Part shown: positions 1 to 64,000 of the stretch, one piece after another
How the letters are laid out: every line of letters begins with the position of its first letter
Numbering within the stretch: the first letter of the stretch is position 1
From: a virus
Reading direction: 5' to 3' (one strand)
IMG/VR virus record: IMGVR_UViG_3300024502_000013
Span: 9,995 to 73,994 of that record
DNA: 64,000 nucleotides
The notes under the pieces: model-generated
The model's database searches: none
What the model was told of the DNA's origin: nothing
What the model saw: only the letters and a program-made list of their open reading frames with translations
Made by a program: the position numbers and the translations under genes

Positions 1-1079
1 AATATCCCACCAGGATCATGTCCACGTTGTTCGGTGATGAGTGTCAGATGGTTGATAAGGGTCAGGAAGATGTAATCCAAGAGATTAAATCTAATATTTG
101 GATGCCAAAAGAACCTGATGATTATGCAAATCTAAAACCAAAGATGGTTCTTTCGAATGGTCCTTTGGCGGATAAATGGAACACGTTGCGTACATTCTCA
201 TCCACAATGAAGAATAATTCCAACATTGGTCGCAATCTATTCTATACAGTTATTGATGAAGTTACCGAAAAGTTTCTCGGTGTTATCTGTATTTCATCCG
301 ACTTTTTGGACCTAACACCTCGTGACCAATTTATCGGCTGGCCTAAAGATATTAAGACAACCGGTAATATGATTAATCACACAGCAATCGGTTCAACAAT
401 TGTACCACTGCAACCTCTCGGATTTAATTATATGGGTGGCAAATTGTTGGCGTTGCTGTGTCTTTCTGACACCGTTCAATCTGATTGGAAAAGACAATAT
501 GATGATGTTCTTGTTGGCGTTACTACTACTAGCCTTTATGGTAATACAAAATCTAACGGTCTTTCACAGTACGATGGTCTGGAGCACTGGAGAAAGATGG
601 GTTTTAGTTCAGGCTCAGTTGCTTTTGATCCTAATAGAGATATTCTTAATCGCATTTATGATTGGGTAAAAGAGAATCACACTCGTCATTACTTTGAATG
701 GTGGGAAGCCAAGAAACCCAATGGACTGCCATACAAACGTGACCATAAAAACCGTACTCTACACTTTGCATATAGCAAATTGAAGATACCAAAAGAATTG
801 GTGAAGTGTGCTCACCAACGTGGCATTTATTTCTCGCCACTATATGACAACACACCCGAATTCCTCCGTAAAGAAATTACGGAAGATAAACTGGTAAAAT
901 CATTTGATACCAGTGAACAGGCCTTGACCGACATTTGGAAAACCAAATATGCCAAAGGCCGTATTTCCATGTTGAAGAAAAAAAATAATGTATCGTATGA
1001 ATCCCTATTCTATGATGACCTTATTTTTATGACATGGGAAGAAACCAAAGCGAAATATTTACCACAAGTTGGTCGGTAA
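1..1079 (+). CDS. DUF4338 / DruA-like protein, probably 5'-truncated by the window edge
   Basis: Motifs GRNL..FLGVICISS, VPLQPLGFNYMGGKLLALL, TTTSLYG..SQYDGL; the frame is open from position 3; paralog at 24785. Confidence 0.65.
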   Translation, partial: YPTRIMSTLFGDECQMVDKGQEDVIQEIKSNIWMPKEPDDYANLKPKMVLSNGPLADKWNTLRTFSSTMKNNSNIGRNLFYTVIDEVTEKFLGVICISSDFLDLTPRDQFIGWPKDIKTTGNMINHTAIGSTIVPLQPLGFNYMGGKLLALLCLSDTVQSDWKRQYDDVLVGVTTTSLYGNTKSNGLSQYDGLEHWRKMGFSSGSVAFDPNRDILNRIYDWVKENHTRHYFEWWEAKKPNGLPYKRDHKNRTLHFAYSKLKIPKELVKCAHQRGIYFSPLYDNTPEFLRKEITEDKLVKSFDTSEQALTDIWKTKYAKGRISMLKKKNNVSYESLFYDDLIFMTWEETKAKYLPQVGR

Positions 1080-1083
1080 ACGC

Positions 1084-1112
1084 TTGACAGAAGTACTATA
1101 TAATAGTATAAT
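1084..1112 (+). promoter_or_regulatory. sigma70 consensus promoter
   Basis: TTGACA(1084)-17 bp-TATAAT(1107). Confidence 0.85.
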
Positions 1113-1166
1113 GTGAATACTTGTGACACACAAGACTTTGTTTTTAACTTATTATTGGAGATTGAT

Positions 1167-1436
1167 ATGACTAAACTATCAGCTAAGCAAAAAATGTTGG
1201 CCGCTTTGAAGAAAAAAGAAGGTTACAACACTTTCACGGTTAAACAGGCGCAACGCCGTTTCGGTATCAAGAATGTATCCGCACGTATTGACGAACTACG
1301 TCAAGAAGGATATTGCATCTATACCAATACCAAGAAGTTGGAAGATGGTACACGAGTTAAATACTACCGAATGGGCACACCAACACGCAAGTTGGTACAA
1401 GCTGCTCTACGTGGTGGATTTAGCTTCACTGCCTAA
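1167..1436 (+). CDS. small winged-HTH DNA-binding protein
   Basis: GGAG RBS; FTVKQAQRRFGIKNVSARIDELRQEGY helix-turn-helix pattern. Confidence 0.7.
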   Translation: MTKLSAKQKMLAALKKKEGYNTFTVKQAQRRFGIKNVSARIDELRQEGYCIYTNTKKLEDGTRVKYYRMGTPTRKLVQAALRGGFSFTA

Positions 1437-1444
1437 ACCTTATT

Positions 1445-1475
1445 GGGAACCACATGAGTGGTTCCCTTTTTCTTT
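1445..1475 (+). terminator. intrinsic terminator
   Basis: GGGAACCAC-ATGA-GTGGTTCCC followed by TTTTTCTTT. Confidence 0.8.
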
Positions 1476-1484
1476 GGAGAGAAA

Positions 1485-2303
1485 ATGGAAATTTCAATTA
1501 AAAAAGAAGAATTATCACAAAAGAGTATTTTCGTTGCAACACCAATGTATGGTGGCATGAATCATGGCCTCTATGCAAAGGCTTGTTTGGATTTGCAGGC
1601 TCTATGTATGCAATATGGAGTTAAAGTCAAATTTTCATTTCTTTTCAATGAATCTTTGATTACAAGAGCCAGAAACTATCTTGTGGATGAATTCTTACAT
1701 CGTTCAGATTGCACACATCTTTTATTCCTAGATTCAGATATTCACTTTGATCCTAGAGATGTGATTGCACTACTTGCTTTAGATAAAGATGTTATTGGTG
1801 GTCCTTATCCCAAGAAAGCCATCAAGTGGTCATCCGTAAAGAAAGCAATTCAAAAGAATCCTGACATTGACCCCAATCAACTTGCGGCTGTTACAGGTGA
1901 TTATGTTTTTAACCCTGTTAAGGGTACACAACAATTCAGTGTAACTGAACCACTTACTGTATTGGAAATTGGTACAGGTTTTATGCTTGTGAAGCGTGAA
2001 GTCTTTAACAAGATGGAGAAGGCATACCCAATGATTCGTTATCGTCCTGACCATGTTGGACAGGCACACTTTGACGGTTCACGTTATATCCATGCGTTCT
2101 TTGATACAGTCATCGACACAAAAGACTCTATCACTGGTGGTGGTTCCGACCGTTATCTAAGTGAAGATTATATGTTCTGTCAAATGTGGCGTAAGATTGG
2201 CGGAGAAATCTATCTATGTCCTTGGATGCGTACAGACCATATCGGCACATACCATTTCCGTGGTGATATGCCTGCTGTTGCAAACTTTGTGGGAGAAATG
2301 TGA
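1485..2303 (+). CDS. GT-A fold glycosyltransferase-like protein conserved in T4-like phages
   Basis: ATPMYGG, ESLITRARN, LFLDSD (DxD), GTGFML, SEDY motifs. Confidence 0.7.
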   Translation: MEISIKKEELSQKSIFVATPMYGGMNHGLYAKACLDLQALCMQYGVKVKFSFLFNESLITRARNYLVDEFLHRSDCTHLLFLDSDIHFDPRDVIALLALDKDVIGGPYPKKAIKWSSVKKAIQKNPDIDPNQLAAVTGDYVFNPVKGTQQFSVTEPLTVLEIGTGFMLVKREVFNKMEKAYPMIRYRPDHVGQAHFDGSRYIHAFFDTVIDTKDSITGGGSDRYLSEDYMFCQMWRKIGGEIYLCPWMRTDHIGTYHFRGDMPAVANFVGEM

Positions 2304-2626
2304 TGGGTGAAGGCCGTAAATTTGATGGAGGTAAATCAGAATACGGTCTTTTGCCACCACTTGCACTAGAAGAAACTGTAAAAGTCCTAACTTTTGGTGC
2401 CCAAAAATACGAAAGAGATAACTGGAAAAAAGTACCTGATTCAAAACGCAGATACTTTGATGCATTGCAAAGACATATTTGGGCATGGAAAAGAGGTGAA
2501 CAAATTGACCCTGAATCCGGTCTACATCACCTGGCACATGCGATGTGCTGCTTGATGTTTTTATACGAACATGATATAATGTATTCTGTTGATAATGATG
2601 GAGATGTGAATGAAACTATCGAATGA
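2300..2626 (+). CDS. dATP/dGTP diphosphohydrolase-domain protein (DUF5664-like)
   Basis: KFDGGK..LLP..GAQKY..NW..DPESGLHHLAHA. Confidence 0.75.
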   Translation: MMGEGRKFDGGKSEYGLLPPLALEETVKVLTFGAQKYERDNWKKVPDSKRRYFDALQRHIWAWKRGEQIDPESGLHHLAHAMCCLMFLYEHDIMYSVDNDGDVNETIE

Positions 2627-3284
2627 AACCTTGAATGTACTTAAGAACTTTGCCGGAATTAATTCTGGTCTAGAGTTTAAAACTGGTAACAAGATTACCA
2701 CAATTTCTTCCACGAAAACTGTTTTGGCAAAAGCCACATTGAATGACAATTTTCCACAAGATTTTTGTATCTATGACTTGAATCAGTTTTTGTCTGTACA
2801 TTCCCTTGGCAAAGATACTGAACTGGACTTTGATAGCAACAATGTTATCTTTAAGTCTGGTCGTTCTAAGACCAAGTATAGAATGACGGCCAAGAACATG
2901 ATTGTTTCTCCTCCAGATAAAGAGTTGAAACTTCCTTCTGTTGATGGATCATTTAAATTAAATGAAGAAGATTTGGCACAAGCCTTGAAAAATGCATCTG
3001 TCCTACAGTCACCAAACATTGCATTTGAATCTGACGGCAACAAAGTGTCCGTAACGGTATTCAATGCAAAGGACGACTCTGCACACACAAACACAATTGA
3101 AATTGGTGACGCACAAAACGAAAAGAGATTCAAGGCAGTGTTTCTGACCGAAAATTTCAAAATGATTTCTTCAACCTACAATGTTGATATCTCTAAAGCC
3201 GGACTTGCACACTTTACAAACCAAGCTGGCGATTTGGAATATTACATTGCTATTGAAGCAAAAGATTCTAAATTTGGAGATTAA
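2610..3284 (+). CDS. 45: DNA polymerase sliding clamp gp45
   Basis: MKLSNETLNVLKNFAGIN..FCIYDLNQFL, C-terminal YYIAIE; synteny with 44/62. Confidence 0.95.
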   Translation: MKLSNETLNVLKNFAGINSGLEFKTGNKITTISSTKTVLAKATLNDNFPQDFCIYDLNQFLSVHSLGKDTELDFDSNNVIFKSGRSKTKYRMTAKNMIVSPPDKELKLPSVDGSFKLNEEDLAQALKNASVLQSPNIAFESDGNKVSVTVFNAKDDSAHTNTIEIGDAQNEKRFKAVFLTENFKMISSTYNVDISKAGLAHFTNQAGDLEYYIAIEAKDSKFGD

Positions 3285-3285
3285 A

Positions 3286-3471
3286 ATGATTTACCTTACT
3301 GATGTTCCTTCACAACGCAAAGTTGCACTTAATCCTGACCACATCATTGCAGTATTTGTTATTGCAGATGGTGATTATGCAGGCAAAACTGGAATCAATT
3401 TGTCTAATGGTTCTATCGTTGTTGAAGAACAAGACTTTGATGTTGTTGCAATGATTAATAATAATGGGTGA
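3286..3471 (+). CDS. hypothetical protein
   Basis: GGAG RBS and ATG right after gp45. Confidence 0.6.
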   Translation: MIYLTDVPSQRKVALNPDHIIAVFVIADGDYAGKTGINLSNGSIVVEEQDFDVVAMINNNG

Positions 3472-3474
3472 TAT

Positions 3475-3750
3475 ATGACAAAGGTGAACACACTATTTGG
3501 TTCTTTTGACGAAGAACAATTGAAGAAACTTAAAGGTTATGTTGATGAAGTGGTCTTACATATGACCCGCAACAAAAGCAACAATGATGCAATCAAAGAT
3601 ATCATTGATGTTGCATATGATGAATTAAAATTGCCTAAGAAAATTCTAAAGCGTATGGCAAAAACACAATTCAACAATTCATTCCAAACTGAAGTTGCTG
3701 AATCGAAAGAGTTTGAGGCTCTATTTGAATCCATGCAGGAAATCAAATGA
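3475..3750 (+). CDS. T4 DsbA-like dsDNA-binding protein
   Basis: Helical IKDII..ELKLPKKILKRMAK..FEALFE pattern. Confidence 0.6.
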   Translation: MTKVNTLFGSFDEEQLKKLKGYVDEVVLHMTRNKSNNDAIKDIIDVAYDELKLPKKILKRMAKTQFNNSFQTEVAESKEFEALFESMQEIK

Positions 3751-4094
3751 GTGGCCTGGTAGGACGTAGACAATTCGCCAAGACACTAGGCCTTTTTGGC
3801 CTAGTGGCCGCTGGCGTTGCTGCATATAAAGAAACTACAGAAACTACCAAAATTGTTTATAAACAGGATGAGTTGCCGACCAAAGAGTTAGAATCACAAC
3901 TTGAAGGTAAACCTGTATTGCAACTACAAGCAACATACGGAACACCAAAACCTACAGTATACAGTCCTTATGTAATTCATGGCATGGGTGTTGAATATGT
4001 TGAGGGCACAAGAAAAGATGTAAAGGTCAATATTGTGCCTGGTCCTGATGGTAAACTATACGTCAAAGAGAATGACACTTGGCGTAAAATCTGA
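3747..4094 (+). CDS. hypothetical protein with twin-arginine-like N-terminus
   Basis: GRRQFAK followed by a hydrophobic stretch. Confidence 0.6.
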   Translation: MSGLVGRRQFAKTLGLFGLVAAGVAAYKETTETTKIVYKQDELPTKELESQLEGKPVLQLQATYGTPKPTVYSPYVIHGMGVEYVEGTRKDVKVNIVPGPDGKLYVKENDTWRKI

Positions 4095-4126
4095 TACAAT
4101 GTTATTTTATATTATGGAGTTTTTGA

Positions 4127-5059
4127 ATGAGCGAACACATGTTGTGGGTGGAGAAGTATCGTCCCCAAACAATTGAAGAATGTATTCTGAATGACAACCT
4201 GAAAAAGACATTTCAGGAATTCGTCAACAAAAAAGAAATCCCTAACCTTTTACTTTGCGGTACCGCAGGTGTCGGTAAGACAACTGTGGCTCGTGCATTG
4301 TGTAATGAAATTGGTTGCGACTATATCATCATTAACGGTTCTGATGAGAACGGTGTCGATGCGGTTCGTAACAAGATTAAGAACTATGCGTCCTCCATGT
4401 CACTAACTGGTGGACGCAAGGTTATTATCCTTGATGAAGCAGACTATCTAACACCAAACGCACAAGCAATCCTACGTGCAGGTATTGAAGAATTCGCATC
4501 GAATTGTTCTTTCATCTTTACCTGTAACTTTAAGAATCGTATCATTGACCCACTACATTCTCGTTGTACGGTCATTGATTTCAAAGCCAACGGATCTAAA
4601 GCCAAGATGGCAACACAATTCTTTAAACGTGTTGAGAACATTCTAAAAGAAGAAGATATCAAATATGATAAAGAAGTTGTGGCTGCGGTCATCACCAAAC
4701 ACTTTCCAGATAATCGTCGTATTCTAAATGAACTACAACGATACAGTGCAAGTGGAGTCATCGACAAAGGCATTCTTGCTGCCGTTTCTGATGTACAACT
4801 TGGTGAACTAACCAAGGCATTGGCCAGTAAAGACTTTGCATCGGCTCGTAAATGGGTGACACAGAACCTAGATAACGACCCTGCAAGAATCTTCCGTAGT
4901 TTGTATGATACATTGTATGAACAACTAAAAGCTGGTTCTGTACCACAATTGGTTCTCATCCTTGCAAAGTATCAATATCAAGCCGCATTTGTTGCAGACC
5001 ATGAAATCAATCTCATGGCCTGTTTGACCGAGATTATGGTGGAGTGTGAATTCAAATGA
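4127..5059 (+). CDS. 44: clamp loader large subunit gp44
   Basis: WVEKYRP, GTAGVGKTT, LDEAD, SRC motifs. Confidence 0.97.
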   Translation: MSEHMLWVEKYRPQTIEECILNDNLKKTFQEFVNKKEIPNLLLCGTAGVGKTTVARALCNEIGCDYIIINGSDENGVDAVRNKIKNYASSMSLTGGRKVIILDEADYLTPNAQAILRAGIEEFASNCSFIFTCNFKNRIIDPLHSRCTVIDFKANGSKAKMATQFFKRVENILKEEDIKYDKEVVAAVITKHFPDNRRILNELQRYSASGVIDKGILAAVSDVQLGELTKALASKDFASARKWVTQNLDNDPARIFRSLYDTLYEQLKAGSVPQLVLILAKYQYQAAFVADHEINLMACLTEIMVECEFK

Positions 5060-5430
5060 CGCCGTTCGACTATGTTAATTTGGTGATGCACACCAAGAAA
5101 CAAGACGGTGAGTTGGATTATGTTGACTATGCACCGTTCATCGTAAATAGGTCCTTGTCTTATCATCTAGACTGCATACCTTACGCACAGGACATGAACC
5201 TATGGCCTGGACTGGACAAAGATATGCAGTTCCAGTACCTAATAAATAGTATCAGGCCTATGAAACGGAAGTTTGCTCCGTGGCAGAAAGCCAGTAAAGA
5301 CAAGGATATTGAGTGTGTCAAAAGATATTTTGGTTATTCTGACCAGAAAGCAATCGAAGCACTTCGTATACTTACAGATGAACAAATCGCTGAGATAAGA
5401 AAAAAAACAGACAAAGGCGGAGTGAAATGA
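5056..5430 (+). CDS. 62: clamp loader small subunit gp62
   Basis: YAPFIVNRSLS..YFGYS..KA; follows gp44. Confidence 0.9.
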   Translation: MTPFDYVNLVMHTKKQDGELDYVDYAPFIVNRSLSYHLDCIPYAQDMNLWPGLDKDMQFQYLINSIRPMKRKFAPWQKASKDKDIECVKRYFGYSDQKAIEALRILTDEQIAEIRKKTDKGGVK

Positions 5431-5834
5431 TTGATGTTAAGGATTTAGTAGAAGTTACATTGAAGGAACAAGATGATTTCCTAAAGGTCAGAGAGACACT
5501 TACCAGAATTGGTGTAGCTTCAAAGAAAGATAAAACACTATTTCAAAGTTGCCACATTCTCCACAAACGTGGACAATATTATGTGGTACACTTCAAAGAA
5601 CTATTTGCATTAGATGGTAAGCCAACCGACATTACCGAAAATGACTTGGCTCGGAGAAATGCGATTATTAATTTGTTGGAAGATTGGGGTCTATTAAAAA
5701 TTGTGGACAAAGACAAAACGGCCACACCAGAACCTATTTTCCTATCACAGATTAAGATTCTTTCTCATAAAGAGAAGAATGAATGGCAGTTGACACCCAA
5801 GTACAATATTGGTAAAAAACCACAAAATACTTGA
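5427..5834 (+). CDS. regA: translational repressor RegA
   Basis: DFLKVRETLTRIG..QSCHILHKRGQYYVVHFKELF. Confidence 0.97.
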   Translation: MIDVKDLVEVTLKEQDDFLKVRETLTRIGVASKKDKTLFQSCHILHKRGQYYVVHFKELFALDGKPTDITENDLARRNAIINLLEDWGLLKIVDKDKTATPEPIFLSQIKILSHKEKNEWQLTPKYNIGKKPQNT

Positions 5835-5859
5835 CTTTCTTATATAAATAGGATATAAT
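5831..5859 (+). promoter_or_regulatory. overlapping sigma70 promoter and T4 late promoter
   Basis: TTGACT-17-TATAAT with TATAAATA (5843-5850) inside the spacer. Confidence 0.75.
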
Positions 5860-5976
5860 CTTAGTCCCATCGGGATGGGAAGCTAGCGTACCTGTGTTAA
5901 GCTAGTAAAATATCCACAGGTGCCAATGCCTTCGGGGTTGGCAAAATTTATTAACTCGCTTATTAAGGAGAAAACC

Positions 5977-6414
5977 ATGACAGATTTATTCAGTCAATTC
6001 CGTAAATTTGACCCATTTTCTATTGGATACAATGAAGTGTTCAAAGAGTTGGAGTCCATGTCCAAAGCTGTTGCAAAAGCTGCAACATATCCTCCATACA
6101 ATATCAAACAAGTCAAAGACAACAAATTCGTTATTGAAATGGCTGTTGCTGGATTTGCAAAGTCTGATATTGAAATTACACTTGAGGGCAACAAACTTGT
6201 CGTTAAAGGTAATACACAGGAAGAGGATGCACCTGATAACTTCTTGTACAAAGGTATCGCAAATCGTAATTTTACCCGTGAATTCAAATTAGCCGACAAG
6301 GTTGAGATTGAAAATGCCGAACTTGTTAATGGTATGTTGAAAATCGGTTTACAGAATATGGTAAAAATTCAAGACCAAGTTAAAAAGATTCCTTTGTCCG
6401 CAAAAAATGACTAA
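5977..6414 (+). CDS. small heat shock protein Hsp20
   Basis: YPPYNI..IEMAVAGF..KGIANRNFTREF..NGML; AAGGAG RBS. Confidence 0.95.
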   Translation: MTDLFSQFRKFDPFSIGYNEVFKELESMSKAVAKAATYPPYNIKQVKDNKFVIEMAVAGFAKSDIEITLEGNKLVVKGNTQEEDAPDNFLYKGIANRNFTREFKLADKVEIENAELVNGMLKIGLQNMVKIQDQVKKIPLSAKND

Positions 6415-6490
6415 TTGGTGGCCTGTTTCAGATGAGGAATGGGAACGCCTCAATCATCCGGAAAGGTTCAAGGACAATAAAGATAAATAA
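6407..6490 (+). CDS. 27-aa peptide MTNWWPVSDEEWERLNHPERFKDNKDK
   Basis: ATG overlaps the hsp20 3' end; stop lies just before the terminator. Confidence 0.45.
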   Translation: MTNWWPVSDEEWERLNHPERFKDNKDK

Positions 6491-6504
6491 ATTATCTTCC
6501 ACAC

Positions 6505-6540
6505 AGGGGTCTTGACAGACCCCTTTTTTTATAGTATAAT
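6505..6540 (+). terminator. terminator overlapping a consensus promoter
   Basis: AGGGGTC-TTGACA-GACCCCT plus T-run; TTGACA(6512)-17-TATAAT(6535). Confidence 0.8.
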
Positions 6541-6549
6541 GGTGCCATT

Positions 6550-6747
6550 ATGAAAATTTTAAATCAAGAAGAACCCGTTAAAGTTTGCGTCATAGCAACT
6601 AAGGAAATTTATTACACCTTTAATAATTTGCCATCTATGTTAATTGATGGTGTAGAATTTATTGGGGTGTTTAAAAACAAACCAACTTCGGATAGCAATG
6701 AATCTCCGCATTTGATGCGGAAAGATTCGGTTGAATACGTAAAATAA
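6550..6747 (+). CDS. hypothetical protein
   Basis: ORF directly after a promoter. Confidence 0.6.
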   Translation: MKILNQEEPVKVCVIATKEIYYTFNNLPSMLIDGVEFIGVFKNKPTSDSNESPHLMRKDSVEYVK

Positions 6748-6749
6748 TT

Positions 6750-6825
6750 GTGACCGTGGCCAAACGGTTAAGGCAGCAAACTCATAATTTGTTGATTGTA
6801 GGTTCGAATCCTACCGGTCACACCA
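6750..6825 (+). tRNA. tRNA with CAT anticodon (Ile2 or Met)
   Basis: Acceptor GTGACCG/CGGTCAC, loop CTCATAA, TTCGAAT T-loop, encoded CCA. Confidence 0.9.
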
Positions 6826-7177
6826 TATGCTCAGGGTAATGTTCTTCCATATGACAGTTATGACATAAAACAATACATTTATTGGATTCTTCAACCAATT
6901 TTTTCCAACTTGTATTTGAACAACGGCGAATGTCTATACCAAATAACTTATCTCTTAGATGGTGAAAACATAAGGCTGAAGTGTTTTTGTTATAACCACA
7001 TTTTTGGCAGTATTTACCTTTTAAGTCGAGTAATTTTAATTTGTTTTTTAATCCTTTATTTTTTTGGCTTTCATAATTTTGATGTTTAAAATTTGAATTT
7101 TTCATCTTACATTTATTACAACAATATTTTGTTTGCTTACCAGATAATAAATTACCACAAGTTAAACAGCTTGACAT
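6818..7177 (-). mobile_element. HNH homing endonuclease with Zn-finger motifs
   Basis: CxxC motifs, LCFHH..KCIVLCHNCHMEEH; AT-rich; opposite strand to neighbours. Confidence 0.8.
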
Positions 7178-7337
7178 TTTAAACTCCTTATACTATAATA
7201 GTATATAGAATTATGAACATTTTCATAAACTATCACAACGATTAATAAAATCAATTAGATTTTCATTTAAAATAGTGATATACTATGATAAGTAATCTAT
7301 GAGGTTACTTAATTTTTTAATACTTGAAAGGGAAAAA

Positions 7338-7871
7338 ATGAAAACAGTTGGTGATAAATTAGAAGCATTTGCCGTAACAGGCATCAATCCTGGTAAAGAT
7401 GATTTTTTTACTATTACAGAAAAATCATTTGAGGGCAAATGGAAAGTGATTGTATATTATCCAAAAGATTTTACATTCGTTTGTCCTACAGAGATTGTTG
7501 CATATGATAAGTTGGCACAAGACTTTGAGGACCGTGATGCAGTTCTTTTGACTGGCAGTACAGATAATGAATTCTGTAAATTGGCTTGGCAAAATGCACA
7601 TGAAGATTTGAAGAAAATCAAACACATTCAATTTGCTGACACTCAGCGTGGTGATTTGAGTTTGATTGAACAGTTGGGTGTATTCTATGCACCTGCTGGT
7701 GCTGCTCTTCGTGCAACATTCATTGTTGATCCTAATAACGAAATTCAACATGTCACTGTGAACAACCTCAACGTTGGTCGTTCTCCAGAAGAAACCTTGC
7801 GTGTATTGGATGCATTGCAAACTGGTGAATTGTGTGCATGTAACCGTAAAGTTGGTGGGGAGACACTATAA
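7338..7871 (+). CDS. ahpC: peroxiredoxin AhpC
   Basis: YPKDFTFVCPTE, ALRATFIVDP, GRS..E, resolving Cys. Confidence 0.95.
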   Translation: MKTVGDKLEAFAVTGINPGKDDFFTITEKSFEGKWKVIVYYPKDFTFVCPTEIVAYDKLAQDFEDRDAVLLTGSTDNEFCKLAWQNAHEDLKKIKHIQFADTQRGDLSLIEQLGVFYAPAGAALRATFIVDPNNEIQHVTVNNLNVGRSPEETLRVLDALQTGELCACNRKVGGETL

Positions 7872-8377
7872 TGGCATTCATCGAGCAAGTCAAAGATGCC
7901 TTGCCTGATTACGCAAAGGACACCAAGTTAAATCTTGATGCTGTCCTTTTGCGTAGTTCATTAGATGTGGATGTGGCTATGGGTTGTGCCGTAGCTGCAC
8001 TTGCCGCAACAGGTAATGGTAAAGTGTTGGCTGTTATGTTAGCGGACAATCCTGTCCATGCTGCAAGTGCTATGACAGCCGCAAGTTTGATGGCACAAAA
8101 CAACGTATGGTATCCATATGTTGAAATGGCAGACGACGAACAACTGAAGGGATTGCCAGCACAGTTACGCATGAACGCTATTGCAAATCATGGCGGAACC
8201 ACTAAGGCAAACTTTGAAGCATTCAGTCTTGCAGCAAGTATTGTTGGTAAGTGTCATTTCTGTGTCAAGGCACACTATGATACCTTGAAAAAGGAAGGTT
8301 ATACTGTTGAACAACTTCGTGATATAGGTCGTATCGCATCAGTAATGAACAGTGTGGCAAAAGTTTTAAATAGCTAA
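7871..8377 (+). CDS. ahpD: alkylhydroperoxidase AhpD
   Basis: LPDYAKDTKLNL, MAQNNVWY, CHFCVKAH (CxxC). Confidence 0.92.
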   Translation: MAFIEQVKDALPDYAKDTKLNLDAVLLRSSLDVDVAMGCAVAALAATGNGKVLAVMLADNPVHAASAMTAASLMAQNNVWYPYVEMADDEQLKGLPAQLRMNAIANHGGTTKANFEAFSLAASIVGKCHFCVKAHYDTLKKEGYTVEQLRDIGRIASVMNSVAKVLNS

Positions 8378-8378
8378 A

Positions 8379-8807
8379 ATGAAACAAAAATTTCGTGATG
8401 CTTATATGAAAGTGGCTGAGACCTTTGCGGAGTTATCCTCCGCAAGGCGTCTCCATGTAGGAGCTATCGTTGTCAAAGATGATAGAATTATCTCAATCGG
8501 ATACAACGGTATGCCATCTGGTTGGGATAATAACTGTGAAGATGAGGTAACTTATTTTCCCAGAATCAAAGAACTCAAAACCAAACCAGAGGTTCTTCAC
8601 GCAGAAACAAACGCAATTGCCAAACTGGCAAAGTCCACCGAATCTGGACTTGGTGCTTCTTTGTTTGTTACCCATGCACCTTGTTTGGACTGTGCAAAAC
8701 TAGTCTACCAATCTGGTATCAATTCTGTTTATTACCGAAATAGTTACCGGGACGACAAGGGTATAAAATTCCTAGAAAAAGCAGGAGTTACCGTAGAAAA
8801 AATCTAG
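8379..8807 (+). CDS. cd: dCMP deaminase
   Basis: GYNG, HAETNA, PCLDC. Confidence 0.92.
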   Translation: MKQKFRDAYMKVAETFAELSSARRLHVGAIVVKDDRIISIGYNGMPSGWDNNCEDEVTYFPRIKELKTKPEVLHAETNAIAKLAKSTESGLGASLFVTHAPCLDCAKLVYQSGINSVYYRNSYRDDKGIKFLEKAGVTVEKI

Positions 8808-8838
8808 GTCTAAATATAAACTGGAGAGGAGTATTCTT

Positions 8839-9345
8839 ATGAATTTAAAGATTCTAAACTGTCCAGATAAGTATTTTAAACCTTATGTGACAAGGGCGGC
8901 GTTGTTTTACGCCAAGGAACTCATTCCAAACACACGGATACGCAATAACTGTTACACCACTATAAGATTTGATAGTAGAATCAAGGACTATGGTTCCTGT
9001 GGTGCGGAGGGGTATAATACAAAGAACGAACCCCGTGAATTCCTTATTGAAATACATCCTGGAATAGGCGCCAGAAGTATCTTGGAAACATTGGCGCATG
9101 AAATGGTTCATGTAAAACAGTTGATTTACCATGAAACCAACGATGACCTTTCCATGTGGAAGGGCAAGAGAGTTAATTCTGATACGCTGGATTATTGGCA
9201 TCATCCATGGGAAATTGATGCACACGGCCGTGAAACTGGCCTTTTAACCAAGTTTGCAGTTCAGGAATGTCTATGGGAAATCTTTGAAGGTTTCAAGGAT
9301 CCAAATGTACCGATAGTTTCGGTACCGATTAAGTGGAAAGCATAA
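8839..9345 (+). CDS. HExxH metallopeptidase-like protein
   Basis: LAHEMVHVKQ..PWEIDA; CTAAATA late-type box at 8810. Confidence 0.7.
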   Translation: MNLKILNCPDKYFKPYVTRAALFYAKELIPNTRIRNNCYTTIRFDSRIKDYGSCGAEGYNTKNEPREFLIEIHPGIGARSILETLAHEMVHVKQLIYHETNDDLSMWKGKRVNSDTLDYWHHPWEIDAHGRETGLLTKFAVQECLWEIFEGFKDPNVPIVSVPIKWKA

Positions 9346-9367
9346 AAAAATATTTTCAAAAAAGTTC

Positions 9368-9396
9368 TTGCCAAGGAAGCAAAACGCCTATATAAT
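9368..9396 (+). promoter_or_regulatory. sigma70 promoter of the leader peptide and tRNA island
   Basis: TTGCCA-17-TATAAT; ATG at 9403 sits at the expected start site. Confidence 0.75.
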
Positions 9397-9402
9397 AACA
9401 CT

Positions 9403-9507
9403 ATGACAAATTCAATACACAAACCTTTCAGTCAGCCAACATATCATGCAATTACATTTAATTGCGCCGATGAGTCATGGCTCTTTGGGTCTTGTGTAGG
9501 AGAATAA
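9403..9507 (+). CDS. putative attenuator leader peptide MTNSIHKPFSQPTYHAITFNCADESWLFGSCVGE
   Basis: Leaderless 34-codon ORF; its 3' part carries the antiterminator strand. Confidence 0.65.
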   Translation: MTNSIHKPFSQPTYHAITFNCADESWLFGSCVGE

Positions 9508-9573
9508 TACTAGAGTATTAAACCAAACTTCAAACATAAGACCCAACCCCTCAAAAGGTTGGGTCTTTTGTTT
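9485..9573 (+). terminator. terminator/antiterminator pair
   Basis: Terminator AAGACCCAACC/GGTTGGGTCTT plus TTGTTT; alternative 13-bp helix 9485-9497 with 9534-9546. Confidence 0.8.
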
Positions 9574-9600
9574 GGTGTTTCAAAAAAACAACACCATGTA

Positions 9601-9661
9601 TTGCCAAAATCTTTGGTTCTGGTATAATACAAAACTTGTTCTTTAAAAATTTGTAGAGTCA
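9601..9661 (+). promoter_or_regulatory. promoter with boxA-like leader (copy 1)
   Basis: TTGCCA-16-TATAAT with TGn extension, then ACTTGTTCTTTAAAAATTTGTAGAGTCA. Confidence 0.75.
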
Positions 9662-9668
9662 AATTTGT

Positions 9669-9746
9669 TCCCCGTTCGCCTAGTCTGGCCTAAGGCACTG
9701 GTCTTTGAAATCAGTATCGTTGGTTCGAATCCAACACGGGGTGCCA
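9669..9746 (+). tRNA. tRNA-Gln(TTG)
   Basis: Cloverleaf, loop CTTTGAA, CCA. Confidence 0.92.
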
Positions 9747-9868
9747 TATAAAAACACTTTGAGTGACTACAGCGGATAAACAGCAACTTGCAAATGTCGA
9801 CCAATGCAAGAACCTGCCGTGAAGTAGGGTCGCCGTGGATTCAAGTACCGCAGAGTGTTTCTATATGG
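9744..9868 (+). ncRNA. structured spacer RNA closed by an 18-bp stem
   Basis: CCATATAAAAACACTTTG / CAGAGTGTTTCTATATGG enclosing several hairpins. Confidence 0.5.
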
Positions 9869-9958
9869 AAGTGTGGCAGAGTCCGGTTTATTGCAGCAGT
9901 CTTGAAAACTGCCGGTCGTGCAAACGGCCCGTGAGTTCGAATCTCACCGCTTCCACCA
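9867..9958 (+). tRNA. tRNA-Ser(TGA)
   Basis: Long variable arm, loop CTTGAAA, CCA. Confidence 0.93.
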
Positions 9959-9962
9959 TTTT

Positions 9963-10083
9963 TAGGATACTTACAGCAAAAAATATTTCGCCTTCTAAGC
10001 GAGAGGTTGTTGGTTCGAGTCCAACTTTTTCCACTAGGGAAAAATAGCGCAATTGGTAGCGCACTAAAAAGAGTATCCTGTTG
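9963..10083 (+). ncRNA. CAGCAA-scaffold RNA A carrying a circularly permuted tRNA-Arg(TCT)
   Basis: Stem AGGATACTT/GAGTATCCT, ACAGCAA; cargo order is anticodon arm, T arm, acceptor stem, D arm. Confidence 0.8.
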
Positions 10084-10102
10084 TTTAAATTAAGGAGGAT
10101 GT

Positions 10103-10618
10103 ATGCCTAGTGTATTTCTTGTAAGTGATACGCACTTTGGTCACGCTGGCGTATGTCGCTTTATGCGTGATGATGGTGTAACAAAACTCCGTCCGTGGGA
10201 TAATCCTGACGAGATGGATGAAGAAATGGTCAAGAGGTGGAACGAAACTGTGAAGCCAAAGGACAAGGTTTACCACTTAGGTGATGTAGTGATTAACAGA
10301 AAGGCTCTGTCAATCATGCATCGTTTGAATGGTGACAAGGTTTTGATTAAGGGCAACCACGATATCTTTAAGTTAGAGGATTACACTCAACACTTTAGAG
10401 ATATCCGTGCTTACCATGTGATGGATAAAATTATGCTGAGTCACATTCCTGTGCATCCAGACAGCAAGGGTAGATTCCGTGGCAACATTCACGGACATAC
10501 TCATGCGAATAAGTTAGATGATCCATGGTATCAGTGCGTGTGTGTTGAACAAACGGACTTTAGACCAATTTTGTTTGAAGAAGTTCGTGCAAGGTTTGGA
10601 GAGTGGGCAGGACGGTAA
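10103..10618 (+). CDS. calcineurin-like metallophosphoesterase
   Basis: SDTHFGH, HLGD, GNHD, SH.P, HGHTH. Confidence 0.92.
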   Translation: MPSVFLVSDTHFGHAGVCRFMRDDGVTKLRPWDNPDEMDEEMVKRWNETVKPKDKVYHLGDVVINRKALSIMHRLNGDKVLIKGNHDIFKLEDYTQHFRDIRAYHVMDKIMLSHIPVHPDSKGRFRGNIHGHTHANKLDDPWYQCVCVEQTDFRPILFEEVRARFGEWAGR

Positions 10619-10687
10619 TGCAGCGGATTGCTAATCCGTAGACCGTTGAAAGACGGTCACAGGGTTCGACTCCCTGACTCTCCACCA
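10598..10687 (+). tRNA. tRNA-Ser(GCT)
   Basis: Long variable arm, loop TTGCTAA, CCA; overlaps the upstream CDS. Confidence 0.92.
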
Positions 10688-10688
10688 T

Positions 10689-10779
10689 GCCTCTGTAGTT
10701 TAATGGTAAAACAGCGGATTTATACCCCGTAGCGCCAGATAAGCGGCTGATAGGAGTTCGATTCTCCTCAGAGGTACCA
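10689..10779 (+). tRNA. tRNA with TAT anticodon (Ile) and long variable arm
   Basis: Acceptor GCCTCTG/CAGAGGT, loop TTTATAC, extended variable region, CCA. Confidence 0.8.
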
Positions 10780-10784
10780 ATCAT

Positions 10785-10860
10785 GTAGGTGTGACCCGAA
10801 TGGCTAGGGAAAGGATTGCAAACCCTTTTTATGCAGGTTCAAATCCTGTCACCTACTCCA
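10785..10860 (+). tRNA. tRNA-Cys(GCA)
   Basis: Loop TTGCAAA, U73, CCA. Confidence 0.92.
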
Positions 10861-10881
10861 GTTGTTTTTATACAACACTGG

Positions 10882-10941
10882 TTGACAAAGTTGCCGGTTG
10901 TGGTATAATACACACTTGTTCTTTAAAAATTTGTAGAGTCA
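10882..10941 (+). promoter_or_regulatory. promoter with boxA-like leader (copy 2)
   Basis: TTGACA-16-TATAAT with TGn extension, then a 28-bp exact repeat of 9634-9661. Confidence 0.8.
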
Positions 10942-10946
10942 TTTTT

Positions 10947-11021
10947 GCACCGTTCGTCTATCGGTTAGGACGCTGCCCTTTCAAGGCGGAAAGAGGAGTT
11001 CGATTCTCCTACGGTGTACCA
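10947..11021 (+). tRNA. tRNA-Glu(TTC)
   Basis: Cloverleaf, loop CTTTCAA, CCA. Confidence 0.93.
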
Positions 11022-11170
11022 TTTGTTTAGTGTTGTCAAGGTATCGTCATGGGACGCTTTGACTATGGGGTTGAGGGTGCGACCGGCAAGACCCCTGATA
11101 TAACTGCTACTCGCTCGTCAGTGCTAGCTACATTGTTGACAAATAGGCGGACAACACTAAACAAATGGTA
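11017..11170 (+). ncRNA. structured spacer RNA closed by a perfect 21-bp inverted repeat
   Basis: TACCATTTGTTTAGTGTTGTC / GACAACACTAAACAAATGGTA with inner hairpins. Confidence 0.55.
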
Positions 11171-11174
11171 GTAT

Positions 11175-11248
11175 GGGGGTATAACTTAGTGGCAAAGTAA
11201 CGGGCTTTTAACCCGCTAACCAGAGTTCGATTCTCTGTGCCCCTACCA
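11175..11248 (+). tRNA. tRNA-Lys(TTT)
   Basis: Loop CTTTTAA, CCA. Confidence 0.92.
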
Positions 11249-11256
11249 AAAAATTT

Positions 11257-11345
11257 GGAGCTTGTTCCCTACGGCGGACTGTAAATCCGTTACCTGAATT
11301 GTAGGGTGGTCAAGGTTAGTGGTTCGATTCCATCAGGCTCCACCA
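11257..11345 (+). tRNA. atypical tRNA-Tyr(GTA) lacking a canonical D-arm
   Basis: Acceptor GGAGCTTG/CAGGCTCC, loop CTGTAAA, TTCGATT, CCA; no D hairpin. Confidence 0.75.
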
Positions 11346-11351
11346 AATTAT

Positions 11352-11426
11352 GGTCCGTAAGTGTTCATGGACGCACGTAAGCTTGTCACGCTTAAAGAAG
11401 GGGCTCGATACCCCTACGGACCGCCA
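11352..11426 (+). tRNA. tRNA-Asp(GTC)
   Basis: Loop TTGTCAC, G73, CCA. Confidence 0.88.
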
Positions 11427-11439
11427 TATATAATTTTAT

Positions 11440-11516
11440 TCCCCAGTAGCTCAGTCGGTAGAAGCACTTGACTGTTAATCAAGGTGTCGGTGGTTCGAGC
11501 CCACCCTGGGGAGCCA
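11440..11516 (+). tRNA. tRNA-Asn(GTT)
   Basis: Loop CTGTTAA, G73, CCA. Confidence 0.95.
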
Positions 11517-11521
11517 AACAA

Positions 11522-11598
11522 CGGAGTATAGCACAGCCTGGTAGTGCGCCTGCTTTGGGAGCAGGAGGTCGTAGGTTCGAACCCTGCTACTCCGACCA
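11522..11598 (+). tRNA. tRNA-Pro(TGG)
   Basis: CGG start, loop TTTGGGA, CCA. Confidence 0.95.
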
Positions 11599-11603
11599 AA
11601 TTC

Positions 11604-11678
11604 GCCGGATTAGCTCAGTGGTAGAGCAACCGCCTTGTAAGCGGTAGGTCGTCAGTTCAATCCCGACATCCGGCACCA
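11604..11678 (+). tRNA. tRNA-Thr(TGT)
   Basis: Loop CTTGTAA, CCA. Confidence 0.95.
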
Positions 11679-11727
11679 AGACTCGCCTTGACTGACGGCG
11701 TAGAGAAGGATAAATTGTCAGTTATAT

Positions 11728-11803
11728 GGGGCCATAGCTCATCTGGGAGAGCGCCTGTTTTGCAAGCAGGAGGTGGTCGGTTCAAGTCCGACTGGTTCCA
11801 CCA
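11728..11803 (+). tRNA. tRNA-Ala(TGC)
   Basis: G3-U70 pair, loop TTTGCAA, CCA. Confidence 0.95.
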
Positions 11804-11806
11804 AGT

Positions 11807-11900
11807 TTTGCGTTAGTGTAATGGTAGCACAGGAAGTCCGAGACACCCCGGTGGAGTAGGCAACCAAATGCCAGGATGTGGTTCGATTCCACAGCGCAAT
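11807..11900 (+). ncRNA. tRNA-like RNA with D and T arms, aberrant anticodon region and no CCA
   Basis: TTGCGT/GCGCAA acceptor-like stem, GTGT-AATGGTA-GCAC, TGTGG-TTCGATT-CCACA. Confidence 0.6.
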
Positions 11901-11908
11901 TTATTTTC

Positions 11909-11983
11909 GGTGATATAGCATAGATGGATATGCACGGGTTTCATACGCCTGCAAGGTTGGATCGTTACCAACTATCACCACCA
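11909..11983 (+). tRNA. tRNA-Met(CAT), elongator-like
   Basis: GGTGATA/TATCACC, loop TTCATAC, atypical T-loop ATCGTTA, CCA. Confidence 0.82.
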
Positions 11984-11987
11984 ATTT

Positions 11988-12062
11988 CGGTCCTTAGTAA
12001 AATGAATATTACGCAGAGCTACGGACTCTGAAGTGGGAGTTTGATTCTCTCAGGACCGGCCA
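11988..12062 (+). tRNA. tRNA-Arg(ACG)
   Basis: CAGAG-CTACGGA-CTCTG, CCA. Confidence 0.88.
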
Positions 12063-12069
12063 ATTAAAT

Positions 12070-12143
12070 GCCCCGATAGCTCAATGGCAGAGCAAACGAC
12101 TGATAATCGTTAGACCCAAGTTCGATTCTTGGTCAGGGTACCA
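12070..12143 (+). tRNA. tRNA-Ile(GAT)
   Basis: Loop CTGATAA, CCA. Confidence 0.92.
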
Positions 12144-12147
12144 GTTT

Positions 12148-12213
12148 TAGGATAGTTCCAGCAACAATAAAAGCATTCAACTTGTAATTGAAAACGCAAA
12201 ACCTATCCTGTTG
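12148..12213 (+). ncRNA. CAGCAA-scaffold RNA B carrying a Thr(TGT) anticodon stem-loop
   Basis: AGGATAG/CTATCCT, CCAGCAA, TTCAA-CTTGTAA-TTGAA, CCTGTTG. Confidence 0.75.
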
Positions 12214-12218
12214 TTTAT

Positions 12219-12292
12219 GTCCCGCAAGTGTTCCGGTAGCACGAGAGTCTCCAAAACTTAAGGACGGGGTTCGATTCCCTGGCGGGGCGCCA
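12219..12292 (+). tRNA. tRNA-Trp(CCA)
   Basis: Loop CTCCAAA, G73, CCA. Confidence 0.88.
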
Positions 12293-12310
12293 TAAAAGAA
12301 AGGTGATTAT

Positions 12311-12787
12311 ATGAGAAATTTCGACGCTAATGAAGTAAAAGAATTCCTTGCAAATCAAGGACCTGATACCCGTGTATACTTGGGTGCCGACTCTGAAAGA
12401 GTAAGAGTTAATGGCGTATGGTATGCTGACTATGCTTTGGCTGTCGTTATTCACATTGATGGTCGCCATGGTTGTAAAATCTTCGGTTATGTTGACCGTG
12501 AATTAGATTACGACCACAAGAAAAGTAAACCTGCTATGCGTCTGATGACAGAAGTATATAAAGTATCTGAATTGTTTCAAGAATTACAAGAAGTGTTGGA
12601 AGATTTTCATGTTGAAGTTCATTTGGACCTAAACAAGAATGATGAATTCGGTTCTTCTTGTGTTGTGCAACAAGCGATTGGTTATATCAAAGGTACATGT
12701 AATGTTACACCAATGGTAAAACCAGATGCACCAGCTGCATCGTTTTGTGCCGACCGTTTGAAACGTATTCTTGCAGAACAGGAATAA
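12311..12787 (+). CDS. RNase H-like YkuK/DUF458 family protein
   Basis: YLGADS, RLMTEV..S, EVHLDLN, VKPDAPAASFCAD. Confidence 0.8.
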   Translation: MRNFDANEVKEFLANQGPDTRVYLGADSERVRVNGVWYADYALAVVIHIDGRHGCKIFGYVDRELDYDHKKSKPAMRLMTEVYKVSELFQELQEVLEDFHVEVHLDLNKNDEFGSSCVVQQAIGYIKGTCNVTPMVKPDAPAASFCADRLKRILAEQE

Positions 12788-12788
12788 T

Positions 12789-12863
12789 GCAGCGTTTGGT
12801 GTAATGGAAGCACACGAGTCTGTGGAACTCGTAGACACGGATCGTAACCGTAACGTCTGCCCA
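12789..12863 (+). tRNA. tRNA-His(GTG)
   Basis: G-1/C73 pair, loop CTGTGGA, CCA. Confidence 0.85.
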
Positions 12864-12873
12864 AAGGAATTTT

Positions 12874-13119
12874 ATGGAAGTAAAACATACTGTTGATACT
12901 CGTGGTGAATATTGTCCAATACCTATGATTAGCACACTCAAGGTTCTCAATCTTATTGAAATAGGAGAAAGAATTGAGGTGTATGCTTCAGATGAATTGT
13001 ATGAGAAACACCTAGGTGAATTAGTTGATGAAGGTGTTTGTAAAGTCATTCACCAAAATGAAGTAGGTTTTACCTCTCATTTTATTCTAGAAAAAACTGC
13101 ATCGTTAGCTCAGCGGTAG
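12874..13119 (+). CDS. TusA/SirA-like sulfur carrier
   Basis: VDTRGEYCPIP (CPxP), IEVYASD. Confidence 0.8.
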   Translation: MEVKHTVDTRGEYCPIPMISTLKVLNLIEIGERIEVYASDELYEKHLGELVDEGVCKVIHQNEVGFTSHFILEKTASLAQR

Positions 13120-13173
13120 AGCTGCGCCCTTACAAGGCGAAGGTCGGGAGTTCAATCCTCTCACGATGCACCA
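13099..13173 (+). tRNA. tRNA-Val(TAC)
   Basis: Loop CTTACAA, CCA; overlaps the upstream CDS. Confidence 0.93.
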
Positions 13174-13174
13174 T

Positions 13175-13250
13175 GCAACTTTAGCTGATGTGGTCATAGC
13201 GGCGGTCTGAAGAACCGTTGAACCAGGTTCGATTCCTGGAGGTTGCACCA
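13175..13250 (+). tRNA. tRNA-Phe(GAA)
   Basis: Loop CTGAAGA, CCA. Confidence 0.92.
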
Positions 13251-13252
13251 CT

Positions 13253-13326
13253 GCTCCTATAGTTTAGTGGTAAAACAAATCCATGGTAAGGATTAGATGT
13301 AAGTTCGATTCTTTCTAGGAGCACCA
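13253..13326 (+). tRNA. tRNA-Thr(GGT)
   Basis: AATCC-ATGGTAA-GGATT, CCA. Confidence 0.88.
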
Positions 13327-13481
13327 ATCTGTTTCATTTCAATTTTTTCCAATGGCTGCGCTTGCCTTGGTTCAAAAGATGGTGTAAAATCTCTTTCTGT
13401 TGTAGAGAATTTTCTTTCTATATACGGATATTGTTGTGCAATAAGCCGTAGTTCTTTTGTAGGATCGGTTTTTTTCTGCAT
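13293..13481 (-). CDS. small antisense ORF inside the tRNA array
   Basis: Fills a tRNA spacer; AATAAATA late-type box just upstream on the minus strand. Confidence 0.45.
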   Translation of the reverse strand: MQKKTDPTKELRLIAQQYPYIERKFSTTERDFTPSFEPRQAQPLEKIEMKQIGAPRKNRTYI

Positions 13482-13493
13482 CAAGTATTTATT

Positions 13494-13570
13494 GCCCCGG
13501 TGACGGAATTGGTATACGTGTTGGTCTTAGAAACCAAATTTTAGGAGTTCGACTCTCCTCTGGGGCACCA
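13494..13570 (+). tRNA. tRNA-Leu(TAG) with short variable region
   Basis: Loop CTTAGAA, Leu-type D arm, CCA. Confidence 0.9.
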
Positions 13571-13574
13571 ATAT

Positions 13575-13649
13575 CTGGCGTTAGTATAATGGATAATACA
13601 GCTGCCTTCTAAGCAGTCAATAGAGGTTCGATTCCTCTACGCCGGACCA
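13575..13649 (+). tRNA. tRNA-Arg(TCT)
   Basis: Loop CTTCTAA, CCA. Confidence 0.93.
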
Positions 13650-13652
13650 AAT

Positions 13653-13735
13653 GCGCCTATGGTGAAATTGGTAGACACAGGAGACTTAAAATCTCCCGCT
13701 TCGGCGTGCTGGTTCGATTCCGGCTAGGCGCACCA
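13653..13735 (+). tRNA. tRNA-Leu(TAA)
   Basis: Loop CTTAAAA, variable arm with UUCG loop, CCA. Confidence 0.93.
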
Positions 13736-13736
13736 C

Positions 13737-13765
13737 TTGCCAAAAGTTAAAGGATGATATATAAT
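13737..13765 (+). promoter_or_regulatory. sigma70 promoter
   Basis: TTGCCA-17-TATAAT. Confidence 0.65.
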
Positions 13766-13774
13766 ATATTCTAT

Positions 13775-13850
13775 GCGGGTATAGCTCAGTTGGTAGAGCG
13801 AAACCTTGCCAAGGTTTAGGCCATCGGTTCGAATCCGATTACCCGCTCCA
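13775..13850 (+). tRNA. tRNA-Gly(GCC)
   Basis: Loop TTGCCAA, U73, CCA. Confidence 0.95.
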
Positions 13851-13857
13851 ATAAAGC

Positions 13858-13886
13858 TTGACTCTACAAATTTTTTGTGTTATAAT
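13858..13886 (+). promoter_or_regulatory. promoter for scaffold RNAs C/D and the TROVE-like gene, containing the reverse complement of the boxA leader
   Basis: TTGACT-17-TATAAT; TGACTCTACAAATTTTT is the reverse complement of AAAAATTTGTAGAGTCA. Confidence 0.75.
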
Positions 13887-13904
13887 CAAGTTTGGAAAAT
13901 TTTT

Positions 13905-14057
13905 TAGGTAAGGTTCAGCAAGAACGTCTAAAGTGAAAGTTGGTAAACTATGGTAAACATTGGAGCTTGACGGCTTTGAAGGTGTTTATTGAAATAGAAC
14001 TAACAAGGAGAGTTTCGATTTCTCTCTGTAATCAAAAAGTAGGAAACTTACCTGTTG
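13905..14057 (+). ncRNA. CAGCAA-scaffold RNA C with a long structured cargo including a T-arm-like hairpin
   Basis: AGGTAAG/CTTACCT, TTCAGCAA, GAGAG-T-TTCGATT-T-CTCTC, CCTGTTG. Confidence 0.7.
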
Positions 14058-14061
14058 TTTT

Positions 14062-14122
14062 TAGGTTACTTTCAGCAATTTAAAAAACTTTTATGTCAAA
14101 AAAGCCAAAAGCGTAACCTGTT
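14062..14122 (+). ncRNA. CAGCAA-scaffold RNA D carrying a GTC (Asp) anticodon-like hairpin
   Basis: AGGTTAC/GTAACCT, TTCAGCAA, CTTTT-ATGTCAA-AAAAG, CCTGTT. Confidence 0.7.
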
Positions 14123-14140
14123 ATTTTGAAAGGAAATGTT

Positions 14141-15568
14141 ATGAACACTTTTGTGAATGCCGTTATGAATCAAGAAGCTCGTACCACTAATGGTATGAAG
14201 GCTCGTAAGTCTACCGCCAGTGCGGTCGTGGACTTGTTCTATAACATTGGTGCAAGCCGTGGCAAGGACATTGTTCCTGCTTTTACCGCTGCATTGGTTG
14301 AGAACCGTGAGTTGGCACTCCGTGTAGCTGCATGGGCTCGTGATGCTCGTGGTGGTGCAGGTGAACGTGAATCGTTCCGTAACATCCTCCGTTATTTGGA
14401 AAAGACTGATGTTGAAGCCGCAAAGGCACTCTTGGCTAAAGTTCCTGAACTTGGTCGTTGGGATGACATTTTTGTTTTCCAAACCGATGTGATGAAGTCT
14501 ATGGCTTATACCATGTTGGGTGACGCTTTGCGTTCTCGTAATGGTTTGGCTGCAAAATGGACTCCACGCAAAGGACCTATTGCGGCAGAAATTCGTGCGT
14601 TCTACGGAATGTCACCAAAATTCTACCGTAAGTCCTTGGTTGAATTGACCAAGGTTGTTGAAACCCAAATGTGTTCTAAAGAATGGGATGCCATTAACTT
14701 TAGTCATGTTCCTTCCGTAGCAGCTGCTCGTTATAAGAAGGCCTTCAACCGTAATACTCCAAAGTATGCGGAATATGTTGCCGAACTTATGAAAGATCCT
14801 AAGGATCGTACCATGGAAGTGAAGGTCAATGCAGGTGCGGTTTATCCGTATGATGTATTGAAGGGTCGTATCAGCCACTACTTGCCTTTTGACAAGACCG
14901 AATTGGACTTGATTCAAAAGCAATGGGAAGCATTGCCAAACTATGTAGGTGACGCAAGTATACTACCTCTAGTTGACGTTTCTGGTTCTATGTCCTGCCA
15001 TGCAGGTACGAACACCAAATTGTCTTGTTTAGAAGTTGCAGTGTCTCTTGGCCTGTATCTTGCAGACAAGAACAAGGGTAAGTTTAAGGATACCTTCCTG
15101 ACTTTCTCTGGTAGTCCAGAACTGATGCACCTAAAAGGCAACATCAACCAAAAGATTGACCAAATGGTTAAATCTAATTGGGACATGAACACTAACCTGA
15201 ACAAGGCATTTGAAAAAATCCTTGACACTGCGGTGAAGGGTGGTGTTCCACAAGAAGAAATGCCAGCGATGGTGTTGATTCTGTCTGACATGCAGTTTGA
15301 CGGTTGCGTTGAACATGATGACAGTGCAATTGAAATGATTGCACGTAAGTACCAAGAAGCTGGATACGAACTTCCAAAGGTTGTATTCTGGAACTTGAAT
15401 GCTTCATATGGCAACAGCCCTGTGAAGTTTGACAAGTCTGGTACTGCTCTGGTATCTGGATTCTCACCAGCAATCGTGAAACCTTTGCTGAGTGGAGACC
15501 TAGATGGTTTCACACCAGAGTCCGTGATGCTTAAAACCATCATGGATGAACGTTACAAAGTAATTTGA
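14141..15568 (+). CDS. DUF2828-type TROVE/Ro60-like helical protein with C-terminal vWA (MIDAS) domain
   Basis: RDARGGAGER, GRWDD, AAKWTPR in the N-terminal region; VDVSGSM, NTNL, ILSDMQFD, VFWNL in the vWA region; AAAGGA RBS. Confidence 0.8.
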   Translation: MNTFVNAVMNQEARTTNGMKARKSTASAVVDLFYNIGASRGKDIVPAFTAALVENRELALRVAAWARDARGGAGERESFRNILRYLEKTDVEAAKALLAKVPELGRWDDIFVFQTDVMKSMAYTMLGDALRSRNGLAAKWTPRKGPIAAEIRAFYGMSPKFYRKSLVELTKVVETQMCSKEWDAINFSHVPSVAAARYKKAFNRNTPKYAEYVAELMKDPKDRTMEVKVNAGAVYPYDVLKGRISHYLPFDKTELDLIQKQWEALPNYVGDASILPLVDVSGSMSCHAGTNTKLSCLEVAVSLGLYLADKNKGKFKDTFLTFSGSPELMHLKGNINQKIDQMVKSNWDMNTNLNKAFEKILDTAVKGGVPQEEMPAMVLILSDMQFDGCVEHDDSAIEMIARKYQEAGYELPKVVFWNLNASYGNSPVKFDKSGTALVSGFSPAIVKPLLSGDLDGFTPESVMLKTIMDERYKVI

Positions 15569-15595
15569 TAACGGGGTGATGCCTATATAATAGGC

Positions 15596-15671
15596 GTCAT
15601 TTTGAAGTATATTGTTGCAGACCCTAACGAAGGCGCTTGATTTAATCAAGAACAGTATATTTCAAAATGAT
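15596..15671 (+). ncRNA. spacer RNA closed by a 21-bp stem with G-U pairs
   Basis: GTCATTTTGAAGTATATTGTT / AACAGTATATTTCAAAATGAT. Confidence 0.5.
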
Positions 15672-15673
15672 AT

Positions 15674-15746
15674 GCGGGTATTCTCCTGGGAGAGAATTTA
15701 GCCTTCCAAGCTAACAGACTCGGTTCGAATCCGGGTACCCGCTCCA
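15674..15746 (+). tRNA. tRNA-Gly(TCC)
   Basis: Loop CTTCCAA, U73, CCA. Confidence 0.9.
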
Positions 15747-15752
15747 GTTTAT

Positions 15753-15819
15753 GCGGTTCGGTATTAACTGCACGAAATGCCCTTTCGTGAGTGTTGTGAG
15801 AATCAATAGAACCGCTCCA
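15753..15819 (+). ncRNA. 67-nt tRNA-Gly-like RNA with degenerate D and T arms
   Basis: GCGGTTC/GAACCGC plus TCCA; CACGAA-ATGCCCT-TTCGTG. Confidence 0.6.
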
Positions 15820-15834
15820 ATTAAGGTGATTGTT

Positions 15835-16032
15835 ATGGATGTGCCTTTGATTGCTCACACATATGGATGGTATAATGACATGCGAATGGTGACTGAATAT
15901 AAGACAACATATCATCAACAAGGCAATACAGAATATAAATCCGAAAGATGGTTTTATCCTGTGCAGATATATAATGAACAAGGTAAAGTGGTCCCAGATA
16001 ATAAAGGCCACAATATTGATATTATAGTTTGA
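15835..16032 (+). CDS. hypothetical protein
   Basis: AAGGTG RBS and ATG. Confidence 0.55.
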   Translation: MDVPLIAHTYGWYNDMRMVTEYKTTYHQQGNTEYKSERWFYPVQIYNEQGKVVPDNKGHNIDIIV

Positions 16033-16109
16033 AGCAGTGTAGAGAAGAGGCTATCTCACCAGGCTCATACCCTCGGAGGTCGGTGGTTCAAGTCCACCCA
16101 CTGCAACCA
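16033..16109 (+). tRNA. tRNA-Met(CAT), initiator-like
   Basis: Unpaired 1-72 (A.A), loop CTCATAC, CCA. Confidence 0.82.
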
Positions 16110-16122
16110 TTATGGAGATTGT

Positions 16123-16365
16123 ATGCAACCATTACATAATAAAGTGCTTGTTGAAAGAGTTCCTGGTGAAAGAACCACTTCATCTGGAATCGTATTAAGA
16201 ACCTCAGAAGAACCAGACCGTGCAAAGATTCTTGCGATTGGTCCTGATGTTAAAGAGGTATCTACTGGTGATGTTGTTCTATTAGATTGGAATGCAGCAA
16301 TCAAAACTGAAAATGAAAATTATGTTATACGGGAAGACCATATAGTTTTTGTTTACGGAGATTAA
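16123..16365 (+). CDS. groES: GroES-like co-chaperonin
   Basis: QPLHNKVLV..TSSGIVL..ILAIGP. Confidence 0.88.
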   Translation: MQPLHNKVLVERVPGERTTSSGIVLRTSEEPDRAKILAIGPDVKEVSTGDVVLLDWNAAIKTENENYVIREDHIVFVYGD

Positions 16366-16366
16366 T

Positions 16367-16567
16367 ATGTCAGATGGTGGTAAAGGTTCAAGTCCAAGAC
16401 CATTCAGCGTAGATAACAATACGTTCGCTGATAATTGGGAAAGAATTTTTGGTAAGAAAACACCAAAAGAAATTGACGATGCAATAGCTGAGGATGAGGC
16501 TTTTAAACAAGTCTTTGATAAGCAGGTTGTTATGAAACCTGAATATTACGATTTAGACCCTAAGTAA
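16367..16567 (+). CDS. conserved small phage protein
   Basis: MSDGGKGSSPRP..NWERIF; GGAG RBS. Confidence 0.65.
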   Translation: MSDGGKGSSPRPFSVDNNTFADNWERIFGKKTPKEIDDAIAEDEAFKQVFDKQVVMKPEYYDLDPK

Positions 16568-17191
16568 TTTTTCTAGTTCAGGTATTCTTGTTCTTGTGTT
16601 TTTACTACCAAGAACAATGACAACTTTATCATTTACCATTGCAACGATACATCCACCGGCTTTATTGATGAAGCCGGTTTTTGTTACTGTGTAATCGTAT
16701 TTACCCACTGTTGGGTTTGTGTTACGTTTCTTAATACTGCTAGCGTGTACAATTTCTGGATACTTACTGGATTCAATTACTATCTTCACTAATTCACCAG
16801 CAGTACTTACATTAAAGACAGACAGACCTGTTGGTTCTAAGAATTTGGTTTGTGTCAGGCCAAGTTCTCTGGCTTTTTGATTCATCATCCAGACACAATC
16901 ATAATAACCGCCAGGATAGATTTCACACAACTGTCTTGCAGCTTTGTTGTCTGAATAGACCAATGCACGTTCAACCAAATCCATTCTCTTTGGTAGATTT
17001 AATTCTCTTTGTGCATCTAGGTAGACCATGACTGTTACAAGTTTCGTAATGCTTGCAATTGGTCTTACCTCGTTTATGTTTTCACCATCAACTACACGGT
17101 TGTGGTCAACTACAATCCAACTTTTTGCTGTGACTTCAGCAAAAGAAGTTGAAGATACCAACATCAAAAACGAAAACAATAATTTAATCAT
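16553..17191 (-). CDS. peptidase S11 (PBP7/PbpG-like D-alanyl-D-alanine peptidase), secreted
   Basis: Signal peptide; SxxK (ASITK), SxN (SDN), KTG (TKTGF). Confidence 0.85.
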   Translation of the reverse strand: MIKLLFSFLMLVSSTSFAEVTAKSWIVVDHNRVVDGENINEVRPIASITKLVTVMVYLDAQRELNLPKRMDLVERALVYSDNKAARQLCEIYPGGYYDCVWMMNQKARELGLTQTKFLEPTGLSVFNVSTAGELVKIVIESSKYPEIVHASSIKKRNTNPTVGKYDYTVTKTGFINKAGGCIVAMVNDKVVIVLGSKNTRTRIPELEKLLRV

Positions 17192-17203
17192 AAATGAAAA
17201 TAT

Positions 17204-17332
17204 TTATTCTTCTATGTAATGTATTCCCACCAGTATGATGGCTACACATATTCCTAGAAAAATACTTATTGATAACGCTGCTCCAAATATTCCCAAGTCT
17301 AAGAGAATATCCCAAAATCCGTATTCGTCCAT
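17204..17332 (-). CDS. 42-aa membrane peptide
   Basis: MDEYGFWDILLDLGIFGAALSISIFLGICVAIILVGIHYIEE lies between two minus-strand genes. Confidence 0.5.
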   Translation of the reverse strand: MDEYGFWDILLDLGIFGAALSISIFLGICVAIILVGIHYIEE

Positions 17333-18097
17333 TTACCGTCCTATATAAATTTTCGGCTTCGCTTCCTCAGCTCTCTGTTCAGGAGTTTTGGGTATCCATT
17401 CTGTTCCTAAATGTGGATATTTTCTAATTCTATCTTCAACAACTAATGCAAACACCATTCCTATAGCACATGCTAGTACTAATGCTGATGTACCAAGCGC
17501 AATCTCAATCTTCAACCTACGCATTCTTCTGATTCTTCTTTTTCTTTCGGCTTCATCAGAACGCATTTGTTTCTTAATTGCGTTAACTTGTTCCTTTTTA
17601 ATCTTCTCCATCATTTCAGATACTTCGGTGTATAAAGCACCAAGTTCTGGCGGACTTTGATAGACTAACAATTCACGCAAATCAACACCCATTTTTTCAA
17701 GTTTTTTACGCATTAGAACCCTTTGCAGTGCTCTTTTACCAACACTCTCGGTTCCCGTATAAACTTCCTGAGCTTTTCTTTCTTCCTCGTCAAATATGGC
17801 AATACATTTAGCCATATTTTCAAAATATACTCCTAATTGTTCACCAATTTCAGCATAAACATCATCTGGATCCTTTTTGTTCAGTTCGACAACCCGTTGT
17901 TTTTCTTCCTGTAATTGCTGTCTAGCACCAGGAGGCACAGGTTTGCCCTCATATTTCTTACTGAATTGTTGGTCCAGGTCCTTGAGGATTTCTTTCACCT
18001 CACCGGCTGCACCTTTAATATCTTTGTATAACTTGCATCCTTGTTTAACAGCGGTAACCGCACCGTTAGCCAAAGCAAATAGCGTAAATGGATCCAT
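17333..18097 (-). CDS. coiled-coil membrane-anchored protein
   Basis: MDPFTLFALANGAV.., C-terminal TM helix; ATAAATA late box upstream (18184-18190, minus strand). Confidence 0.7.
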   Translation of the reverse strand: MDPFTLFALANGAVTAVKQGCKLYKDIKGAAGEVKEILKDLDQQFSKKYEGKPVPPGARQQLQEEKQRVVELNKKDPDDVYAEIGEQLGVYFENMAKCIAIFDEEERKAQEVYTGTESVGKRALQRVLMRKKLEKMGVDLRELLVYQSPPELGALYTEVSEMMEKIKKEQVNAIKKQMRSDEAERKRRIRRMRRLKIEIALGTSALVLACAIGMVFALVVEDRIRKYPHLGTEWIPKTPEQRAEEAKPKIYIGR

Positions 18098-18211
18098 TTT
18101 TTTCAGGGAAAATGATGTTGTCAGATGGTAAACAACGCACGGACCTATTGCAGATCCAGACAAAATCATATATAATACTGTAGTATTTATTAACTTAGTG
18201 AGGCTCTAATT

Positions 18212-18520
18212 ATGGATGTTAGATTATTAAAATTGGTGACGGGTGAAGAAGTTATGGGTGAAATTGTAAGTGACGGTGGAACGGTCATCTTAAAAAATCC
18301 AGTTCGTGTGGCTGTTGTCCGTGGTGCGGACGGTCAACCCAGTGTTGGTTTTGCACCATTTCCGTCTTATGCAGATGAGAAAAAAGACGCAACATTTGCC
18401 TTTCGTCTAGAACATGTAGTATACTCCTATGTTCCCGCACAAGATTTCTGCAAAAACTACGAACAAGTTTTTGGTCTTGGTTTAATTTTACCTGGTGAAA
18501 AACAAATTATTACTGGATGA
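18212..18520 (+). CDS. conserved T4-like small protein upstream of the polymerase
   Basis: RLLKLVTGEEVMGE..LKNP pattern. Confidence 0.7.
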   Translation: MDVRLLKLVTGEEVMGEIVSDGGTVILKNPVRVAVVRGADGQPSVGFAPFPSYADEKKDATFAFRLEHVVYSYVPAQDFCKNYEQVFGLGLILPGEKQIITG

Positions 18521-21060
18521 TGGACTTTTATACAAATGTACAGAGCTACGGTAACTATATTCTGTATCGTGGCATTATGGATGGTAAACGTGTCAAACAA
18601 AGAGTTGAATACCAACCATCACTTTATCTCCCAAGCAAGAAACAAACCGCATATAAATCCCTAGATGGAGTCAACCTGGAACCCAAACGGTTCGATTCCA
18701 TCCGTGATGCGAGAGATTTCTTTAAGAAGTATGACGGCATCCCTGGTGCACCTAAAATCTATGGTAACACCAGATTTGAGTATGCGTTTATTGCAGACCA
18801 ACACCCGGACATGGTTGAATGGGACCAAGACAAGATTGATATTGCAATTATCGACATTGAGGTTGGTTCTGAAAATGGTTTTCCCGACCCATATCAAGCC
18901 AACGAACCAATCACAGCCATTGCATGGAAGACCATGGGTGGTCACATGTATGTTTGGGGTTGTGGTGATTTTGTCAACGAAAACCCAGACAAGGTAAACT
19001 ACCACAAGTGCAAAGATGAATGGCATATGTGCAAGTCTTTTTTGACTGCATGGGCAACCAAAACACCTGATGTACTGACTGGTTGGAACACCAAGTTCTT
19101 TGATGTACCATATCTCGTCAACCGTCTACGAAAAGTTCTCGGTGAAGAAGAAACAAGAAAACTGTCACCATGGAATTTCATTACAGAACGAAAAACTGTA
19201 ATCAATGGCCGACAGATGACCGCATACGGTTTCTTGGGTGTTGAACAACTAGACTACATTGAACTATACAAATGGTATGCGCCAGGTGGTAAGTCACAAG
19301 AATCTTATCGTTTGGATAATATTGCCAACGTGGAACTCGGTGAGGGTAAAATCTCATATGATGAGTATGATAACCTGCACGACTTATACAAAAGAAACTA
19401 TCAGCTGTTTATTGAGTATAACATCAAAGATGCATTGTTGATTGAACGACTTGAAGATAAACTAAAGTTGGTCGAACTGGGTCTAACTCTTGCATACGAT
19501 ACCAAGTGCAACTACGAAGATATCTTTGCACAGACTCGTATGTGGGATTCGATGACTTATTCCTATCTACTGAATCAAGGTATTATTGTACCACCACGAG
19601 AGATTCAGGAAAAAGACTCTGCGTTTGAAGGTGCATATGTTAAAGAACCACAGGTCGGTGCACACAAATTTGTGGCATCATTCGACTTGAATTCTCTGTA
19701 TCCGCATTTGATGATGCAGTATAACATTTCGCCAGAAACTCTGATTGAACCGGAAAAGTACACACAAGAAATGCGTGATATCATTTCACAAGGCGTAAGT
19801 GTTGATAAAATGTTGCTTAAGACGGTTAACCTATCAAATTTGAGTGGTTGCACAATTACACCAAACGGTCAATTCTTCCGTACAGACATACAAGGTTTCT
19901 TGCCGAAGATGTTGGAAGAAATGTATGAAGACCGTAAGAAGTTTAAAAAGTTGATGTTGCAGGCACAACAGGAAAAAGAAAATGAAAAAGACAAATCAAA
20001 ACAATACGAAATTGAAAAACGAATCGCCAGATACAACAACCTACAACTCGCAAAGAAGGTCTCACTTAACTCTGCCTACGGTGCTTTGGGAAGCCAGTAT
20101 TTTAGGTTTTATGACCTACGCATGGCTCTGGGAGTCACTACAGCAGGCCAACTATCAATTCGTTGGATTGAACAAAAAATCAACCAGTACATCAACAAAT
20201 TAGTTGGTACAGAAAAAGAAGATTATGTTATTGCATCAGATACGGATTCAATTTACCTTAAACTTGGTCCTCTTATTGATAAGTTTGTTAAAGACCAAAC
20301 TGATACTGCAAAAGTTATCACCATCATGGATCGTATCTGTGAAGATAAAATTCAACCGTTCATTGATAAAAGCTACGAAGAACTTGCTACGTATGTAAAT
20401 GCGTATGCACAGAAGATGCAAATGAAACGTGAAGGTCTGTCTGACAAAGGTGTTTGGACTGCCAAGAAGCGTTACATTTTGAATGTATATAATAATGAAG
20501 GTGTTCAATATGCGAAACCTAAACTGAAAGTGATGGGTCTGGAAATGATTAAGTCATCCACACCGTCTGCTATCCGTGAACGCATGAAAGATACCATTGA
20601 ACTAATGATGAATGGTACAGAAGAAGATGTACAAAAGTTTATTGCCGATTTCAGAGAAGAATTTAAAAGATTGCCACCCGAAGAAATCTCTTTCCCTCGT
20701 GGTCTAAATGGATTAAATACCTATTCTGATTCGGTAACAATGTATAAGAAGGGCACACCAATTCATGTTCGTGGTGCAATTCTGTACAACCACAATCTGA
20801 AACAGATGGGTTTGGAAAAGAAATATCCGAAAATTCAAGAAGGTGAAAAACTCAAGTTTACCTATCTAAAGTTACCAAATCATTTCAAAGAGGATGTCAT
20901 TTCATATCCTTCACGAATTCCTCCTGAATTTGGTCTTGACAAATATATTGATTATGATGTACAATTCGATAAAGCGTTTCTGGAACCAATTCGCATTATC
21001 TTAAATTGTATGGGTTGGAAAACAGAAAAGACTAATTCATTAGAGGACTTTTTTGGATGA
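18517..21060 (+). CDS. 43: family B DNA polymerase gp43
   Basis: DIEV exonuclease motif, SFDLNSLYP, KVSLNSAYG, SDTDS, KKRY, C-terminal SLEDFFG clamp motif. Confidence 0.98.
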   Translation: MMDFYTNVQSYGNYILYRGIMDGKRVKQRVEYQPSLYLPSKKQTAYKSLDGVNLEPKRFDSIRDARDFFKKYDGIPGAPKIYGNTRFEYAFIADQHPDMVEWDQDKIDIAIIDIEVGSENGFPDPYQANEPITAIAWKTMGGHMYVWGCGDFVNENPDKVNYHKCKDEWHMCKSFLTAWATKTPDVLTGWNTKFFDVPYLVNRLRKVLGEEETRKLSPWNFITERKTVINGRQMTAYGFLGVEQLDYIELYKWYAPGGKSQESYRLDNIANVELGEGKISYDEYDNLHDLYKRNYQLFIEYNIKDALLIERLEDKLKLVELGLTLAYDTKCNYEDIFAQTRMWDSMTYSYLLNQGIIVPPREIQEKDSAFEGAYVKEPQVGAHKFVASFDLNSLYPHLMMQYNISPETLIEPEKYTQEMRDIISQGVSVDKMLLKTVNLSNLSGCTITPNGQFFRTDIQGFLPKMLEEMYEDRKKFKKLMLQAQQEKENEKDKSKQYEIEKRIARYNNLQLAKKVSLNSAYGALGSQYFRFYDLRMALGVTTAGQLSIRWIEQKINQYINKLVGTEKEDYVIASDTDSIYLKLGPLIDKFVKDQTDTAKVITIMDRICEDKIQPFIDKSYEELATYVNAYAQKMQMKREGLSDKGVWTAKKRYILNVYNNEGVQYAKPKLKVMGLEMIKSSTPSAIRERMKDTIELMMNGTEEDVQKFIADFREEFKRLPPEEISFPRGLNGLNTYSDSVTMYKKGTPIHVRGAILYNHNLKQMGLEKKYPKIQEGEKLKFTYLKLPNHFKEDVISYPSRIPPEFGLDKYIDYDVQFDKAFLEPIRIILNCMGWKTEKTNSLEDFFG

Positions 21061-22055
21061 TTTTCTTTACATTCTTAACAGCATTGGCTCTATCTGCCGT
21101 TGCCGCTTATTATTCTGTTATCGGTTTGGCTGCAATCTTTCCGGGTTCATATTGGCCAATCATTATTATGGGGTCTGTACTTGAAGCAGCCAAACTGGTA
21201 ACTGTATCTTGGTTATATCGTAACTGGAAGGTTGCACATTTGGGTTTGAAAACATACCTATCGGCAGCAACAATCATTCTCATGTTGATTACCAGTATGG
21301 GTATTTTTGGTTATTTGTCCAAAGCACACCTAGAGCATTCTTCGGACACTGCACCATTGGCAGCTAAGGTAGAACTATTGGACGAAAAGATCCGTGTTGC
21401 AAAGGAGAATCTAAATGCGAACCGCAAGATACTTAAACAGCTTGATGAACAGGTTGACCAAGCGTTGGGCAGAAGCAATGATGAAAAAGGTGTTGCTAAT
21501 TCCGTATACATCCGCAAAACCCAGCAAAGGGAACGAGTACGCATCTCTGATGAAAACGAAGCCTACCAGAAAACAATTAGCCAACTCACTGAACAACGGT
21601 TTCCATTGCAGAATGAACTCGCTAAAGCCGAATCGGATTTCGGACCAATAAAATATGTTGCTGAATTGATTTATGGTTCAGGTGAGAAAGACATTATTGA
21701 CAAGGCTGTTCGTCTTGTCATTATGTTAATTATGATTGTGTTTGATCCTTTGGCTGTATTGTTATTGATTGCGGCAAACATTTCAATGACTCAACCAAAA
21801 AAGGTGGATCCAAAACCTAAGAAAGAATGGGATTCATTCTTCAAGGGTAATACAGAAGAAAAACCAACCAAAATAGATGATATCGACATTCCGGTTTTTA
21901 CAAAATCACCTGATGTTGAATCTAAAACTGTTGAGGTGGAAAAAGATAATCTAATTGTAATTGATGGTGCGACAGAAGAAATGATACCTCCAATTACAAA
22001 GACTAAGTATGATTATACAGATAACTATTCATTTCGTGAAAAGGATAAAAAATGA
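21057..22055 (+). CDS. membrane coiled-coil protein
   Basis: N-terminal TM helices, ITSMGIFGYLSKAH, GPIKY, VFDPLAV. Confidence 0.7.
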   Translation: MIFFTFLTALALSAVAAYYSVIGLAAIFPGSYWPIIIMGSVLEAAKLVTVSWLYRNWKVAHLGLKTYLSAATIILMLITSMGIFGYLSKAHLEHSSDTAPLAAKVELLDEKIRVAKENLNANRKILKQLDEQVDQALGRSNDEKGVANSVYIRKTQQRERVRISDENEAYQKTISQLTEQRFPLQNELAKAESDFGPIKYVAELIYGSGEKDIIDKAVRLVIMLIMIVFDPLAVLLLIAANISMTQPKKVDPKPKKEWDSFFKGNTEEKPTKIDDIDIPVFTKSPDVESKTVEVEKDNLIVIDGATEEMIPPITKTKYDYTDNYSFREKDKK

Positions 22056-23125
22056 GTATTCTTGACAAAATTAAAAAGAACAGTTCCATCAAGGAATCTG
22101 CAATTCTCTCCAAATCAAAATTCTTTACGCAGAAGGACATGATTCCTACGGCAGTACCAGCAGTCAACATTGCACTGTCTGGTAAGTTGGATGGTGGCCT
22201 TACTCCAGGTCTTACGATGTGGGCTGGGCCGTCAAAACATTTTAAGACTGCATTTTCATTGTTGATGGCCAAATCTTATTTGGACAAATATGAAGACGCT
22301 GCATTACTATTCTATGATTCCGAATTCGGCACTCCGCAGTCTTACTTTGATTCTTTTGGTATCGACACAGAGCGGGTGCTCCATACTCCTATTACAGACA
22401 TTGAACAGTTGAAGTTCGATATTATGAATCAACTCACCAATCTTGAAAGGGGTGAGCATGTTATCATTGTTGTAGATTCCATTGGTAATTTGGCTTCTAA
22501 GAAAGAGGTTGAAGATGCACTCGACCAAAAATCAGTAGCTGATATGAGTCGTGCAAAACAAGTTAAATCTTTGTTCAGAATGATAACACCGCATCTGACT
22601 ATGAAAGATATTCCGATGATTGTTGTCAATCACACCTACAAAGAAATCGGAATGTTCCCTAAAGACATTGTGGGTGGCGGAACAGGTTCTTATTATTCTG
22701 CCGATAACATTTTCATTCTTGGTCGTCAACAAGAAAAAGATGGTTCTGAAATTACAGGTTACAATTTCATAATCAATGTGGAGAAATCAAGATATGTCAA
22801 AGAAAAATCTAAAATCCCTGTCAATGTTTCTTTTGACGGCGGTATTAACAAGTGGTCTGGTTTATTGGATCTTGCACTTGAATCCAAGCATGTTATCAAA
22901 CCTAGCAATGGTTGGTATTCGAAAGTAGATTCTGATGGTGTTTTGGAAGATAAAAAATACCGTGAGAAAGAAACCAACACTGCTGAATTCTGGTTACCAA
23001 TTCTAAAACAAAAATCCTTCCGTGATTTTGTTGAGAACAAGTATCGTGTTGCTGCATCGGAGATTATGCAAGACACTGACATTGAAAATGCATTTGATGT
23101 GGAGACAACAAATGGAGCTGATTGA
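22052..23125 (+). CDS. uvsX: RecA-like recombinase UvsX
   Basis: AGPSKHFKT, YDSEFG, DSIGNLAS. Confidence 0.97.
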   Translation: MSILDKIKKNSSIKESAILSKSKFFTQKDMIPTAVPAVNIALSGKLDGGLTPGLTMWAGPSKHFKTAFSLLMAKSYLDKYEDAALLFYDSEFGTPQSYFDSFGIDTERVLHTPITDIEQLKFDIMNQLTNLERGEHVIIVVDSIGNLASKKEVEDALDQKSVADMSRAKQVKSLFRMITPHLTMKDIPMIVVNHTYKEIGMFPKDIVGGGTGSYYSADNIFILGRQQEKDGSEITGYNFIINVEKSRYVKEKSKIPVNVSFDGGINKWSGLLDLALESKHVIKPSNGWYSKVDSDGVLEDKKYREKETNTAEFWLPILKQKSFRDFVENKYRVAASEIMQDTDIENAFDVETTNGAD

Positions 23126-23438
23126 AGGACAAGATTATTGTTTCATCTATCCCAAGGATGATGGTACAGCAGTACACATTAGATTCCTACAGGGACCATA
23201 CAAAGATACCGTTTTCAAATATGGTAAGGTAAAGTTTGAAGAAAGACACAACAATGTCTATTTACTTTTTGCTTACGATGTGATAGAATCTACAGTTATG
23301 AAACCCAAGAAATTGGAAAAAGACGAAACATTTAAGAACTACATTGGTGACTTATTGGTTGAATTAATGTCAAGCAATATTGAACAGGATATTATTGATG
23401 AAACTGGAACAAGCGATACTCAAGAATCTAATCTATAA
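23112..23438 (+). CDS. conserved protein in the gp40 position
   Basis: Lies between uvsX and gp41. Confidence 0.6.
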   Translation: MELIEGQDYCFIYPKDDGTAVHIRFLQGPYKDTVFKYGKVKFEERHNNVYLLFAYDVIESTVMKPKKLEKDETFKNYIGDLLVELMSSNIEQDIIDETGTSDTQESNL

Positions 23439-24801
23439 TGATGAATATCTACGTAAGGTATTACCTTTCCTAAAAGCAGAGTACTTTACGGATAGAACCG
23501 ATAGAACAATCTTCAAAGAGATTACCGAATTTGTAGAAACTTATAATTCTACACCAACGGTTGAAGCACTAGAACTGGCCGTCAAAGAGAAACGGAATCT
23601 CACAAACGAAGAAGTGGAAAAGTGTGAAGACTGTCTAAAAGAAATTGTCAAAGCCAAGGATGAACAATCTAAACTTGAATGGTTGATTGACAAAACGGAA
23701 AAATTCTGTCAAGAAAAAGCCATTTACAATGCAGTCTTGGGTTCTATTTCTATCCTTGATGGCAAAGATAAGACACAAGATAAAGGTGCAATTCCTAAGT
23801 TACTGTCTGATGCACTAGCAATCAGTTTCGATAACTCCGTTGGTCACGATTATCTGGAGAACACCGATGAACGATATGATTTCTATCACAGACATGAAGA
23901 AAGAATACCATTCGACTTAGATTACTTTAACAAAATCACAAAAGGTGGTCTACCAAATAAAACTCTCAACATTGCTTTGGCGGGAACCGGTGTTGGTAAG
24001 TCTCTTTTCATGTGTCATGTGGCCGCTGCTTGTATGGTTCAGGGCAAAAATGTACTTTACATTACGATGGAAATGGCTGAAGAAAAAATTGCAGAACGTA
24101 TTGACGCCAACCTGTTGAATGTTACACTAGATGAATTGGTTTCTTTACCAAAAGACTTGTTTGATAAAAAGATTGCAAGACTCCGTGAAAAGACTGTTGG
24201 TAAACTAATCATCAAAGAATATCCAACTGCATCAGCTTCTACTACACACTTTAGGACATTACTAAATGAACTTAATCTTAAAAAGTCTTTTAATCCTGAT
24301 ATTATTTTCGTTGATTATCTTAACATCTGTTGCAGTTCACGACTCAAGGCAGGTTCGAACGTCAACTCCTACACCTACGTCAAGGCCATTGCCGAAGAAT
24401 TGCGAGGTCTTGCAGTTGAGTTCGGACTCCCAATCGTCAGTGCTACGCAAACTACAAGAAGCGGGTACACTTCATCTGACCCCGGGTTGGAGGACACAAG
24501 TGAATCTTTTGGTCTGCCAGCAACCGCAGACTTGATGTTTGCTCTTATTTCTTCCGAAGAACTGGAACAAATGGGACAGATTATGGTCAAACAATTGAAG
24601 AATCGTTATAATGATCCAGGTTATTACAAACGATTCACATTGGGTATTGACCGTGCAAAAATGAGACTGTATGATATTGAACAATCAGCACAAGATGGAT
24701 TAGCTGATGCAGGCATCACACCACAACCAGATAAACCACTAAACAGTTTTGGTAATCGTGAAAAACCAATGAAGAAGAGCTTTGATGGATTTAAAGTTTG
24801 A
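23398..24801 (+). CDS. 41: replicative helicase gp41
   Basis: AGTGVGKS, DYLNIC, SATQTTR, KQLKNRY. Confidence 0.97.
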   Translation: MKLEQAILKNLIYNDEYLRKVLPFLKAEYFTDRTDRTIFKEITEFVETYNSTPTVEALELAVKEKRNLTNEEVEKCEDCLKEIVKAKDEQSKLEWLIDKTEKFCQEKAIYNAVLGSISILDGKDKTQDKGAIPKLLSDALAISFDNSVGHDYLENTDERYDFYHRHEERIPFDLDYFNKITKGGLPNKTLNIALAGTGVGKSLFMCHVAAACMVQGKNVLYITMEMAEEKIAERIDANLLNVTLDELVSLPKDLFDKKIARLREKTVGKLIIKEYPTASASTTHFRTLLNELNLKKSFNPDIIFVDYLNICCSSRLKAGSNVNSYTYVKAIAEELRGLAVEFGLPIVSATQTTRSGYTSSDPGLEDTSESFGLPATADLMFALISSEELEQMGQIMVKQLKNRYNDPGYYKRFTLGIDRAKMRLYDIEQSAQDGLADAGITPQPDKPLNSFGNREKPMKKSFDGFKV

Positions 24802-25891
24802 TGAAGCACTACATTGTGCAAAAGTATTTGAAGATTACTTTGGCAAATTCGACCGTATTGATGAATACATGAGAGACCAGAAGTTGGCTTCTCTATCAGA
24901 ATTGCCAACCAATCCTTTGTTTCCTTTGGAAGATGAATTGTTTTCAGATTTCACAATGCATCCCAATGACATGAATTTTGATGTTATGCCCATGCCACAA
25001 TCAGAGTGGGAAACATTACTAAACATTACATCGTCACATATCAACATTTCACCTGTTGGTCGGCAGATTCGTTTGGGTGTCAAAGAAACCAATACCAATA
25101 AATGGGTTGGTTTCATTCGCCTTGGTTCTCCTGTTATCAACATGAAACCTCGTAATGAATTACTTGGTCAAGTCTTCACACAACAAACTGAGTGGGCAAA
25201 ACGATTCAATGATTCGGCTTTGATGGGTTTTGTGATTGTACCAAGTCAACCGTTTGGTTATAATTATCTTGGTGGTAAGTTGTTGGCTGCAATCTGCACC
25301 TCACATGAAGTAAGAAAACTTGCATATCATCAATATGGAATGAATCTTTGTTTGTTTGAAACGACTAGTCTTTATGGTTCTTCTAAGACAGTTTCACAGT
25401 ATGACGGAATGAAACCATATATTCGTTACAATGGTTTGACTGATAGTGATTTTGTTCCCATGATGCATGGGAAACCCTATGAGAACCTAAAGAACTTTGT
25501 GGAGGATAAGGTTGGTGATATTGTGGATCCGGATGCTTCTAGTAAGAAACTTAAGATTACCATGAGAATCATAGCACTTACTAAAGCAGCTTTAAAAGGT
25601 ACACCTGAAGGACTGACATTCATCCAAACGATTGAGAAAGCAAAAGGGTTGACAGAACAGAAGCGTTATTACCATTCTGATTATGGTTTCAAAAATATGA
25701 AAGACTATATCAATTGTAAAACTGATGTCCTTTTACCTGGTGAAAATTATGAGAAACACCACATGAAGAATCTGGTCGAATGGTGGAGAAAGAAAGCCAT
25801 CAATCGTTACGATACACTAAAATCTGAAGGTCGATTGAGAACCGAAATGGAAGTCTGGACCTCAGGAAAAGATATTCAGATTATTAGATAA
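24785..25891 (+). CDS. DUF4338 / DruA-like protein (second paralog)
   Basis: GFVIVPSQPFGYNYLGGKLLA, ETTSLYG..SQYDGM. Confidence 0.65.
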   Translation: MDLKFDEALHCAKVFEDYFGKFDRIDEYMRDQKLASLSELPTNPLFPLEDELFSDFTMHPNDMNFDVMPMPQSEWETLLNITSSHINISPVGRQIRLGVKETNTNKWVGFIRLGSPVINMKPRNELLGQVFTQQTEWAKRFNDSALMGFVIVPSQPFGYNYLGGKLLAAICTSHEVRKLAYHQYGMNLCLFETTSLYGSSKTVSQYDGMKPYIRYNGLTDSDFVPMMHGKPYENLKNFVEDKVGDIVDPDASSKKLKITMRIIALTKAALKGTPEGLTFIQTIEKAKGLTEQKRYYHSDYGFKNMKDYINCKTDVLLPGENYEKHHMKNLVEWWRKKAINRYDTLKSEGRLRTEMEVWTSGKDIQIIR

Positions 25892-25917
25892 ATACTTTTA
25901 TTTAAAACATTAACAAA

Positions 25918-26694
25918 ATGTCCGCAAAATCAGATTTACACGAACACGCTGTCGCTAAAAGTATAGACGCTTCAATTAAAGGACTTTCAGCCGAAAGACC
26001 CAAAGTTGCAACGTCATTTCCTGATGTGAAAGTCGAATACAAGAACTTCACTGGAACAAATGCTGTTTGGGTGGAAGTTAAAATGAATCACACAGATAAT
26101 TTGATGAATCCCAGATTCTCTTATATCAACGGTAAATGGGTTACACCAGATTCATACAAATCACCAGCGACAGATATGTTGTGTGACATATGGAATAAAA
26201 ATAAAGAAGTCAAAGAATGGATTGAAGGTTTAAAAATATTTCTTGTTAAAAACAAATGGAAAGGTGATATTAAAAAAATGTCATTATATTCCAGTAAAAC
26301 AGAAAGAAACAGAGATCCAAATTCAGTTTCTTTAGACTTAATGAAAAAATATTTAAAATCTTTACCAAACAAAAATATCTGTAAAGTTCAAAATATTGAT
26401 GTTGGCACATTAGTATCAACACATTATTTAAAAGGAAAAGCTGCAGCTGCATATTATTTAAGTTCTGGTGATGACTTTTACCAATTCAAATTGAGTGGTG
26501 TTAAAAATAATCCGTTAAAAATACCAGATGTACCAGTATTTGAGGGTATGAATCAAATTATTCTCCGTGTTGGTGATAGAAGTGACAATTTTGAAATTCA
26601 AGCTGAGGTCAAAGTCAAATCATTAAAAAGCAGTAAATACTCTGTTGCACCAGGAACAAAAAAAGAAAATCCATTTAGATATATTAAAGTATGA
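25918..26694 (+). CDS. AT-rich hypothetical protein, possible PD-(D/E)xK nuclease
   Basis: FPDV..WVEVK; ATAAATA late box at 25888. Confidence 0.5.
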   Translation: MSAKSDLHEHAVAKSIDASIKGLSAERPKVATSFPDVKVEYKNFTGTNAVWVEVKMNHTDNLMNPRFSYINGKWVTPDSYKSPATDMLCDIWNKNKEVKEWIEGLKIFLVKNKWKGDIKKMSLYSSKTERNRDPNSVSLDLMKKYLKSLPNKNICKVQNIDVGTLVSTHYLKGKAAAAYYLSSGDDFYQFKLSGVKNNPLKIPDVPVFEGMNQIILRVGDRSDNFEIQAEVKVKSLKSSKYSVAPGTKKENPFRYIKV

Positions 26695-26960
26695 AAAACA
26701 GTGTAGAGATTGATGATGATGATTTTGGTTTCTCAGCTATATCAGCCGAAGAATATGAATCTAGAATAACAAAGGCAGCAGAGTCTGCTGCAGCACCTAT
26801 TGAAGAATACAAGAAAAGACTAGAAGATGTAGAGAAAATGGTTCTTCCGTTTCTACTAAAACTCCGTGACACTGGAGACAAAGAATACATATATTGGCCA
26901 AACAGAAAAGATATTATTGACAAACAAATAGATAAATTAAAGAAACTGACTAGAGGATGA
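26691..26960 (+). CDS. conserved hypothetical protein
   Basis: DDFGFS..EYIYWPNR. Confidence 0.65.
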   Translation: MKNSVEIDDDDFGFSAISAEEYESRITKAAESAAAPIEEYKKRLEDVEKMVLPFLLKLRDTGDKEYIYWPNRKDIIDKQIDKLKKLTRG

Positions 26961-26963
26961 TTT

Positions 26964-27674
26964 ATGAAAGCTACGGTGATTATACCGACCACTGGTTCAC
27001 CAGAGGTCATACATGCTATTGAGTCTGTACTAGACCAAGACATTGAGACACAGTGTTATGTTGTTTGTGATGGAGACCAATACAGAGGTAAGGTCAAACC
27101 AATCACAGACCGAAATGCAGGCAATCCATTCCAAAAAGTTGTTTACCTACCAATTAACGTTGGTGCAAACGGCTTTTATGGACATAGAATCTATGCTGCA
27201 TTTACCCATCTAATCAATACTGATTATGTCTTTTACCTGGACCAAGACTGTTGGTTTGAACCCAACCATGTGAGAACTTGTATTGAGACTATTGAAAAAG
27301 ACAACCTGGACTGGTCCTATTCACTCCGTAGAGTTGTGGACAAAGAAGGTGAATATGTCTGTAATGATGATTGTGAATCACTTGGTAAATGGCAAACATA
27401 TCATGGCATAAACCATATTGACACTAATTGTTATTGCATTAAAACCTCGGTTGCGATAAAATTAGCACAAGCATGGCATGGCGGTTGGGGGCAAGACCGT
27501 GTTTTCTTAGGTGCCATGTCACAACACTTTCCTAGATTTCATTGCACAGGTGAATACACAGTAAACTACCGTGTCGATGGAAATCCAGGTTCCGTGTCAG
27601 CAGATTTCTTTTTAAATGGCAATGAAGTGATGAAACAAAAATATAATGGAGTTTACCCATGGCGCAAGATTTAA
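26964..27674 (+). CDS. GT2-family glycosyltransferase
   Basis: VIIPT, YLDQD, GQDR. Confidence 0.85.
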   Translation: MKATVIIPTTGSPEVIHAIESVLDQDIETQCYVVCDGDQYRGKVKPITDRNAGNPFQKVVYLPINVGANGFYGHRIYAAFTHLINTDYVFYLDQDCWFEPNHVRTCIETIEKDNLDWSYSLRRVVDKEGEYVCNDDCESLGKWQTYHGINHIDTNCYCIKTSVAIKLAQAWHGGWGQDRVFLGAMSQHFPRFHCTGEYTVNYRVDGNPGSVSADFFLNGNEVMKQKYNGVYPWRKI

Positions 27675-28525
27675 TTATTGGTGGTGTTCAGAACTACGGT
27701 ATCAATCAACTGAAACCATGGGTCGAATCAATTGAAGAACACATTCCTGACGCACATAGAGTTTTGTGTGTCAATAACATTACAGATGAAACTAAAAAAT
27801 GGTTATTAAACAAGGGTTTCGAACTCGTTGATATGCCCACGGTTCAGATTCCCGTCCATGTTTTGCGTTTCCTTTCCATCTATGAATACTTAAGAGAGAA
27901 TGAGGGCAAGTTCCGTTATGTCATTACAACTGATGTAAAGGATGTTTATTTTCAGAAAAATCCTTTTGAATATTTAATTCAGGAAAACATCGGTATAAAT
28001 GGCAAAAAATTGATTGCAGGTTCCGAATCTATTCGTTATAGAGATGAAGGATGGGGAAATGAAAATCTATTGCAAGCATATGGACCATATGTACACAATC
28101 TGTTCAAAGATAACATAATCTATAATGTCGGTGTTTTGGCTGGTGATGCAGAATATGTCAAAGACTTGGTATTCAATATCTTCATCAACGGTATCAATCG
28201 TCCAATTTCAATCGTAGACCAGGCAGTTTACAATGTACTAATCAATACACAACCATACAAGAATGTTGTCTCTTTTAAATCACAAGAAAATCCTTGGGCA
28301 GTACAACTAGGAACAACGGGTGATCCGTCCAAGATTGAAGGGTTCAGACCATTCTTGACTGATAAAGAACCAATTTTCGATTTCGAAGATGGTTTGGTGA
28401 AAACAAGTTCTGGTCTTCCGTTTTACATTGTGCATCAATATGACCGTGTTCCTGATTGGGCAGAATTGGTGAGAAAGAAATACAATCAGGAAAATCCAAA
28501 TGAATATTTTACATATAGGGTATAA
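27659..28525 (+). CDS. glycosyltransferase-like protein
   Basis: TDVKDVYFQ.NPF, NVG, DQA.YN, HQYDR. Confidence 0.7.
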   Translation: MAQDLIIGGVQNYGINQLKPWVESIEEHIPDAHRVLCVNNITDETKKWLLNKGFELVDMPTVQIPVHVLRFLSIYEYLRENEGKFRYVITTDVKDVYFQKNPFEYLIQENIGINGKKLIAGSESIRYRDEGWGNENLLQAYGPYVHNLFKDNIIYNVGVLAGDAEYVKDLVFNIFINGINRPISIVDQAVYNVLINTQPYKNVVSFKSQENPWAVQLGTTGDPSKIEGFRPFLTDKEPIFDFEDGLVKTSSGLPFYIVHQYDRVPDWAELVRKKYNQENPNEYFTYRV

Positions 28526-28527
28526 AA

Positions 28528-29103
28528 ATGAGTGACATTATTACAATTAACACTGAAACACAAGCATGGCAAAATTTCCCTGGCAAAGAATTCAAATGTT
28601 CTGGTCAAGGCTTAGGTGAATTATCTAGAAAATATCTTGAACCTAAAATGTTGGAAATTGGTTGTGATATCGGAGACACATCCGAGTTTATGATGCGTTC
28701 TCATCCAAAGTTGCACTTGACTGCAATTGATCCATATGAAAACTACATTGATTGGAACGGAAACAATCTGAATGAGCGTGAAGAAGTCTACAATAGAATG
28801 GTAGAAAGAATGAAACATTGGCCAGACCGATTCGATTTGATTCGTATGACCTCTGATTCTGCCGTCAGCATTTTCAAAGATGAAGAATTCGACATTATCT
28901 TTATTGATGGTCTACACACCTATGAACAACTATCTAAAGATTGTGTAAACTACTATCCCAAATTGAAAAAAGGTGGTATCTTTGCAGGCCACGACTTTAG
29001 AGCAATCGAAGGCGTCAATAGAGCTTGTACCGAGTTTGCGGCAAAAGTCGGTAAAGATATCCTAACAACAGACAATGATGTTTGGTATTGGATTAAAGAC
29101 TGA
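28528..29103 (+). CDS. class I SAM methyltransferase (Methyltransf_24-like)
   Basis: LEIG, IDP, IFIDGLH, GHD. Confidence 0.85.
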   Translation: MSDIITINTETQAWQNFPGKEFKCSGQGLGELSRKYLEPKMLEIGCDIGDTSEFMMRSHPKLHLTAIDPYENYIDWNGNNLNEREEVYNRMVERMKHWPDRFDLIRMTSDSAVSIFKDEEFDIIFIDGLHTYEQLSKDCVNYYPKLKKGGIFAGHDFRAIEGVNRACTEFAAKVGKDILTTDNDVWYWIKD

Positions 29104-29792
29104 TGAAAAAATGTATTGTGTTGTCTGGTCAATACAGAACTTTTGACCAGACTTGGAAAAATATCAGAAACTTTATCGACTTGAATCTGTTGGATGTATA
29201 TTGTCATGTTTGGTCAACAGACCAGACAGAGATTGATAATATCACTGACAGATTGATGCCGAAGAACCTGCTTGCTGAGGATAACTCATTATTTCTTGAT
29301 ACATTCCAAAAAATAGAAGATAACATTCTAACCAATAACCCAAAAGGTCCAAATCAAGATAGGTTGGCTGGGAACGCATCAATGAACTATAGTCGAAAGG
29401 CAGCATTTGATTTAGTTCCTAAAGATGAATATGATACAGTTATTTACTGTCGGTATGATATTGGATTCCACGAATTATTTAGATTTGATGGTGTTGACAG
29501 AATTGTTACACCGTTAGAAGAATCTTATAATTTGATTTCGGATATTTTCGCAATCATGCCTATGAAAATGGCAAAGAGTTATTTTCTGTATGATGAATAT
29601 GAGAGATTACATTCAACTCCATGGGAACCTGAATTCTTAGACTGGTTAAGAAATGTCAAAAAATATCCAGAACAAGATGTACAAACACATATACATACAA
29701 GATACTGTCCTCATTTAATGTTGATGCGAAACATTATTATGAACGGACATAATTTTACGTTGATTGATTTACCTGTTTATTTACAAAGATGA
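29103..29792 (+). CDS. putative glycan-modifying protein
   Basis: IVLSGQYR, H.W, RYD, DIFA; paralog of the next ORF. Confidence 0.55.
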   Translation: MKKCIVLSGQYRTFDQTWKNIRNFIDLNLLDVYCHVWSTDQTEIDNITDRLMPKNLLAEDNSLFLDTFQKIEDNILTNNPKGPNQDRLAGNASMNYSRKAAFDLVPKDEYDTVIYCRYDIGFHELFRFDGVDRIVTPLEESYNLISDIFAIMPMKMAKSYFLYDEYERLHSTPWEPEFLDWLRNVKKYPEQDVQTHIHTRYCPHLMLMRNIIMNGHNFTLIDLPVYLQR

Positions 29793-30478
29793 AAATTGCA
29801 TTATGTTTCTGTGGTCAAGCAAGGTCTTACGATATTGGTTATGACTATTACTGGAAGAATTTACTTGTACACCACGATGTAGATATCTACATTCATTCTT
29901 GGAGATTTGAAGAAGCAAACAAATTCCTGGAAGTGTTCTTGCCTAAAAAATATCTATTGGAACTTCCTTTGGTTGGTGATTATGATATTAAGTACACAAG
30001 AACACCAAACATACACAAGTGGCCACCTAGATTTACTTACAGTGCATTGTATTCTATGTACAAAGTGAATTCATTAATTGAAGGTGAATATGATTGGATT
30101 ATTAAGACACGAACTGATTACGCATTGAACACCATTATACCGTTTGATGAACTTGACAACTCAAAACTATACATTCCAAATTGTCGCATGGTGCCGGAAC
30201 GGGATTTTGGTAATGACCAGTTTGCATTTGGTTCACAAGAAACAATGAACAAATATATGTCAACTTGGAAATACATTGATGAATATTATGATGCGGGTGT
30301 ACAGTTTATTGGTGAAGATTTAATGCAGGCCAATCTACGAAAACATGGACTGGTTGGAGATAATCTAGTTTATGTAAACATGAACAATCCATTTCCTCCA
30401 GGACCACACAATGGAACATGGCATTCCTTGATTCGTGATGATTATGACCACTGGACACAGACTAGTAAAACAATTTAA
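29789..30478 (+). CDS. putative glycan-modifying protein
   Basis: KIALCFCGQAR, HSW, RTD, NDQFA. Confidence 0.55.
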   Translation: MKIALCFCGQARSYDIGYDYYWKNLLVHHDVDIYIHSWRFEEANKFLEVFLPKKYLLELPLVGDYDIKYTRTPNIHKWPPRFTYSALYSMYKVNSLIEGEYDWIIKTRTDYALNTIIPFDELDNSKLYIPNCRMVPERDFGNDQFAFGSQETMNKYMSTWKYIDEYYDAGVQFIGEDLMQANLRKHGLVGDNLVYVNMNNPFPPGPHNGTWHSLIRDDYDHWTQTSKTI

Positions 30479-31193
30479 TGGTCATTCTGGTTCCAATGTT
30501 TTTCTAAGAGAATGGCCAGGTGGTGGATTCTACGTTGAAAAAATAGGCAATACAGAAAGAAACCATGAAAGAATGACCGCACTTCTTGATGCCGGTTATC
30601 CTGTTCCGAAAATATACTATGTGGAAAAAGACTATCTGATGATGGAATATATCCATGGACTTGACATGAAGAACTATTTGGTGTATAATACCACTATGTC
30701 TTTGTTGGGTTTTCTGATTGACACATTAGATTGTTTTTCTCAAGGTTCCAGAAGTAAAGACTACACAGAAATCTACCACAAAAAACTGGATTGGTTGCCA
30801 CAAGATTTCCTTTTCACCAAAGATGAGTTGATTGATAGATTACCAAAGGTGTTACCACAATCAACATATCATGGTGACCTGACACTTGAAAATATATTGT
30901 ATACTGATCCAGGATTTCACCTCATTGACCCTGTTACGATTGAATATGATTCATACATATTTGACATTGCAAAACTAAGGCAAGATGTGGAATGCAAATG
31001 GTTTCTAAGAAACAGTAATGTTCATTTGGACACTAAGTTGGAAATCATAAGAGATAAATTGAAAGAAGAATATCCACAGGCATTTGACAATTCTCTATTG
31101 ATTTTGATGTTGTTGAGAGTTTTAAAGCATTGTGAAAAGAATGATAGTAATTATCAGTTTTTGATGAAAGAGATTCATAGATTATGGAAATAA
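30444..31193 (+). CDS. APH/choline-kinase-like phosphotransferase
   Basis: GHSG, MEYI, HGDLTLENI, IDP, DIAKL. Confidence 0.8.
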   Translation: MTTGHRLVKQFNGHSGSNVFLREWPGGGFYVEKIGNTERNHERMTALLDAGYPVPKIYYVEKDYLMMEYIHGLDMKNYLVYNTTMSLLGFLIDTLDCFSQGSRSKDYTEIYHKKLDWLPQDFLFTKDELIDRLPKVLPQSTYHGDLTLENILYTDPGFHLIDPVTIEYDSYIFDIAKLRQDVECKWFLRNSNVHLDTKLEIIRDKLKEEYPQAFDNSLLILMLLRVLKHCEKNDSNYQFLMKEIHRLWK

Positions 31194-32212
31194 TTGTACC
31201 TGCAGCTGGACTGTCAACCAGATTCCCAGACATGAAACCAAAATATCTCCTGTACGATTACAAGGGTGATATGATGTTGATGAATGCTTTGCGTTCCTTT
31301 AGAGAAAAAGGATACAAAATACATCTAGGCATTCTAAAAGAACATGAAGAAAAATACAACGTCATTAAACAAATTCAACATGAGTGGTCTGATAATATCA
31401 ACTATGTAATCATCGACAAACCGACCAGAGGTCCAGCCGATACGGTTTATCAAATACTTAATGCCGCTGGCTTACATACCACAGAAATCTTTATCAAGGA
31501 TTGTGACAGTTTTTTTGAACATGATATTACAACAGGCGATAATTATGTTTGTGTTACAAAAATTTCACAACATGAAATATTGAAGAAACTGGCAGCAAAG
31601 AGTTTTACAATTGCCAACAATAATAGTATCATAACAGATATCGTTGAGAAAGAAGTTGTATCAGACACCTTCTGTGTTGGTGGTTATAAGTTTTCGTCAG
31701 CGATGTTGTACAGGCAAGCCTTCCATGAATTGAACACTGACAGAGAGGTGTTTGTTTCAGATGTGATTGGTCGATGCATTAATAATATGCAGATTTTCAC
31801 CAACAAATATGTAACTGATTATGTCGATGTTGGTACTGCACAAGACTGGTTTGAATACAATGACAGACCTGTTATCTTCTGTGATATTGACGGTACAATC
31901 ATCAAGGCACAATCTAGGATTGATTTGGAAAACAGACAACACTATGTAATCTTGGAAAAGAATGTTGTTCGCTTACTGGAATTACAGAGCAAAGGTGCTC
32001 AATTCATCTTTGTGACCGCAAGAGAACCACAATGGAGAGCAGAGACACACGGTATGCTAATGGAACTGGGTTTCAGAAACTTCCGACTACTAGACGGTCT
32101 GCAAAACTCCAGTCGCATTTTAATCAACGATTACAACAGTGCAAATCCATACCCACGAGCAATTGCAGTTAACATCAAGCGTGATTCAGATAACCTAAGT
32201 GACTTTCTATGA
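31184..32212 (+). CDS. nucleotidyltransferase-HAD phosphatase fusion
   Basis: PAAGLSTRF..KP, DCD, DVGT; DIDGT HAD motif, IND. Confidence 0.8.
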   Translation: MEIIVPAAGLSTRFPDMKPKYLLYDYKGDMMLMNALRSFREKGYKIHLGILKEHEEKYNVIKQIQHEWSDNINYVIIDKPTRGPADTVYQILNAAGLHTTEIFIKDCDSFFEHDITTGDNYVCVTKISQHEILKKLAAKSFTIANNNSIITDIVEKEVVSDTFCVGGYKFSSAMLYRQAFHELNTDREVFVSDVIGRCINNMQIFTNKYVTDYVDVGTAQDWFEYNDRPVIFCDIDGTIIKAQSRIDLENRQHYVILEKNVVRLLELQSKGAQFIFVTAREPQWRAETHGMLMELGFRNFRLLDGLQNSSRILINDYNSANPYPRAIAVNIKRDSDNLSDFL

Positions 32213-32904
32213 TTATACCAGATAAAAATCTTTTCATCGTAACTTCCGCACTCAAACCTATCATGGGTGTTTACAGTGAAACGGAAAGATTTCAACAGAC
32301 AATAGATTCCATAAGATCCATCAGGAAGAAGTTACCTGATGCAATCATTGTATTTTCGGATGTTTCTGTTATTCCTTTAAGTGACCTGGAGAAAACAGCG
32401 ATTGCAGAAAAGGTCAATTATTTTATTGACATGTCACAGGAACCAACCACATTAAAGTTGTCCAGAGACATGAAGAAAAGTCATGCCGAAAACGCACTCT
32501 TATTCAACACACTGCAAACTCTAAAGAATTCACCACAGACACAAGGTATGATGAGTTCAGTAAAGAGAATCTTCAAGTTTTCGGCAAGAACAGAGCTGGA
32601 AGATTCTTTCGATATTAGTGAATATGACAATCTGTTTGGTAAGTTCGTTTTTAAGAAAAGAATACCCACCTGGATGCATCCACCTTCTATACCCAACCTA
32701 CTGATTACAAGGATGTATTCTTTCTGTCCTTCACTGATTGACACCTATCTTCATGTGATAGTTAACAATATGCCTCTGTTGGACCAAGGTCTGGACACAG
32801 AACATGCACATTTCCACAACATTCCTAAGAAGTATCTGGTTGAATTCGACAAGATACATTGCTGGGGATGGCTGGCTGGAAATGGTCAAATCGAACATTA
32901 TTGA
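32209..32904 (+). CDS. hypothetical protein, glycosyltransferase-like
   Basis: IVTS..RFQQT..FKFSAR; last gene of the glycan cluster. Confidence 0.5.
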   Translation: MIIPDKNLFIVTSALKPIMGVYSETERFQQTIDSIRSIRKKLPDAIIVFSDVSVIPLSDLEKTAIAEKVNYFIDMSQEPTTLKLSRDMKKSHAENALLFNTLQTLKNSPQTQGMMSSVKRIFKFSARTELEDSFDISEYDNLFGKFVFKKRIPTWMHPPSIPNLLITRMYSFCPSLIDTYLHVIVNNMPLLDQGLDTEHAHFHNIPKKYLVEFDKIHCWGWLAGNGQIEHY

Positions 32905-32959
32905 CGCTATATATCGGTCCCAAGATTTGACCATTTTGGTCGACTTGGTGAAAAACTTG

Positions 32960-32967
32960 TATAAATA
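32960..32967 (+). promoter_or_regulatory. T4-type late promoter
   Basis: TATAAATA before the head-protein block. Confidence 0.8.
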
Positions 32968-33010
32968 GTTAACCGGCAACCAAAGTGTGTTGCATTTCTA
33001 GAGGCAATTA

Positions 33011-34207
33011 ATGTTATCATTTAAGACTTTTCTGAGAGAACAGGTGGAGGACTCCGAAGAAGGAGCAAGCCGCCAGATTAAGCATTTAACGCATGTAGAA
33101 GACAGACCATTCCAGAAAGGTGAGAAGGGCTTTTCTCACGCAATTAAGTCCTTAAATGCTGCAGCCGAACATATCAAACAGGGCAAGAAAACATCAGAAC
33201 TTACCACAAAATATGATGGTTCACCAGCCATTGTTTATGGACACCATCCAGAAAACGGTAAGTTTTTCGTGGCCTCAAAGTCTGCATTTAATAAGACACC
33301 GAAAATCAACTATACACCAGCTGACATTGAGAAAAACCATGGTCATGCACCAGGCTTAGTCGCAAAATTGAAGGACGCACTGAAACATCTACCAAAGATT
33401 GCACCAAAACAAGGTGTCTATCAAGGTGATATGATGTTCTCTGGTGAAGATAAAGTGAAAACCAAACACGGTACTTCCTTTCATCCTAACCCTTCTGGAC
33501 TGACATATACAGCTCACGGAACACACAAATCTGCGGTTGACAAAGCCAAGATTGGTGTAGTCACCCATCTATCATACCATGGCAAAGATTCCAAGAATCT
33601 GAATGCTTCGCATGAAGTTGACCATGAGAATTTTGGTAAACATTCTGATGTTTTCTCGGTTGACCCAAGAATGGACACATCCAAGGTTCATTTCAGTCCA
33701 GAACAACAAAAAGAATTCAACAAACATATTGCAGCTGCCGAAGTAGTACATCACACCCATGGTGATGATATGTACGCTGGAACCAGAACTCACCATGGAA
33801 TAGGTGGTCATCTGGAAGCCTATATGAATCACACAGTTAGAACTGGTGAAGAAGCCAACCACAAGAATTTTAAGAACTGGTTGGAAACTAAAAAGTTAAA
33901 AGAGATAGATAAGCTTAAGGTTGAAAAAAATAAGAAATCTAAGCAAGATGAATTGAAAAATGAATTGAACAAAGTTGAAATAAACAGAAAACATTATAAT
34001 AACATGTTCAAGATGCACGGTCATTTGCAAAAAGCTAAAAATGTATTAATAGATGTGATGAATCAACACCAAGAATTTGCACATGAACACGGTGGAGAAC
34101 CTGCAAATCCAGAAGGATATGTTTTCCACCACGGCAACGATACAGATAAATTCGTGAACCGCCAAGAGTTCTCACGTAGAAATTTTGCTGGAATTAGAAA
34201 CATATGA
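33011..34207 (+). CDS. DUF6267-like protein with ligase-type nucleotidyltransferase motifs, putative internal head protein
   Basis: KYDG, QGD, EGYV, KFVN; N-terminal MLSFKTFLRE. Confidence 0.6.
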   Translation: MLSFKTFLREQVEDSEEGASRQIKHLTHVEDRPFQKGEKGFSHAIKSLNAAAEHIKQGKKTSELTTKYDGSPAIVYGHHPENGKFFVASKSAFNKTPKINYTPADIEKNHGHAPGLVAKLKDALKHLPKIAPKQGVYQGDMMFSGEDKVKTKHGTSFHPNPSGLTYTAHGTHKSAVDKAKIGVVTHLSYHGKDSKNLNASHEVDHENFGKHSDVFSVDPRMDTSKVHFSPEQQKEFNKHIAAAEVVHHTHGDDMYAGTRTHHGIGGHLEAYMNHTVRTGEEANHKNFKNWLETKKLKEIDKLKVEKNKKSKQDELKNELNKVEINRKHYNNMFKMHGHLQKAKNVLIDVMNQHQEFAHEHGGEPANPEGYVFHHGNDTDKFVNRQEFSRRNFAGIRNI

Positions 34208-36033
34208 AAAGTTTTTTAGAGAAATTACAAGAAGATGCACAGACACATACACCTGTGGTGATGGCGTTCGGTCGTATGAATCCACCAACTATCGGCCATG
34301 AAAAATTGGTTGATAAAGTAAAACAGTTGTCCAAAGATTATCATGCACCGCACCATATCATTGTGTCTCATTCTATGGATGCAAAGAAGAATCCATTAGA
34401 CCTTGCAAGTAAAATCAAACACGCAAAGAGATTCTTCCCTGGTGCAAATGTTGTGGGCTCAAGTAAAGAGAAACCATCGTTCTTACAACATGCGGCTGCA
34501 TTACATGCTGCAGGACATGACCATCTAATTATGGTTGCCGGTTCAGACCGTATTCCAGAGTATGAACAAAAGTTGAATCAATACAACGGCGAAGGTCCAG
34601 GCAAACTGTTTAATTTCAAAAAGATTGAAGTTAAGTCTGCTGGACAAAGAGATCCTGACGCAGAAGGTGCTGAGGGAATGTCAGCCTCAAAGATGCGGGA
34701 ACATGCCAAAACTGGAGATTTCAATTCTTTCAGACAAGGTATTCCTTCCCATGTTCCAGAAAAACATGCAAAAGAACTGTTCCGTGATGTTCGTCGTGGC
34801 ATGGGATTAAACGAAAATTACAACCGTGGTCTGTTCAAAGCCATATTCGTTACAGGTGGTCCTGGTTCGGGTAAAGACATTATCATTCGTGAAGCTATTG
34901 CTGAACAAAAAGCCGTAGAAATTACGTCCGCACAAGCATACAATTATCTGATGGACAAGAAAGCACTTTCTGAAAAGTCGAATGATTTACGTAGAGAGTC
35001 TATTCGTAACCGTGGTCCTTTAATTGTCAATGGACCGGCAGATGACCATTCTAGAATTATTACTGTAAAAGAAGAACTGGAAGAACTTGGTTATTCAACA
35101 ATTATGGTATTTGTGAATACAACTAACGAAGCCAGCCAAGAAAGAAATGAGAAGTTGACGAAAATGATTGCGGAATCGGTTCGTAAAGAGAAGTGGGAAC
35201 AAGCCCAAGCCTCAAAAGAATCATATCGTCAAAACTTTAAGAATTTTATTTATCTGAATAATAGTGGTCCTCTGGAAACTATTGAAGAAGATATAACCAA
35301 TATTTACCAAAAAATCAATCTATTTTTGGAAGATAAAACGTATTTGGAAGAGGCTTATCGTTGGTTAGAAACTCACGGTAAGCTAAATACCAATGATTCT
35401 GTAATTGTTCTTGTTAAGGAAGATAATAATGTTGAAAAAGATTCTAGATTTGTTCAGAGGCTCAAAGAAAGTAGAAGAAAAGCATCCGTTGGACTTCACC
35501 GAAAGGACAGCGGCAGTCGAGCAGAAGGTCCAGGAGATATCCCAGCCGACAATCGTGCAGGAGACCCCAACGCAGACAGCATCAAGTGGGACGCTCCAAA
35601 AAGAAGAGGAAGTTACATCTTCAGAACCTACAGTGAAGAAAACGAAACGAGTCTCAAGGTCTACCCAGAGCCAAAAGAAAGCAACTTCAGCAAAGACAAA
35701 GAAAAAACAAAATTAAAAAGAAGATTTGTTGATTCTCCTACGGTAAACCAAAGAGTTAGAAACCAGTATGGAGTAGGACCTGAATTTGACACTCGCCAAC
35801 AGGGAACAGTATACCCTATGTCAGGACTAGGCGATGTTACTTACAGAGAAGAAAAGAATAGAAGTTTTAGTAATATTATTAAAGAATTTAAGGGTTTCCA
35901 AAATGATATCGAATCTGGTGTCGGTGGCACACTAAGTGGTTCTGATAACGTTGAACCCATTGAAAATCCAAAAAACAAGGTAGGTTACACCTACGATATC
36001 ATCAAAAGAAGAAAAAACGGAGCGAAAAAATGA
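34204..36033 (+). CDS. cytidylyltransferase-like (HIGH) domain fused to a P-loop kinase, putative internal head protein
   Basis: FGRMNPPTIGH, GSDR, MSASKMR; GGPGSGKD; N-terminal MKSFLE. Confidence 0.7.
   Translation: MKSFLEKLQEDAQTHTPVVMAFGRMNPPTIGHEKLVDKVKQLSKDYHAPHHIIVSHSMDAKKNPLDLASKIKHAKRFFPGANVVGSSKEKPSFLQHAAALHAAGHDHLIMVAGSDRIPEYEQKLNQYNGEGPGKLFNFKKIEVKSAGQRDPDAEGAEGMSASKMREHAKTGDFNSFRQGIPSHVPEKHAKELFRDVRRGMGLNENYNRGLFKAIFVTGGPGSGKDIIIREAIAEQKAVEITSAQAYNYLMDKKALSEKSNDLRRESIRNRGPLIVNGPADDHSRIITVKEELEELGYSTIMVFVNTTNEASQERNEKLTKMIAESVRKEKWEQAQASKESYRQNFKNFIYLNNSGPLETIEEDITNIYQKINLFLEDKTYLEEAYRWLETHGKLNTNDSVIVLVKEDNNVEKDSRFVQRLKESRRKASVGLHRKDSGSRAEGPGDIPADNRAGDPNADSIKWDAPKRRGSYIFRTYSEENETSLKVYPEPKESNFSKDKEKTKLKRRFVDSPTVNQRVRNQYGVGPEFDTRQQGTVYPMSGLGDVTYREEKNRSFSNIIKEFKGFQNDIESGVGGTLSGSDNVEPIENPKNKVGYTYDIIKRRKNGAKK
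35429..35716 (+). CDS. probable overprinted small basic protein
   Basis: CTAAATA at 35383, AAGGA RBS, MLKKILDLFRG..., K-rich tail; alternative frame inside 34204-36033. Confidence 0.5.
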   Translation: MLKKILDLFRGSKKVEEKHPLDFTERTAAVEQKVQEISQPTIVQETPTQTASSGTLQKEEEVTSSEPTVKKTKRVSRSTQSQKKATSAKTKKKQN

Positions 36034-37130
36034 CCAAGAAGCACTCTTTCTTAGAAGCACTAAAGGGAAATCAACACAAGATTGATAAAAACAAGAATAA
36101 TAAGATTGATTCTCAAGACTTCAAAATTCTCCGTGGCGAGAAAAAAGTTGAAGAAGAAGTCGATGTAAATGACCGCACAGAGGATCAAATTGGTGGTCGT
36201 ATCAAAACTGCAAAGAAAGATGATGTTGGTCCAGGCAGCAACTTCAAGTCAACTAAAGTCCGTTTCCATGCAGGTCCAAAAAATGAATCTTATACATTGA
36301 AATCTTTTAGAGAAAGATATGAAGAGCATTCAATTTATGACCAGATGATTCAAGAAGTTCTTGGTAAAGACGCATCTGCTGGTGATTGGATTCACGATTT
36401 TGTACATTCAGATAATCCTAAATTTAAGGGTAAGTCAAAAGAAATGCGTAAGAAGATGGCTCTAGCTGCTTACTATGCAAAGCAACGCAACGAGGAAGTT
36501 GAACAAGATATTTGTCCGGAATGTATGCAAGAACCTTGCGTGTGTGGTGGAAACCACGTTCAAGAAGAAGTTGAACAGATTGATGAACTATCTAAAGGCA
36601 CCCTCGGTTCTTATGTAAAGGGTGCTGCAAGAGATATGGCAGCTTCCAGAGGTCTTGCAAAAGAATTTGAACGTGATGCAAAAAGTGCAAGAAAACAAAG
36701 AACAAAAGATGCTAATAAACGCATTTCTGATAGGTTTATGAACACAGTTAACAAACGACATGCTGGCATTGGCAAAGCTGTCGAGCGTTTGGCTAAGGAA
36801 GAAACTGAACAGGTAGAAGAAAATGCATTTGATTGGAAGAAACCTCGTCCTCCAGAATCAAAAGGTGGTTCTGGTGTCAAGCTTGGTTCACGTTACGGTG
36901 GCGGCAAGCAAAAAGACAAACCAGAACAGGATGACGATAAAAAAAAAGTAACTGAATCGAAAAGACCTGAGACCGATTCAGTTCCTTTTGTGACTGACGT
37001 TGGTGTTGCACCAAAACCTGCAACAGTAACAGACAAGTCTGGTGCAAAACACACACCAATGTCAAGAGCAAAACATTTAGCTAGATTGTCAATGAAAAAG
37101 ATCCAAAAAGATTTGGGACAAAAGAAATGA
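36030..37130 (+). CDS. putative internal head protein with repeated acidic processing motifs
   Basis: EEVEQIDE-type repeats separating basic segments. Confidence 0.65.
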   Translation: MTKKHSFLEALKGNQHKIDKNKNNKIDSQDFKILRGEKKVEEEVDVNDRTEDQIGGRIKTAKKDDVGPGSNFKSTKVRFHAGPKNESYTLKSFRERYEEHSIYDQMIQEVLGKDASAGDWIHDFVHSDNPKFKGKSKEMRKKMALAAYYAKQRNEEVEQDICPECMQEPCVCGGNHVQEEVEQIDELSKGTLGSYVKGAARDMAASRGLAKEFERDAKSARKQRTKDANKRISDRFMNTVNKRHAGIGKAVERLAKEETEQVEENAFDWKKPRPPESKGGSGVKLGSRYGGGKQKDKPEQDDDKKKVTESKRPETDSVPFVTDVGVAPKPATVTDKSGAKHTPMSRAKHLARLSMKKIQKDLGQKK

Positions 37131-38170
37131 GCAAAACAAAAGAGTTGATTAAGAAAAGTCTTAATGAAACTGCACTACTGAACAGATACCTCAAATCCAG
37201 AGGTATCAACCCTCAGTTTGTCAATAAAGACCAAAAAGTTGCACACTCAAAAACAAATCAATTCAAGGTTTGGATGAGAGCTCATGTAAATGATCCTGTG
37301 CAAGAGGCAATTACGACTGAAAAAACTCCCGTACAGAAAAGATTACAAGTATTGAAAAAATCTGTACAAACACACAAAGAAATTCGTGTTCCTAACGGTG
37401 AAAAGAAATTACACACCGAAGCAGTCGATAAAAGGGATGTAGTTGCGTTTGACATACCACTATTGATTCGTATGTTAGAATATGCTCGTGAAGATGCAAA
37501 GACAGATATGGACTTACACAAAGTTGTGGAAAAATTGATTAGAATCCGCAACAAAGGTGTGTTGACAATGAAGGATTACAAGTTTGTCGTATCCATCCGT
37601 GAAGGTTTTGAAGAAGCTGGTATTCAACTAAATGAATTATCACCAGAAACACTTGGCCGTTACAAAGAAAAGGCCATGAAATCTGCTGATGAACTTGCAT
37701 CAAAAGGTAAATACAAGAAGTCAACAAACCGTTTGATGGGTCATATGAAAGCCACAGGTAAGCAGATTGAGAAGATGTATAAAAAAGAATCTATGGAACC
37801 TTTGGCCGCAACACAACAACCTTTTGATGTTGCAAATAATACAGATGACACGATTCCTGCAAAAAGAAAGAACATGAAAGAAATGTCCAAATCCGCAAGA
37901 ATCATTAAGTCCATCTACAAGAACAAGGGTGTAAAATCTGTAAAAGAGGAAATGTATGACCATGAAAAGGAAGACAAATCCACTGCACATCTTGGTAAGA
38001 AGGTAAAATTGCAGAAGCCAGGAATTGATACCACGACAAAACAAGCACCAGAGGCAGCTGCCGTTTTAACTGGTGGAAAAACCATGACTGGTGAGCCCCG
38101 TGACACTATTGAGATTGATCCTATGATGAAATCGAAAAAAGTATCACCAAATTCACAAAAAAGTCTTTAA
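37127..38170 (+). CDS. putative internal head protein
   Basis: LNE/VQE/VKE motifs, ELSPETLGRY segment. Confidence 0.6.
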   Translation: MSKTKELIKKSLNETALLNRYLKSRGINPQFVNKDQKVAHSKTNQFKVWMRAHVNDPVQEAITTEKTPVQKRLQVLKKSVQTHKEIRVPNGEKKLHTEAVDKRDVVAFDIPLLIRMLEYAREDAKTDMDLHKVVEKLIRIRNKGVLTMKDYKFVVSIREGFEEAGIQLNELSPETLGRYKEKAMKSADELASKGKYKKSTNRLMGHMKATGKQIEKMYKKESMEPLAATQQPFDVANNTDDTIPAKRKNMKEMSKSARIIKSIYKNKGVKSVKEEMYDHEKEDKSTAHLGKKVKLQKPGIDTTTKQAPEAAAVLTGGKTMTGEPRDTIEIDPMMKSKKVSPNSQKSL

Positions 38171-38210
38171 ATAAATAGTAGATAACCCTCGGTTAAAAGG
38201 AGAAATATAA

Positions 38211-38897
38211 ATGTCATCTTGGGGAAACAAAGATAATGCAGCTAACGCTCCATATTGGGCAGTTAACTCAACAATCGTAAATGCAGCAGGAGTTAAAGCT
38301 TCAGCTGCAGCACCAACCTCTGCAAACGTAGCTAAATTGTATGCAAATACAACTGCTGACGTTTATACAGTAGGAGAAACAATCGGTCTCTTCGGTGTCG
38401 ATGCACAAGAAGCATCCACATCAAATAAGACACACACAGGTTGGGTTCTAAGAACAACCGGTTCAGGTGGTCGTGCTGGTCGTGTACAAGAAGAAGTTCT
38501 TGTTGCATTGAGTGGTATGTCTGCTGATGGTACAGACGGCGATGCACAAGTTTACGCTAACGTGTCTATCACTCTGTCTGGTCCTTCAAACGGTTCAGTT
38601 GTTGCTAATGAAAGTTTTGCAAACGTGGTTTCTTTCACAGTGTCTCCAACACTAGATGGAAATACCGCAGCAACATTGACCTATCAGTGGCAATACAACA
38701 ATACGAACGGTTCAGCTGGTTGGAACAGCATTCCAGCAAACACCAATCCGATTCAGTGGTCTGGTGCAACGACTGCAACATTGCAAGCTCGCCCTGCAAC
38801 AACTGCAAACACCGGAACAGTTTTACGTGTTGTTGTAACAGCAGCAGACCAAGGCGTAATCGCTACATCTGCAAACGCAACACTAACTGTTGGTTGA
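38211..38897 (+). CDS. virion structural protein with C-terminal Ig-like domain
   Basis: ATAAATA late box at 38171, AAGGAG RBS, TYQWQ..LRVVVT, A/T/S-rich. Confidence 0.7.
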   Translation: MSSWGNKDNAANAPYWAVNSTIVNAAGVKASAAAPTSANVAKLYANTTADVYTVGETIGLFGVDAQEASTSNKTHTGWVLRTTGSGGRAGRVQEEVLVALSGMSADGTDGDAQVYANVSITLSGPSNGSVVANESFANVVSFTVSPTLDGNTAATLTYQWQYNNTNGSAGWNSIPANTNPIQWSGATTATLQARPATTANTGTVLRVVVTAADQGVIATSANATLTVG

Positions 38898-38901
38898 TAA
38901 C

Positions 38902-38920
38902 AGGGGCTTCGGCCCCTTAT
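38902..38920 (+). terminator. hairpin terminator with UUCG loop
   Basis: AGGGGC-TTCG-GCCCCT. Confidence 0.7.
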
Positions 38921-38924
38921 AATT

Positions 38925-39311
38925 ATGTTTGATAATTTGAATGAGGATAATTTCGTTTTGTATGCGATGAAGCATTATAATTCGCCGCATTGCATTATGT
39001 CGGAATTTGAGGGGGATATCAAGCGAACCAAGTATCTGAAAAGATTGTTTAGAAGATACAAAGTGACCAAATCACTAAAGGAACGCTTGATATTGAACCA
39101 CATCATTCTATTGAACAATGTTTTTGGTCCAGAAGTCACATCAAGAATATTGTTCTATAAGATTGATGAAAGAGATTATGACATTCTAAAAACATTTTTG
39201 GAATATCTCAATATTATGCCGGAAGTTATATACGGAATAAATGGTAAAAACATCTATTCAAATGATATAAAAATAGATTTAGAAATAGCAGAAACACTGG
39301 TAAAAATATGA
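38925..39311 (+). CDS. conserved T4-like protein
   Basis: YAMKHYNSP.C..ERLILNHII.L.NVFG. Confidence 0.7.
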   Translation: MFDNLNEDNFVLYAMKHYNSPHCIMSEFEGDIKRTKYLKRLFRRYKVTKSLKERLILNHIILLNNVFGPEVTSRILFYKIDERDYDILKTFLEYLNIMPEVIYGINGKNIYSNDIKIDLEIAETLVKI

Positions 39312-39658
39312 AAAAATTTAAACAGTTTGTTGATGAAAAAAGTAGATGTTGGCCAGGTTACAAACCAGTTCCAGGTAAAGCACCTTTCACACCAGGAAGT
39401 TGCACCAAGGAAGAAATTGAACAAGTAGATGAAGATTTACGCAAATGGTTCAAACAAAAATGGGTCCGAATGGACACCAAAGGCAATATTAAAGGACAAT
39501 GTGCTCGTGATCCAGGTGAGGGAAAACCAAAGTGTTTACCGCAAGCCAAAGCTCATGCACTAGGAAAAGAAGGCCGTGCTGCAGCGGCTAGAAGAAAGCG
39601 CAGAGAGGATCCAAATCCAGAACGCAGAGGCGCACCAATTAATGTTAGGACAAAATAA
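39308..39658 (+). CDS. basic putative internal head protein
   Basis: MKKFKQFVDE, CWPGY, EDLRKWF..KW. Confidence 0.65.
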   Translation: MKKFKQFVDEKSRCWPGYKPVPGKAPFTPGSCTKEEIEQVDEDLRKWFKQKWVRMDTKGNIKGQCARDPGEGKPKCLPQAKAHALGKEGRAAAARRKRREDPNPERRGAPINVRTK

Positions 39659-40159
39659 ATGAAAAGCTTTAATACATTTAGAAACGAATATCTAGAAGAA
39701 GCTTATCTAGAGGAAAAGAATAAACCAACAAGTCCTGAAAAGTGGGCAAGAGCAAAGGCCGCAGCAAAATCAAAGTTTGCTGTTTATCCTTCTGCATATG
39801 CAAATGCATGGGCTGCCAAGAAATACAAATCCATGGGTGGTGGTTGGAGAGCAACATCAGAAGAAGTCGAACAAATTGATGAAGCCACTCCAGCATGGCA
39901 ACGCAAAGAAGGTAAGAATCCTTCTGGTGGTTTAAATGCAAAAGGTGTTGCATCATATCGCCGTGAAAATCCAGGTTCTAAACTAAAGACAGCTGTTACA
40001 ACAAAGCCATCTAAATTGAAACCAGGATCTAAAGCAGCTAATCGTCGTAAGTCGTTCTGTGCAAGAATGGGTGGTATGAAGAAACGTCTGACCTCTGCAA
40101 AAACCGCAAGAGATCCAGATTCAAGAATCAACAAAGCTCTAAGAAAGTGGAACTGCTGA
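39659..40159 (+). CDS. basic putative internal head protein
   Basis: MKSFNTF, YPSAYAN, EEVEQIDE, RRKSFCARM. Confidence 0.65.
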   Translation: MKSFNTFRNEYLEEAYLEEKNKPTSPEKWARAKAAAKSKFAVYPSAYANAWAAKKYKSMGGGWRATSEEVEQIDEATPAWQRKEGKNPSGGLNAKGVASYRRENPGSKLKTAVTTKPSKLKPGSKAANRRKSFCARMGGMKKRLTSAKTARDPDSRINKALRKWNC

Positions 40160-40764
40160 TGAAAACATTTAAACAATTTAATGAAGGCAAGATGAAAGAT
40201 GTTGTGACAGATTACGACTTTCATCCTGATATAAAAGCTCAACACTTAGGTCATATTGCCACTGCACAAAGAGATAAAGAAGAAATTGCTCGTCAGAAAG
40301 AACACTTAGCCGATAAAGCTAAAAAAAGTTATGAACAATCTGAAAGAGAAGGTGGTGGCGGTGCTGCTAGAGCCAAAGGTGTTTCTTATGAAGCTGCAAG
40401 AGACAACATCAAAGAAGAAGATAGTCTTGCAGACCAAATTTTAGCCGCTGCTAAAAAAGCAGGACTTAAAGCTAAGTTACATACAACAACACCGGAACAA
40501 GACAGAAGAGCCACAAACACAATGATGAGAAAGCGTGCCGAAAAAGACAAAGCCGCTGGCATCAAAAGACCTGCTGGTTTAAATGTCTACACTCGTAATA
40601 AAATGAGTGAAGAAACAGTCAATGAAGAAGGTGGAATGTCAGTTGCAGGTATTGCTGGTTCAGGTGATGCGAGATTGCCAACAGACCAAAGAGAGCCTGG
40701 TGTTAGCAAGAAACGCAATCCAGTTATGAAAACAATGGTGAGAAGATTATTACCTAAGGTGTAA
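40159..40764 (+). CDS. putative internal head protein
   Basis: MKTFKQFNE N-terminus. Confidence 0.6.
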   Translation: MKTFKQFNEGKMKDVVTDYDFHPDIKAQHLGHIATAQRDKEEIARQKEHLADKAKKSYEQSEREGGGGAARAKGVSYEAARDNIKEEDSLADQILAAAKKAGLKAKLHTTTPEQDRRATNTMMRKRAEKDKAAGIKRPAGLNVYTRNKMSEETVNEEGGMSVAGIAGSGDARLPTDQREPGVSKKRNPVMKTMVRRLLPKV

Positions 40765-40766
40765 AA

Positions 40767-41201
40767 ATGTGGATTTTGAAATGGTTACCTGATTGGATTT
40801 TTTATCTCATACTGTTCTCTGGTGTAATAGGTTACGCACTTACCTATTTACTTAAATTCATACCAATTCCTTTTGTTTATATGTACAAGACTCCAATTCA
40901 GTTGGGGTCTTTGACAGCTATTGTTGTTGGAACATTCATGTCTGGTGCAATCTATGATAACAATGCATGGTTAGACCGTGTACATGAAATGGAAGCCAAA
41001 GTCGAGAAGGCAGCAGAAGAATCAAAAGAAGCTAATGTGAAGATAGACGATAAAGTTGAAAAGATACAAACCAAGATTGTTGAAAAACAAGTTGTACTTA
41101 AAGAATATGTTGACCGTGAAGTTGTGAAATATGATAATGAATGCAAGATACCAAAAGAATTCACAGAAGTAATAAACAAAGCAGCGGAGCCACCAAAATG
41201 A
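40767..41201 (+). CDS. i-spanin-like inner membrane protein
   Basis: N-terminal TM helices, coiled coil and Cys; overlaps the lipoprotein gene. Confidence 0.7.
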   Translation: MWILKWLPDWIFYLILFSGVIGYALTYLLKFIPIPFVYMYKTPIQLGSLTAIVVGTFMSGAIYDNNAWLDRVHEMEAKVEKAAEESKEANVKIDDKVEKIQTKIVEKQVVLKEYVDREVVKYDNECKIPKEFTEVINKAAEPPK

Positions 41202-41500
41202 ATGAAAGACGAGAAGGTGCAGGTTCTTTTGTTTTAGTTGCACTTGTATTAGTTTTTGTGCTCGCAATGCTTATGGGGTGTTCAACTACAGTTCCTGTTA
41301 AACCAAAATGGCCTGACCCACCTAAATATGGGTTGAAACCTTGTCCACAATTATTAAAACTAAGAGAAGATGCCAAGTTGAGTGATGTGGCTGGGACAGT
41401 TATCTATAATTATTCTACATACTACGAATGTGCTGTGAGAAATGATGCTTGGATTGAATGGTATCACGTTCAGAAACACATTTACGAAGGTGTAAAATAA
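41198..41500 (+). CDS. o-spanin-like lipoprotein
   Basis: Lipobox LMGC, Pro-rich segment. Confidence 0.75.
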   Translation: MNERREGAGSFVLVALVLVFVLAMLMGCSTTVPVKPKWPDPPKYGLKPCPQLLKLREDAKLSDVAGTVIYNYSTYYECAVRNDAWIEWYHVQKHIYEGVK

Positions 41501-41502
41501 TA

Positions 41503-42117
41503 ATGGAATTGACAAAAGAACAACTAAAACAATTACTTCCAAAAAACCCTTACATTGACCAGTGGCACCATGCTCTGAGTCAACTATTACCTGACTATGA
41601 AATCAATACACCTCAACGTATTGCTGCTTTCATGGCTCAATGTGCTCACGAATCGGGCAACTTTGTTTTCCTACAGGAAAATTTAAACTATAAAGCTGCA
41701 TCGTTGCGTAAGATATTTGGTAAGTATTTTCCTGATGACGCAACAGCATTAGCATATGAAAAGAAACCCGAGAAAATTGCAAATAGAATTTATGCCAGTC
41801 GTATGGGGAATGGTGATGAGCAGTCTGGTGACGGCTGGCGTTATCGTGGTCGTGGGCTTATTCAAGTAACAGGAAAAACAAACTACACTTGGTTTGCTGC
41901 ATCATTACAAATAACACCAGAAGAAGCCGCAGAATATATGCAGACATTTGAAGGTGCTGCACAATCTGCATGTTGGTTCTGGGAATCAAACAATCTCAAC
42001 CAATGGGCTGATAAAGGTGACATTGTTACACTCACCAAGAAAATTAATGGTGGCACAATTGGTTTAGAAGACCGTATTAAACACTACGAACACGCATTGC
42101 ACGTATTTGGAGTTTAA
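41503..42117 (+). CDS. glycoside hydrolase family 19 endolysin
   Basis: AQCAHES, ENLNY, YRGRGLIQVTG, INGG. Confidence 0.92.
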   Translation: MELTKEQLKQLLPKNPYIDQWHHALSQLLPDYEINTPQRIAAFMAQCAHESGNFVFLQENLNYKAASLRKIFGKYFPDDATALAYEKKPEKIANRIYASRMGNGDEQSGDGWRYRGRGLIQVTGKTNYTWFAASLQITPEEAAEYMQTFEGAAQSACWFWESNNLNQWADKGDIVTLTKKINGGTIGLEDRIKHYEHALHVFGV

Positions 42118-42118
42118 T

Positions 42119-42397
42119 ATGACAGACTTCAAATTAGCCAAGTATATGTTAATACTCCTTGCTTTACCAGTTGGTATGGCAATGTGTAGTGGTGATAGAT
42201 TCAGATATCCATGTCAAGACCCAGCCAATTGGGATAAAGACATGTGTAAGATGCCTCAGTGTGATGTTCGTAGAGAATGTCCAGAACACATATTTAAAGG
42301 TCAGCGTGATCCTAGATTAGGACCACCAAAAGAAGGACAAACGACTGCTGCGCCGGTCACACCTGTTGCCAGCCAAGGAGTAAGCTGTGGAAAATAA
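42119..42397 (+). CDS. Cys-rich exported protein or lipoprotein
   Basis: Signal-like N-terminus, RYPCQDPANW. Confidence 0.6.
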   Translation: MTDFKLAKYMLILLALPVGMAMCSGDRFRYPCQDPANWDKDMCKMPQCDVRRECPEHIFKGQRDPRLGPPKEGQTTAAPVTPVASQGVSCGK

Positions 42398-42887
42398 TAA
42401 AGAAACATTCCTATACACAGAAGAGCAATTAATGGCTCGTCTGAAATTTTTTATTGGTATCTGCCTTGCATTGACATTGACAGGTATTGTTTTTGTTGTG
42501 TTGTATTCACTTATCTTTGTGACACAACCACTAAACGCAATTTCACCAATCGACCAGAAGTTCTTTGAACTGATTGTACCAATTGCAACATTCTTAACTG
42601 GTACACTGTCAGGTATTATGTTGGCAGGTAATAGTAAAGAAGATAAAGAAGCAATGTTGGCTGCACAAAAGGCTGCAAGTGAAAACTTTGAGGCAACAAA
42701 GAAAGCCATGTCGGCACCTCCACCAGCGCCTGCACCAGCAACAAAACCAATTGGTCCTGCACCTACGGGTTTCAATGGTACAAGTATGAGTGACCTTGCT
42801 TCAACAGTTGCTGATTTTGCGCCACAAGTTGTTTCTGGTTTCGGTGGCAAACCTGCACCAGCACAACCACCACATCCTGAAAGATAA
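42387..42887 (+). CDS. two-TM membrane protein (holin-like)
   Basis: Two TM helices and a Pro-rich tail; lysis region. Confidence 0.55.
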   Translation: MENNKETFLYTEEQLMARLKFFIGICLALTLTGIVFVVLYSLIFVTQPLNAISPIDQKFFELIVPIATFLTGTLSGIMLAGNSKEDKEAMLAAQKAASENFEATKKAMSAPPPAPAPATKPIGPAPTGFNGTSMSDLASTVADFAPQVVSGFGGKPAPAQPPHPER

Positions 42888-43114
42888 TGAAAGCCTGGTT
42901 CACTAGTTTATTGGCGGATGGCCATAACGGTTCAGTAAGCAGCAAAAGAGTCATAACTTTTGTTGCTTTTGGACTTTGCTCTCTATCTTTTGTATGTGAG
43001 ATGTTCCTAAATAAACAAGTATCTGCACAAACATTCGATTCAATGATGTATATCGTTATTGCAGGTCTAGGATTCACTGCATCCGAAAAATTTACCAAAA
43101 AGGAAGAAAAATGA
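42887..43114 (+). CDS. small two-TM protein (holin-like)
   Basis: SSKR.., GLGFTASEKF. Confidence 0.55.
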   Translation: MKAWFTSLLADGHNGSVSSKRVITFVAFGLCSLSFVCEMFLNKQVSAQTFDSMMYIVIAGLGFTASEKFTKKEEK

Positions 43115-43308
43115 AACAATTAATTGCATTGTTGACACTTACTATTGCTGCCGGTGCATTTGCTGCTGAAGAAAAGAAAGTTTGTGTAGATAGAGTCGGT
43201 AAAGATGGAAAAGTTGTTGTCGGTAAAGATGGTAAACCACAACAAGATTGCAAAGTAATCAAGATTCATAAGAAACTTGAGGGCACAGAAGTTCCTGTAA
43301 AGAAATAA
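43111..43308 (+). CDS. small secreted protein
   Basis: Signal peptide ending AFA-A; two Cys. Confidence 0.6.
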   Translation: MKQLIALLTLTIAAGAFAAEEKKVCVDRVGKDGKVVVGKDGKPQQDCKVIKIHKKLEGTEVPVKK

Positions 43309-43309
43309 T

Positions 43310-43744
43310 ATGTCCGAACAAGATATCACACAATTAAAGGTAGATGTTGGCGTCCTGAAAACTCAGGTATCGTCCATTACTGTTTTGTGTGATAAAATGG
43401 ACAAAGTTATTGAACGACTAACTGTAAGTCAAGAAAAAATTGTAGAACAGATTTATAACGATATGCGTCAAAGAGAAGAAGAAAAGGATGAAGATGTAAA
43501 AGAGATTCATTCTAGGATTACTACCATTAGTAGGGAGTTGTCCGACAAGGTGGAACTTACCGAACGCAGACTAATGGAAGAAATCAAGGCATTACGCAAA
43601 GACATTGCCGAACACAACAAAAAAGAAGATACCGAAATACAAAAAATCCTGGAATGGAAATGGATGGCAGCCGGTGGTATTCTTGTTTTGGCATGGTTGA
43701 TATCTCACCTGAAAAGTGATATAATTACGAAATTGATTAACTGA
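43310..43744 (+). CDS. coiled-coil protein with C-terminal TM helix
   Basis: Heptad pattern; WKWMAAGG. Confidence 0.6.
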   Translation: MSEQDITQLKVDVGVLKTQVSSITVLCDKMDKVIERLTVSQEKIVEQIYNDMRQREEEKDEDVKEIHSRITTISRELSDKVELTERRLMEEIKALRKDIAEHNKKEDTEIQKILEWKWMAAGGILVLAWLISHLKSDIITKLIN

Positions 43745-43761
43745 TTGTCTTTGTTTTTGTT

Positions 43762-44784
43762 ATGTCCATTTATATTGATAGAACCTTCTTGTTGAGGGTA
43801 TCTCCAAAACTTCCAAAATTCACACAGAAAAAAACGGATCTCTATAACTTCCGTTGTCCTATCTGTGGCGATTCATCCAAAAATAAAACAAAAGCCCGTG
43901 GCTACGTGTATGCCAAGAAGGGCAACTATTTCTTTATGTGCCACAATTGTGGTGCATCCATGTCCTTTTATAATTTCCTGGACAAAGTTGACTCCAGCTT
44001 ACTTAAAGAGTACTCACTAGAGCGTTACAAGAACGGTGAAACCGGCCGTGACAACTACAAAAAACCTGATTTTGAAATCGTAAAGGATACACCTAAGTTT
44101 AAAACTAAATTGTCACTGCCATCCATACAATCGTTGCCAGATGGTCACTATGCAAAAGATTATGTCCTTAACCGGAAGATTCCTGCGATACACCACGGTT
44201 CGTTGTATTATGCCGAGGATTTTAAGAAGTTTGTTGAAATTGATATGAAGATTGAAAAGGAGGGTTTAAAAGAGAACGATCCTCGTTTGGTCATTCCATT
44301 CTATGATGAGAATAAAAATCTCGTAGCCTTCCAAGGTCGTGCATTGGGTGAATCCAAGTTACGATACATAACAGTGAAGATGCAAGATGACAACATCAAA
44401 CTCTTTGGACTTGATAGGATCGACCTTGGTGATGAAGAAACTAAAGTGTATGTCACTGAGGGACCAATTGATTCCTTGTTCTTGGAGAACGCCGTGGCCA
44501 CGGCAGACGCAACTCTTACCAAAGCCGCAAACTATATTGACAAATCAAAAATAGTTTTGATTTACGATAACGAACCAAGAAATAAAGATATTTGTCGTCA
44601 CATGGAAAAAGCCATTGAGGAACATTATCTTATTGTCATCTGGCCAGAAATGATTGAGGAAAAAGATATTAATGAAATGATTTTGTCTGGTTTTTCACCG
44701 GACGAAATTCAAGATATTATAAGTAAAAATACATTCCAAAATTTGAGAGCGAAAATAGAATTTATAAACTGGAAAAAGGTGTGA
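43762..44784 (+). CDS. 61: DNA primase gp61
   Basis: NFRCPICGDS, CHNC, EGPIDS, DNE, KDIN. Confidence 0.96.
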   Translation: MSIYIDRTFLLRVSPKLPKFTQKKTDLYNFRCPICGDSSKNKTKARGYVYAKKGNYFFMCHNCGASMSFYNFLDKVDSSLLKEYSLERYKNGETGRDNYKKPDFEIVKDTPKFKTKLSLPSIQSLPDGHYAKDYVLNRKIPAIHHGSLYYAEDFKKFVEIDMKIEKEGLKENDPRLVIPFYDENKNLVAFQGRALGESKLRYITVKMQDDNIKLFGLDRIDLGDEETKVYVTEGPIDSLFLENAVATADATLTKAANYIDKSKIVLIYDNEPRNKDICRHMEKAIEEHYLIVIWPEMIEEKDINEMILSGFSPDEIQDIISKNTFQNLRAKIEFINWKKV

Positions 44785-44785
44785 A

Positions 44786-45442
44786 ATGACTGTTAGATTA
44801 ATTAATTATTCTCAGGACCCTGAGGGTCGCAATCTATTGGAACAAATTGCATATTGTGCAAGAGTATCCAACCCAGCAAATCAAGACAACACAGACACAG
44901 CAGAAAAGCTTGTTCGTTATTTGATTAAAAATCAACATTGGTCACCACTTGAAATGGTGAGTGTATGTTTAGAGATTGAAACGACAAGAGATATTGCTCG
45001 TCAGATTCTAAGGCATCGTTCATTTTCATTCCAAGAGTTCTCACAGCGTTATGCTGTTGCGGATTTAGGATATGAGTTGAAGGAGTGTCGCCTACAAGAC
45101 ACAAAGAATCGACAGAACAGTATTTCAATTAGTGGTACTGATGAAGAACGTCGATTGGCGTATCAGTGGGAGAATATGCAAAAGAATATTCACAAGATTA
45201 CACATGATACTTACAATTGGGCAATTGAACATGGTATTGCAAAAGAACAAGCACGAGCTGTTTTACCTGAAGGTATTACAGTATCAAGAATGTATATGAA
45301 TGGAACACTACGTTCATGGGTTCACTATATACAACTCCGTTCGGGTAATGGTACACAAAAAGAACATCAACAAATTGCTTTGAGGTGTGCTGATGCCATC
45401 GAACCTATCTTTCCTATGATTAAGGAGTTCATCAATGTATGA
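44786..45442 (+). CDS. thyX: flavin-dependent thymidylate synthase
   Basis: RHRSFSFQEFSQRY. Confidence 0.96.
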   Translation: MTVRLINYSQDPEGRNLLEQIAYCARVSNPANQDNTDTAEKLVRYLIKNQHWSPLEMVSVCLEIETTRDIARQILRHRSFSFQEFSQRYAVADLGYELKECRLQDTKNRQNSISISGTDEERRLAYQWENMQKNIHKITHDTYNWAIEHGIAKEQARAVLPEGITVSRMYMNGTLRSWVHYIQLRSGNGTQKEHQQIALRCADAIEPIFPMIKEFINV

Positions 45443-45785
45443 TGACGTTGTAAAATTTATTGAGGCGTGTGAACAGGAAAGAAACGGTCAGAACGCAGTA
45501 CTATATAAGAAACTCATTCGTGAAGAATTTGATGAATTCATTCGTGATTATCTTTCCAATGATGAAGTGGGGCAATTAGACGGTTGCATGGATATGATTT
45601 GGGTGATATTGGGTTATTGTTACATGAAAGGTTATGATGTGAACGGTGCATGGGATGAAGTTGCTCGTTCTAATCTTTCTAAAATTGATCCAGTGACCGG
45701 TAAAGTAAACAAGCGTGCAGATGGTAAAGTGTTGAAGCCTGAAGGTTGGACACCACCTAATCTGGAACCATTCGTAAAAAAATAA
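45435..45785 (+). CDS. MazG-like (PRA-PH type) NTP pyrophosphohydrolase
   Basis: EEFDE, D..D, V..SNLSK, DGKVLKP. Confidence 0.85.
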   Translation: MYDDVVKFIEACEQERNGQNAVLYKKLIREEFDEFIRDYLSNDEVGQLDGCMDMIWVILGYCYMKGYDVNGAWDEVARSNLSKIDPVTGKVNKRADGKVLKPEGWTPPNLEPFVKK

Positions 45786-45798
45786 TAAGGTAAAGAAA

Positions 45799-47610
45799 AT
45801 GGAATATCTTGGGATTAATATAGATTTAGAGAGAGATAAATTATTCGATGAGTTGGGTATCAAAAGACTTAAAGAATCATATATGCGAGAAGATGAAGAA
45901 TCTCCACAACATCGTTTTGCGTTTGTTTCGAAACAGTTTGGAAGTAATCCTGCTCACACTCAGCGTTTGTATGATTACAGCAGTAAGCATTGGCTTTCTT
46001 ATTCTACTCCCATTTTATCTTTTGGCCGTTCTAAGCGTGGGATGCCTATCTCTTGTTTCCTTAATTTTATTGAAGACACAGCGGAGGGACTAGTTGACAA
46101 TCTTAGTGAAACTAATTGGCTTTCTATGCTTGGCGGCGGTGTGGGCATTGGTTTCGGCATACGTTCTTCTGATGATAAATCAACAGGAGTCATGCCACAC
46201 CTCAAAATCTACGATGCGAGTTCTTTGGCTTATCGTCAAGGCCGCACTCGCCGTGGCAGTTATGCTGCTTACCTTGATATATCTCATCCTGATATTATCC
46301 CTTTTCTAGAAATGCGTAAACCAACAGGCGACCAAAATATGCGTTGTCTGAATCTACACCATGGAGTGAATATTCCAGATTCATTCATGGAAATAATCGA
46401 GCGTTGCATGATTGACAAAAACGCAAACGATGATTGGGAATTAAAAGATCCACATTCAGGTGAAGTGCGTGAAGTTGTATCTGCTAAGATGTTGTGGGAG
46501 AAATTAATGGACCTGCGTATGCACACAGGTGAACCATACATCCATTTTATTGATACAAGCAATCGTATGTTGCCACAATGGTTGAAAGACAAAGGTTTGA
46601 AAGTACATCAATCAAATCTATGTTCGGAAATTATTTTGCCGACAGATGAAAATCGTACTGCTGTATGTTGTCTTTCATCATTAAACTTGGAAACATATGA
46701 TGAGTGGAAGAATGATACACTTTTTCTACGTGACGTAGCAGAAATGCTTGATAACGTGTTGCAATATTTCATTGACAATGCTCCTGACTATATTGCTCGT
46801 GCCAAATATTCTGCTATGCGTGAACGTTCTATTGGCGTTGGCGCTTTGGGTTTCCATGCTTATCTCCAACGAAAAGGTGTGGCTTTCGAATCTGCAATTG
46901 CAAAATCAATCAACAATCAAATCTTTAGAACAATAAGAAAGGGATTAGATGAAGCAAATGTTCAACTCGGTCTGGAACGTGGCGAAGCACCCGATGCTGT
47001 GGGCACTGGTTTCCGTTTTAGTCATCTTATGGCTATTGCTCCAAATGCTTCTTCGTCTATCATATTGGGAAATACTAGCCCTAGTGTTGAGCCTTGGCGT
47101 GCTAATGCATACCGTCAGGACACTTTATCGGGCTCATATCTAAACAAGAACCGTTATCTTGATAAAGTCATTATGAATTATCTTGCACCAGATGGCACAC
47201 CATTAACACCAAAAGGTGAAGATGAGTATCAACAAATTTGGTCGAGTATCATTGCTAACGATGGTTCAGTTCAACATTTAGAGTGGATGAGTGAAATTGA
47301 TAAAGAAGTCTTTAAAACATCCATGGAAATTGACCAGCGTTGGGTGATTGAACATGCTGCTGACCGTCAACAATACATTGACCAGGCACAAAGCCTAAAT
47401 GTATTCTTTAGACCAGACAGCCATGTTAAGTATATTCATGCCGTACACTTTATGGCATGGAAAAAAGGATTAAAGACACTTTATTACTGCCGTAGTGAAA
47501 AATTGGCTAAGGCTGATAAAGTATCAAAGAGGATTGAGCGTGAAGTCATTAAAGAATTAGATATGACACAGATTGCTCAAGGAAACGATTGTATTGCTTG
47601 TGAGGGTTAA
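45799..47610 (+). CDS. nrdA: ribonucleotide reductase class I alpha subunit
   Basis: SCF, SNLCSE, APNASS, YY, C-terminal CxxC. Confidence 0.96.
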   Translation: MEYLGINIDLERDKLFDELGIKRLKESYMREDEESPQHRFAFVSKQFGSNPAHTQRLYDYSSKHWLSYSTPILSFGRSKRGMPISCFLNFIEDTAEGLVDNLSETNWLSMLGGGVGIGFGIRSSDDKSTGVMPHLKIYDASSLAYRQGRTRRGSYAAYLDISHPDIIPFLEMRKPTGDQNMRCLNLHHGVNIPDSFMEIIERCMIDKNANDDWELKDPHSGEVREVVSAKMLWEKLMDLRMHTGEPYIHFIDTSNRMLPQWLKDKGLKVHQSNLCSEIILPTDENRTAVCCLSSLNLETYDEWKNDTLFLRDVAEMLDNVLQYFIDNAPDYIARAKYSAMRERSIGVGALGFHAYLQRKGVAFESAIAKSINNQIFRTIRKGLDEANVQLGLERGEAPDAVGTGFRFSHLMAIAPNASSSIILGNTSPSVEPWRANAYRQDTLSGSYLNKNRYLDKVIMNYLAPDGTPLTPKGEDEYQQIWSSIIANDGSVQHLEWMSEIDKEVFKTSMEIDQRWVIEHAADRQQYIDQAQSLNVFFRPDSHVKYIHAVHFMAWKKGLKTLYYCRSEKLAKADKVSKRIEREVIKELDMTQIAQGNDCIACEG

Positions 47611-48249
47611 ATGGCTCATATAATTGCCAACTTACCTCCAGTTAGGTGTTTTATTAGAAAAGAATTCCTATATGATTTTCAAAAGGGATTTGGTGAATTG
47701 GTTCCTTGTTGGTGGATAAGTATCAAATCAATAAGAGGTCAAGCTTTTCGTATAGAATCATATCTGAATGAATATGGTGCTTTATATGATAAATTACCAA
47801 TTAGTGCATATTGTTGGAAACCAATTGAAGGTGAACCACTGTCTTTGGACTATTTGCAACTATGGGATAGTTTGAGTTATGATATAACTGTTTTGAAAAA
47901 ATCACAGTTACAATCAATGAGGTGCAAATTTAAATTAAAAGATGGTGGTTGGATGTATGGTGAATATATGTTTACTGTAGATTCTGCACATCCAGATTTT
48001 AATATATTGGATACAGGATTTTCAGAAGAAATTGAGGACCACAAATCCTATAATTTCATTAAATGTGATAACGGCCAATTCGCTGCACAACCAAACAATA
48101 GATTAATCATATTTGAACCATCAAGCAATCCAAAAGAATTGAAAATGCCTGATTTTAAAGTATCAACAAAAAGATGGTCAGTTGAAACTAATGCAAAATG
48201 GTCTTTAGGTGACACTGACACAGTAATGTATGAAAGAGAGAACAAATGA
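47611..48249 (+). CDS. conserved hypothetical protein
   Basis: GALYDKLPISA, GQFAAQPNNR. Confidence 0.7.
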   Translation: MAHIIANLPPVRCFIRKEFLYDFQKGFGELVPCWWISIKSIRGQAFRIESYLNEYGALYDKLPISAYCWKPIEGEPLSLDYLQLWDSLSYDITVLKKSQLQSMRCKFKLKDGGWMYGEYMFTVDSAHPDFNILDTGFSEEIEDHKSYNFIKCDNGQFAAQPNNRLIIFEPSSNPKELKMPDFKVSTKRWSVETNAKWSLGDTDTVMYERENK

Positions 48250-48491
48250 AAGTTATTAGATTTACCGCATCGTGGTGTCAACCATGTAAAATGTTAGAAA
48301 AGAATTTACAGTCAATTAAAACAAACATTCCTATTGAAGTTGTTGATATTGATGAAAATACAGAAGCTGCTATGAATTTTGGTATACGTAGTGTACCAAC
48401 TCTGGTGATGTTGGACGAAAATTACAACATTTTGAAAAAACAAACTGGTGTGCAGTCATTAAAACAATTAGAGGAATGGTTCAATGATTAA
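48246..48491 (+). CDS. thioredoxin
   Basis: WCQPC, SVPT. Confidence 0.9.
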   Translation: MKVIRFTASWCQPCKMLEKNLQSIKTNIPIEVVDIDENTEAAMNFGIRSVPTLVMLDENYNILKKQTGVQSLKQLEEWFND

Positions 48492-49470
48492 AAAACAAAA
48501 TTATAAGTTAACTGACGAACGCAGTAGCTTTAAACCATTTGTATATCCTTGGGCATATGAAGCATGGTTGAAACATGAACAGATTCACTGGCTTCATACC
48601 GAAGTTCCTATGTTAGAAGATGAAAAAGACTGGAAAAGGAAATTAAGTAATGATGAAAAACAATTCCTTACGCACATTTTTAGGTTCTTTACTCAAGGTG
48701 ATATTGATGTGGCAGGCGGCTACGTTAGGAATTATCTACCTTATTTCCCACAGCCTGAGGTGAGAATGATGCTCATGGGTTTCGCTGCCCGTGAAGCATT
48801 GCATATTGCTGCATATTCTCATTTGATTGAAACTCTTGGTCTGCCAGAAACAACATACAATGAATTCCTAGAGTATTCGGAGATGCGTGACAAACATGAA
48901 TATGTTTTGGACATTGCATCAAACAATAGTACAAAAGAGAACACTGCACGCCATATCGCCGTGTTCAGTGCTTTTACTGAAGGTATGCAGTTGTTCTCCT
49001 CTTTCATTATGTTGTTAAATTTCCCACGTAACGGAAAGATGAAGGGCATGGGTCAGATTGTTACTTGGTCTATTGTTGATGAAACAATGCACGCCGAGAA
49101 CATGATGAAATTATTTAAAACATATATAAATGAAAACCCGGAAATTTGGAATGATGAGTTGAAATCTTCAATCTATACCATTGCTGAAAGAATGGTGGAG
49201 TTAGAAGACAAGTTTATTGATTTGGCGTTTGGTGTAACTGAAATGGAAAGACTAACAAAAGAAGATGTTAAGAAATACATTCGTTACATTGCTGACCGTA
49301 GATTGATTGGGCTTGGTATGAAGGGTATTTTTAAAGTTAAGCGCAATCCATTACCATGGGTTGAAGAAATGATTAATGCTCCAACACATACCAACTTCTT
49401 TGAGAATCGTGCAACAGACTACGCAAAAGGTGCTCAGCAAGGAACTTGGGGTGATGTTTGGGCTCATTAA
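48484..49470 (+). CDS. nrdB: ribonucleotide reductase class Ia beta subunit
   Basis: EALH..Y, EG..F, DETMH, NFFE..Y. Confidence 0.96.
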   Translation: MIKKQNYKLTDERSSFKPFVYPWAYEAWLKHEQIHWLHTEVPMLEDEKDWKRKLSNDEKQFLTHIFRFFTQGDIDVAGGYVRNYLPYFPQPEVRMMLMGFAAREALHIAAYSHLIETLGLPETTYNEFLEYSEMRDKHEYVLDIASNNSTKENTARHIAVFSAFTEGMQLFSSFIMLLNFPRNGKMKGMGQIVTWSIVDETMHAENMMKLFKTYINENPEIWNDELKSSIYTIAERMVELEDKFIDLAFGVTEMERLTKEDVKKYIRYIADRRLIGLGMKGIFKVKRNPLPWVEEMINAPTHTNFFENRATDYAKGAQQGTWGDVWAH

Positions 49471-49479
49471 GGAGTCAAA

Positions 49480-49665
49480 ATGACCAAACTAGTTACTGGC
49501 GAATGCCTGAATTGTGAATCAAGTTATGAAGTTGCTTATGTAGAACAATTGGTGTCGCAAGAATTACCAGAACATTGCCCATTTTGTGGAGAACTCATCG
49601 AAGATATACAAGAAGAATATATAGATGAGGATGAACAAGATGATGATGATTCAAAATGGGATTAA
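49480..49665 (+). CDS. zinc-ribbon protein
   Basis: CLNC, CPFC, acidic tail. Confidence 0.7.
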   Translation: MTKLVTGECLNCESSYEVAYVEQLVSQELPEHCPFCGELIEDIQEEYIDEDEQDDDDSKWD

Positions 49666-50063
49666 ACTGGACATATAATGACACTGAATTTACCGAGGAA
49701 ATGATTGGTGATAACTATGGATTCGTCTATTGTATCACCAACACAACAAACGGAAAGAAGTACATAGGTAAGAAATTCTTTTACAGTTCCAAAACCAAAC
49801 AAGTAAAAGGTAAGAAAAAACGTTACAAAGTTTTTTCAGACTGGCAAACTTACTATGGTAGCAATGAGGAATTGAAAAAAGATGTTATAATACACGGAAA
49901 GGAATGTTTCAAGCGAGAGATACTCCATTTGTGCCTATCCAAAGGTGCAGCAGGTTATCTTGAAGCAAAGGAACAATTTGTCAATGGTGTATTAGAAAGT
50001 GATGAGTATTACAATACCTGGATTATGGTAAGAGTGAGAAAATCGCATCTTAAAGGAATTTAA
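49656..50063 (+). CDS. GIY-YIG endonuclease (Seg-like)
   Basis: GFVY..KYIG..YYGS..YN. Confidence 0.85.
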   Translation: MGLNWTYNDTEFTEEMIGDNYGFVYCITNTTNGKKYIGKKFFYSSKTKQVKGKKKRYKVFSDWQTYYGSNEELKKDVIIHGKECFKREILHLCLSKGAAGYLEAKEQFVNGVLESDEYYNTWIMVRVRKSHLKGI

Positions 50064-50419
50064 TGTTAGAAATTTTCAAACACATTGGAGATTATGATAC
50101 AATCTTTTTTGTGCCACACCCGGAAGGTGATGACGACCAAGTGAAATTGGAAGTTGCACAATATAGAGAAAAGAGTGAAAAAGTTGGTGGTTCAGAAATG
50201 GGTGATTTGTTCGATATCATCATTTTTCGTATGAATGAAGAATATGATATTGTGGACTTGGATAGATTCGATGGCATTCTAATTGATCCTAGAGAATATG
50301 TTACAAGAATGATTAAAGATGATTGGTATGGTATGATTACCAGGAAAACTACCACATCCGACAAACTGGCCAAGGACATATTTGCCAAATGGTCAAATTT
50401 GAGTTATAATAACGAATAA
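50063..50419 (+). CDS. hypothetical protein
   Basis: Translationally coupled ORF. Confidence 0.6.
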   Translation: MLEIFKHIGDYDTIFFVPHPEGDDDQVKLEVAQYREKSEKVGGSEMGDLFDIIIFRMNEEYDIVDLDRFDGILIDPREYVTRMIKDDWYGMITRKTTTSDKLAKDIFAKWSNLSYNNE

Positions 50420-50438
50420 CAACTTTTAATGATACATT

Positions 50439-51302
50439 ATGATTCTCGTTGATTTAAATCAAGTACTGTTGGCAGGCCTCATGGCTCAAATTGCCAACCA
50501 AAAGCCGAAACTCAAATTAGAAGAAGATTTGATTCGTCACATGGTTCTGAATATCATCAGAACTCACCTAAAGAACTTCCGCAAAGAATACGGTGAGGTT
50601 GTTCTGTGTGCTGACAACCGTAAATACTGGCGCAAGGAATTCTTCCCCTTCTACAAGGCACACCGCAAGAAAGCACGGGAGAAATCCGACCTTGATTGGC
50701 ATCTTATCTTTGATATGCTTGCCAAATTCAAAGTTGAACTCAAGGAAAACTTTCCATACAAAGTAATTGATGTTGAAGGTGCAGAAGCCGATGATATCAT
50801 TGGTACGCTTGCACCTCGAGCTGTCATGCATGAAGATGTATTGATTATTTCCAGTGATGGAGACTTTCTACAACTGCAAATGTATAATAACAAGTCACAA
50901 CACAAAATCAAACAATATAATCCTGCACAGAAGAAATTCCTTGTGTCAGAAGATCCGTTGAAAGAATTGAAAATGAAAATTATCAACGGAGATAAAGGTG
51001 ACGGTATTCCAAACATCATTTCTTCTGGTGATACATTCGTTACTGGCCAAAGGCAGAAACGTATGACTGAGCAAAAGATGGAGAAATACCTAAATGAAGA
51101 ATATGTAAATTACGATACGATTGCAAACACAGGATTCGCACGTAATCAGGTACTAATCGACCTGAGAAACATACCAGGCGAAATAAAGACTAAAATCATA
51201 AATACCTATGAAGAAACAAAACCCGCATCTAAGGGAAAAATTTTAGATTACTTTATCGCAAACAAACTTAAAAACCTAATGGATGTTATTGAGGAATTTT
51301 GA
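50439..51302 (+). CDS. rnh: T4 RNase H (5'-3' exonuclease)
   Basis: YWRK..YKA.R, EADD, SSDGDF.QL, GDKGDGIPN. Confidence 0.95.
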   Translation: MILVDLNQVLLAGLMAQIANQKPKLKLEEDLIRHMVLNIIRTHLKNFRKEYGEVVLCADNRKYWRKEFFPFYKAHRKKAREKSDLDWHLIFDMLAKFKVELKENFPYKVIDVEGAEADDIIGTLAPRAVMHEDVLIISSDGDFLQLQMYNNKSQHKIKQYNPAQKKFLVSEDPLKELKMKIINGDKGDGIPNIISSGDTFVTGQRQKRMTEQKMEKYLNEEYVNYDTIANTGFARNQVLIDLRNIPGEIKTKIINTYEETKPASKGKILDYFIANKLKNLMDVIEEF

Positions 51303-51727
51303 TGAAACCACTTTATGAAATTTTTGATGAATTTGAAGAAGCCAAAAATAAACAAGAACGAATGGCTGTAATTGGCAAATACCTTTCACATACATTAGTT
51401 GATGTTTTGAGGATGACATATCATCCCGACTATCAATGGAAAGTCAAAGAATTACCCGACAACTACAAAGTGCCAACAGATATTTTACCTGGCATCACAT
51501 ATGATGGTCTTAATGCACAATTACGCAGATTGTATATGTTTCAAGTCGGAAATCCAACAGCAGAAAATCTAACAGATAAAAGACGCAAAGAGCTTTTAAT
51601 TCAAGTGTTGGAATCTATCGAACCCAGAGAAGCTGAAATCATTCTTGGAATTTTCCAGAAAGATTTGGGTGTTAAAGGCCTTGATTATAAATTTGTCAAG
51701 GCAGCATTTCCTAATATGTTACCTTAA
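51299..51727 (+). CDS. conserved T4-like protein
   Basis: Follows rnh; LESI..EAE..K..AFP. Confidence 0.65.
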   Translation: MMKPLYEIFDEFEEAKNKQERMAVIGKYLSHTLVDVLRMTYHPDYQWKVKELPDNYKVPTDILPGITYDGLNAQLRRLYMFQVGNPTAENLTDKRRKELLIQVLESIEPREAEIILGIFQKDLGVKGLDYKFVKAAFPNMLP

Positions 51728-51739
51728 TAAGGAGTTTTT

Positions 51740-51922
51740 GTGTCTAAAGTTATGTCTAAGTTTCGTAAAGCTCGGGACTACGATGATGATGATTTTCTTG
51801 ATAAAGAATATGATAAGAAAAAAGTACGCAAAAAGGATCAGCGTAAATTAAAGTATTATGATGACTATGAATCCTACTACGGTAGTCGTCAAAGTGCAAA
51901 GACACAAAAATACCGATACTGA
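51740..51922 (+). CDS. small charged protein
   Basis: AAGGAG RBS. Confidence 0.55.
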   Translation: MSKVMSKFRKARDYDDDDFLDKEYDKKKVRKKDQRKLKYYDDYESYYGSRQSAKTQKYRY

Positions 51923-51974
51923 TGTTGTAGATACACAACAAATCACTTGACAATATCTCCAGCTATGTTATAAT
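51923..51974 (+). promoter_or_regulatory. palindrome followed by a promoter
   Basis: TGTTGTAGATACACAACA, then TTGACA-16-TATAAT with TGn extension. Confidence 0.7.
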
Positions 51975-52000
51975 ACATTTTATTCGTTGGAGATATTGTT

Positions 52001-52333
52001 ATGATGATTTACACTCGCACACCAAAATCCAAAAAGCGTAAACCTAACGCTACTCAGCGCCAACTTGCTGCTGAGTGGGATGAAATTGTCAAAAAATACG
52101 AACCCAAAAAACCCGTAAAGTACAAAGCTGTCACTTGGCAGCCTTCCAAGCCTTTTGTACGTGAAACTCCTAAGTATCCATCATTAAATAGCTTTGGCGG
52201 CAACGCCACAAAAGCAGAAACCAAGGTTTACACAGGCGACAAGATGCTCGGAATTGCAACTTTGCACAAATCAAACGCTGTTCCTGTGTTTAACAGCGAG
52301 GAAGCAGTAGATATTTCGAAAATGAGGCGTTAA
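52001..52333 (+). CDS. conserved basic phage protein
   Basis: YTG..GIATLHKSNAVPV..ISKMRR. Confidence 0.75.
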   Translation: MMIYTRTPKSKKRKPNATQRQLAAEWDEIVKKYEPKKPVKYKAVTWQPSKPFVRETPKYPSLNSFGGNATKAETKVYTGDKMLGIATLHKSNAVPVFNSEEAVDISKMRR

Positions 52334-52564
52334 AATGAGCCAAAAAATGAATTTTGTTGTAAAATTGCAACGGCCTGTTTGTAGGACGCCCATTAAGCCT
52401 GTTCAAAAGCACAAAAATGAGGTAAAATATGAGCGAAAACCAAAACACCGAGCAAAATCTCTCACCTATTGATTGGAGAACGCTTGACCAAGCAGTCCGT
52501 AGATGGGTTGCTCTGTCTGGTTATGAAAAAGATTTAGAAAAATACAGATCCTTACAAGAAGATT

Positions 52565-52741
52565 ATGACGAAAAAATACTACGTGGATATAATTGATGCT
52601 GGTGATGGTTCAGATGATGTAATTTTACAACTACCTGATGATTTGATACTTGACATGGGTTGGAAACCTGGTACAATACTAAATCTGAAGGTTGAAGAAA
52701 CGCCAACCGGCAATATTTTGATTATGACGGAGAAAAAATGA
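52565..52741 (+). CDS. AbrB/MazE-like small DNA-binding protein
   Basis: DVILQLPDDLILDMGWKPGTILNL. Confidence 0.65.
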   Translation: MTKKYYVDIIDAGDGSDDVILQLPDDLILDMGWKPGTILNLKVEETPTGNILIMTEKK

Positions 52742-54927
52742 GTTTACTTGCACAAAAATCCTTGCTTGCCAAGCTTATGGCTACTGAAAACCTGACAATT
52801 TATCAGGCTCAAGTGCCTACAGCTAGCTTCAATGTGCAAACCCGCACACTGACCGTGCCTATTCTTGACCAAAAACTATCCAAAGAGCTGTATGACTTGT
52901 TTATGGGTCACGAGGTTGGTCACGCTCTCTATACTCCTTTCGAAGGAATGAAGAAAGCCAAAGAAGAAAAAGTAAATATGTCCGTTTTGAATGTCGTGGA
53001 AGATTCCCGAATCGAACGAAAAATCAAAAACAAGTATCCTGGCATCAAAGCTCCGTTTATCAAAGCATACAAAGAGCTACTTGACCGTGATTTCTTTGGT
53101 ACATCAAACAAAGATGTAACAAAAATGAACTTTATTGACCGTGTTAATCTGCATTGCAAGATTGGTGCATCACTTGCTTTGCCATTTAATGAAGAAGAAC
53201 GCAAGCTTCTAGATGAAGTTGAGTCTACCGAAACATATGAAGAAGTTGTAGAGCTCACAAAACGCATTTGTGAATTCATGGAAGACCAATATGAGAATAT
53301 GCAATTTGAAGAAATTGATGTTATCCTCGATGATGATGGTGAATTAGAAATTGACGATGAAGATTTAGACGTTTTTGGTTCTTCACAATCAGACGATGTT
53401 GATGGAGAAATTGAATCCGAGCAAAAATCTGAACAAGAAACTAAAGCCGAAGGTGAATCCGAAGATACGGATGGCACCGAAGCAGATGGAACAACAGCAG
53501 GTGCTGGCATGGGTGCTGGTCGTAATCTGAAACCCAATTCAAAACCACTAGAAATTCGTTCGGAAACTGATGATGCTTATCGTAAGAACGAAGGCAAACT
53601 GTTTGACCAAAGCAAATACACAAAACATATCTATGGAAATATTCCTTTTTACGATACTTCCAAGATTGTTGACTACAAAGAAGTGTATAGCCGTTACAAA
53701 AATGAAGGCCTTGAACTTCCTTTGGCTAAATTCAATCAATATCGCCGTGAATCCTCTAAGGTTGTGTCGTATCTTGTGAAAGAATTTGAACTCCGCAAGA
53801 ATGCCGACCAATATAGCCGTGCAAAAGTTTCTAAAACTGGTGAATTGAACATGAACAAATTGTATGCGTACAATTTCACCGATGATATTTTTAAGAAAAT
53901 GACAACCTTGCCTCAAGGCAAGTCACACGGATTGGTGATGTTCATTGATTGGTCTGGTTCCATGGTCAATCACATTGAAAATACCGTGAAACAATTGCTC
54001 AACTTGGCATTGTTCTGCAAGAAAGTAAACATTCCCTTTGATGTTTATTGTTTTATTGAAAGTACAGAATCCCAATATATGAGCAGACCTGTTCGAAAAG
54101 GTGGTGACCTTGTTCTGTCTCAATTTGGTATTATTAATTTGCTTTCTTCCCGTATGAAAGCACATGAATTTACCACTGCTGGCGCTGCACTATTGCAAAT
54201 GTCAGGCGGAGCAACTCCACAAGTTTACGGTAATAGCCGTTATCATCGAACATACACACCGCCTTGGCTTGGCTTTTCTGGCACTCCTTTGAATGAGTGT
54301 ATCATTGCTGCCATGGAAATTGTTCCTCAGTTTCAGAAAAACAACCGTTTGCAAATTGTCAACACCGTGTTTCTGACTGATGGTGAAGGTTCCACAATTA
54401 ACAATGTGTTTGATAGTGATTATAATGATTCTAGTATTGAGAGTCATGGTTATACACATATGCACATTTGTGATCCGATTACAAAAAATGAAGAAGTATT
54501 TTCCCGTATCGGTCAAAGCTGGCGCATGAACAATGCAATGAGACAGACCGATTGTTTTTTGCGTTTACTCAAACAGCGTACTAATTCCCATGTCATTGGA
54601 TTCTTTGTTGGTGAAACAAAAGACATTGCACAACGAGCCGGTTATTTCTGGCCAGAGTGTGATGGCTTTGAATATAATCAAAAAGAAAAATACATTCAAC
54701 AATTCAAGGACAAGTTTAAGAAAGAATCTTGCCTTGTAATTAATTCAACTGGCTTTGATGATTACTATGTTCTCCGTTCAACAGGCCTAAGTATTGATGA
54801 TGAAGAAGAACTTGTGTTCAAAGAAAATGCAACAACCCGTGGTATGGTCTCCGCATTTACAAAGCACACAGGTAAGAAGATTACAAGCCGTGTTGTTCTC
54901 AACCGTTTTATTGATTTGATTTCATAA
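52738..54927 (+). CDS. metallopeptidase plus vWA (CobT-like) protein
   Basis: GHEVGHAL, NVVED.RIE, acidic linker, IDWSGSM, GTPL, LTDG. Confidence 0.85.
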   Translation: MSLLAQKSLLAKLMATENLTIYQAQVPTASFNVQTRTLTVPILDQKLSKELYDLFMGHEVGHALYTPFEGMKKAKEEKVNMSVLNVVEDSRIERKIKNKYPGIKAPFIKAYKELLDRDFFGTSNKDVTKMNFIDRVNLHCKIGASLALPFNEEERKLLDEVESTETYEEVVELTKRICEFMEDQYENMQFEEIDVILDDDGELEIDDEDLDVFGSSQSDDVDGEIESEQKSEQETKAEGESEDTDGTEADGTTAGAGMGAGRNLKPNSKPLEIRSETDDAYRKNEGKLFDQSKYTKHIYGNIPFYDTSKIVDYKEVYSRYKNEGLELPLAKFNQYRRESSKVVSYLVKEFELRKNADQYSRAKVSKTGELNMNKLYAYNFTDDIFKKMTTLPQGKSHGLVMFIDWSGSMVNHIENTVKQLLNLALFCKKVNIPFDVYCFIESTESQYMSRPVRKGGDLVLSQFGIINLLSSRMKAHEFTTAGAALLQMSGGATPQVYGNSRYHRTYTPPWLGFSGTPLNECIIAAMEIVPQFQKNNRLQIVNTVFLTDGEGSTINNVFDSDYNDSSIESHGYTHMHICDPITKNEEVFSRIGQSWRMNNAMRQTDCFLRLLKQRTNSHVIGFFVGETKDIAQRAGYFWPECDGFEYNQKEKYIQQFKDKFKKESCLVINSTGFDDYYVLRSTGLSIDDEEELVFKENATTRGMVSAFTKHTGKKITSRVVLNRFIDLIS

Positions 54928-54936
54928 GGAGCTAAA

Positions 54937-55170
54937 ATGGAAATTTATTCCGAATACTACAACGGTGAAAGGAAGGCCACCGTTACTCTAATTAAGAGAC
55001 ACTGGGATTCCAAGTTTAATGTTTGGGAAGTTGCAATGTATGTTGGTACAACTTGTATTCGCCGTGCATCCATGACCAATGAGGTTGCTGCTGAAAACCT
55101 TGCTGAAGATTTTGTCAATGGTGGTGATTCAGCACCCACACTTTTAAATGAAAACATTTCTAATGGATAA
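54937..55170 (+). CDS. hypothetical protein
   Basis: AAGGAG RBS. Confidence 0.6.
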   Translation: MEIYSEYYNGERKATVTLIKRHWDSKFNVWEVAMYVGTTCIRRASMTNEVAAENLAEDFVNGGDSAPTLLNENISNG

Positions 55171-55438
55171 TCAAATCAAGGAAATTCTCTGCATTACACA
55201 GGAAGAATGTGCAGAGGTTTCCCAATCAGTCTCCAAAATCTTCCGCTTTGGTTGGGAATCCAAACATCCAAAAACAGGTGTCAATAACCGTGAACACCTA
55301 GAGGAAGAAATTGGTGACCTATTGGCCATGGTTGACATCCTTGTGGAAAAGTGTATAATCTCAGATAGTGCAGTAAATGCTGCTCGAAAAGCCAAACGGG
55401 AAAAACTGAAAGCCTGGTCATCTATTGAAGGACTATAA
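55163..55438 (+). CDS. MazG-like protein
   Basis: QEECAEV..SK..RFG..EEEIGD. Confidence 0.75.
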   Translation: MDNQIKEILCITQEECAEVSQSVSKIFRFGWESKHPKTGVNNREHLEEEIGDLLAMVDILVEKCIISDSAVNAARKAKREKLKAWSSIEGL

Positions 55439-55439
55439 A

Positions 55440-55889
55440 ATGGATTATGATTTTGAACGATACTGTTTTCTTCTACAGACATTGATGGAAGCATCCTATC
55501 GTGATCCTGATGACTTAGTGATTGGTGAAAACATCTCCGACATTCCACCTGTCAAAATCATCTTTGATGGTTATGGTGACCTGGAAGATGAAGATGAAAA
55601 CGGTGAGTATCGTTACACCGAGGGTGGCAACAAAAACATGGAGTCCTATGCAATCTTTATTCACAAAGATGCGTTAACACCAGAGTTTGAGTTTCCAGAA
55701 CACGAGACTTGGTTTGCAATCATCCACCGTCCAAAGGAAGAAGTCTGTATCTATGCATGGTATGATGTAGAAGCCGATTCTTGGGAATTCCTGCCATTAG
55801 AAGATAGACTTGATGAAGATTCACCAATGACCGAAGAAGATGTAATGAAAATCCTTGAAGGCCTTTACAGAGAGTATTATGAAGGATGA
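55440..55889 (+). CDS. acidic hypothetical protein
   Basis: AAGGA RBS. Confidence 0.6.
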   Translation: MDYDFERYCFLLQTLMEASYRDPDDLVIGENISDIPPVKIIFDGYGDLEDEDENGEYRYTEGGNKNMESYAIFIHKDALTPEFEFPEHETWFAIIHRPKEEVCIYAWYDVEADSWEFLPLEDRLDEDSPMTEEDVMKILEGLYREYYEG

Positions 55890-55999
55890 AGACGTACTAT
55901 TTCATTATCGACAAATGGAAGAACTCTACGGCGAGCTTCCAGATCCAGACCATTGCCCTATTGAGTTTGCTTATCTTGTAAAACTATACCGGACTTATC

Positions 56000-56233
56000 A
56001 TGCAAAAGAAAATCTACACCGAACTACTTGAACAAAAAATCATTGACCTAGAACAACAGGTCGAAGAAATGAAAGCTGAACTTGTCTCCATGGCAAAACT
56101 CTTGGTTGACAACCGTATTCCAACCCTATCAGAATGTTCCAAATGTGGTATTCAAATTACTCCCGATATTAAACAATTCTGTCTAGACCTCAAATGCCCC
56201 TCAGGCCTAGGTCCAGTCTATTACCGTTATTAA
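56000..56233 (+). CDS. hypothetical protein (coiled coil plus Cys cluster)
   Basis: CSKC..C..CP. Confidence 0.55.
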   Translation: MQKKIYTELLEQKIIDLEQQVEEMKAELVSMAKLLVDNRIPTLSECSKCGIQITPDIKQFCLDLKCPSGLGPVYYRY

Positions 56234-56258
56234 TTTTTCCAGCGCTTCCGGATACTCC

Positions 56259-56552
56259 ATGGCCAAAACCACATACCACAGAGTTACTGTGAAACTCGTC
56301 AATGGATTCCAGTACAGTTACACCTGCATTGGCAGAATGCTCGAGGGTATGAAGAAAAGCTCTCAGAGCCACTGGACCGATTCCATCACAGTCACTGAAA
56401 TCACCGAAGAAGAACACAGAGAATCTTGGTACTCCGAACCTAAACCCATAAAGAAAACGAATCCACAGTTTTCATCCTTAGAGGACTTCTTTGACGGTGA
56501 AAAGAAAGAAACACCTAAGCCTAAAACAAGAAAACCACGTAAATCTGTATGA
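56259..56552 (+). CDS. hypothetical protein with an SLEDFF clamp-binding-like motif
   Basis: SSLEDFFD matches the gp43 C-terminus SLEDFFG. Confidence 0.55.
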   Translation: MAKTTYHRVTVKLVNGFQYSYTCIGRMLEGMKKSSQSHWTDSITVTEITEEEHRESWYSEPKPIKKTNPQFSSLEDFFDGEKKETPKPKTRKPRKSV

Positions 56553-56869
56553 ATGGAAAGTATTTCGTTGTCGCTGGTAACAAATCAGAATATCTGAAAT
56601 TTGTTGAACAAAAGTGCCAGGAACATTGGGCAATGAACAATACACAAAACCTATCGTATTCCAATTTTGTCTATGCAACCGCCGATAATCTCAGAGGATA
56701 CAGAAATCCATCCGGTTGGTTCGTTTACTCTTGGTATATGAGAGATGACATACATGATATCTTTACACAATTAAGAGGTGCTTGTGATGATCCAGTTAAA
56801 TCCCAACAAATACAAAAACTGTACAATAAACTGATTGAAATAGAGTGTAACGAAAACTTATACAAATAA
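56549..56869 (+). CDS. hypothetical protein
   Basis: Translationally coupled ORF. Confidence 0.55.
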   Translation: MNGKYFVVAGNKSEYLKFVEQKCQEHWAMNNTQNLSYSNFVYATADNLRGYRNPSGWFVYSWYMRDDIHDIFTQLRGACDDPVKSQQIQKLYNKLIEIECNENLYK

Positions 56870-56888
56870 AATTAAGGGAAGATAAAAA

Positions 56889-57131
56889 TTGAAAAAGTGG
56901 ATGGAAAAAGAGTTTGGCTTTTGGGCTTACTATGACGATGAAGATGGACAAATCATTGGTGCCGTCCATAAGGTAGGTACAGGATCAACCGCAGTATGGC
57001 TTGCAAAGATGTATAGAGTAGAAAACTTTATGCACCATGAATTACACAATGGACAATTTGTAGATTCAGAATACGCAAAGAGATCCATAGAGAAATACTG
57101 GGAAATACAGAGCAGAACACTCCTGGAGTGA
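56889..57131 (+). CDS. hypothetical protein
   Basis: RBS; last gene of the plus-strand block. Confidence 0.55.
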   Translation: MKKWMEKEFGFWAYYDDEDGQIIGAVHKVGTGSTAVWLAKMYRVENFMHHELHNGQFVDSEYAKRSIEKYWEIQSRTLLE

Positions 57132-57305
57132 TAGGGGCTCCAGAAAAAAATTTCGAAATCCTTAATGCCGGCCCCGAAAAATAAAAAATGGAAAAAAAGA
57201 GTTTGACCTGGAGGAGCTTTTTTTAGCTAACGCTTCCCCATGGGGCTTCATCCCTTCCACCTATAGTCAAACCGAGTCCGCAAACAAAAGTATACCATTA
57301 GAGCC

Positions 57306-57330
57306 AAAAAAAGGGGGCTTCAGAGCCCCC
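57306..57330 (-). terminator. terminator of the minus-strand early block
   Basis: GGGGGCT/AGCCCCC stem with a T-run on the minus strand. Confidence 0.75.
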
Positions 57331-57351
57331 ATAAAGCCGCAAACCAAAGTA

Positions 57352-57996
57352 TTAAGCGGCTACAGCAATGCGAATAACTTTGGCCATTTTACGGCCGTGT
57401 GCCGGATATCCGATAACCGCCACGGATTTGTCATAGCAAGCACGGCAGCTCAGGCACTTGCCGTCTTGGTTATAGGCTTGGCATACTGTAACGCCTGCAG
57501 GTGCTGAGGTAGCATCAGGTAAAATGGTGCTACCATGGAGGCCAGGTGTATAGGTGCCATCCACGGCATCGCTACTATAACGGACCATGACATTGGGAAG
57601 GGCTTGCATTTTGGCCAACACAGCCTGGAATTTAGGGAATTTATACATTCTGGTGGGTAACCAGTGCTTGGTGTTGGGGGTGGCTTCCATAATGGCCAGC
57701 ATTTTTTCGGCAAGCTCTAGAGCATACATGTCGCCGGAATCAAACCAACGGAAATGGGTGTCCTTGGACAGAGCCTTCACCATATCAGCAACCCAGCCAT
57801 CACGCTGCCAGTCCTTTTTATTGTCAGCACGGACAGCTTTGACGGGACCAAAATGGTACATGCCGGTGGTGGCGTAGCAACCAGAGCAAGCGGCAACCAA
57901 TTGGCCGTTGGTCAATTTAGAACCGGGGCAGGTTTCGAGAGCCTGGAGGGACCAGCTTTTGGTACCGAGCTTGGAGGTTTTTGAGAGCTTTAGCAT
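57352..57996 (-). CDS. Gp88-like Cys-rich protein
   Basis: SKL..SWSL..TCPGS..CSGCYA, FRWFDSGD, C..C..C..C. Confidence 0.7.
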   Translation of the reverse strand: MLKLSKTSKLGTKSWSLQALETCPGSKLTNGQLVAACSGCYATTGMYHFGPVKAVRADNKKDWQRDGWVADMVKALSKDTHFRWFDSGDMYALELAEKMLAIMEATPNTKHWLPTRMYKFPKFQAVLAKMQALPNVMVRYSSDAVDGTYTPGLHGSTILPDATSAPAGVTVCQAYNQDGKCLSCRACYDKSVAVIGYPAHGRKMAKVIRIAVAA

Positions 57997-58098
57997 TGCT
58001 GTTTCCTTTTCTTTACTATGGAATGGATTGTAATGGAACCAGCGGGAATGGCAAGCGTCCATTAAAAAACCCACCGGAGTGGTGGGTCATGGTTGCCA

Positions 58099-58347
58099 TT
58101 AGTCCAAAAGTATCATATACTCCCGAGGATAGAACCGGCGGAACCATTCTAGTCCGGTCTGGACGGTCCGATAAGCACCAAAGGTCTGGGCACCCATAAT
58201 GATATCATACACCGCCACGGCCACTGGAGTAAGCTCGCAGCTTTCACCTGAAAAGGGATTGGTCACCACCACTGGCTCCGTATCCAACACCTGGCCACCC
58301 TCAAAAGGAATGGTATCCTTGTCCATTTTAATCCGTCCAACCATTAC
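58099..58347 (-). CDS. hypothetical early protein
   Basis: NPFSGESCELTP..VYD.I.G..FRR..Y..LLD; start codon uncertain. Confidence 0.6.
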   Translation of the reverse strand, partial: VMVGRIKMDKDTIPFEGGQVLDTEPVVVTNPFSGESCELTPVAVAVYDIIMGAQTFGAYRTVQTGLEWFRRFYPREYMILLD

Positions 58348-58638
58348 ATTCTCCAAATAAAAAGGTCAATTAGCAAAACAACCAGCGCCAAAGCACCAAC
58401 GGTGGTCAGGATGGCCAGCTCATTCCGATTCCAAAAGCTATCCATGTTAAGCTCCAAAATAACGGACAATCATAGCAAGCGCATAACCAACGGACATTCC
58501 GGAAAGATATACGGCGGCAAGCTCTAAGCGGGAGAAAATCATCATTTTTTGTTCCTTTTTCATCATCATGGAATGGATTGTAGTGGAATCCTTGGGGGAT
58601 GGCAACCGTAAACTTTAGTATTCCATCCCCCTACTGGA

Positions 58639-58965
58639 TTAAGCGCTTGCCTTTTTAGCCATAATAGCAGAGGCTATACGGTTGTCCTCGGCACCATAGG
58701 TTGTAACCTTGCCAGGCTTACGGGCGGCTTTGGCAGCCTTAATACCAACGGGAGCTGCCTGCTTCTCCAATAGCTTCTGAAGCCGTGCTTGTGCTTTCAC
58801 AATGGCCGCTTCACGCTTGGCCTGTAGTGCAGCCTGCTTGGCTTCCTTGGTGGCAAGCTTGGTTGCCTTGGTTGCTTCACGCTCAGCAGCAATGGCTTCA
58901 CGGAGGGCTTTAACCTGAGCCTGGGCGGTTGCCAGCTCAGCACGGAGGGTTTTCAATTTGGACAT
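58639..58965 (-). CDS. Ala/Lys-rich basic coiled-coil protein
   Basis: AAGGAG RBS after a cassette promoter. Confidence 0.7.
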   Translation of the reverse strand: MSKLKTLRAELATAQAQVKALREAIAAEREATKATKLATKEAKQAALQAKREAAIVKAQARLQKLLEKQAAPVGIKAAKAARKPGKVTTYGAEDNRIASAIMAKKASA

Positions 58966-59014
58966 AGCTGTCTCCTTTTCAATCATCATGGAATGGATTC
59001 TAACCAAAAAGCCG

Positions 59015-59260
59015 TTATTCGGCAACCTGTAAACGTTTTTCTTCCATCATTTCGCTCAAGATATATTTCGCACGGTTCAGCTCCTTCCGAGCCTGATCCG
59101 TTGCTTGTGCATGGCCAAAGCTCATCAGCTCTTGAGCATCGGACAGGATGGACATAACCACCATTTCCAGTCCAGAGCACCGAGCGGTGATGCTTTCCAT
59201 ATACTGCTCTTGGATATCCGCTTCGCTCATACCATAGCACCGTTGCTCAAATTCCGTCAT
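59015..59260 (-). CDS. hypothetical early protein
   Basis: AAGGA RBS after a cassette promoter. Confidence 0.65.
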   Translation of the reverse strand: MTEFEQRCYGMSEADIQEQYMESITARCSGLEMVVMSILSDAQELMSFGHAQATDQARKELNRAKYILSEMMEEKRLQVAE

Positions 59261-59324
59261 TGCTGCGTCCTTTTCAATCATCATGGAATGGATTGTAGAG
59301 CATTTTACCGGTTTTGGCAACTGT

Positions 59325-59590
59325 AAACTTTTTTCTTACAGGAGATTTTGTGAGAACTTTTTTCTTATATTGACAGGAACTCTTGGACCTGTATAATGGA
59401 CCCATTCGAAAGCAGGACTGGGGTGGACACGGACCCTGGTCGCCTTATGGGGATGCTCTCGGATTAAAACTTTTTTCTTACAGGGGCTGCGGAATGAGAA
59501 ACCAAAGAATGGCTCCGAGGCATTTTGTTTGCATCCTGGTCGATCCTGTAATGAAATGGAATGCCACCCAGGCACTAAGTCGGATTAATA
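59325..59590 (+). other. divergence point with direct repeats, a promoter and a GC-rich nested structure (ncRNA or origin candidate)
   Basis: AAACTTTTTTCTTACAGG twice, TTGACA-16-TATAAT, nested stems. Confidence 0.45.
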
Positions 59591-60140
59591 CCAAAATATT
59601 AGCGTATTCCTGCGATTCACCATGCGAAAAATTGCACTTTATTGCACAATATTGCACCTATGGATGAATTATAGTGCATACGATGGTTTTTTAAAACTTT
59701 TCGACTACTTGGGTAGTCTATTTTATTACTTTACCTTACTGGAATACTATGGTTTACCATTGCCAATATTGGTTTTTTATGGTCTAATCCATTGGAAGAT
59801 ATGGACACGGGATGGAATACTTGACCGGACTGGTTGGTATACTATAGTGTTATATTGACATTCTACTGGATTCCTGTATAGTCCAACCATTATACAGCAA
59901 GGAGAAAGCATGGAAGAAAAATTGTATACTTTGGTTTTGGAGAACAAATGAAAATGAGTAAGAATGACTACATTGCTCTGATTGTAGAGCATATTGTAAA
60001 CCAAGGTTATAAGTCCTCGGACGATTTTGTGAACTATATTACTATGATTCTACCGATGATGAATACGGAAGACTTACAATCTGAGTTGGAAGATTTGGAA
60101 ATTAATGCTATTGGTTTAAGTGAATAAGAAAGGTTTAATT

Positions 60141-60344
60141 ATGTCGAAAATGTCAGAAATTGATATTACATTGCAGGAATACGAGGAAAGTTTGAATACT
60201 TTTGGTCACGCTGACCCGTTGGTCGTGGCGTTAAAACGTGAACTTTTAGGTTACGGCATCTCGGATGTGAATGATTTGGTTCGTGGTATTGACGATGAGT
60301 TTGATATGTTAGTATTCAATAACCAAACCGAAGGTAGGTTCTAA
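60141..60344 (+). CDS. hypothetical early protein
   Basis: GAAAGG RBS. Confidence 0.55.
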   Translation: MSKMSEIDITLQEYEESLNTFGHADPLVVALKRELLGYGISDVNDLVRGIDDEFDMLVFNNQTEGRF

Positions 60345-60479
60345 GTATTAAGGTTAGTATGCACTTGGTTCAGGTAGCATACTTTAGTATTCGAGCAGGT
60401 AAATGGAATACTAAAGCATTCGACTTGACAATCAGGTAGGATTCAGGTAGAATTATTGGAAATTTGAAAAGGAGTTGGT

Positions 60480-60737
60480 ATGAATGTCGATACAGTGAAC
60501 GATTTTGTGGATGAGTTGTTGGACATGGAAGGTGATGTTGTCATCGGAGGTGTGACATTTTCACGGTCTTACATTTTGAAGGAATTGGACCCTATTGCAT
60601 ACCGTCAGGTAGCATTGGATGTGATTGACACGCATTTGGAAGATTTGCGATATGACTTGGAGTCCTTGGACCCTGAGTTGGATGCCGATGAGGTAGAAAA
60701 CCTGCAAGCTCTAATTGCTGAGTTGGAAGATTATTAA
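60480..60737 (+). CDS. acidic hypothetical early protein
   Basis: TTGACA..TAGAAT promoter at about 60425, AAGGAG RBS, ILKELDPIAYR. Confidence 0.65.
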   Translation: MNVDTVNDFVDELLDMEGDVVIGGVTFSRSYILKELDPIAYRQVALDVIDTHLEDLRYDLESLDPELDADEVENLQALIAELEDY

Positions 60738-60749
60738 GAGGTAATTCAA

Positions 60750-60983
60750 ATGAAATTGATTTGTAAATCGGTTGTAGGTGGTTGGCAGTCCTTTGATGAG
60801 GATACAGGTCTTGCTTTTGGTCCTGCATTCCACAAGGTACAGGACCTGTGGAATTGGCAAGGTGAGAATATTACCGCTGACAAGGTGGTGGTTAAAAGCC
60901 TGATGACAGGTGAAGGTGTGCTGATTGATTCAGATACGCCGTGGTGCTGTAATCCGTCATCCGAAACATATTGGAGTATGTAA
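60750..60983 (+). CDS. hypothetical protein
   Basis: GAGG RBS; TPWCCNPSSETYWSM tail. Confidence 0.65.
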   Translation: MKLICKSVVGGWQSFDEDTGLAFGPAFHKVQDLWNWQGENITADKVVVKSLMTGEGVLIDSDTPWCCNPSSETYWSM

Positions 60984-61252
60984 CATGGATATAATGATTC
61001 GAGCAAATGAGCAAGGTGAGGTTGGTATTGACACCGAGGTAAGCCCTGGGTTGGGAAAATATTATGTAAAAACCTATGATGGCGAATACAATGCTTGTGG
61101 ATTTGATACGGTTGAAGAAGCATGGGAAGAATTGGAATTTGTAATTGAAACACTGAATCTTGACAAAATTGCTTGAGAACTTTTGTACTACAGTTGCCAT
61201 TCCTACCATTCCCTGTAGAATTCACTGTATTGATTGATTGAAGGAGAAAATC

Positions 61253-61477
61253 ATGGGTTGGAATAAGGACGGTTCTACCATCAAAGCGAAATACCTTGGT
61301 GATTATGAATTCACCGGTGTGGTACAGGAATCCCGTGTATCATACGGTGGTCAGGTTTTGTACACCGTGCTGTGTGATGAGCCCTTGGTTCTGCCGTTTT
61401 CTGGTGAAGCCCGTGAGGTGGTGATTGTAAACGAAAACCAAGTGCTTGCTGATTTTGGTGTAATTATGGAGGCTTAA
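61253..61477 (+). CDS. hypothetical protein
   Basis: TTGCCA..TAGAAT promoter at about 61194, AAGGAG RBS. Confidence 0.6.
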   Translation: MGWNKDGSTIKAKYLGDYEFTGVVQESRVSYGGQVLYTVLCDEPLVLPFSGEAREVVIVNENQVLADFGVIMEA

Positions 61478-61686
61478 TGCGTAAACACAAAATTTCCCGT
61501 GATGACATTAACACCAAGCTCACCCATTTTTTGGTGAATATACCCGAGCGCCACCACCAAGATGCATTGGAGTATATTCTCTCCCAATATGTTGCAGTGT
61601 TGGCCGATGGTTCTGGCAAATTGCAAAAAGAGCATATTGCCGGCATGAATGAATTTTACAAGGAGTTGCAAAATGCAGCATTATAA
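61477..61686 (+). CDS. hypothetical protein
   Basis: GGAGG RBS. Confidence 0.55.
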   Translation: MRKHKISRDDINTKLTHFLVNIPERHHQDALEYILSQYVAVLADGSGKLQKEHIAGMNEFYKELQNAAL

Positions 61687-61993
61687 AGACCGTATCGTAA
61701 CCTCTGGAACTGGCCTTTGGTCTAGTAAAATCAAGGAAGTCCATGTCCATGCATTTACCGTTCCTTATGTGAACGAAGAATGTGATTTTGGTGAATTGCG
61801 TGTATATTTTGATACCGACACCTGGGATGTGGAGAATGATGGTCTAATCTATACGGACCCGGCTTTCTTGGAATCCATCCGTGTGGCATTTGGCACCAGT
61901 GACATTCATTATTCTGAGCAGGGTATGCAAGGAGATAATTTTGTGTCATTTGATGTTGGTCGTGAATTTTTGTGTGAATATGAAGGAGCATAA
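61673..61993 (+). CDS. hypothetical protein
   Basis: GELRVYF..GLIYTD..YSEQGMQG..VS.DV. Confidence 0.6.
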   Translation: MQHYKDRIVTSGTGLWSSKIKEVHVHAFTVPYVNEECDFGELRVYFDTDTWDVENDGLIYTDPAFLESIRVAFGTSDIHYSEQGMQGDNFVSFDVGREFLCEYEGA

Positions 61994-62276
61994 TTGTGAA
62001 TAATGATTTTCAATGGGATTTGATGGTCGCCCAATTGCGTGGCGTAGAGCTGAATAACTTTGGCCTGCACCAGGTCGCCCAATTATCGTGTGGTGAAGTT
62101 ACCGGCAGCCAAACGCATGACCTGCTGACCCAACGCCTGTATGAACAGGATTGGCGTGACCGATTCTTGGCAAAATGAGTACTTTTTTCTTCAACCTGGC
62201 AAATGGAATACTTTCTTCTGAATTGCCATATCCGACCAGCCTGTTATAATCCTTCCATAGTTGATAAGGAGATTTG

Positions 62277-62795
62277 ATGAATTTCAGTAAAGATAAACCA
62301 ACCGTAACTGCCATGTACTTGGTCGACCGTGACAAGCAGGGCAAAGCCTATCGCTGGTACAATGCGGAGACCGGCCAATGGGGTCGTTGTGGTTTTGATA
62401 TGCAGGAAGCACTTGACAATAAAGAAACCACAGCGGTCGATTTTTATCCGTGGGTCGGCCCCTTGACTGGTCCCAATTTCAAGACCAACAAACCCGTTGT
62501 CCAGGTTTCAGAGGATGAAAAACCATCCAAACCTGCCCGTGGTTATCAAACCAAGAAAAAGGTTGCTGCCACCCGTATGGCAAAATCACCTGCACCTGTT
62601 GCACCTAAGGTCAAGGCAACCAAAGCACCGAAGTCCACCCATGCTGATGGCACCGTGTGGTATCGTGCAGACCGTGGTAAGTGGATTGCACAGTGGAATT
62701 CAAAACAAGAGGCAGCTAGACCCACCGCTGAGGCGTGTTTAAATTTCTTGAAGAAGAAATATAATGTTGTCGGTGTTGTTATTCCGAAAGACTGA
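62277..62795 (+). CDS. hypothetical early protein with K/P/A-rich linker
   Basis: TTGCCA..TATAAT promoter at about 62223, AAGGAG RBS. Confidence 0.65.
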   Translation: MNFSKDKPTVTAMYLVDRDKQGKAYRWYNAETGQWGRCGFDMQEALDNKETTAVDFYPWVGPLTGPNFKTNKPVVQVSEDEKPSKPARGYQTKKKVAATRMAKSPAPVAPKVKATKAPKSTHADGTVWYRADRGKWIAQWNSKQEAARPTAEACLNFLKKKYNVVGVVIPKD

Positions 62796-62859
62796 TAAAT
62801 AGGTGTGGGTCGCCACCCGCCACAGGCGCACCCACTCTAACGCTTATAGGAGCATCAGC

Positions 62860-63234
62860 ATGAAGTATATATACAACTCTGCCAAATTTAACCGTAAGAT
62901 GTGTGAAATTTTTGAGGTTGCATATACACCTTCAAAACCTGATAGAATTCAGGTAGACAAAATAAATTCAATTGCACCTGTTAATTTAGGTATTGATATC
63001 GGTGTTGTAGGTAAAGAACCCTGGAATAAAGGAAAAAAAACTGGTTCACTATCTGACGAACACAAATTGGCGTTGTCGATTGCAGGTAAGTCTTATGAAA
63101 AAACACAAGAACATCGAAAAAAATTATCTGAATCGTTAAAGGGTAACAAAAACGGAAAAAACAACATTAAACCAAAATCTCAAGAGCATAAAGAAAAAAT
63201 CAGACAATCAATTTTAAAAAGGAAAATGAAATGA
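62860..63234 (+). CDS. NUMOD3-repeat protein (homing-endonuclease-derived DNA-binding module)
   Basis: PWNKGK, SDEHK, TQEHRKKLSESLKG, SQEHKEKI; ATAAATA late box at 62795. Confidence 0.7.
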   Translation: MKYIYNSAKFNRKMCEIFEVAYTPSKPDRIQVDKINSIAPVNLGIDIGVVGKEPWNKGKKTGSLSDEHKLALSIAGKSYEKTQEHRKKLSESLKGNKNGKNNIKPKSQEHKEKIRQSILKRKMK

Positions 63235-63431
63235 CAAATACATTGCGTGATAAAATGAATGTTGATATTGATTCAATTATTTCCAAATTGAGTCTATTGA
63301 AATTGACCCCTGGTTACCGTGCAAAGGTGCATGGCATGGACCGAGTTATCGACCAGGTAGAAGGTTTTATTGCATACTGGGATTATAAACTGGATGATTT
63401 GGAACAAGATGCACAACAGGATGTAGTCTAA
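63231..63431 (+). CDS. hypothetical protein
   Basis: AAGGA RBS. Confidence 0.5.
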   Translation: MTNTLRDKMNVDIDSIISKLSLLKLTPGYRAKVHGMDRVIDQVEGFIAYWDYKLDDLEQDAQQDVV

Positions 63432-63616
63432 AAGGATGGCCAATGCGTTGGAGTGGGTATAACTTTAAGGAGTTTATATGAAACACCATGACATTGTGTT
63501 GGCCGTTAAAGAGTTGCTCGAAAGGCATTGGGATGTATATCAAATGGCCGCAAGGTTGAAAGTTGATCCAATACTGATTCAGCAAATAATTGATGCGTTG
63601 ACATAAGGAGTTTATC

Positions 63617-64000
63617 GTGGGTTTAGATATGTTTGCTTGGCGGGTTAAGGCCAAAGATGCACTTGGTGATTTTGAAATTGCTAAAGCCGGTGATGGTGCT
63701 CAAATAGTGGAAGAATTCTTTTACTGGCGTAAACACCACGACCTCCATGGTTGGATGGAAAAACTGTATCGTAACCGAGGCGGTGATGCAAAATCATTTA
63801 ATTGTATTCCCGTTCGATTATATTCACATGATTTGGATGCATTACAGTTTGACCTATTGAATGATAGTCTACCACCAACAACCGGTTTCTTTTTTGGTGA
63901 TAATCCACCTGACCTTGAATCACTGAAAGAGGATTTAAAATTCATACAATCGGCTCGTGATATCATTGCCGAAGGCGATGCAGTATATTATGATTCATGG
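63617..64000 (+). CDS. conserved phage protein (MGLDM..YWRK..LHGW), runs off the window edge
   Basis: AAGGAG RBS, GTG start, frame open to the end. Confidence 0.65.
   Translation, partial: MGLDMFAWRVKAKDALGDFEIAKAGDGAQIVEEFFYWRKHHDLHGWMEKLYRNRGGDAKSFNCIPVRLYSHDLDALQFDLLNDSLPPTTGFFFGDNPPDLESLKEDLKFIQSARDIIAEGDAVYYDSW

What the first reader, a model, noticed from the sequence alone, without database searches (positions are those of the whole stretch)
12148..14122. Free-standing anticodon stem-loops displayed on scaffold RNAs B and D
Seen: B carries TTCAA-CTTGTAA-TTGAA, a 5-bp stem with a 7-nt loop identical to that of the phage tRNA-Thr(TGT) at 11604. D carries CTTTT-ATGTCAA-AAAAG, a 5-bp stem with a 7-nt loop showing U33, GUC and A37/A38, i.e. 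Asp-like; A32 also occurs in this phage's tRNA-Thr(GGT). Both are set in A-rich unpaired linkers. Inference: a modular library of anticodon baits whose identity may track which host tRNAs are cleaved by defence nucleases.
Basis: partly seen in the sequence, partly recalled or inferred. Interest (0 to 1): 0.8.

Follow-up and report, generated by a model that had tools for sequence, protein, structure and literature searches.

The report
Phage RNAs displaying anticodon-arm mimics
Two ~65-base RNA genes in this river phage's tRNA cluster carry a hairpin built like a tRNA anticodon arm on a conserved "handle" that accompanies the gene of a Ro60-shaped protein in many phages, so they are probably that protein's partner RNAs showing a fake anticodon loop to some tRNA-reading factor.

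Summary
B (12149-12218) has UUCAA/CUUGUAA/UUGAA and D (14063-14126) has CUUUU/AUGUCAA/AAAAG, each in the handle AGG-N4-N3-CAGCAA...N4'-CCUGUU. This is not chance. In 80 related viral loci, 33 of 59 distinct short cargos hold a 5-bp/7-nt hairpin with U33 and R37, against about 1-1.6 in shuffles. In 21 B-type elements the arm's stem covaries and the loop is fixed as C-U-U-N-U-A-A; only nucleotide 35 changes, through all four bases.

D is weaker. It has A32, it sits in U/A runs, and three of its 17 aligned relatives have 6- or 8-nt loops. Its series is still mostly canonical, but "Asp-like" is not secure.

The gene at 14141-15568 (DUF2828/DUF7788) folds like Ro60. The handle matches Dictyostelium Class I RNAs motif for motif, but below Rfam's cut-off. 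I also found it in KVP40, a Felix O1-like phage and mycobacteriophage UPIE.

Best reading: Y-RNA-like partner RNAs showing anticodon-arm mimics. The "bait for defence nucleases" idea is plausible but untested. Both arms are thermodynamically marginal alone.

This scan already noted the same family on other DNA (37 notes, at least 33 genomes). I found no paper or Rfam family describing it.

The parts
12149..12218 (+). Element B, whole RNA gene. It starts 5 nt after tRNA-Ile(GAU) (ends 12143) and ends at the 5' end of tRNA-Trp (12219).
   Evidence: Model R1 scores it 82.9 bits, though it is one of the model's own sequences. Spacing to flanking tRNAs is the same family-wide.
12149..12164 (+). B handle, 5' half: stem strand AGGAUAG (12149-12155), linker UUC, motif CAGCAA (12159-12164).
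   Evidence: Exact pattern matches occur on the + strand only at the four elements, plus one on the minus strand; 0.14 expected. The stem covaries.
12173..12197 (+). B cargo: 2-bp closing helix (GC 12173-12174 with GC 12196-12197), spacer A, anticodon-arm mimic 12176-12192 (loop 12181-12187 CUUGUAA, triplet UGU 12183-12185), spacer AAC.
   Evidence: Alignment A2 and pair counts. The same architecture is found in distant loci L106, L110 and L105.
12203..12218 (+). B handle, 3' half: stem strand CUAUCCU (12203-12209) and tail GUUGUUUAU.
   Evidence: CCTGTTRTTT occurs 4 times in the window, only at the four elements; 0.5 expected.
14063..14126 (+). Element D, whole. Handle AGGUUAC-UUU-CAGCAA (14063-14078) ... 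GUAACCU (14113-14119) plus GUUAUUU. It lies in the leader of the Ro60-like gene, 14 nt before its ATG.
   Evidence: Rfam RF01414 gives 34.7 bits. Model R1 gives 41.8 bits.
14088..14104 (+). D hairpin: CUUUU / AUGUCAA / AAAAG (loop 14093-14099).
   Evidence: In the homologous series A3, 14 of 18 members have a 5-bp/7-nt hairpin, using seven different stem sequences.
9964..10086 (+). Element A: same handle, cargo is a circularly permuted complete tRNA-like body whose anticodon arm has loop CUUCUAA.
   Evidence: (YrlA RF02553 33.3 bits, tRNA 31.2 bits).
13906..14060 (+). Element C: same handle, 126-nt cargo with a T-arm-like hairpin. This cargo type is conserved upstream of the gene in many loci.
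13858..13886 (+). Promoter-like site (TTGACT-17-TATAAT with TG) ahead of C, D and the gene.
   Evidence: 11 of 12 matches. Consensus match only.
14141..15568 (+). Gene of the Ro60-shaped protein (DUF2828 + DUF7788, 475 aa), the presumed partner of the handle.
   Evidence: Pfam, PHROG 850, AlphaFold2 pLDDT 93.6, Foldseek top 13 hits all Ro60/Rsr/TROVE, MIDAS D279-S281-S283 invariant.

Best explanation
B, and less surely D, are small non-coding RNAs cut out of the phage's tRNA transcripts. Each has two modules.

The constant module is the 'handle': a 7-bp stem joining the two ends, a single-stranded N3-CAGCAA, and a 3' CCUGUU tail. I infer that it docks the RNA on the phage's Ro60-shaped DUF2828 protein, as the stem of a Y RNA docks on Ro60.

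The variable module is a copy of a tRNA anticodon arm: a 5-bp stem and a 7-nt loop with C32, U33, A37 and A38.

The particle would thus hold out a fake anticodon loop to a protein that reads such loops. My preferred version is a decoy, or competing substrate, for host anticodon-loop nucleases that shut down translation during infection. Changing one loop base (nucleotide 35) would retarget the decoy.

Shown here: the two-module anatomy, its conservation and covariation, its genomic link to the Ro60-like gene, and the protein's predicted fold. Inferred: that the protein binds the handle, that the RNAs are stable and processed as proposed, and the decoy role.

My odds: anticodon-arm mimic on a Ro60-like partner RNA, about 0.85. 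Decoy for defence nucleases specifically, about 0.35-0.4.
For: 1. Handle. There are four copies in the window, all on the + strand and far above chance. I found 174 high-confidence copies in 71 loci, the window included, that encode relatives of the protein.

2. Link to the gene. With a covariance model built from B-type elements, 76 of 78 hits lie on the gene's strand, mostly within about 700 nt upstream, in 80 distant genome contigs (protein 33-70% identical) and three cultured phages. The handle is also present in KVP40, Felix O1-like UAB_Phi87 and mycobacteriophage UPIE.

3. Protein. The predicted structure (pLDDT 93.6) matches Ro60/Rsr/TROVE chains over its whole length, E 2e-8 to 2e-6, including the Ro60 of Thermus phage phiLo. 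The MIDAS motif is invariant. Canonical phage and bacterial Ro60 proteins bind Y RNAs encoded next to them (PMC4201824, PMC12135203).

4. The cargo is an anticodon-arm mimic.
- 33 of 59 distinct short cargos qualify, against about 1 in shuffles.
- 30 of the 33 best hairpins with a 7-nt loop have exactly 5 bp. In 7-nt loops on stems of at least 5 bp (n = 32): C32 26/32, U33 30/32, A37 29/32, A38 29/32, against a background of C 13%, T 28% and A 49%.
- The arm's stem has compensatory changes in 3 of 5 pairs, and the loop is invariant except nucleotide 35 (G 12, U 5, C 3, A 1 of 21).
- The same loops recur inside whole tRNA-like cargos, both in normal and in permuted order.
- Position 37 follows the tRNA rule for its triplet: NNU-A, NNA-AA, and UAG-G in L100.

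5. Processing. Elements sit 6-7 nt after one tRNA gene and 9-12 nt before the next.

6. Plausibility of a decoy. An isolated 21-nt anticodon stem-loop is enough as a substrate for at least one defence nuclease, Cas13b6 (PMC13692257). Jumbo-phage genomics already places TROVE proteins among counter-measures to anticodon-loop cleavage (PMC7824862). Switching of the single specificity base among near-identical elements looks like arms-race variation.
Against: - No binding, expression level, RNA ends or modification were shown.
- The isolated arms are not stable by nearest-neighbour rules: +0.1 kcal/mol for B and +0.7 for D, against -5.8 for the phage's real tRNA-Thr arm. The minimum-free-energy folds omit them.
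- D has A32. Three of the 17 other members of its series have 6- or 8-nt loops, and a fourth closes with an A.C mismatch. D also resembles the U-run/loop/A-run middle of Dictyostelium Class I RNAs, which are not anticodon-like.
- In more distant lineages, only about a quarter to a half of short cargos are anticodon-like. The Felix O1-like and UPIE cargos include loops with C33 or G33.
- Many cargos are not tRNA-like at all, so the family's common function cannot be anticodon display.
- Nothing ties the triplets to a nuclease. The host is unknown, and the triplets merely repeat tRNAs that the phage also encodes in full.
- Anticodon nucleases such as PrrC depend partly on base modifications (my own knowledge). 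A minimal arm may not acquire them.
Confidence: 0.55

Rival explanations
1. Tether or gate, as in classical Y RNAs. The anticodon-arm module recruits a tRNA-handling enzyme to the Ro60-like ring, or occupies the ring's tRNA-binding site. The enzyme could be a modification enzyme reading U36-A37-A38 or A36-A37-A38, an RNA-repair ligase or kinase, or an exonuclease. The particle would then work in quality control or repair of damaged tRNAs rather than as a decoy.
For: Y RNAs tether Ro60 to PNPase, and bacterial YrlA carries a tRNA-like module that tRNA enzymes act on (PMC4201824). Phage phiLo Ro60 with its Yrl RNAs binds host PNPase (PMC12135203). The loops keep exactly the 36-37-38 signatures that t6A, i6A and m1G enzymes read (the rule itself is from my own knowledge). 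The phage's tRNA island also holds TusA-like, RNase H-like (PF04308) and phosphoesterase genes.
Against: A housekeeping partner would predict a conserved identity. Instead nucleotide 35 switches among near-identical elements, and the whole triplet varies within the D series. No RtcB or RNA-ligase gene was seen next to the gene here. The PF04308 link is limited to the T4-like lineage: 43 of 80 close loci, 0 of 80 distant ones.
Confidence: 0.25
2. For D in particular: a cis-acting operator. The handle in the leader of the Ro60-like mRNA is bound by the protein to regulate its own synthesis, and the small hairpin is a spacer or stability element of no anticodon-related meaning.
For: D ends 14 nt before the ATG and follows a promoter-like site and element C. 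In KVP40 the handle next to the gene uses the start codon in its 3' stem strand. In many loci one element lies directly before the gene. D's hairpin sits in U/A runs, and its closest relatives have variable loop length.
Against: In other phages the same leader position is filled by B-type elements with a perfect Thr-type arm (L008, L009, L026, L041). D's homologous series is mostly 5 bp/7 nt with C32-U33...A37-A38. This reading is also compatible with the partner-RNA reading rather than opposed to it.
Confidence: 0.12
3. Decayed remnants. The cargos descend from tRNA genes captured in the handle, and the arm-only forms are what is left after deletion. They would be under no selection of their own, or the hairpins are chance features of AU-rich spacers.
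For: Whole tRNA-like, permuted tRNA-like and arm-only cargos coexist, which fits a reduction series. The arms are thermodynamically marginal. Some loops deviate: C33, G33, U37, or 6/8/9 nt.
Against: Six of seven loop positions are invariant and the stem shows compensatory changes across 21 elements whose linkers diverge. There is a 20- to 35-fold excess over shuffles and a 5- to 8-fold excess over genomic background. The same closing-helix-plus-arm design occurs beside proteins only 41-44% identical (L105, L106, L110).
Confidence: 0.06

Closest known systems
Ro60 (Rsr) particles with Y RNAs, especially bacterial and phage YrlA/YrlB (Rfam RF02553; Chen et al. 2014, PMC4201824; Thermus phage phiLo Ro60 with Yrl1/Yrl2, PMC12135203)
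   Same: Small RNAs are encoded on the same strand next to the gene of a ring-shaped TROVE+vWA protein, with several per genome. A terminal stem joins the 5' and 3' ends, there is a conserved single-stranded motif beside it, and a variable module mimics tRNA. Element A of this window even gives a weak YrlA hit (33.3 bits).
   Different: The protein belongs to the DUF2828/DUF7788 branch. It has no Pfam TROVE hit and no sequence match to any PDB chain. The handle motif is N3-CAGCAA with a CCUGUU tail, not GNCGAA(N)G. YrlA mimics the T arm, D arm and acceptor stem, and its 'anticodon stem' is opened into the Ro-binding stem. B and D do the opposite and show only a closed anticodon arm. Nothing reaches the YrlA gathering score.
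Class I RNAs of Dictyostelium (Rfam RF01414; Kjellin et al. 2021, PMC7919456)
   Same: The layout is the same nearly base for base: a conserved 5' G, a 6-7-bp stem joining the ends with many compensatory changes, the motif (C)CUUACAGCAA directly after the 5' stem strand, a variable middle, a 3' end ...C-UGU, and a length of about 60 nt. D aligns end to end at 34.7 bits. Relatives score 29-36 bits. The curated D. discoideum sequences confirm the motif and often have a U-run/loop/A-run middle like D's.
   Different: These are eukaryotic nuclear genes with a DUSE promoter, reported as unique to Dictyostelia, with the RRM protein Rnp1A as the known binder. No phage element reaches Rfam's cut-off of 41.5 bits. 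The Dictyostelium middles that I read are not anticodon-like. I could not test whether Dictyostelium has a DUF2828 protein, so homology and convergence remain open.
The 'anticodon arm' modelled in Deinococcus radiodurans Yrn1 (Chen et al. 2014)
   Same: A Y RNA in which the hairpin between the T-like and D-like arms can be drawn as an anticodon arm with a 5-bp stem.
   Different: That loop has 6 nt, no variable arm and no anticodon-type sequence, and it sits inside a larger tRNA-like fold. Here the arm stands alone and copies real anticodon loops exactly.
Phage tRNA genes as counter-defence to anticodon nucleases (T4 PNK/ligase repair of PrrC damage; T5 tRNA-Lys variant against PARIS; review text in PMC7824862 and PMC11455837; details from my own knowledge)
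   Same: These are phage-encoded RNAs in tRNA clusters whose anticodon loops matter in the conflict with host nucleases that cut tRNA loops. The most displayed triplets (UUU, UCU, UGU, UAU, UGA, GUU) are typical of phage tRNA sets.
   Different: Those are complete, decoding tRNAs that replace cleaved host tRNAs. B and D have no acceptor end, T arm or D arm and cannot be charged. If they act in this conflict, it is as ligands, not as spare parts.

Membership tests
tRNA anticodon arm (structural mimicry, not a gene family) | 5-bp stem closing a 7-nt loop | tested here: met
   B and D both fit. 30 of the 33 best hairpins with a 7-nt loop, among 59 distinct short cargos, have exactly 5 bp. The stem covaries.
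tRNA anticodon arm (structural mimicry, not a gene family) | U33, purine 37, pyrimidine 32 | tested here: met
   B: C32, U33, A37, A38. Family: C32 26/32, U33 30/32, A37 29/32. D meets U33 and A37 but has A32, which this phage's tRNA-Thr(GGU) also has.
tRNA anticodon arm (structural mimicry, not a gene family) | Folds stably as a hairpin | tested here: not met
   Isolated arms are +0.1 (B) and +0.7 (D) kcal/mol, against -5.8 for the real tRNA-Thr arm. They are absent from the minimum-free-energy folds. Pairing is supported only by covariation.
tRNA anticodon arm (structural mimicry, not a gene family) | Carries tRNA-type modifications or is read by anticodon-loop proteins | not testable with these tools
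   Needs RNA mass spectrometry or enzyme assays.
YrlA / bacterial Y RNA (RF02553) | Encoded within a few kb of a Ro60 orthologue, on the same strand | tested here: met
   D is 14 nt and B about 2 kb upstream of the Ro60-shaped gene, on the same strand. 76 of 78 model hits in other loci are on the gene's strand. The protein is of the DUF2828 branch, not an annotated TROVE protein.
YrlA / bacterial Y RNA (RF02553) | GNCGAA(N)G motif near the 5' end | tested here: not met
   The conserved motif here is N3-CAGCAA.
YrlA / bacterial Y RNA (RF02553) | tRNA-like domain with T arm, D arm and closed acceptor stem | tested here: not met
   B and D hold only an anticodon-type arm. Element A does have these arms.
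YrlA / bacterial Y RNA (RF02553) | Reaches Rfam gathering score (69 bits) | tested here: not met
   There is no hit for B or D. A scores 33.3 bits.
Dictyostelium Class I RNA (RF01414) | Short stem joining 5' and 3' ends, conserved 5' G, compensatory changes | tested here: met
   (outer helix 100% paired, 3 of 7 pairs compensatory); description in PMC7919456.
Dictyostelium Class I RNA (RF01414) | 11-nt motif CCUUACAGCAA next to the 5' stem strand (positions 3, 6, 9, 10, 11 most conserved) | tested here: met
   A has UUACAGCAA, B UUCCAGCAA and D UUUCAGCAA. C6, C9, A10 and A11 are invariant in all high-confidence elements.
Dictyostelium Class I RNA (RF01414) | 3' end ...C-UGU and length about 42-65 nt | tested here: met
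   The genomic sequence is CCUGUU and the stem-to-stem length is 57-61 nt. The mature ends were not measured.
Dictyostelium Class I RNA (RF01414) | Reaches Rfam gathering score (41.5 bits) | tested here: not met
   D scores 34.7 bits and B is not reported. Five related phage records give at most 36.2 bits.
Dictyostelium Class I RNA (RF01414) | DUSE promoter, dictyostelid genome, binds Rnp1A | not testable with these tools
   This is a phage of a bacterium, and no eukaryotic genomes are at hand. The feature does not apply as written.
Ro60 / TROVE protein (for the gene at 14141-15568) | HEAT-repeat ring plus vWA domain with MIDAS | tested here: met
   AlphaFold2 pLDDT 93.6, pTM 0.92. Foldseek's top 13 hits are all Ro60/Rsr/TROVE, TM 0.35-0.64. 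D279, S281 and S283 are invariant. This rests on a predicted structure only.
Ro60 / TROVE protein (for the gene at 14141-15568) | Sequence match to the TROVE family or to solved Ro60 | tested here: not met
   Pfam gives DUF2828 and DUF7788 only. phmmer against PDB sequences finds nothing at E up to 10.

The most novel reading that the evidence does not exclude
The stem-CAGCAA-CUGU handle is the universal docking signal of the DUF2828 branch of Ro60-like proteins, from phages of many bacterial phyla to the so far unexplained Class I RNAs of Dictyostelium. On this handle, phages mount programmable anticodon-arm decoys. A single base change at nucleotide 35 (UGU, UUU, UCU, UAU) would retarget such a decoy against a different host anticodon nuclease. 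That would make it an RNA-based, rapidly evolving anti-defence library.
Probability: 0.22. Interest if true: 0.9.

Novelty: new variant of a known kind. Interest (0 to 1): 0.78.

Why it matters
Ro60 and its Y RNAs are conserved from bacteria to humans, yet the purpose of the tRNA-like part of bacterial Y RNAs is still unknown. This family offers a minimal form of it: sometimes nothing but an anticodon arm that copies real tRNA loops exactly and whose specificity base changes among close relatives. That points to the anticodon loop as a working end.

The protein family occurs in 696 cultured phage records. I found the handle in each of the three I examined: KVP40, the Felix O1-like UAB_Phi87 and mycobacteriophage UPIE. 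Binding, processing and defence assays are therefore within reach in laboratory strains.

If the arms are decoys, this would be a new class of RNA anti-defence against tRNA-cleaving immunity. If they are tethers, they name the partners of a Ro60-like particle. The motif-for-motif match of the handle to Dictyostelium Class I RNAs also suggests a testable protein partner for an RNA class described as unique to social amoebas.

Tried and rejected
- Rfam at gathering scores found only tRNAs. Nothing named the elements.
- Megablast against 50,697 phage records found only short tRNA matches, so there is no close cultured relative.
- My first pattern for the handle had a wrong spacing and found nothing. 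It was corrected.
- Single-sequence folding does not predict either arm and gives z-scores near zero for B and D. I therefore relied on covariation.
- I tested whether displayed triplets stand in for, or pair with, the phage's own tRNA genes. There was no signal: 45 of 61 matched against 41.7 +/- 2.8 by permutation. The phages carry nearly full tRNA sets.
- RNA-library contigs from four river metatranscriptome studies cover B and D at 95-100% identity. Contigs cannot show transcription, ends or strand, and DNA carry-over is possible, so this is not used as evidence of expression.
- A viral-contig scan with a distant representative (P0233) gave one locus and no clear element.
- A loose regular expression on distant loci gave many false hits: 136 of 370 were on the wrong strand. 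I replaced it with stricter filters and a covariance model. The model favours sequences with a 5-bp/7-nt hairpin, so its 24 of 46 is an upper estimate. The cargo-blind scan gave about a quarter.
- A pseudoknot between AGCAA and the UUGUU tail was considered. D's tail, UUAUU, breaks it, so I dropped it.
- Terminator or processing-hairpin reading: no U tract follows the hairpins, and the scan lists none at B or D.
- Aminoacyl-tRNA synthetases as the common reader were rejected from my own knowledge. Ser- and Leu-type arms are displayed, and SerRS and LeuRS do not read the anticodon.
- Literature searches for DUF2828, TROVE with RNA repair, Ro60 with phage, and anticodon nuclease with decoy found no description of these RNAs. 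The library holds open-access papers only.

Full report
WHAT IS THERE

The window is part of a 73,994-base viral contig from river metagenomes. Its sliding clamp, clamp loader, family B polymerase, UvsX-type recombinase and DnaB-like helicase genes point to a T4-like phage. Between about 9.6 and 16.1 kb it holds 27 tRNA genes.

Four + strand elements share one frame: AGG-N4-N3-CAGCAA ... N4'-CCUGUU(G/A)UUU. They are A (9964-10086), B (12149-12218), C (13906-14060) and D (14063-14126). The 3' motif occurs four times in the window, only at these elements, against 0.5 expected. The 5' pattern gives these four on the + strand plus one on the minus strand, against 0.14 expected. N4 and N4' are complementary and differ between copies.

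- B has UUCAA / CUUGUAA / UUGAA at 12176-12192. Its loop is identical to that of the phage tRNA-Thr(UGU).
- D has CUUUU / AUGUCAA / AAAAG at 14088-14104.
- A32 does occur in the phage's tRNA-Thr(GGU).

IS IT MORE THAN CHANCE?

The protein encoded right after D has 223 relatives in IMG/VR; I fetched 80 loci, at 68-88% identity. A strict scan found 174 elements in 71 loci. Cargo length is bimodal: 73 short, 101 long.

Evidence from the short cargos:
- Of 59 distinct short cargos, 33 have a best hairpin with a 7-nt loop, and 30 of these have exactly 5 bp.
- 33 of the 59 hold a hairpin of at least 5 bp with a 7-nt loop, U33 and R37. Mono- or dinucleotide shuffles give 0.9-1.6, with a maximum of 7 in 500.
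- Against real sequence, such hairpins occur at 3.6 per kb in the elements, 0.44 per kb in the rest of the loci, 0.72 per kb in equally AT-rich windows and 5.9 per kb in tRNA genes.
- In the 7-nt loops, C32 is 26/32, U33 30/32, A37 29/32 and A38 29/32. The cargos as a whole are 13% C, 28% T and 49% A.

THE B SERIES

Twenty-one B-type elements align over their whole length. The arm sits inside a 2-3-bp closing helix, with a 1-nt spacer (A) on the 5' side and a 3-nt spacer (AAC or ACC) on the 3' side.

On this alignment 98% of cells pair, against 28-42% when partners are slid. The outer stem is 100% paired with 3 compensatory pairs, and the arm has compensatory changes in 3 of its 5 pairs.

The loop is C-U-U-N-U-A-A. 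Five positions are invariant, C32 is nearly invariant, and only nucleotide 35 varies: G in 12, U in 5, C in 3 and A in 1. Each variant equals the canonical loop of a real tRNA: Thr UGU, Lys UUU, Arg UCU or Ile UAU.

A covariance model built from this alignment finds the same design beside proteins only 41-44% identical: L106 (69.8 bits, loop CUGCUAA), L110 (CUUUUAA) and L105 (CUCUUAA).

THE D SERIES

D is less clean. It has A32, and its stem lies in U and A runs where the register can slip. In the 18-member series that shares D's handle type, three relatives have 6- or 8-nt loops: AUGAAA, AUUGGA and CUUGAAAA.

Even so, I read 14 members of that series as having 5 bp/7 nt, on seven different stem sequences. 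Their loops include CUUUUAA, CUUGAAA, CUGGAAA and CUGUUAA, as well as less canonical ones such as AUUGAUA, CUUUUUA, CGGUUAU and CUUGUUC. U33 is present in 13 of the 14.

D is therefore a somewhat degenerate member of an arm-displaying series. Its reading as 'Asp' rests on one sequence. Two other loci do show GUC loops: a canonical Asp-type loop CUGUCAC in L123, and an 8-nt CUGUCAAU in L105.

THE SAME LOOPS IN LARGER CARGOS

Long cargos include two kinds of tRNA-like body. One is complete, in normal order (D arm, anticodon arm, variable region, T arm), with the acceptor stem merged into the handle. The other is circularly permuted, as in element A. Their anticodon loops are again CUUCUAA, CUUUUAA, CUUAUAA, CUUGAAA, CUGCAAA and CUGUAAA. 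Other long cargos, including the C type, are not tRNA-like.

THE PROTEIN AND THE LINK

The 475-aa product matches Pfam DUF2828 and DUF7788 and PHROG 850, 'RNA-binding protein'. It has no sequence match in the PDB.

A model built on 99 diverse relatives has pLDDT 93.6. Its 13 best Foldseek matches are all Ro60, Rsr or TROVE chains, including the Ro60 of Thermus phage phiLo. The MIDAS residues are invariant.

The link between handle and gene holds widely:
- In 80 distant bacterial and MAG contigs and three cultured phages, 76 of 78 model hits lie on the gene's strand, mostly just upstream of it.
- The protein occurs in 696 cultured phage records.
- I found the handle in KVP40, in the Felix O1-like UAB_Phi87 and in mycobacteriophage UPIE. 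One UPIE cargo is UUUCA / AUGGUAA / UGAAA.

PROCESSING

Elements lie 6-7 nt after one tRNA gene and 9-12 nt before the next. Ordinary tRNA maturation would therefore release them. C, D and the gene follow a promoter-like site. Metatranscriptome contigs cover B and D, but they cannot prove transcription.

WHAT IT RESEMBLES

Functionally the nearest system is Ro60 with Y RNAs. These RNAs are encoded beside the gene, have a terminal stem and a conserved motif for the protein, and carry a variable, often tRNA-like effector module (PMC4201824, PMC12135203).

The elements are not YrlA members. The GNCGAA motif is absent, B and D lack T, D and acceptor arms, and the scores are far below the cut-off.

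The handle itself matches Dictyostelium Class I RNAs. Rfam RF01414 aligns D end to end at 34.7 bits. The published description fits point by point: 5' G, short covarying stem, 11-nt motif, CUGU end, about 60 nt, variable middle. The curated sequences read GUUGAC-CUUACAGCAA-...-GUCAAC-UG. No phage element passes the 41.5-bit cut-off. I could not test whether this is homology or convergence on a similar protein.

MECHANISM

Shown here: the anatomy, the conservation, the covariation, the genomic linkage and the predicted fold.

Inferred: the handle docks on the Ro60-like ring, and the arm is offered to a factor that reads anticodon loops.

I favour a decoy for host anticodon-loop nucleases, at about 0.35-0.4, for three reasons.
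- Only the specificity base changes among near-identical elements.
- Isolated anticodon stem-loops are sufficient substrates for at least one defence nuclease (PMC13692257).
- TROVE proteins in large phages have already been grouped with counter-measures to anticodon cleavage (PMC7824862).

A Y-RNA-style tether to a tRNA enzyme is the main rival. For D, an autoregulatory operator in the leader is a further possibility.

Against all functional readings: the arms are marginally stable on their own, no binding or expression was measured, and a good share of cargos in other lineages are not anticodon-like.

EARLIER NOTES OF THIS SCAN

After I had reached these conclusions, a look-up showed 37 notes in at least 33 other genomes on the same handle family. 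They include anticodon-arm arrays and the Class I resemblance. These are AI notes, not independent evidence. I re-derived each point used here.

Noticed in passing
L169 (Vibrio phage KVP40) about 5960-6010: The handle copy next to the KVP40 Ro60-like gene has a very short cargo, and its 3' stem strand (AAUGUC) contains the gene's ATG. This suggests that the protein could control its own translation through the handle.
   Followed up: partly
window 12311-12787; L169 7482-8012: An RNase H-like PF04308 gene lies in the tRNA island here and directly after the Ro60-like gene in KVP40. tblastn finds it in 43 of 80 close viral loci and in none of 80 distant genome contigs.
   Followed up: partly
window 13906-14060 and homologous positions about 5500-5800 of L006-L085: The C-type cargo (126-160 nt) is a conserved composite RNA with a T-arm-like hairpin (GAGAG-UUUCGAU-UUCUC), a long hairpin around CUGGAGC...UUGAAGG, and a 3' AAUCAAAAAGUAG box. 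It matched no Rfam family at gathering score.
   Followed up: no
L010, L015, L016, L037, L052, L067 (cargos of 186-197 nt); L063-L085 (204-240 nt): Two further classes of long, conserved, non-tRNA cargo sit in the same handle, for example those containing GGAGGACCACCG(C/A)AAGGUG. Their nature is unknown.
   Followed up: no
L170 8392-8517 (UAB_Phi87), L171 4163-4212 (UPIE), L152 3889-3951: Some arms carry C33 or A33 in place of the universal U33 (loops CCGGUAA, UCGCUAA, CAGUUAA), in otherwise tRNA-like loops.
   Followed up: no
window 18-1079: A phage ORF matches the Druantia defence protein family DruA (Pfam PF14236, E 1.4e-20). This is unexpected in a lytic-type T4-like genome.
   Followed up: no
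window 7299-8377: Adjacent AhpC/TSA peroxiredoxin and CMD (AhpD-like) genes lie just upstream of the tRNA island.
   Followed up: no
window 11025-11172: A 148-nt stretch between tRNA-Glu and tRNA-Lys is closed by a 13-bp terminal stem (GUUUAGUGUUGUC / GACAACACUAAAC). It has no CAGCAA handle. The fold z-score is -1.24, and it matched no Rfam family.
   Followed up: partly
window 9961 (RNA-library contig of run X7): A related strain's contig diverges just upstream of element A and reads ...CUGUUGUUUU there. That strain may have another handle element at this place.
   Followed up: no
L069 4111, L012 3027, L018 26 and 344: Some permuted tRNA-like or arm-only cargos carry a triplet (GCA, UAU, UCU, UGA) for which the fetched part of the locus has no ordinary tRNA gene. 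The loci are incomplete, so this may mean nothing.
   Followed up: partly
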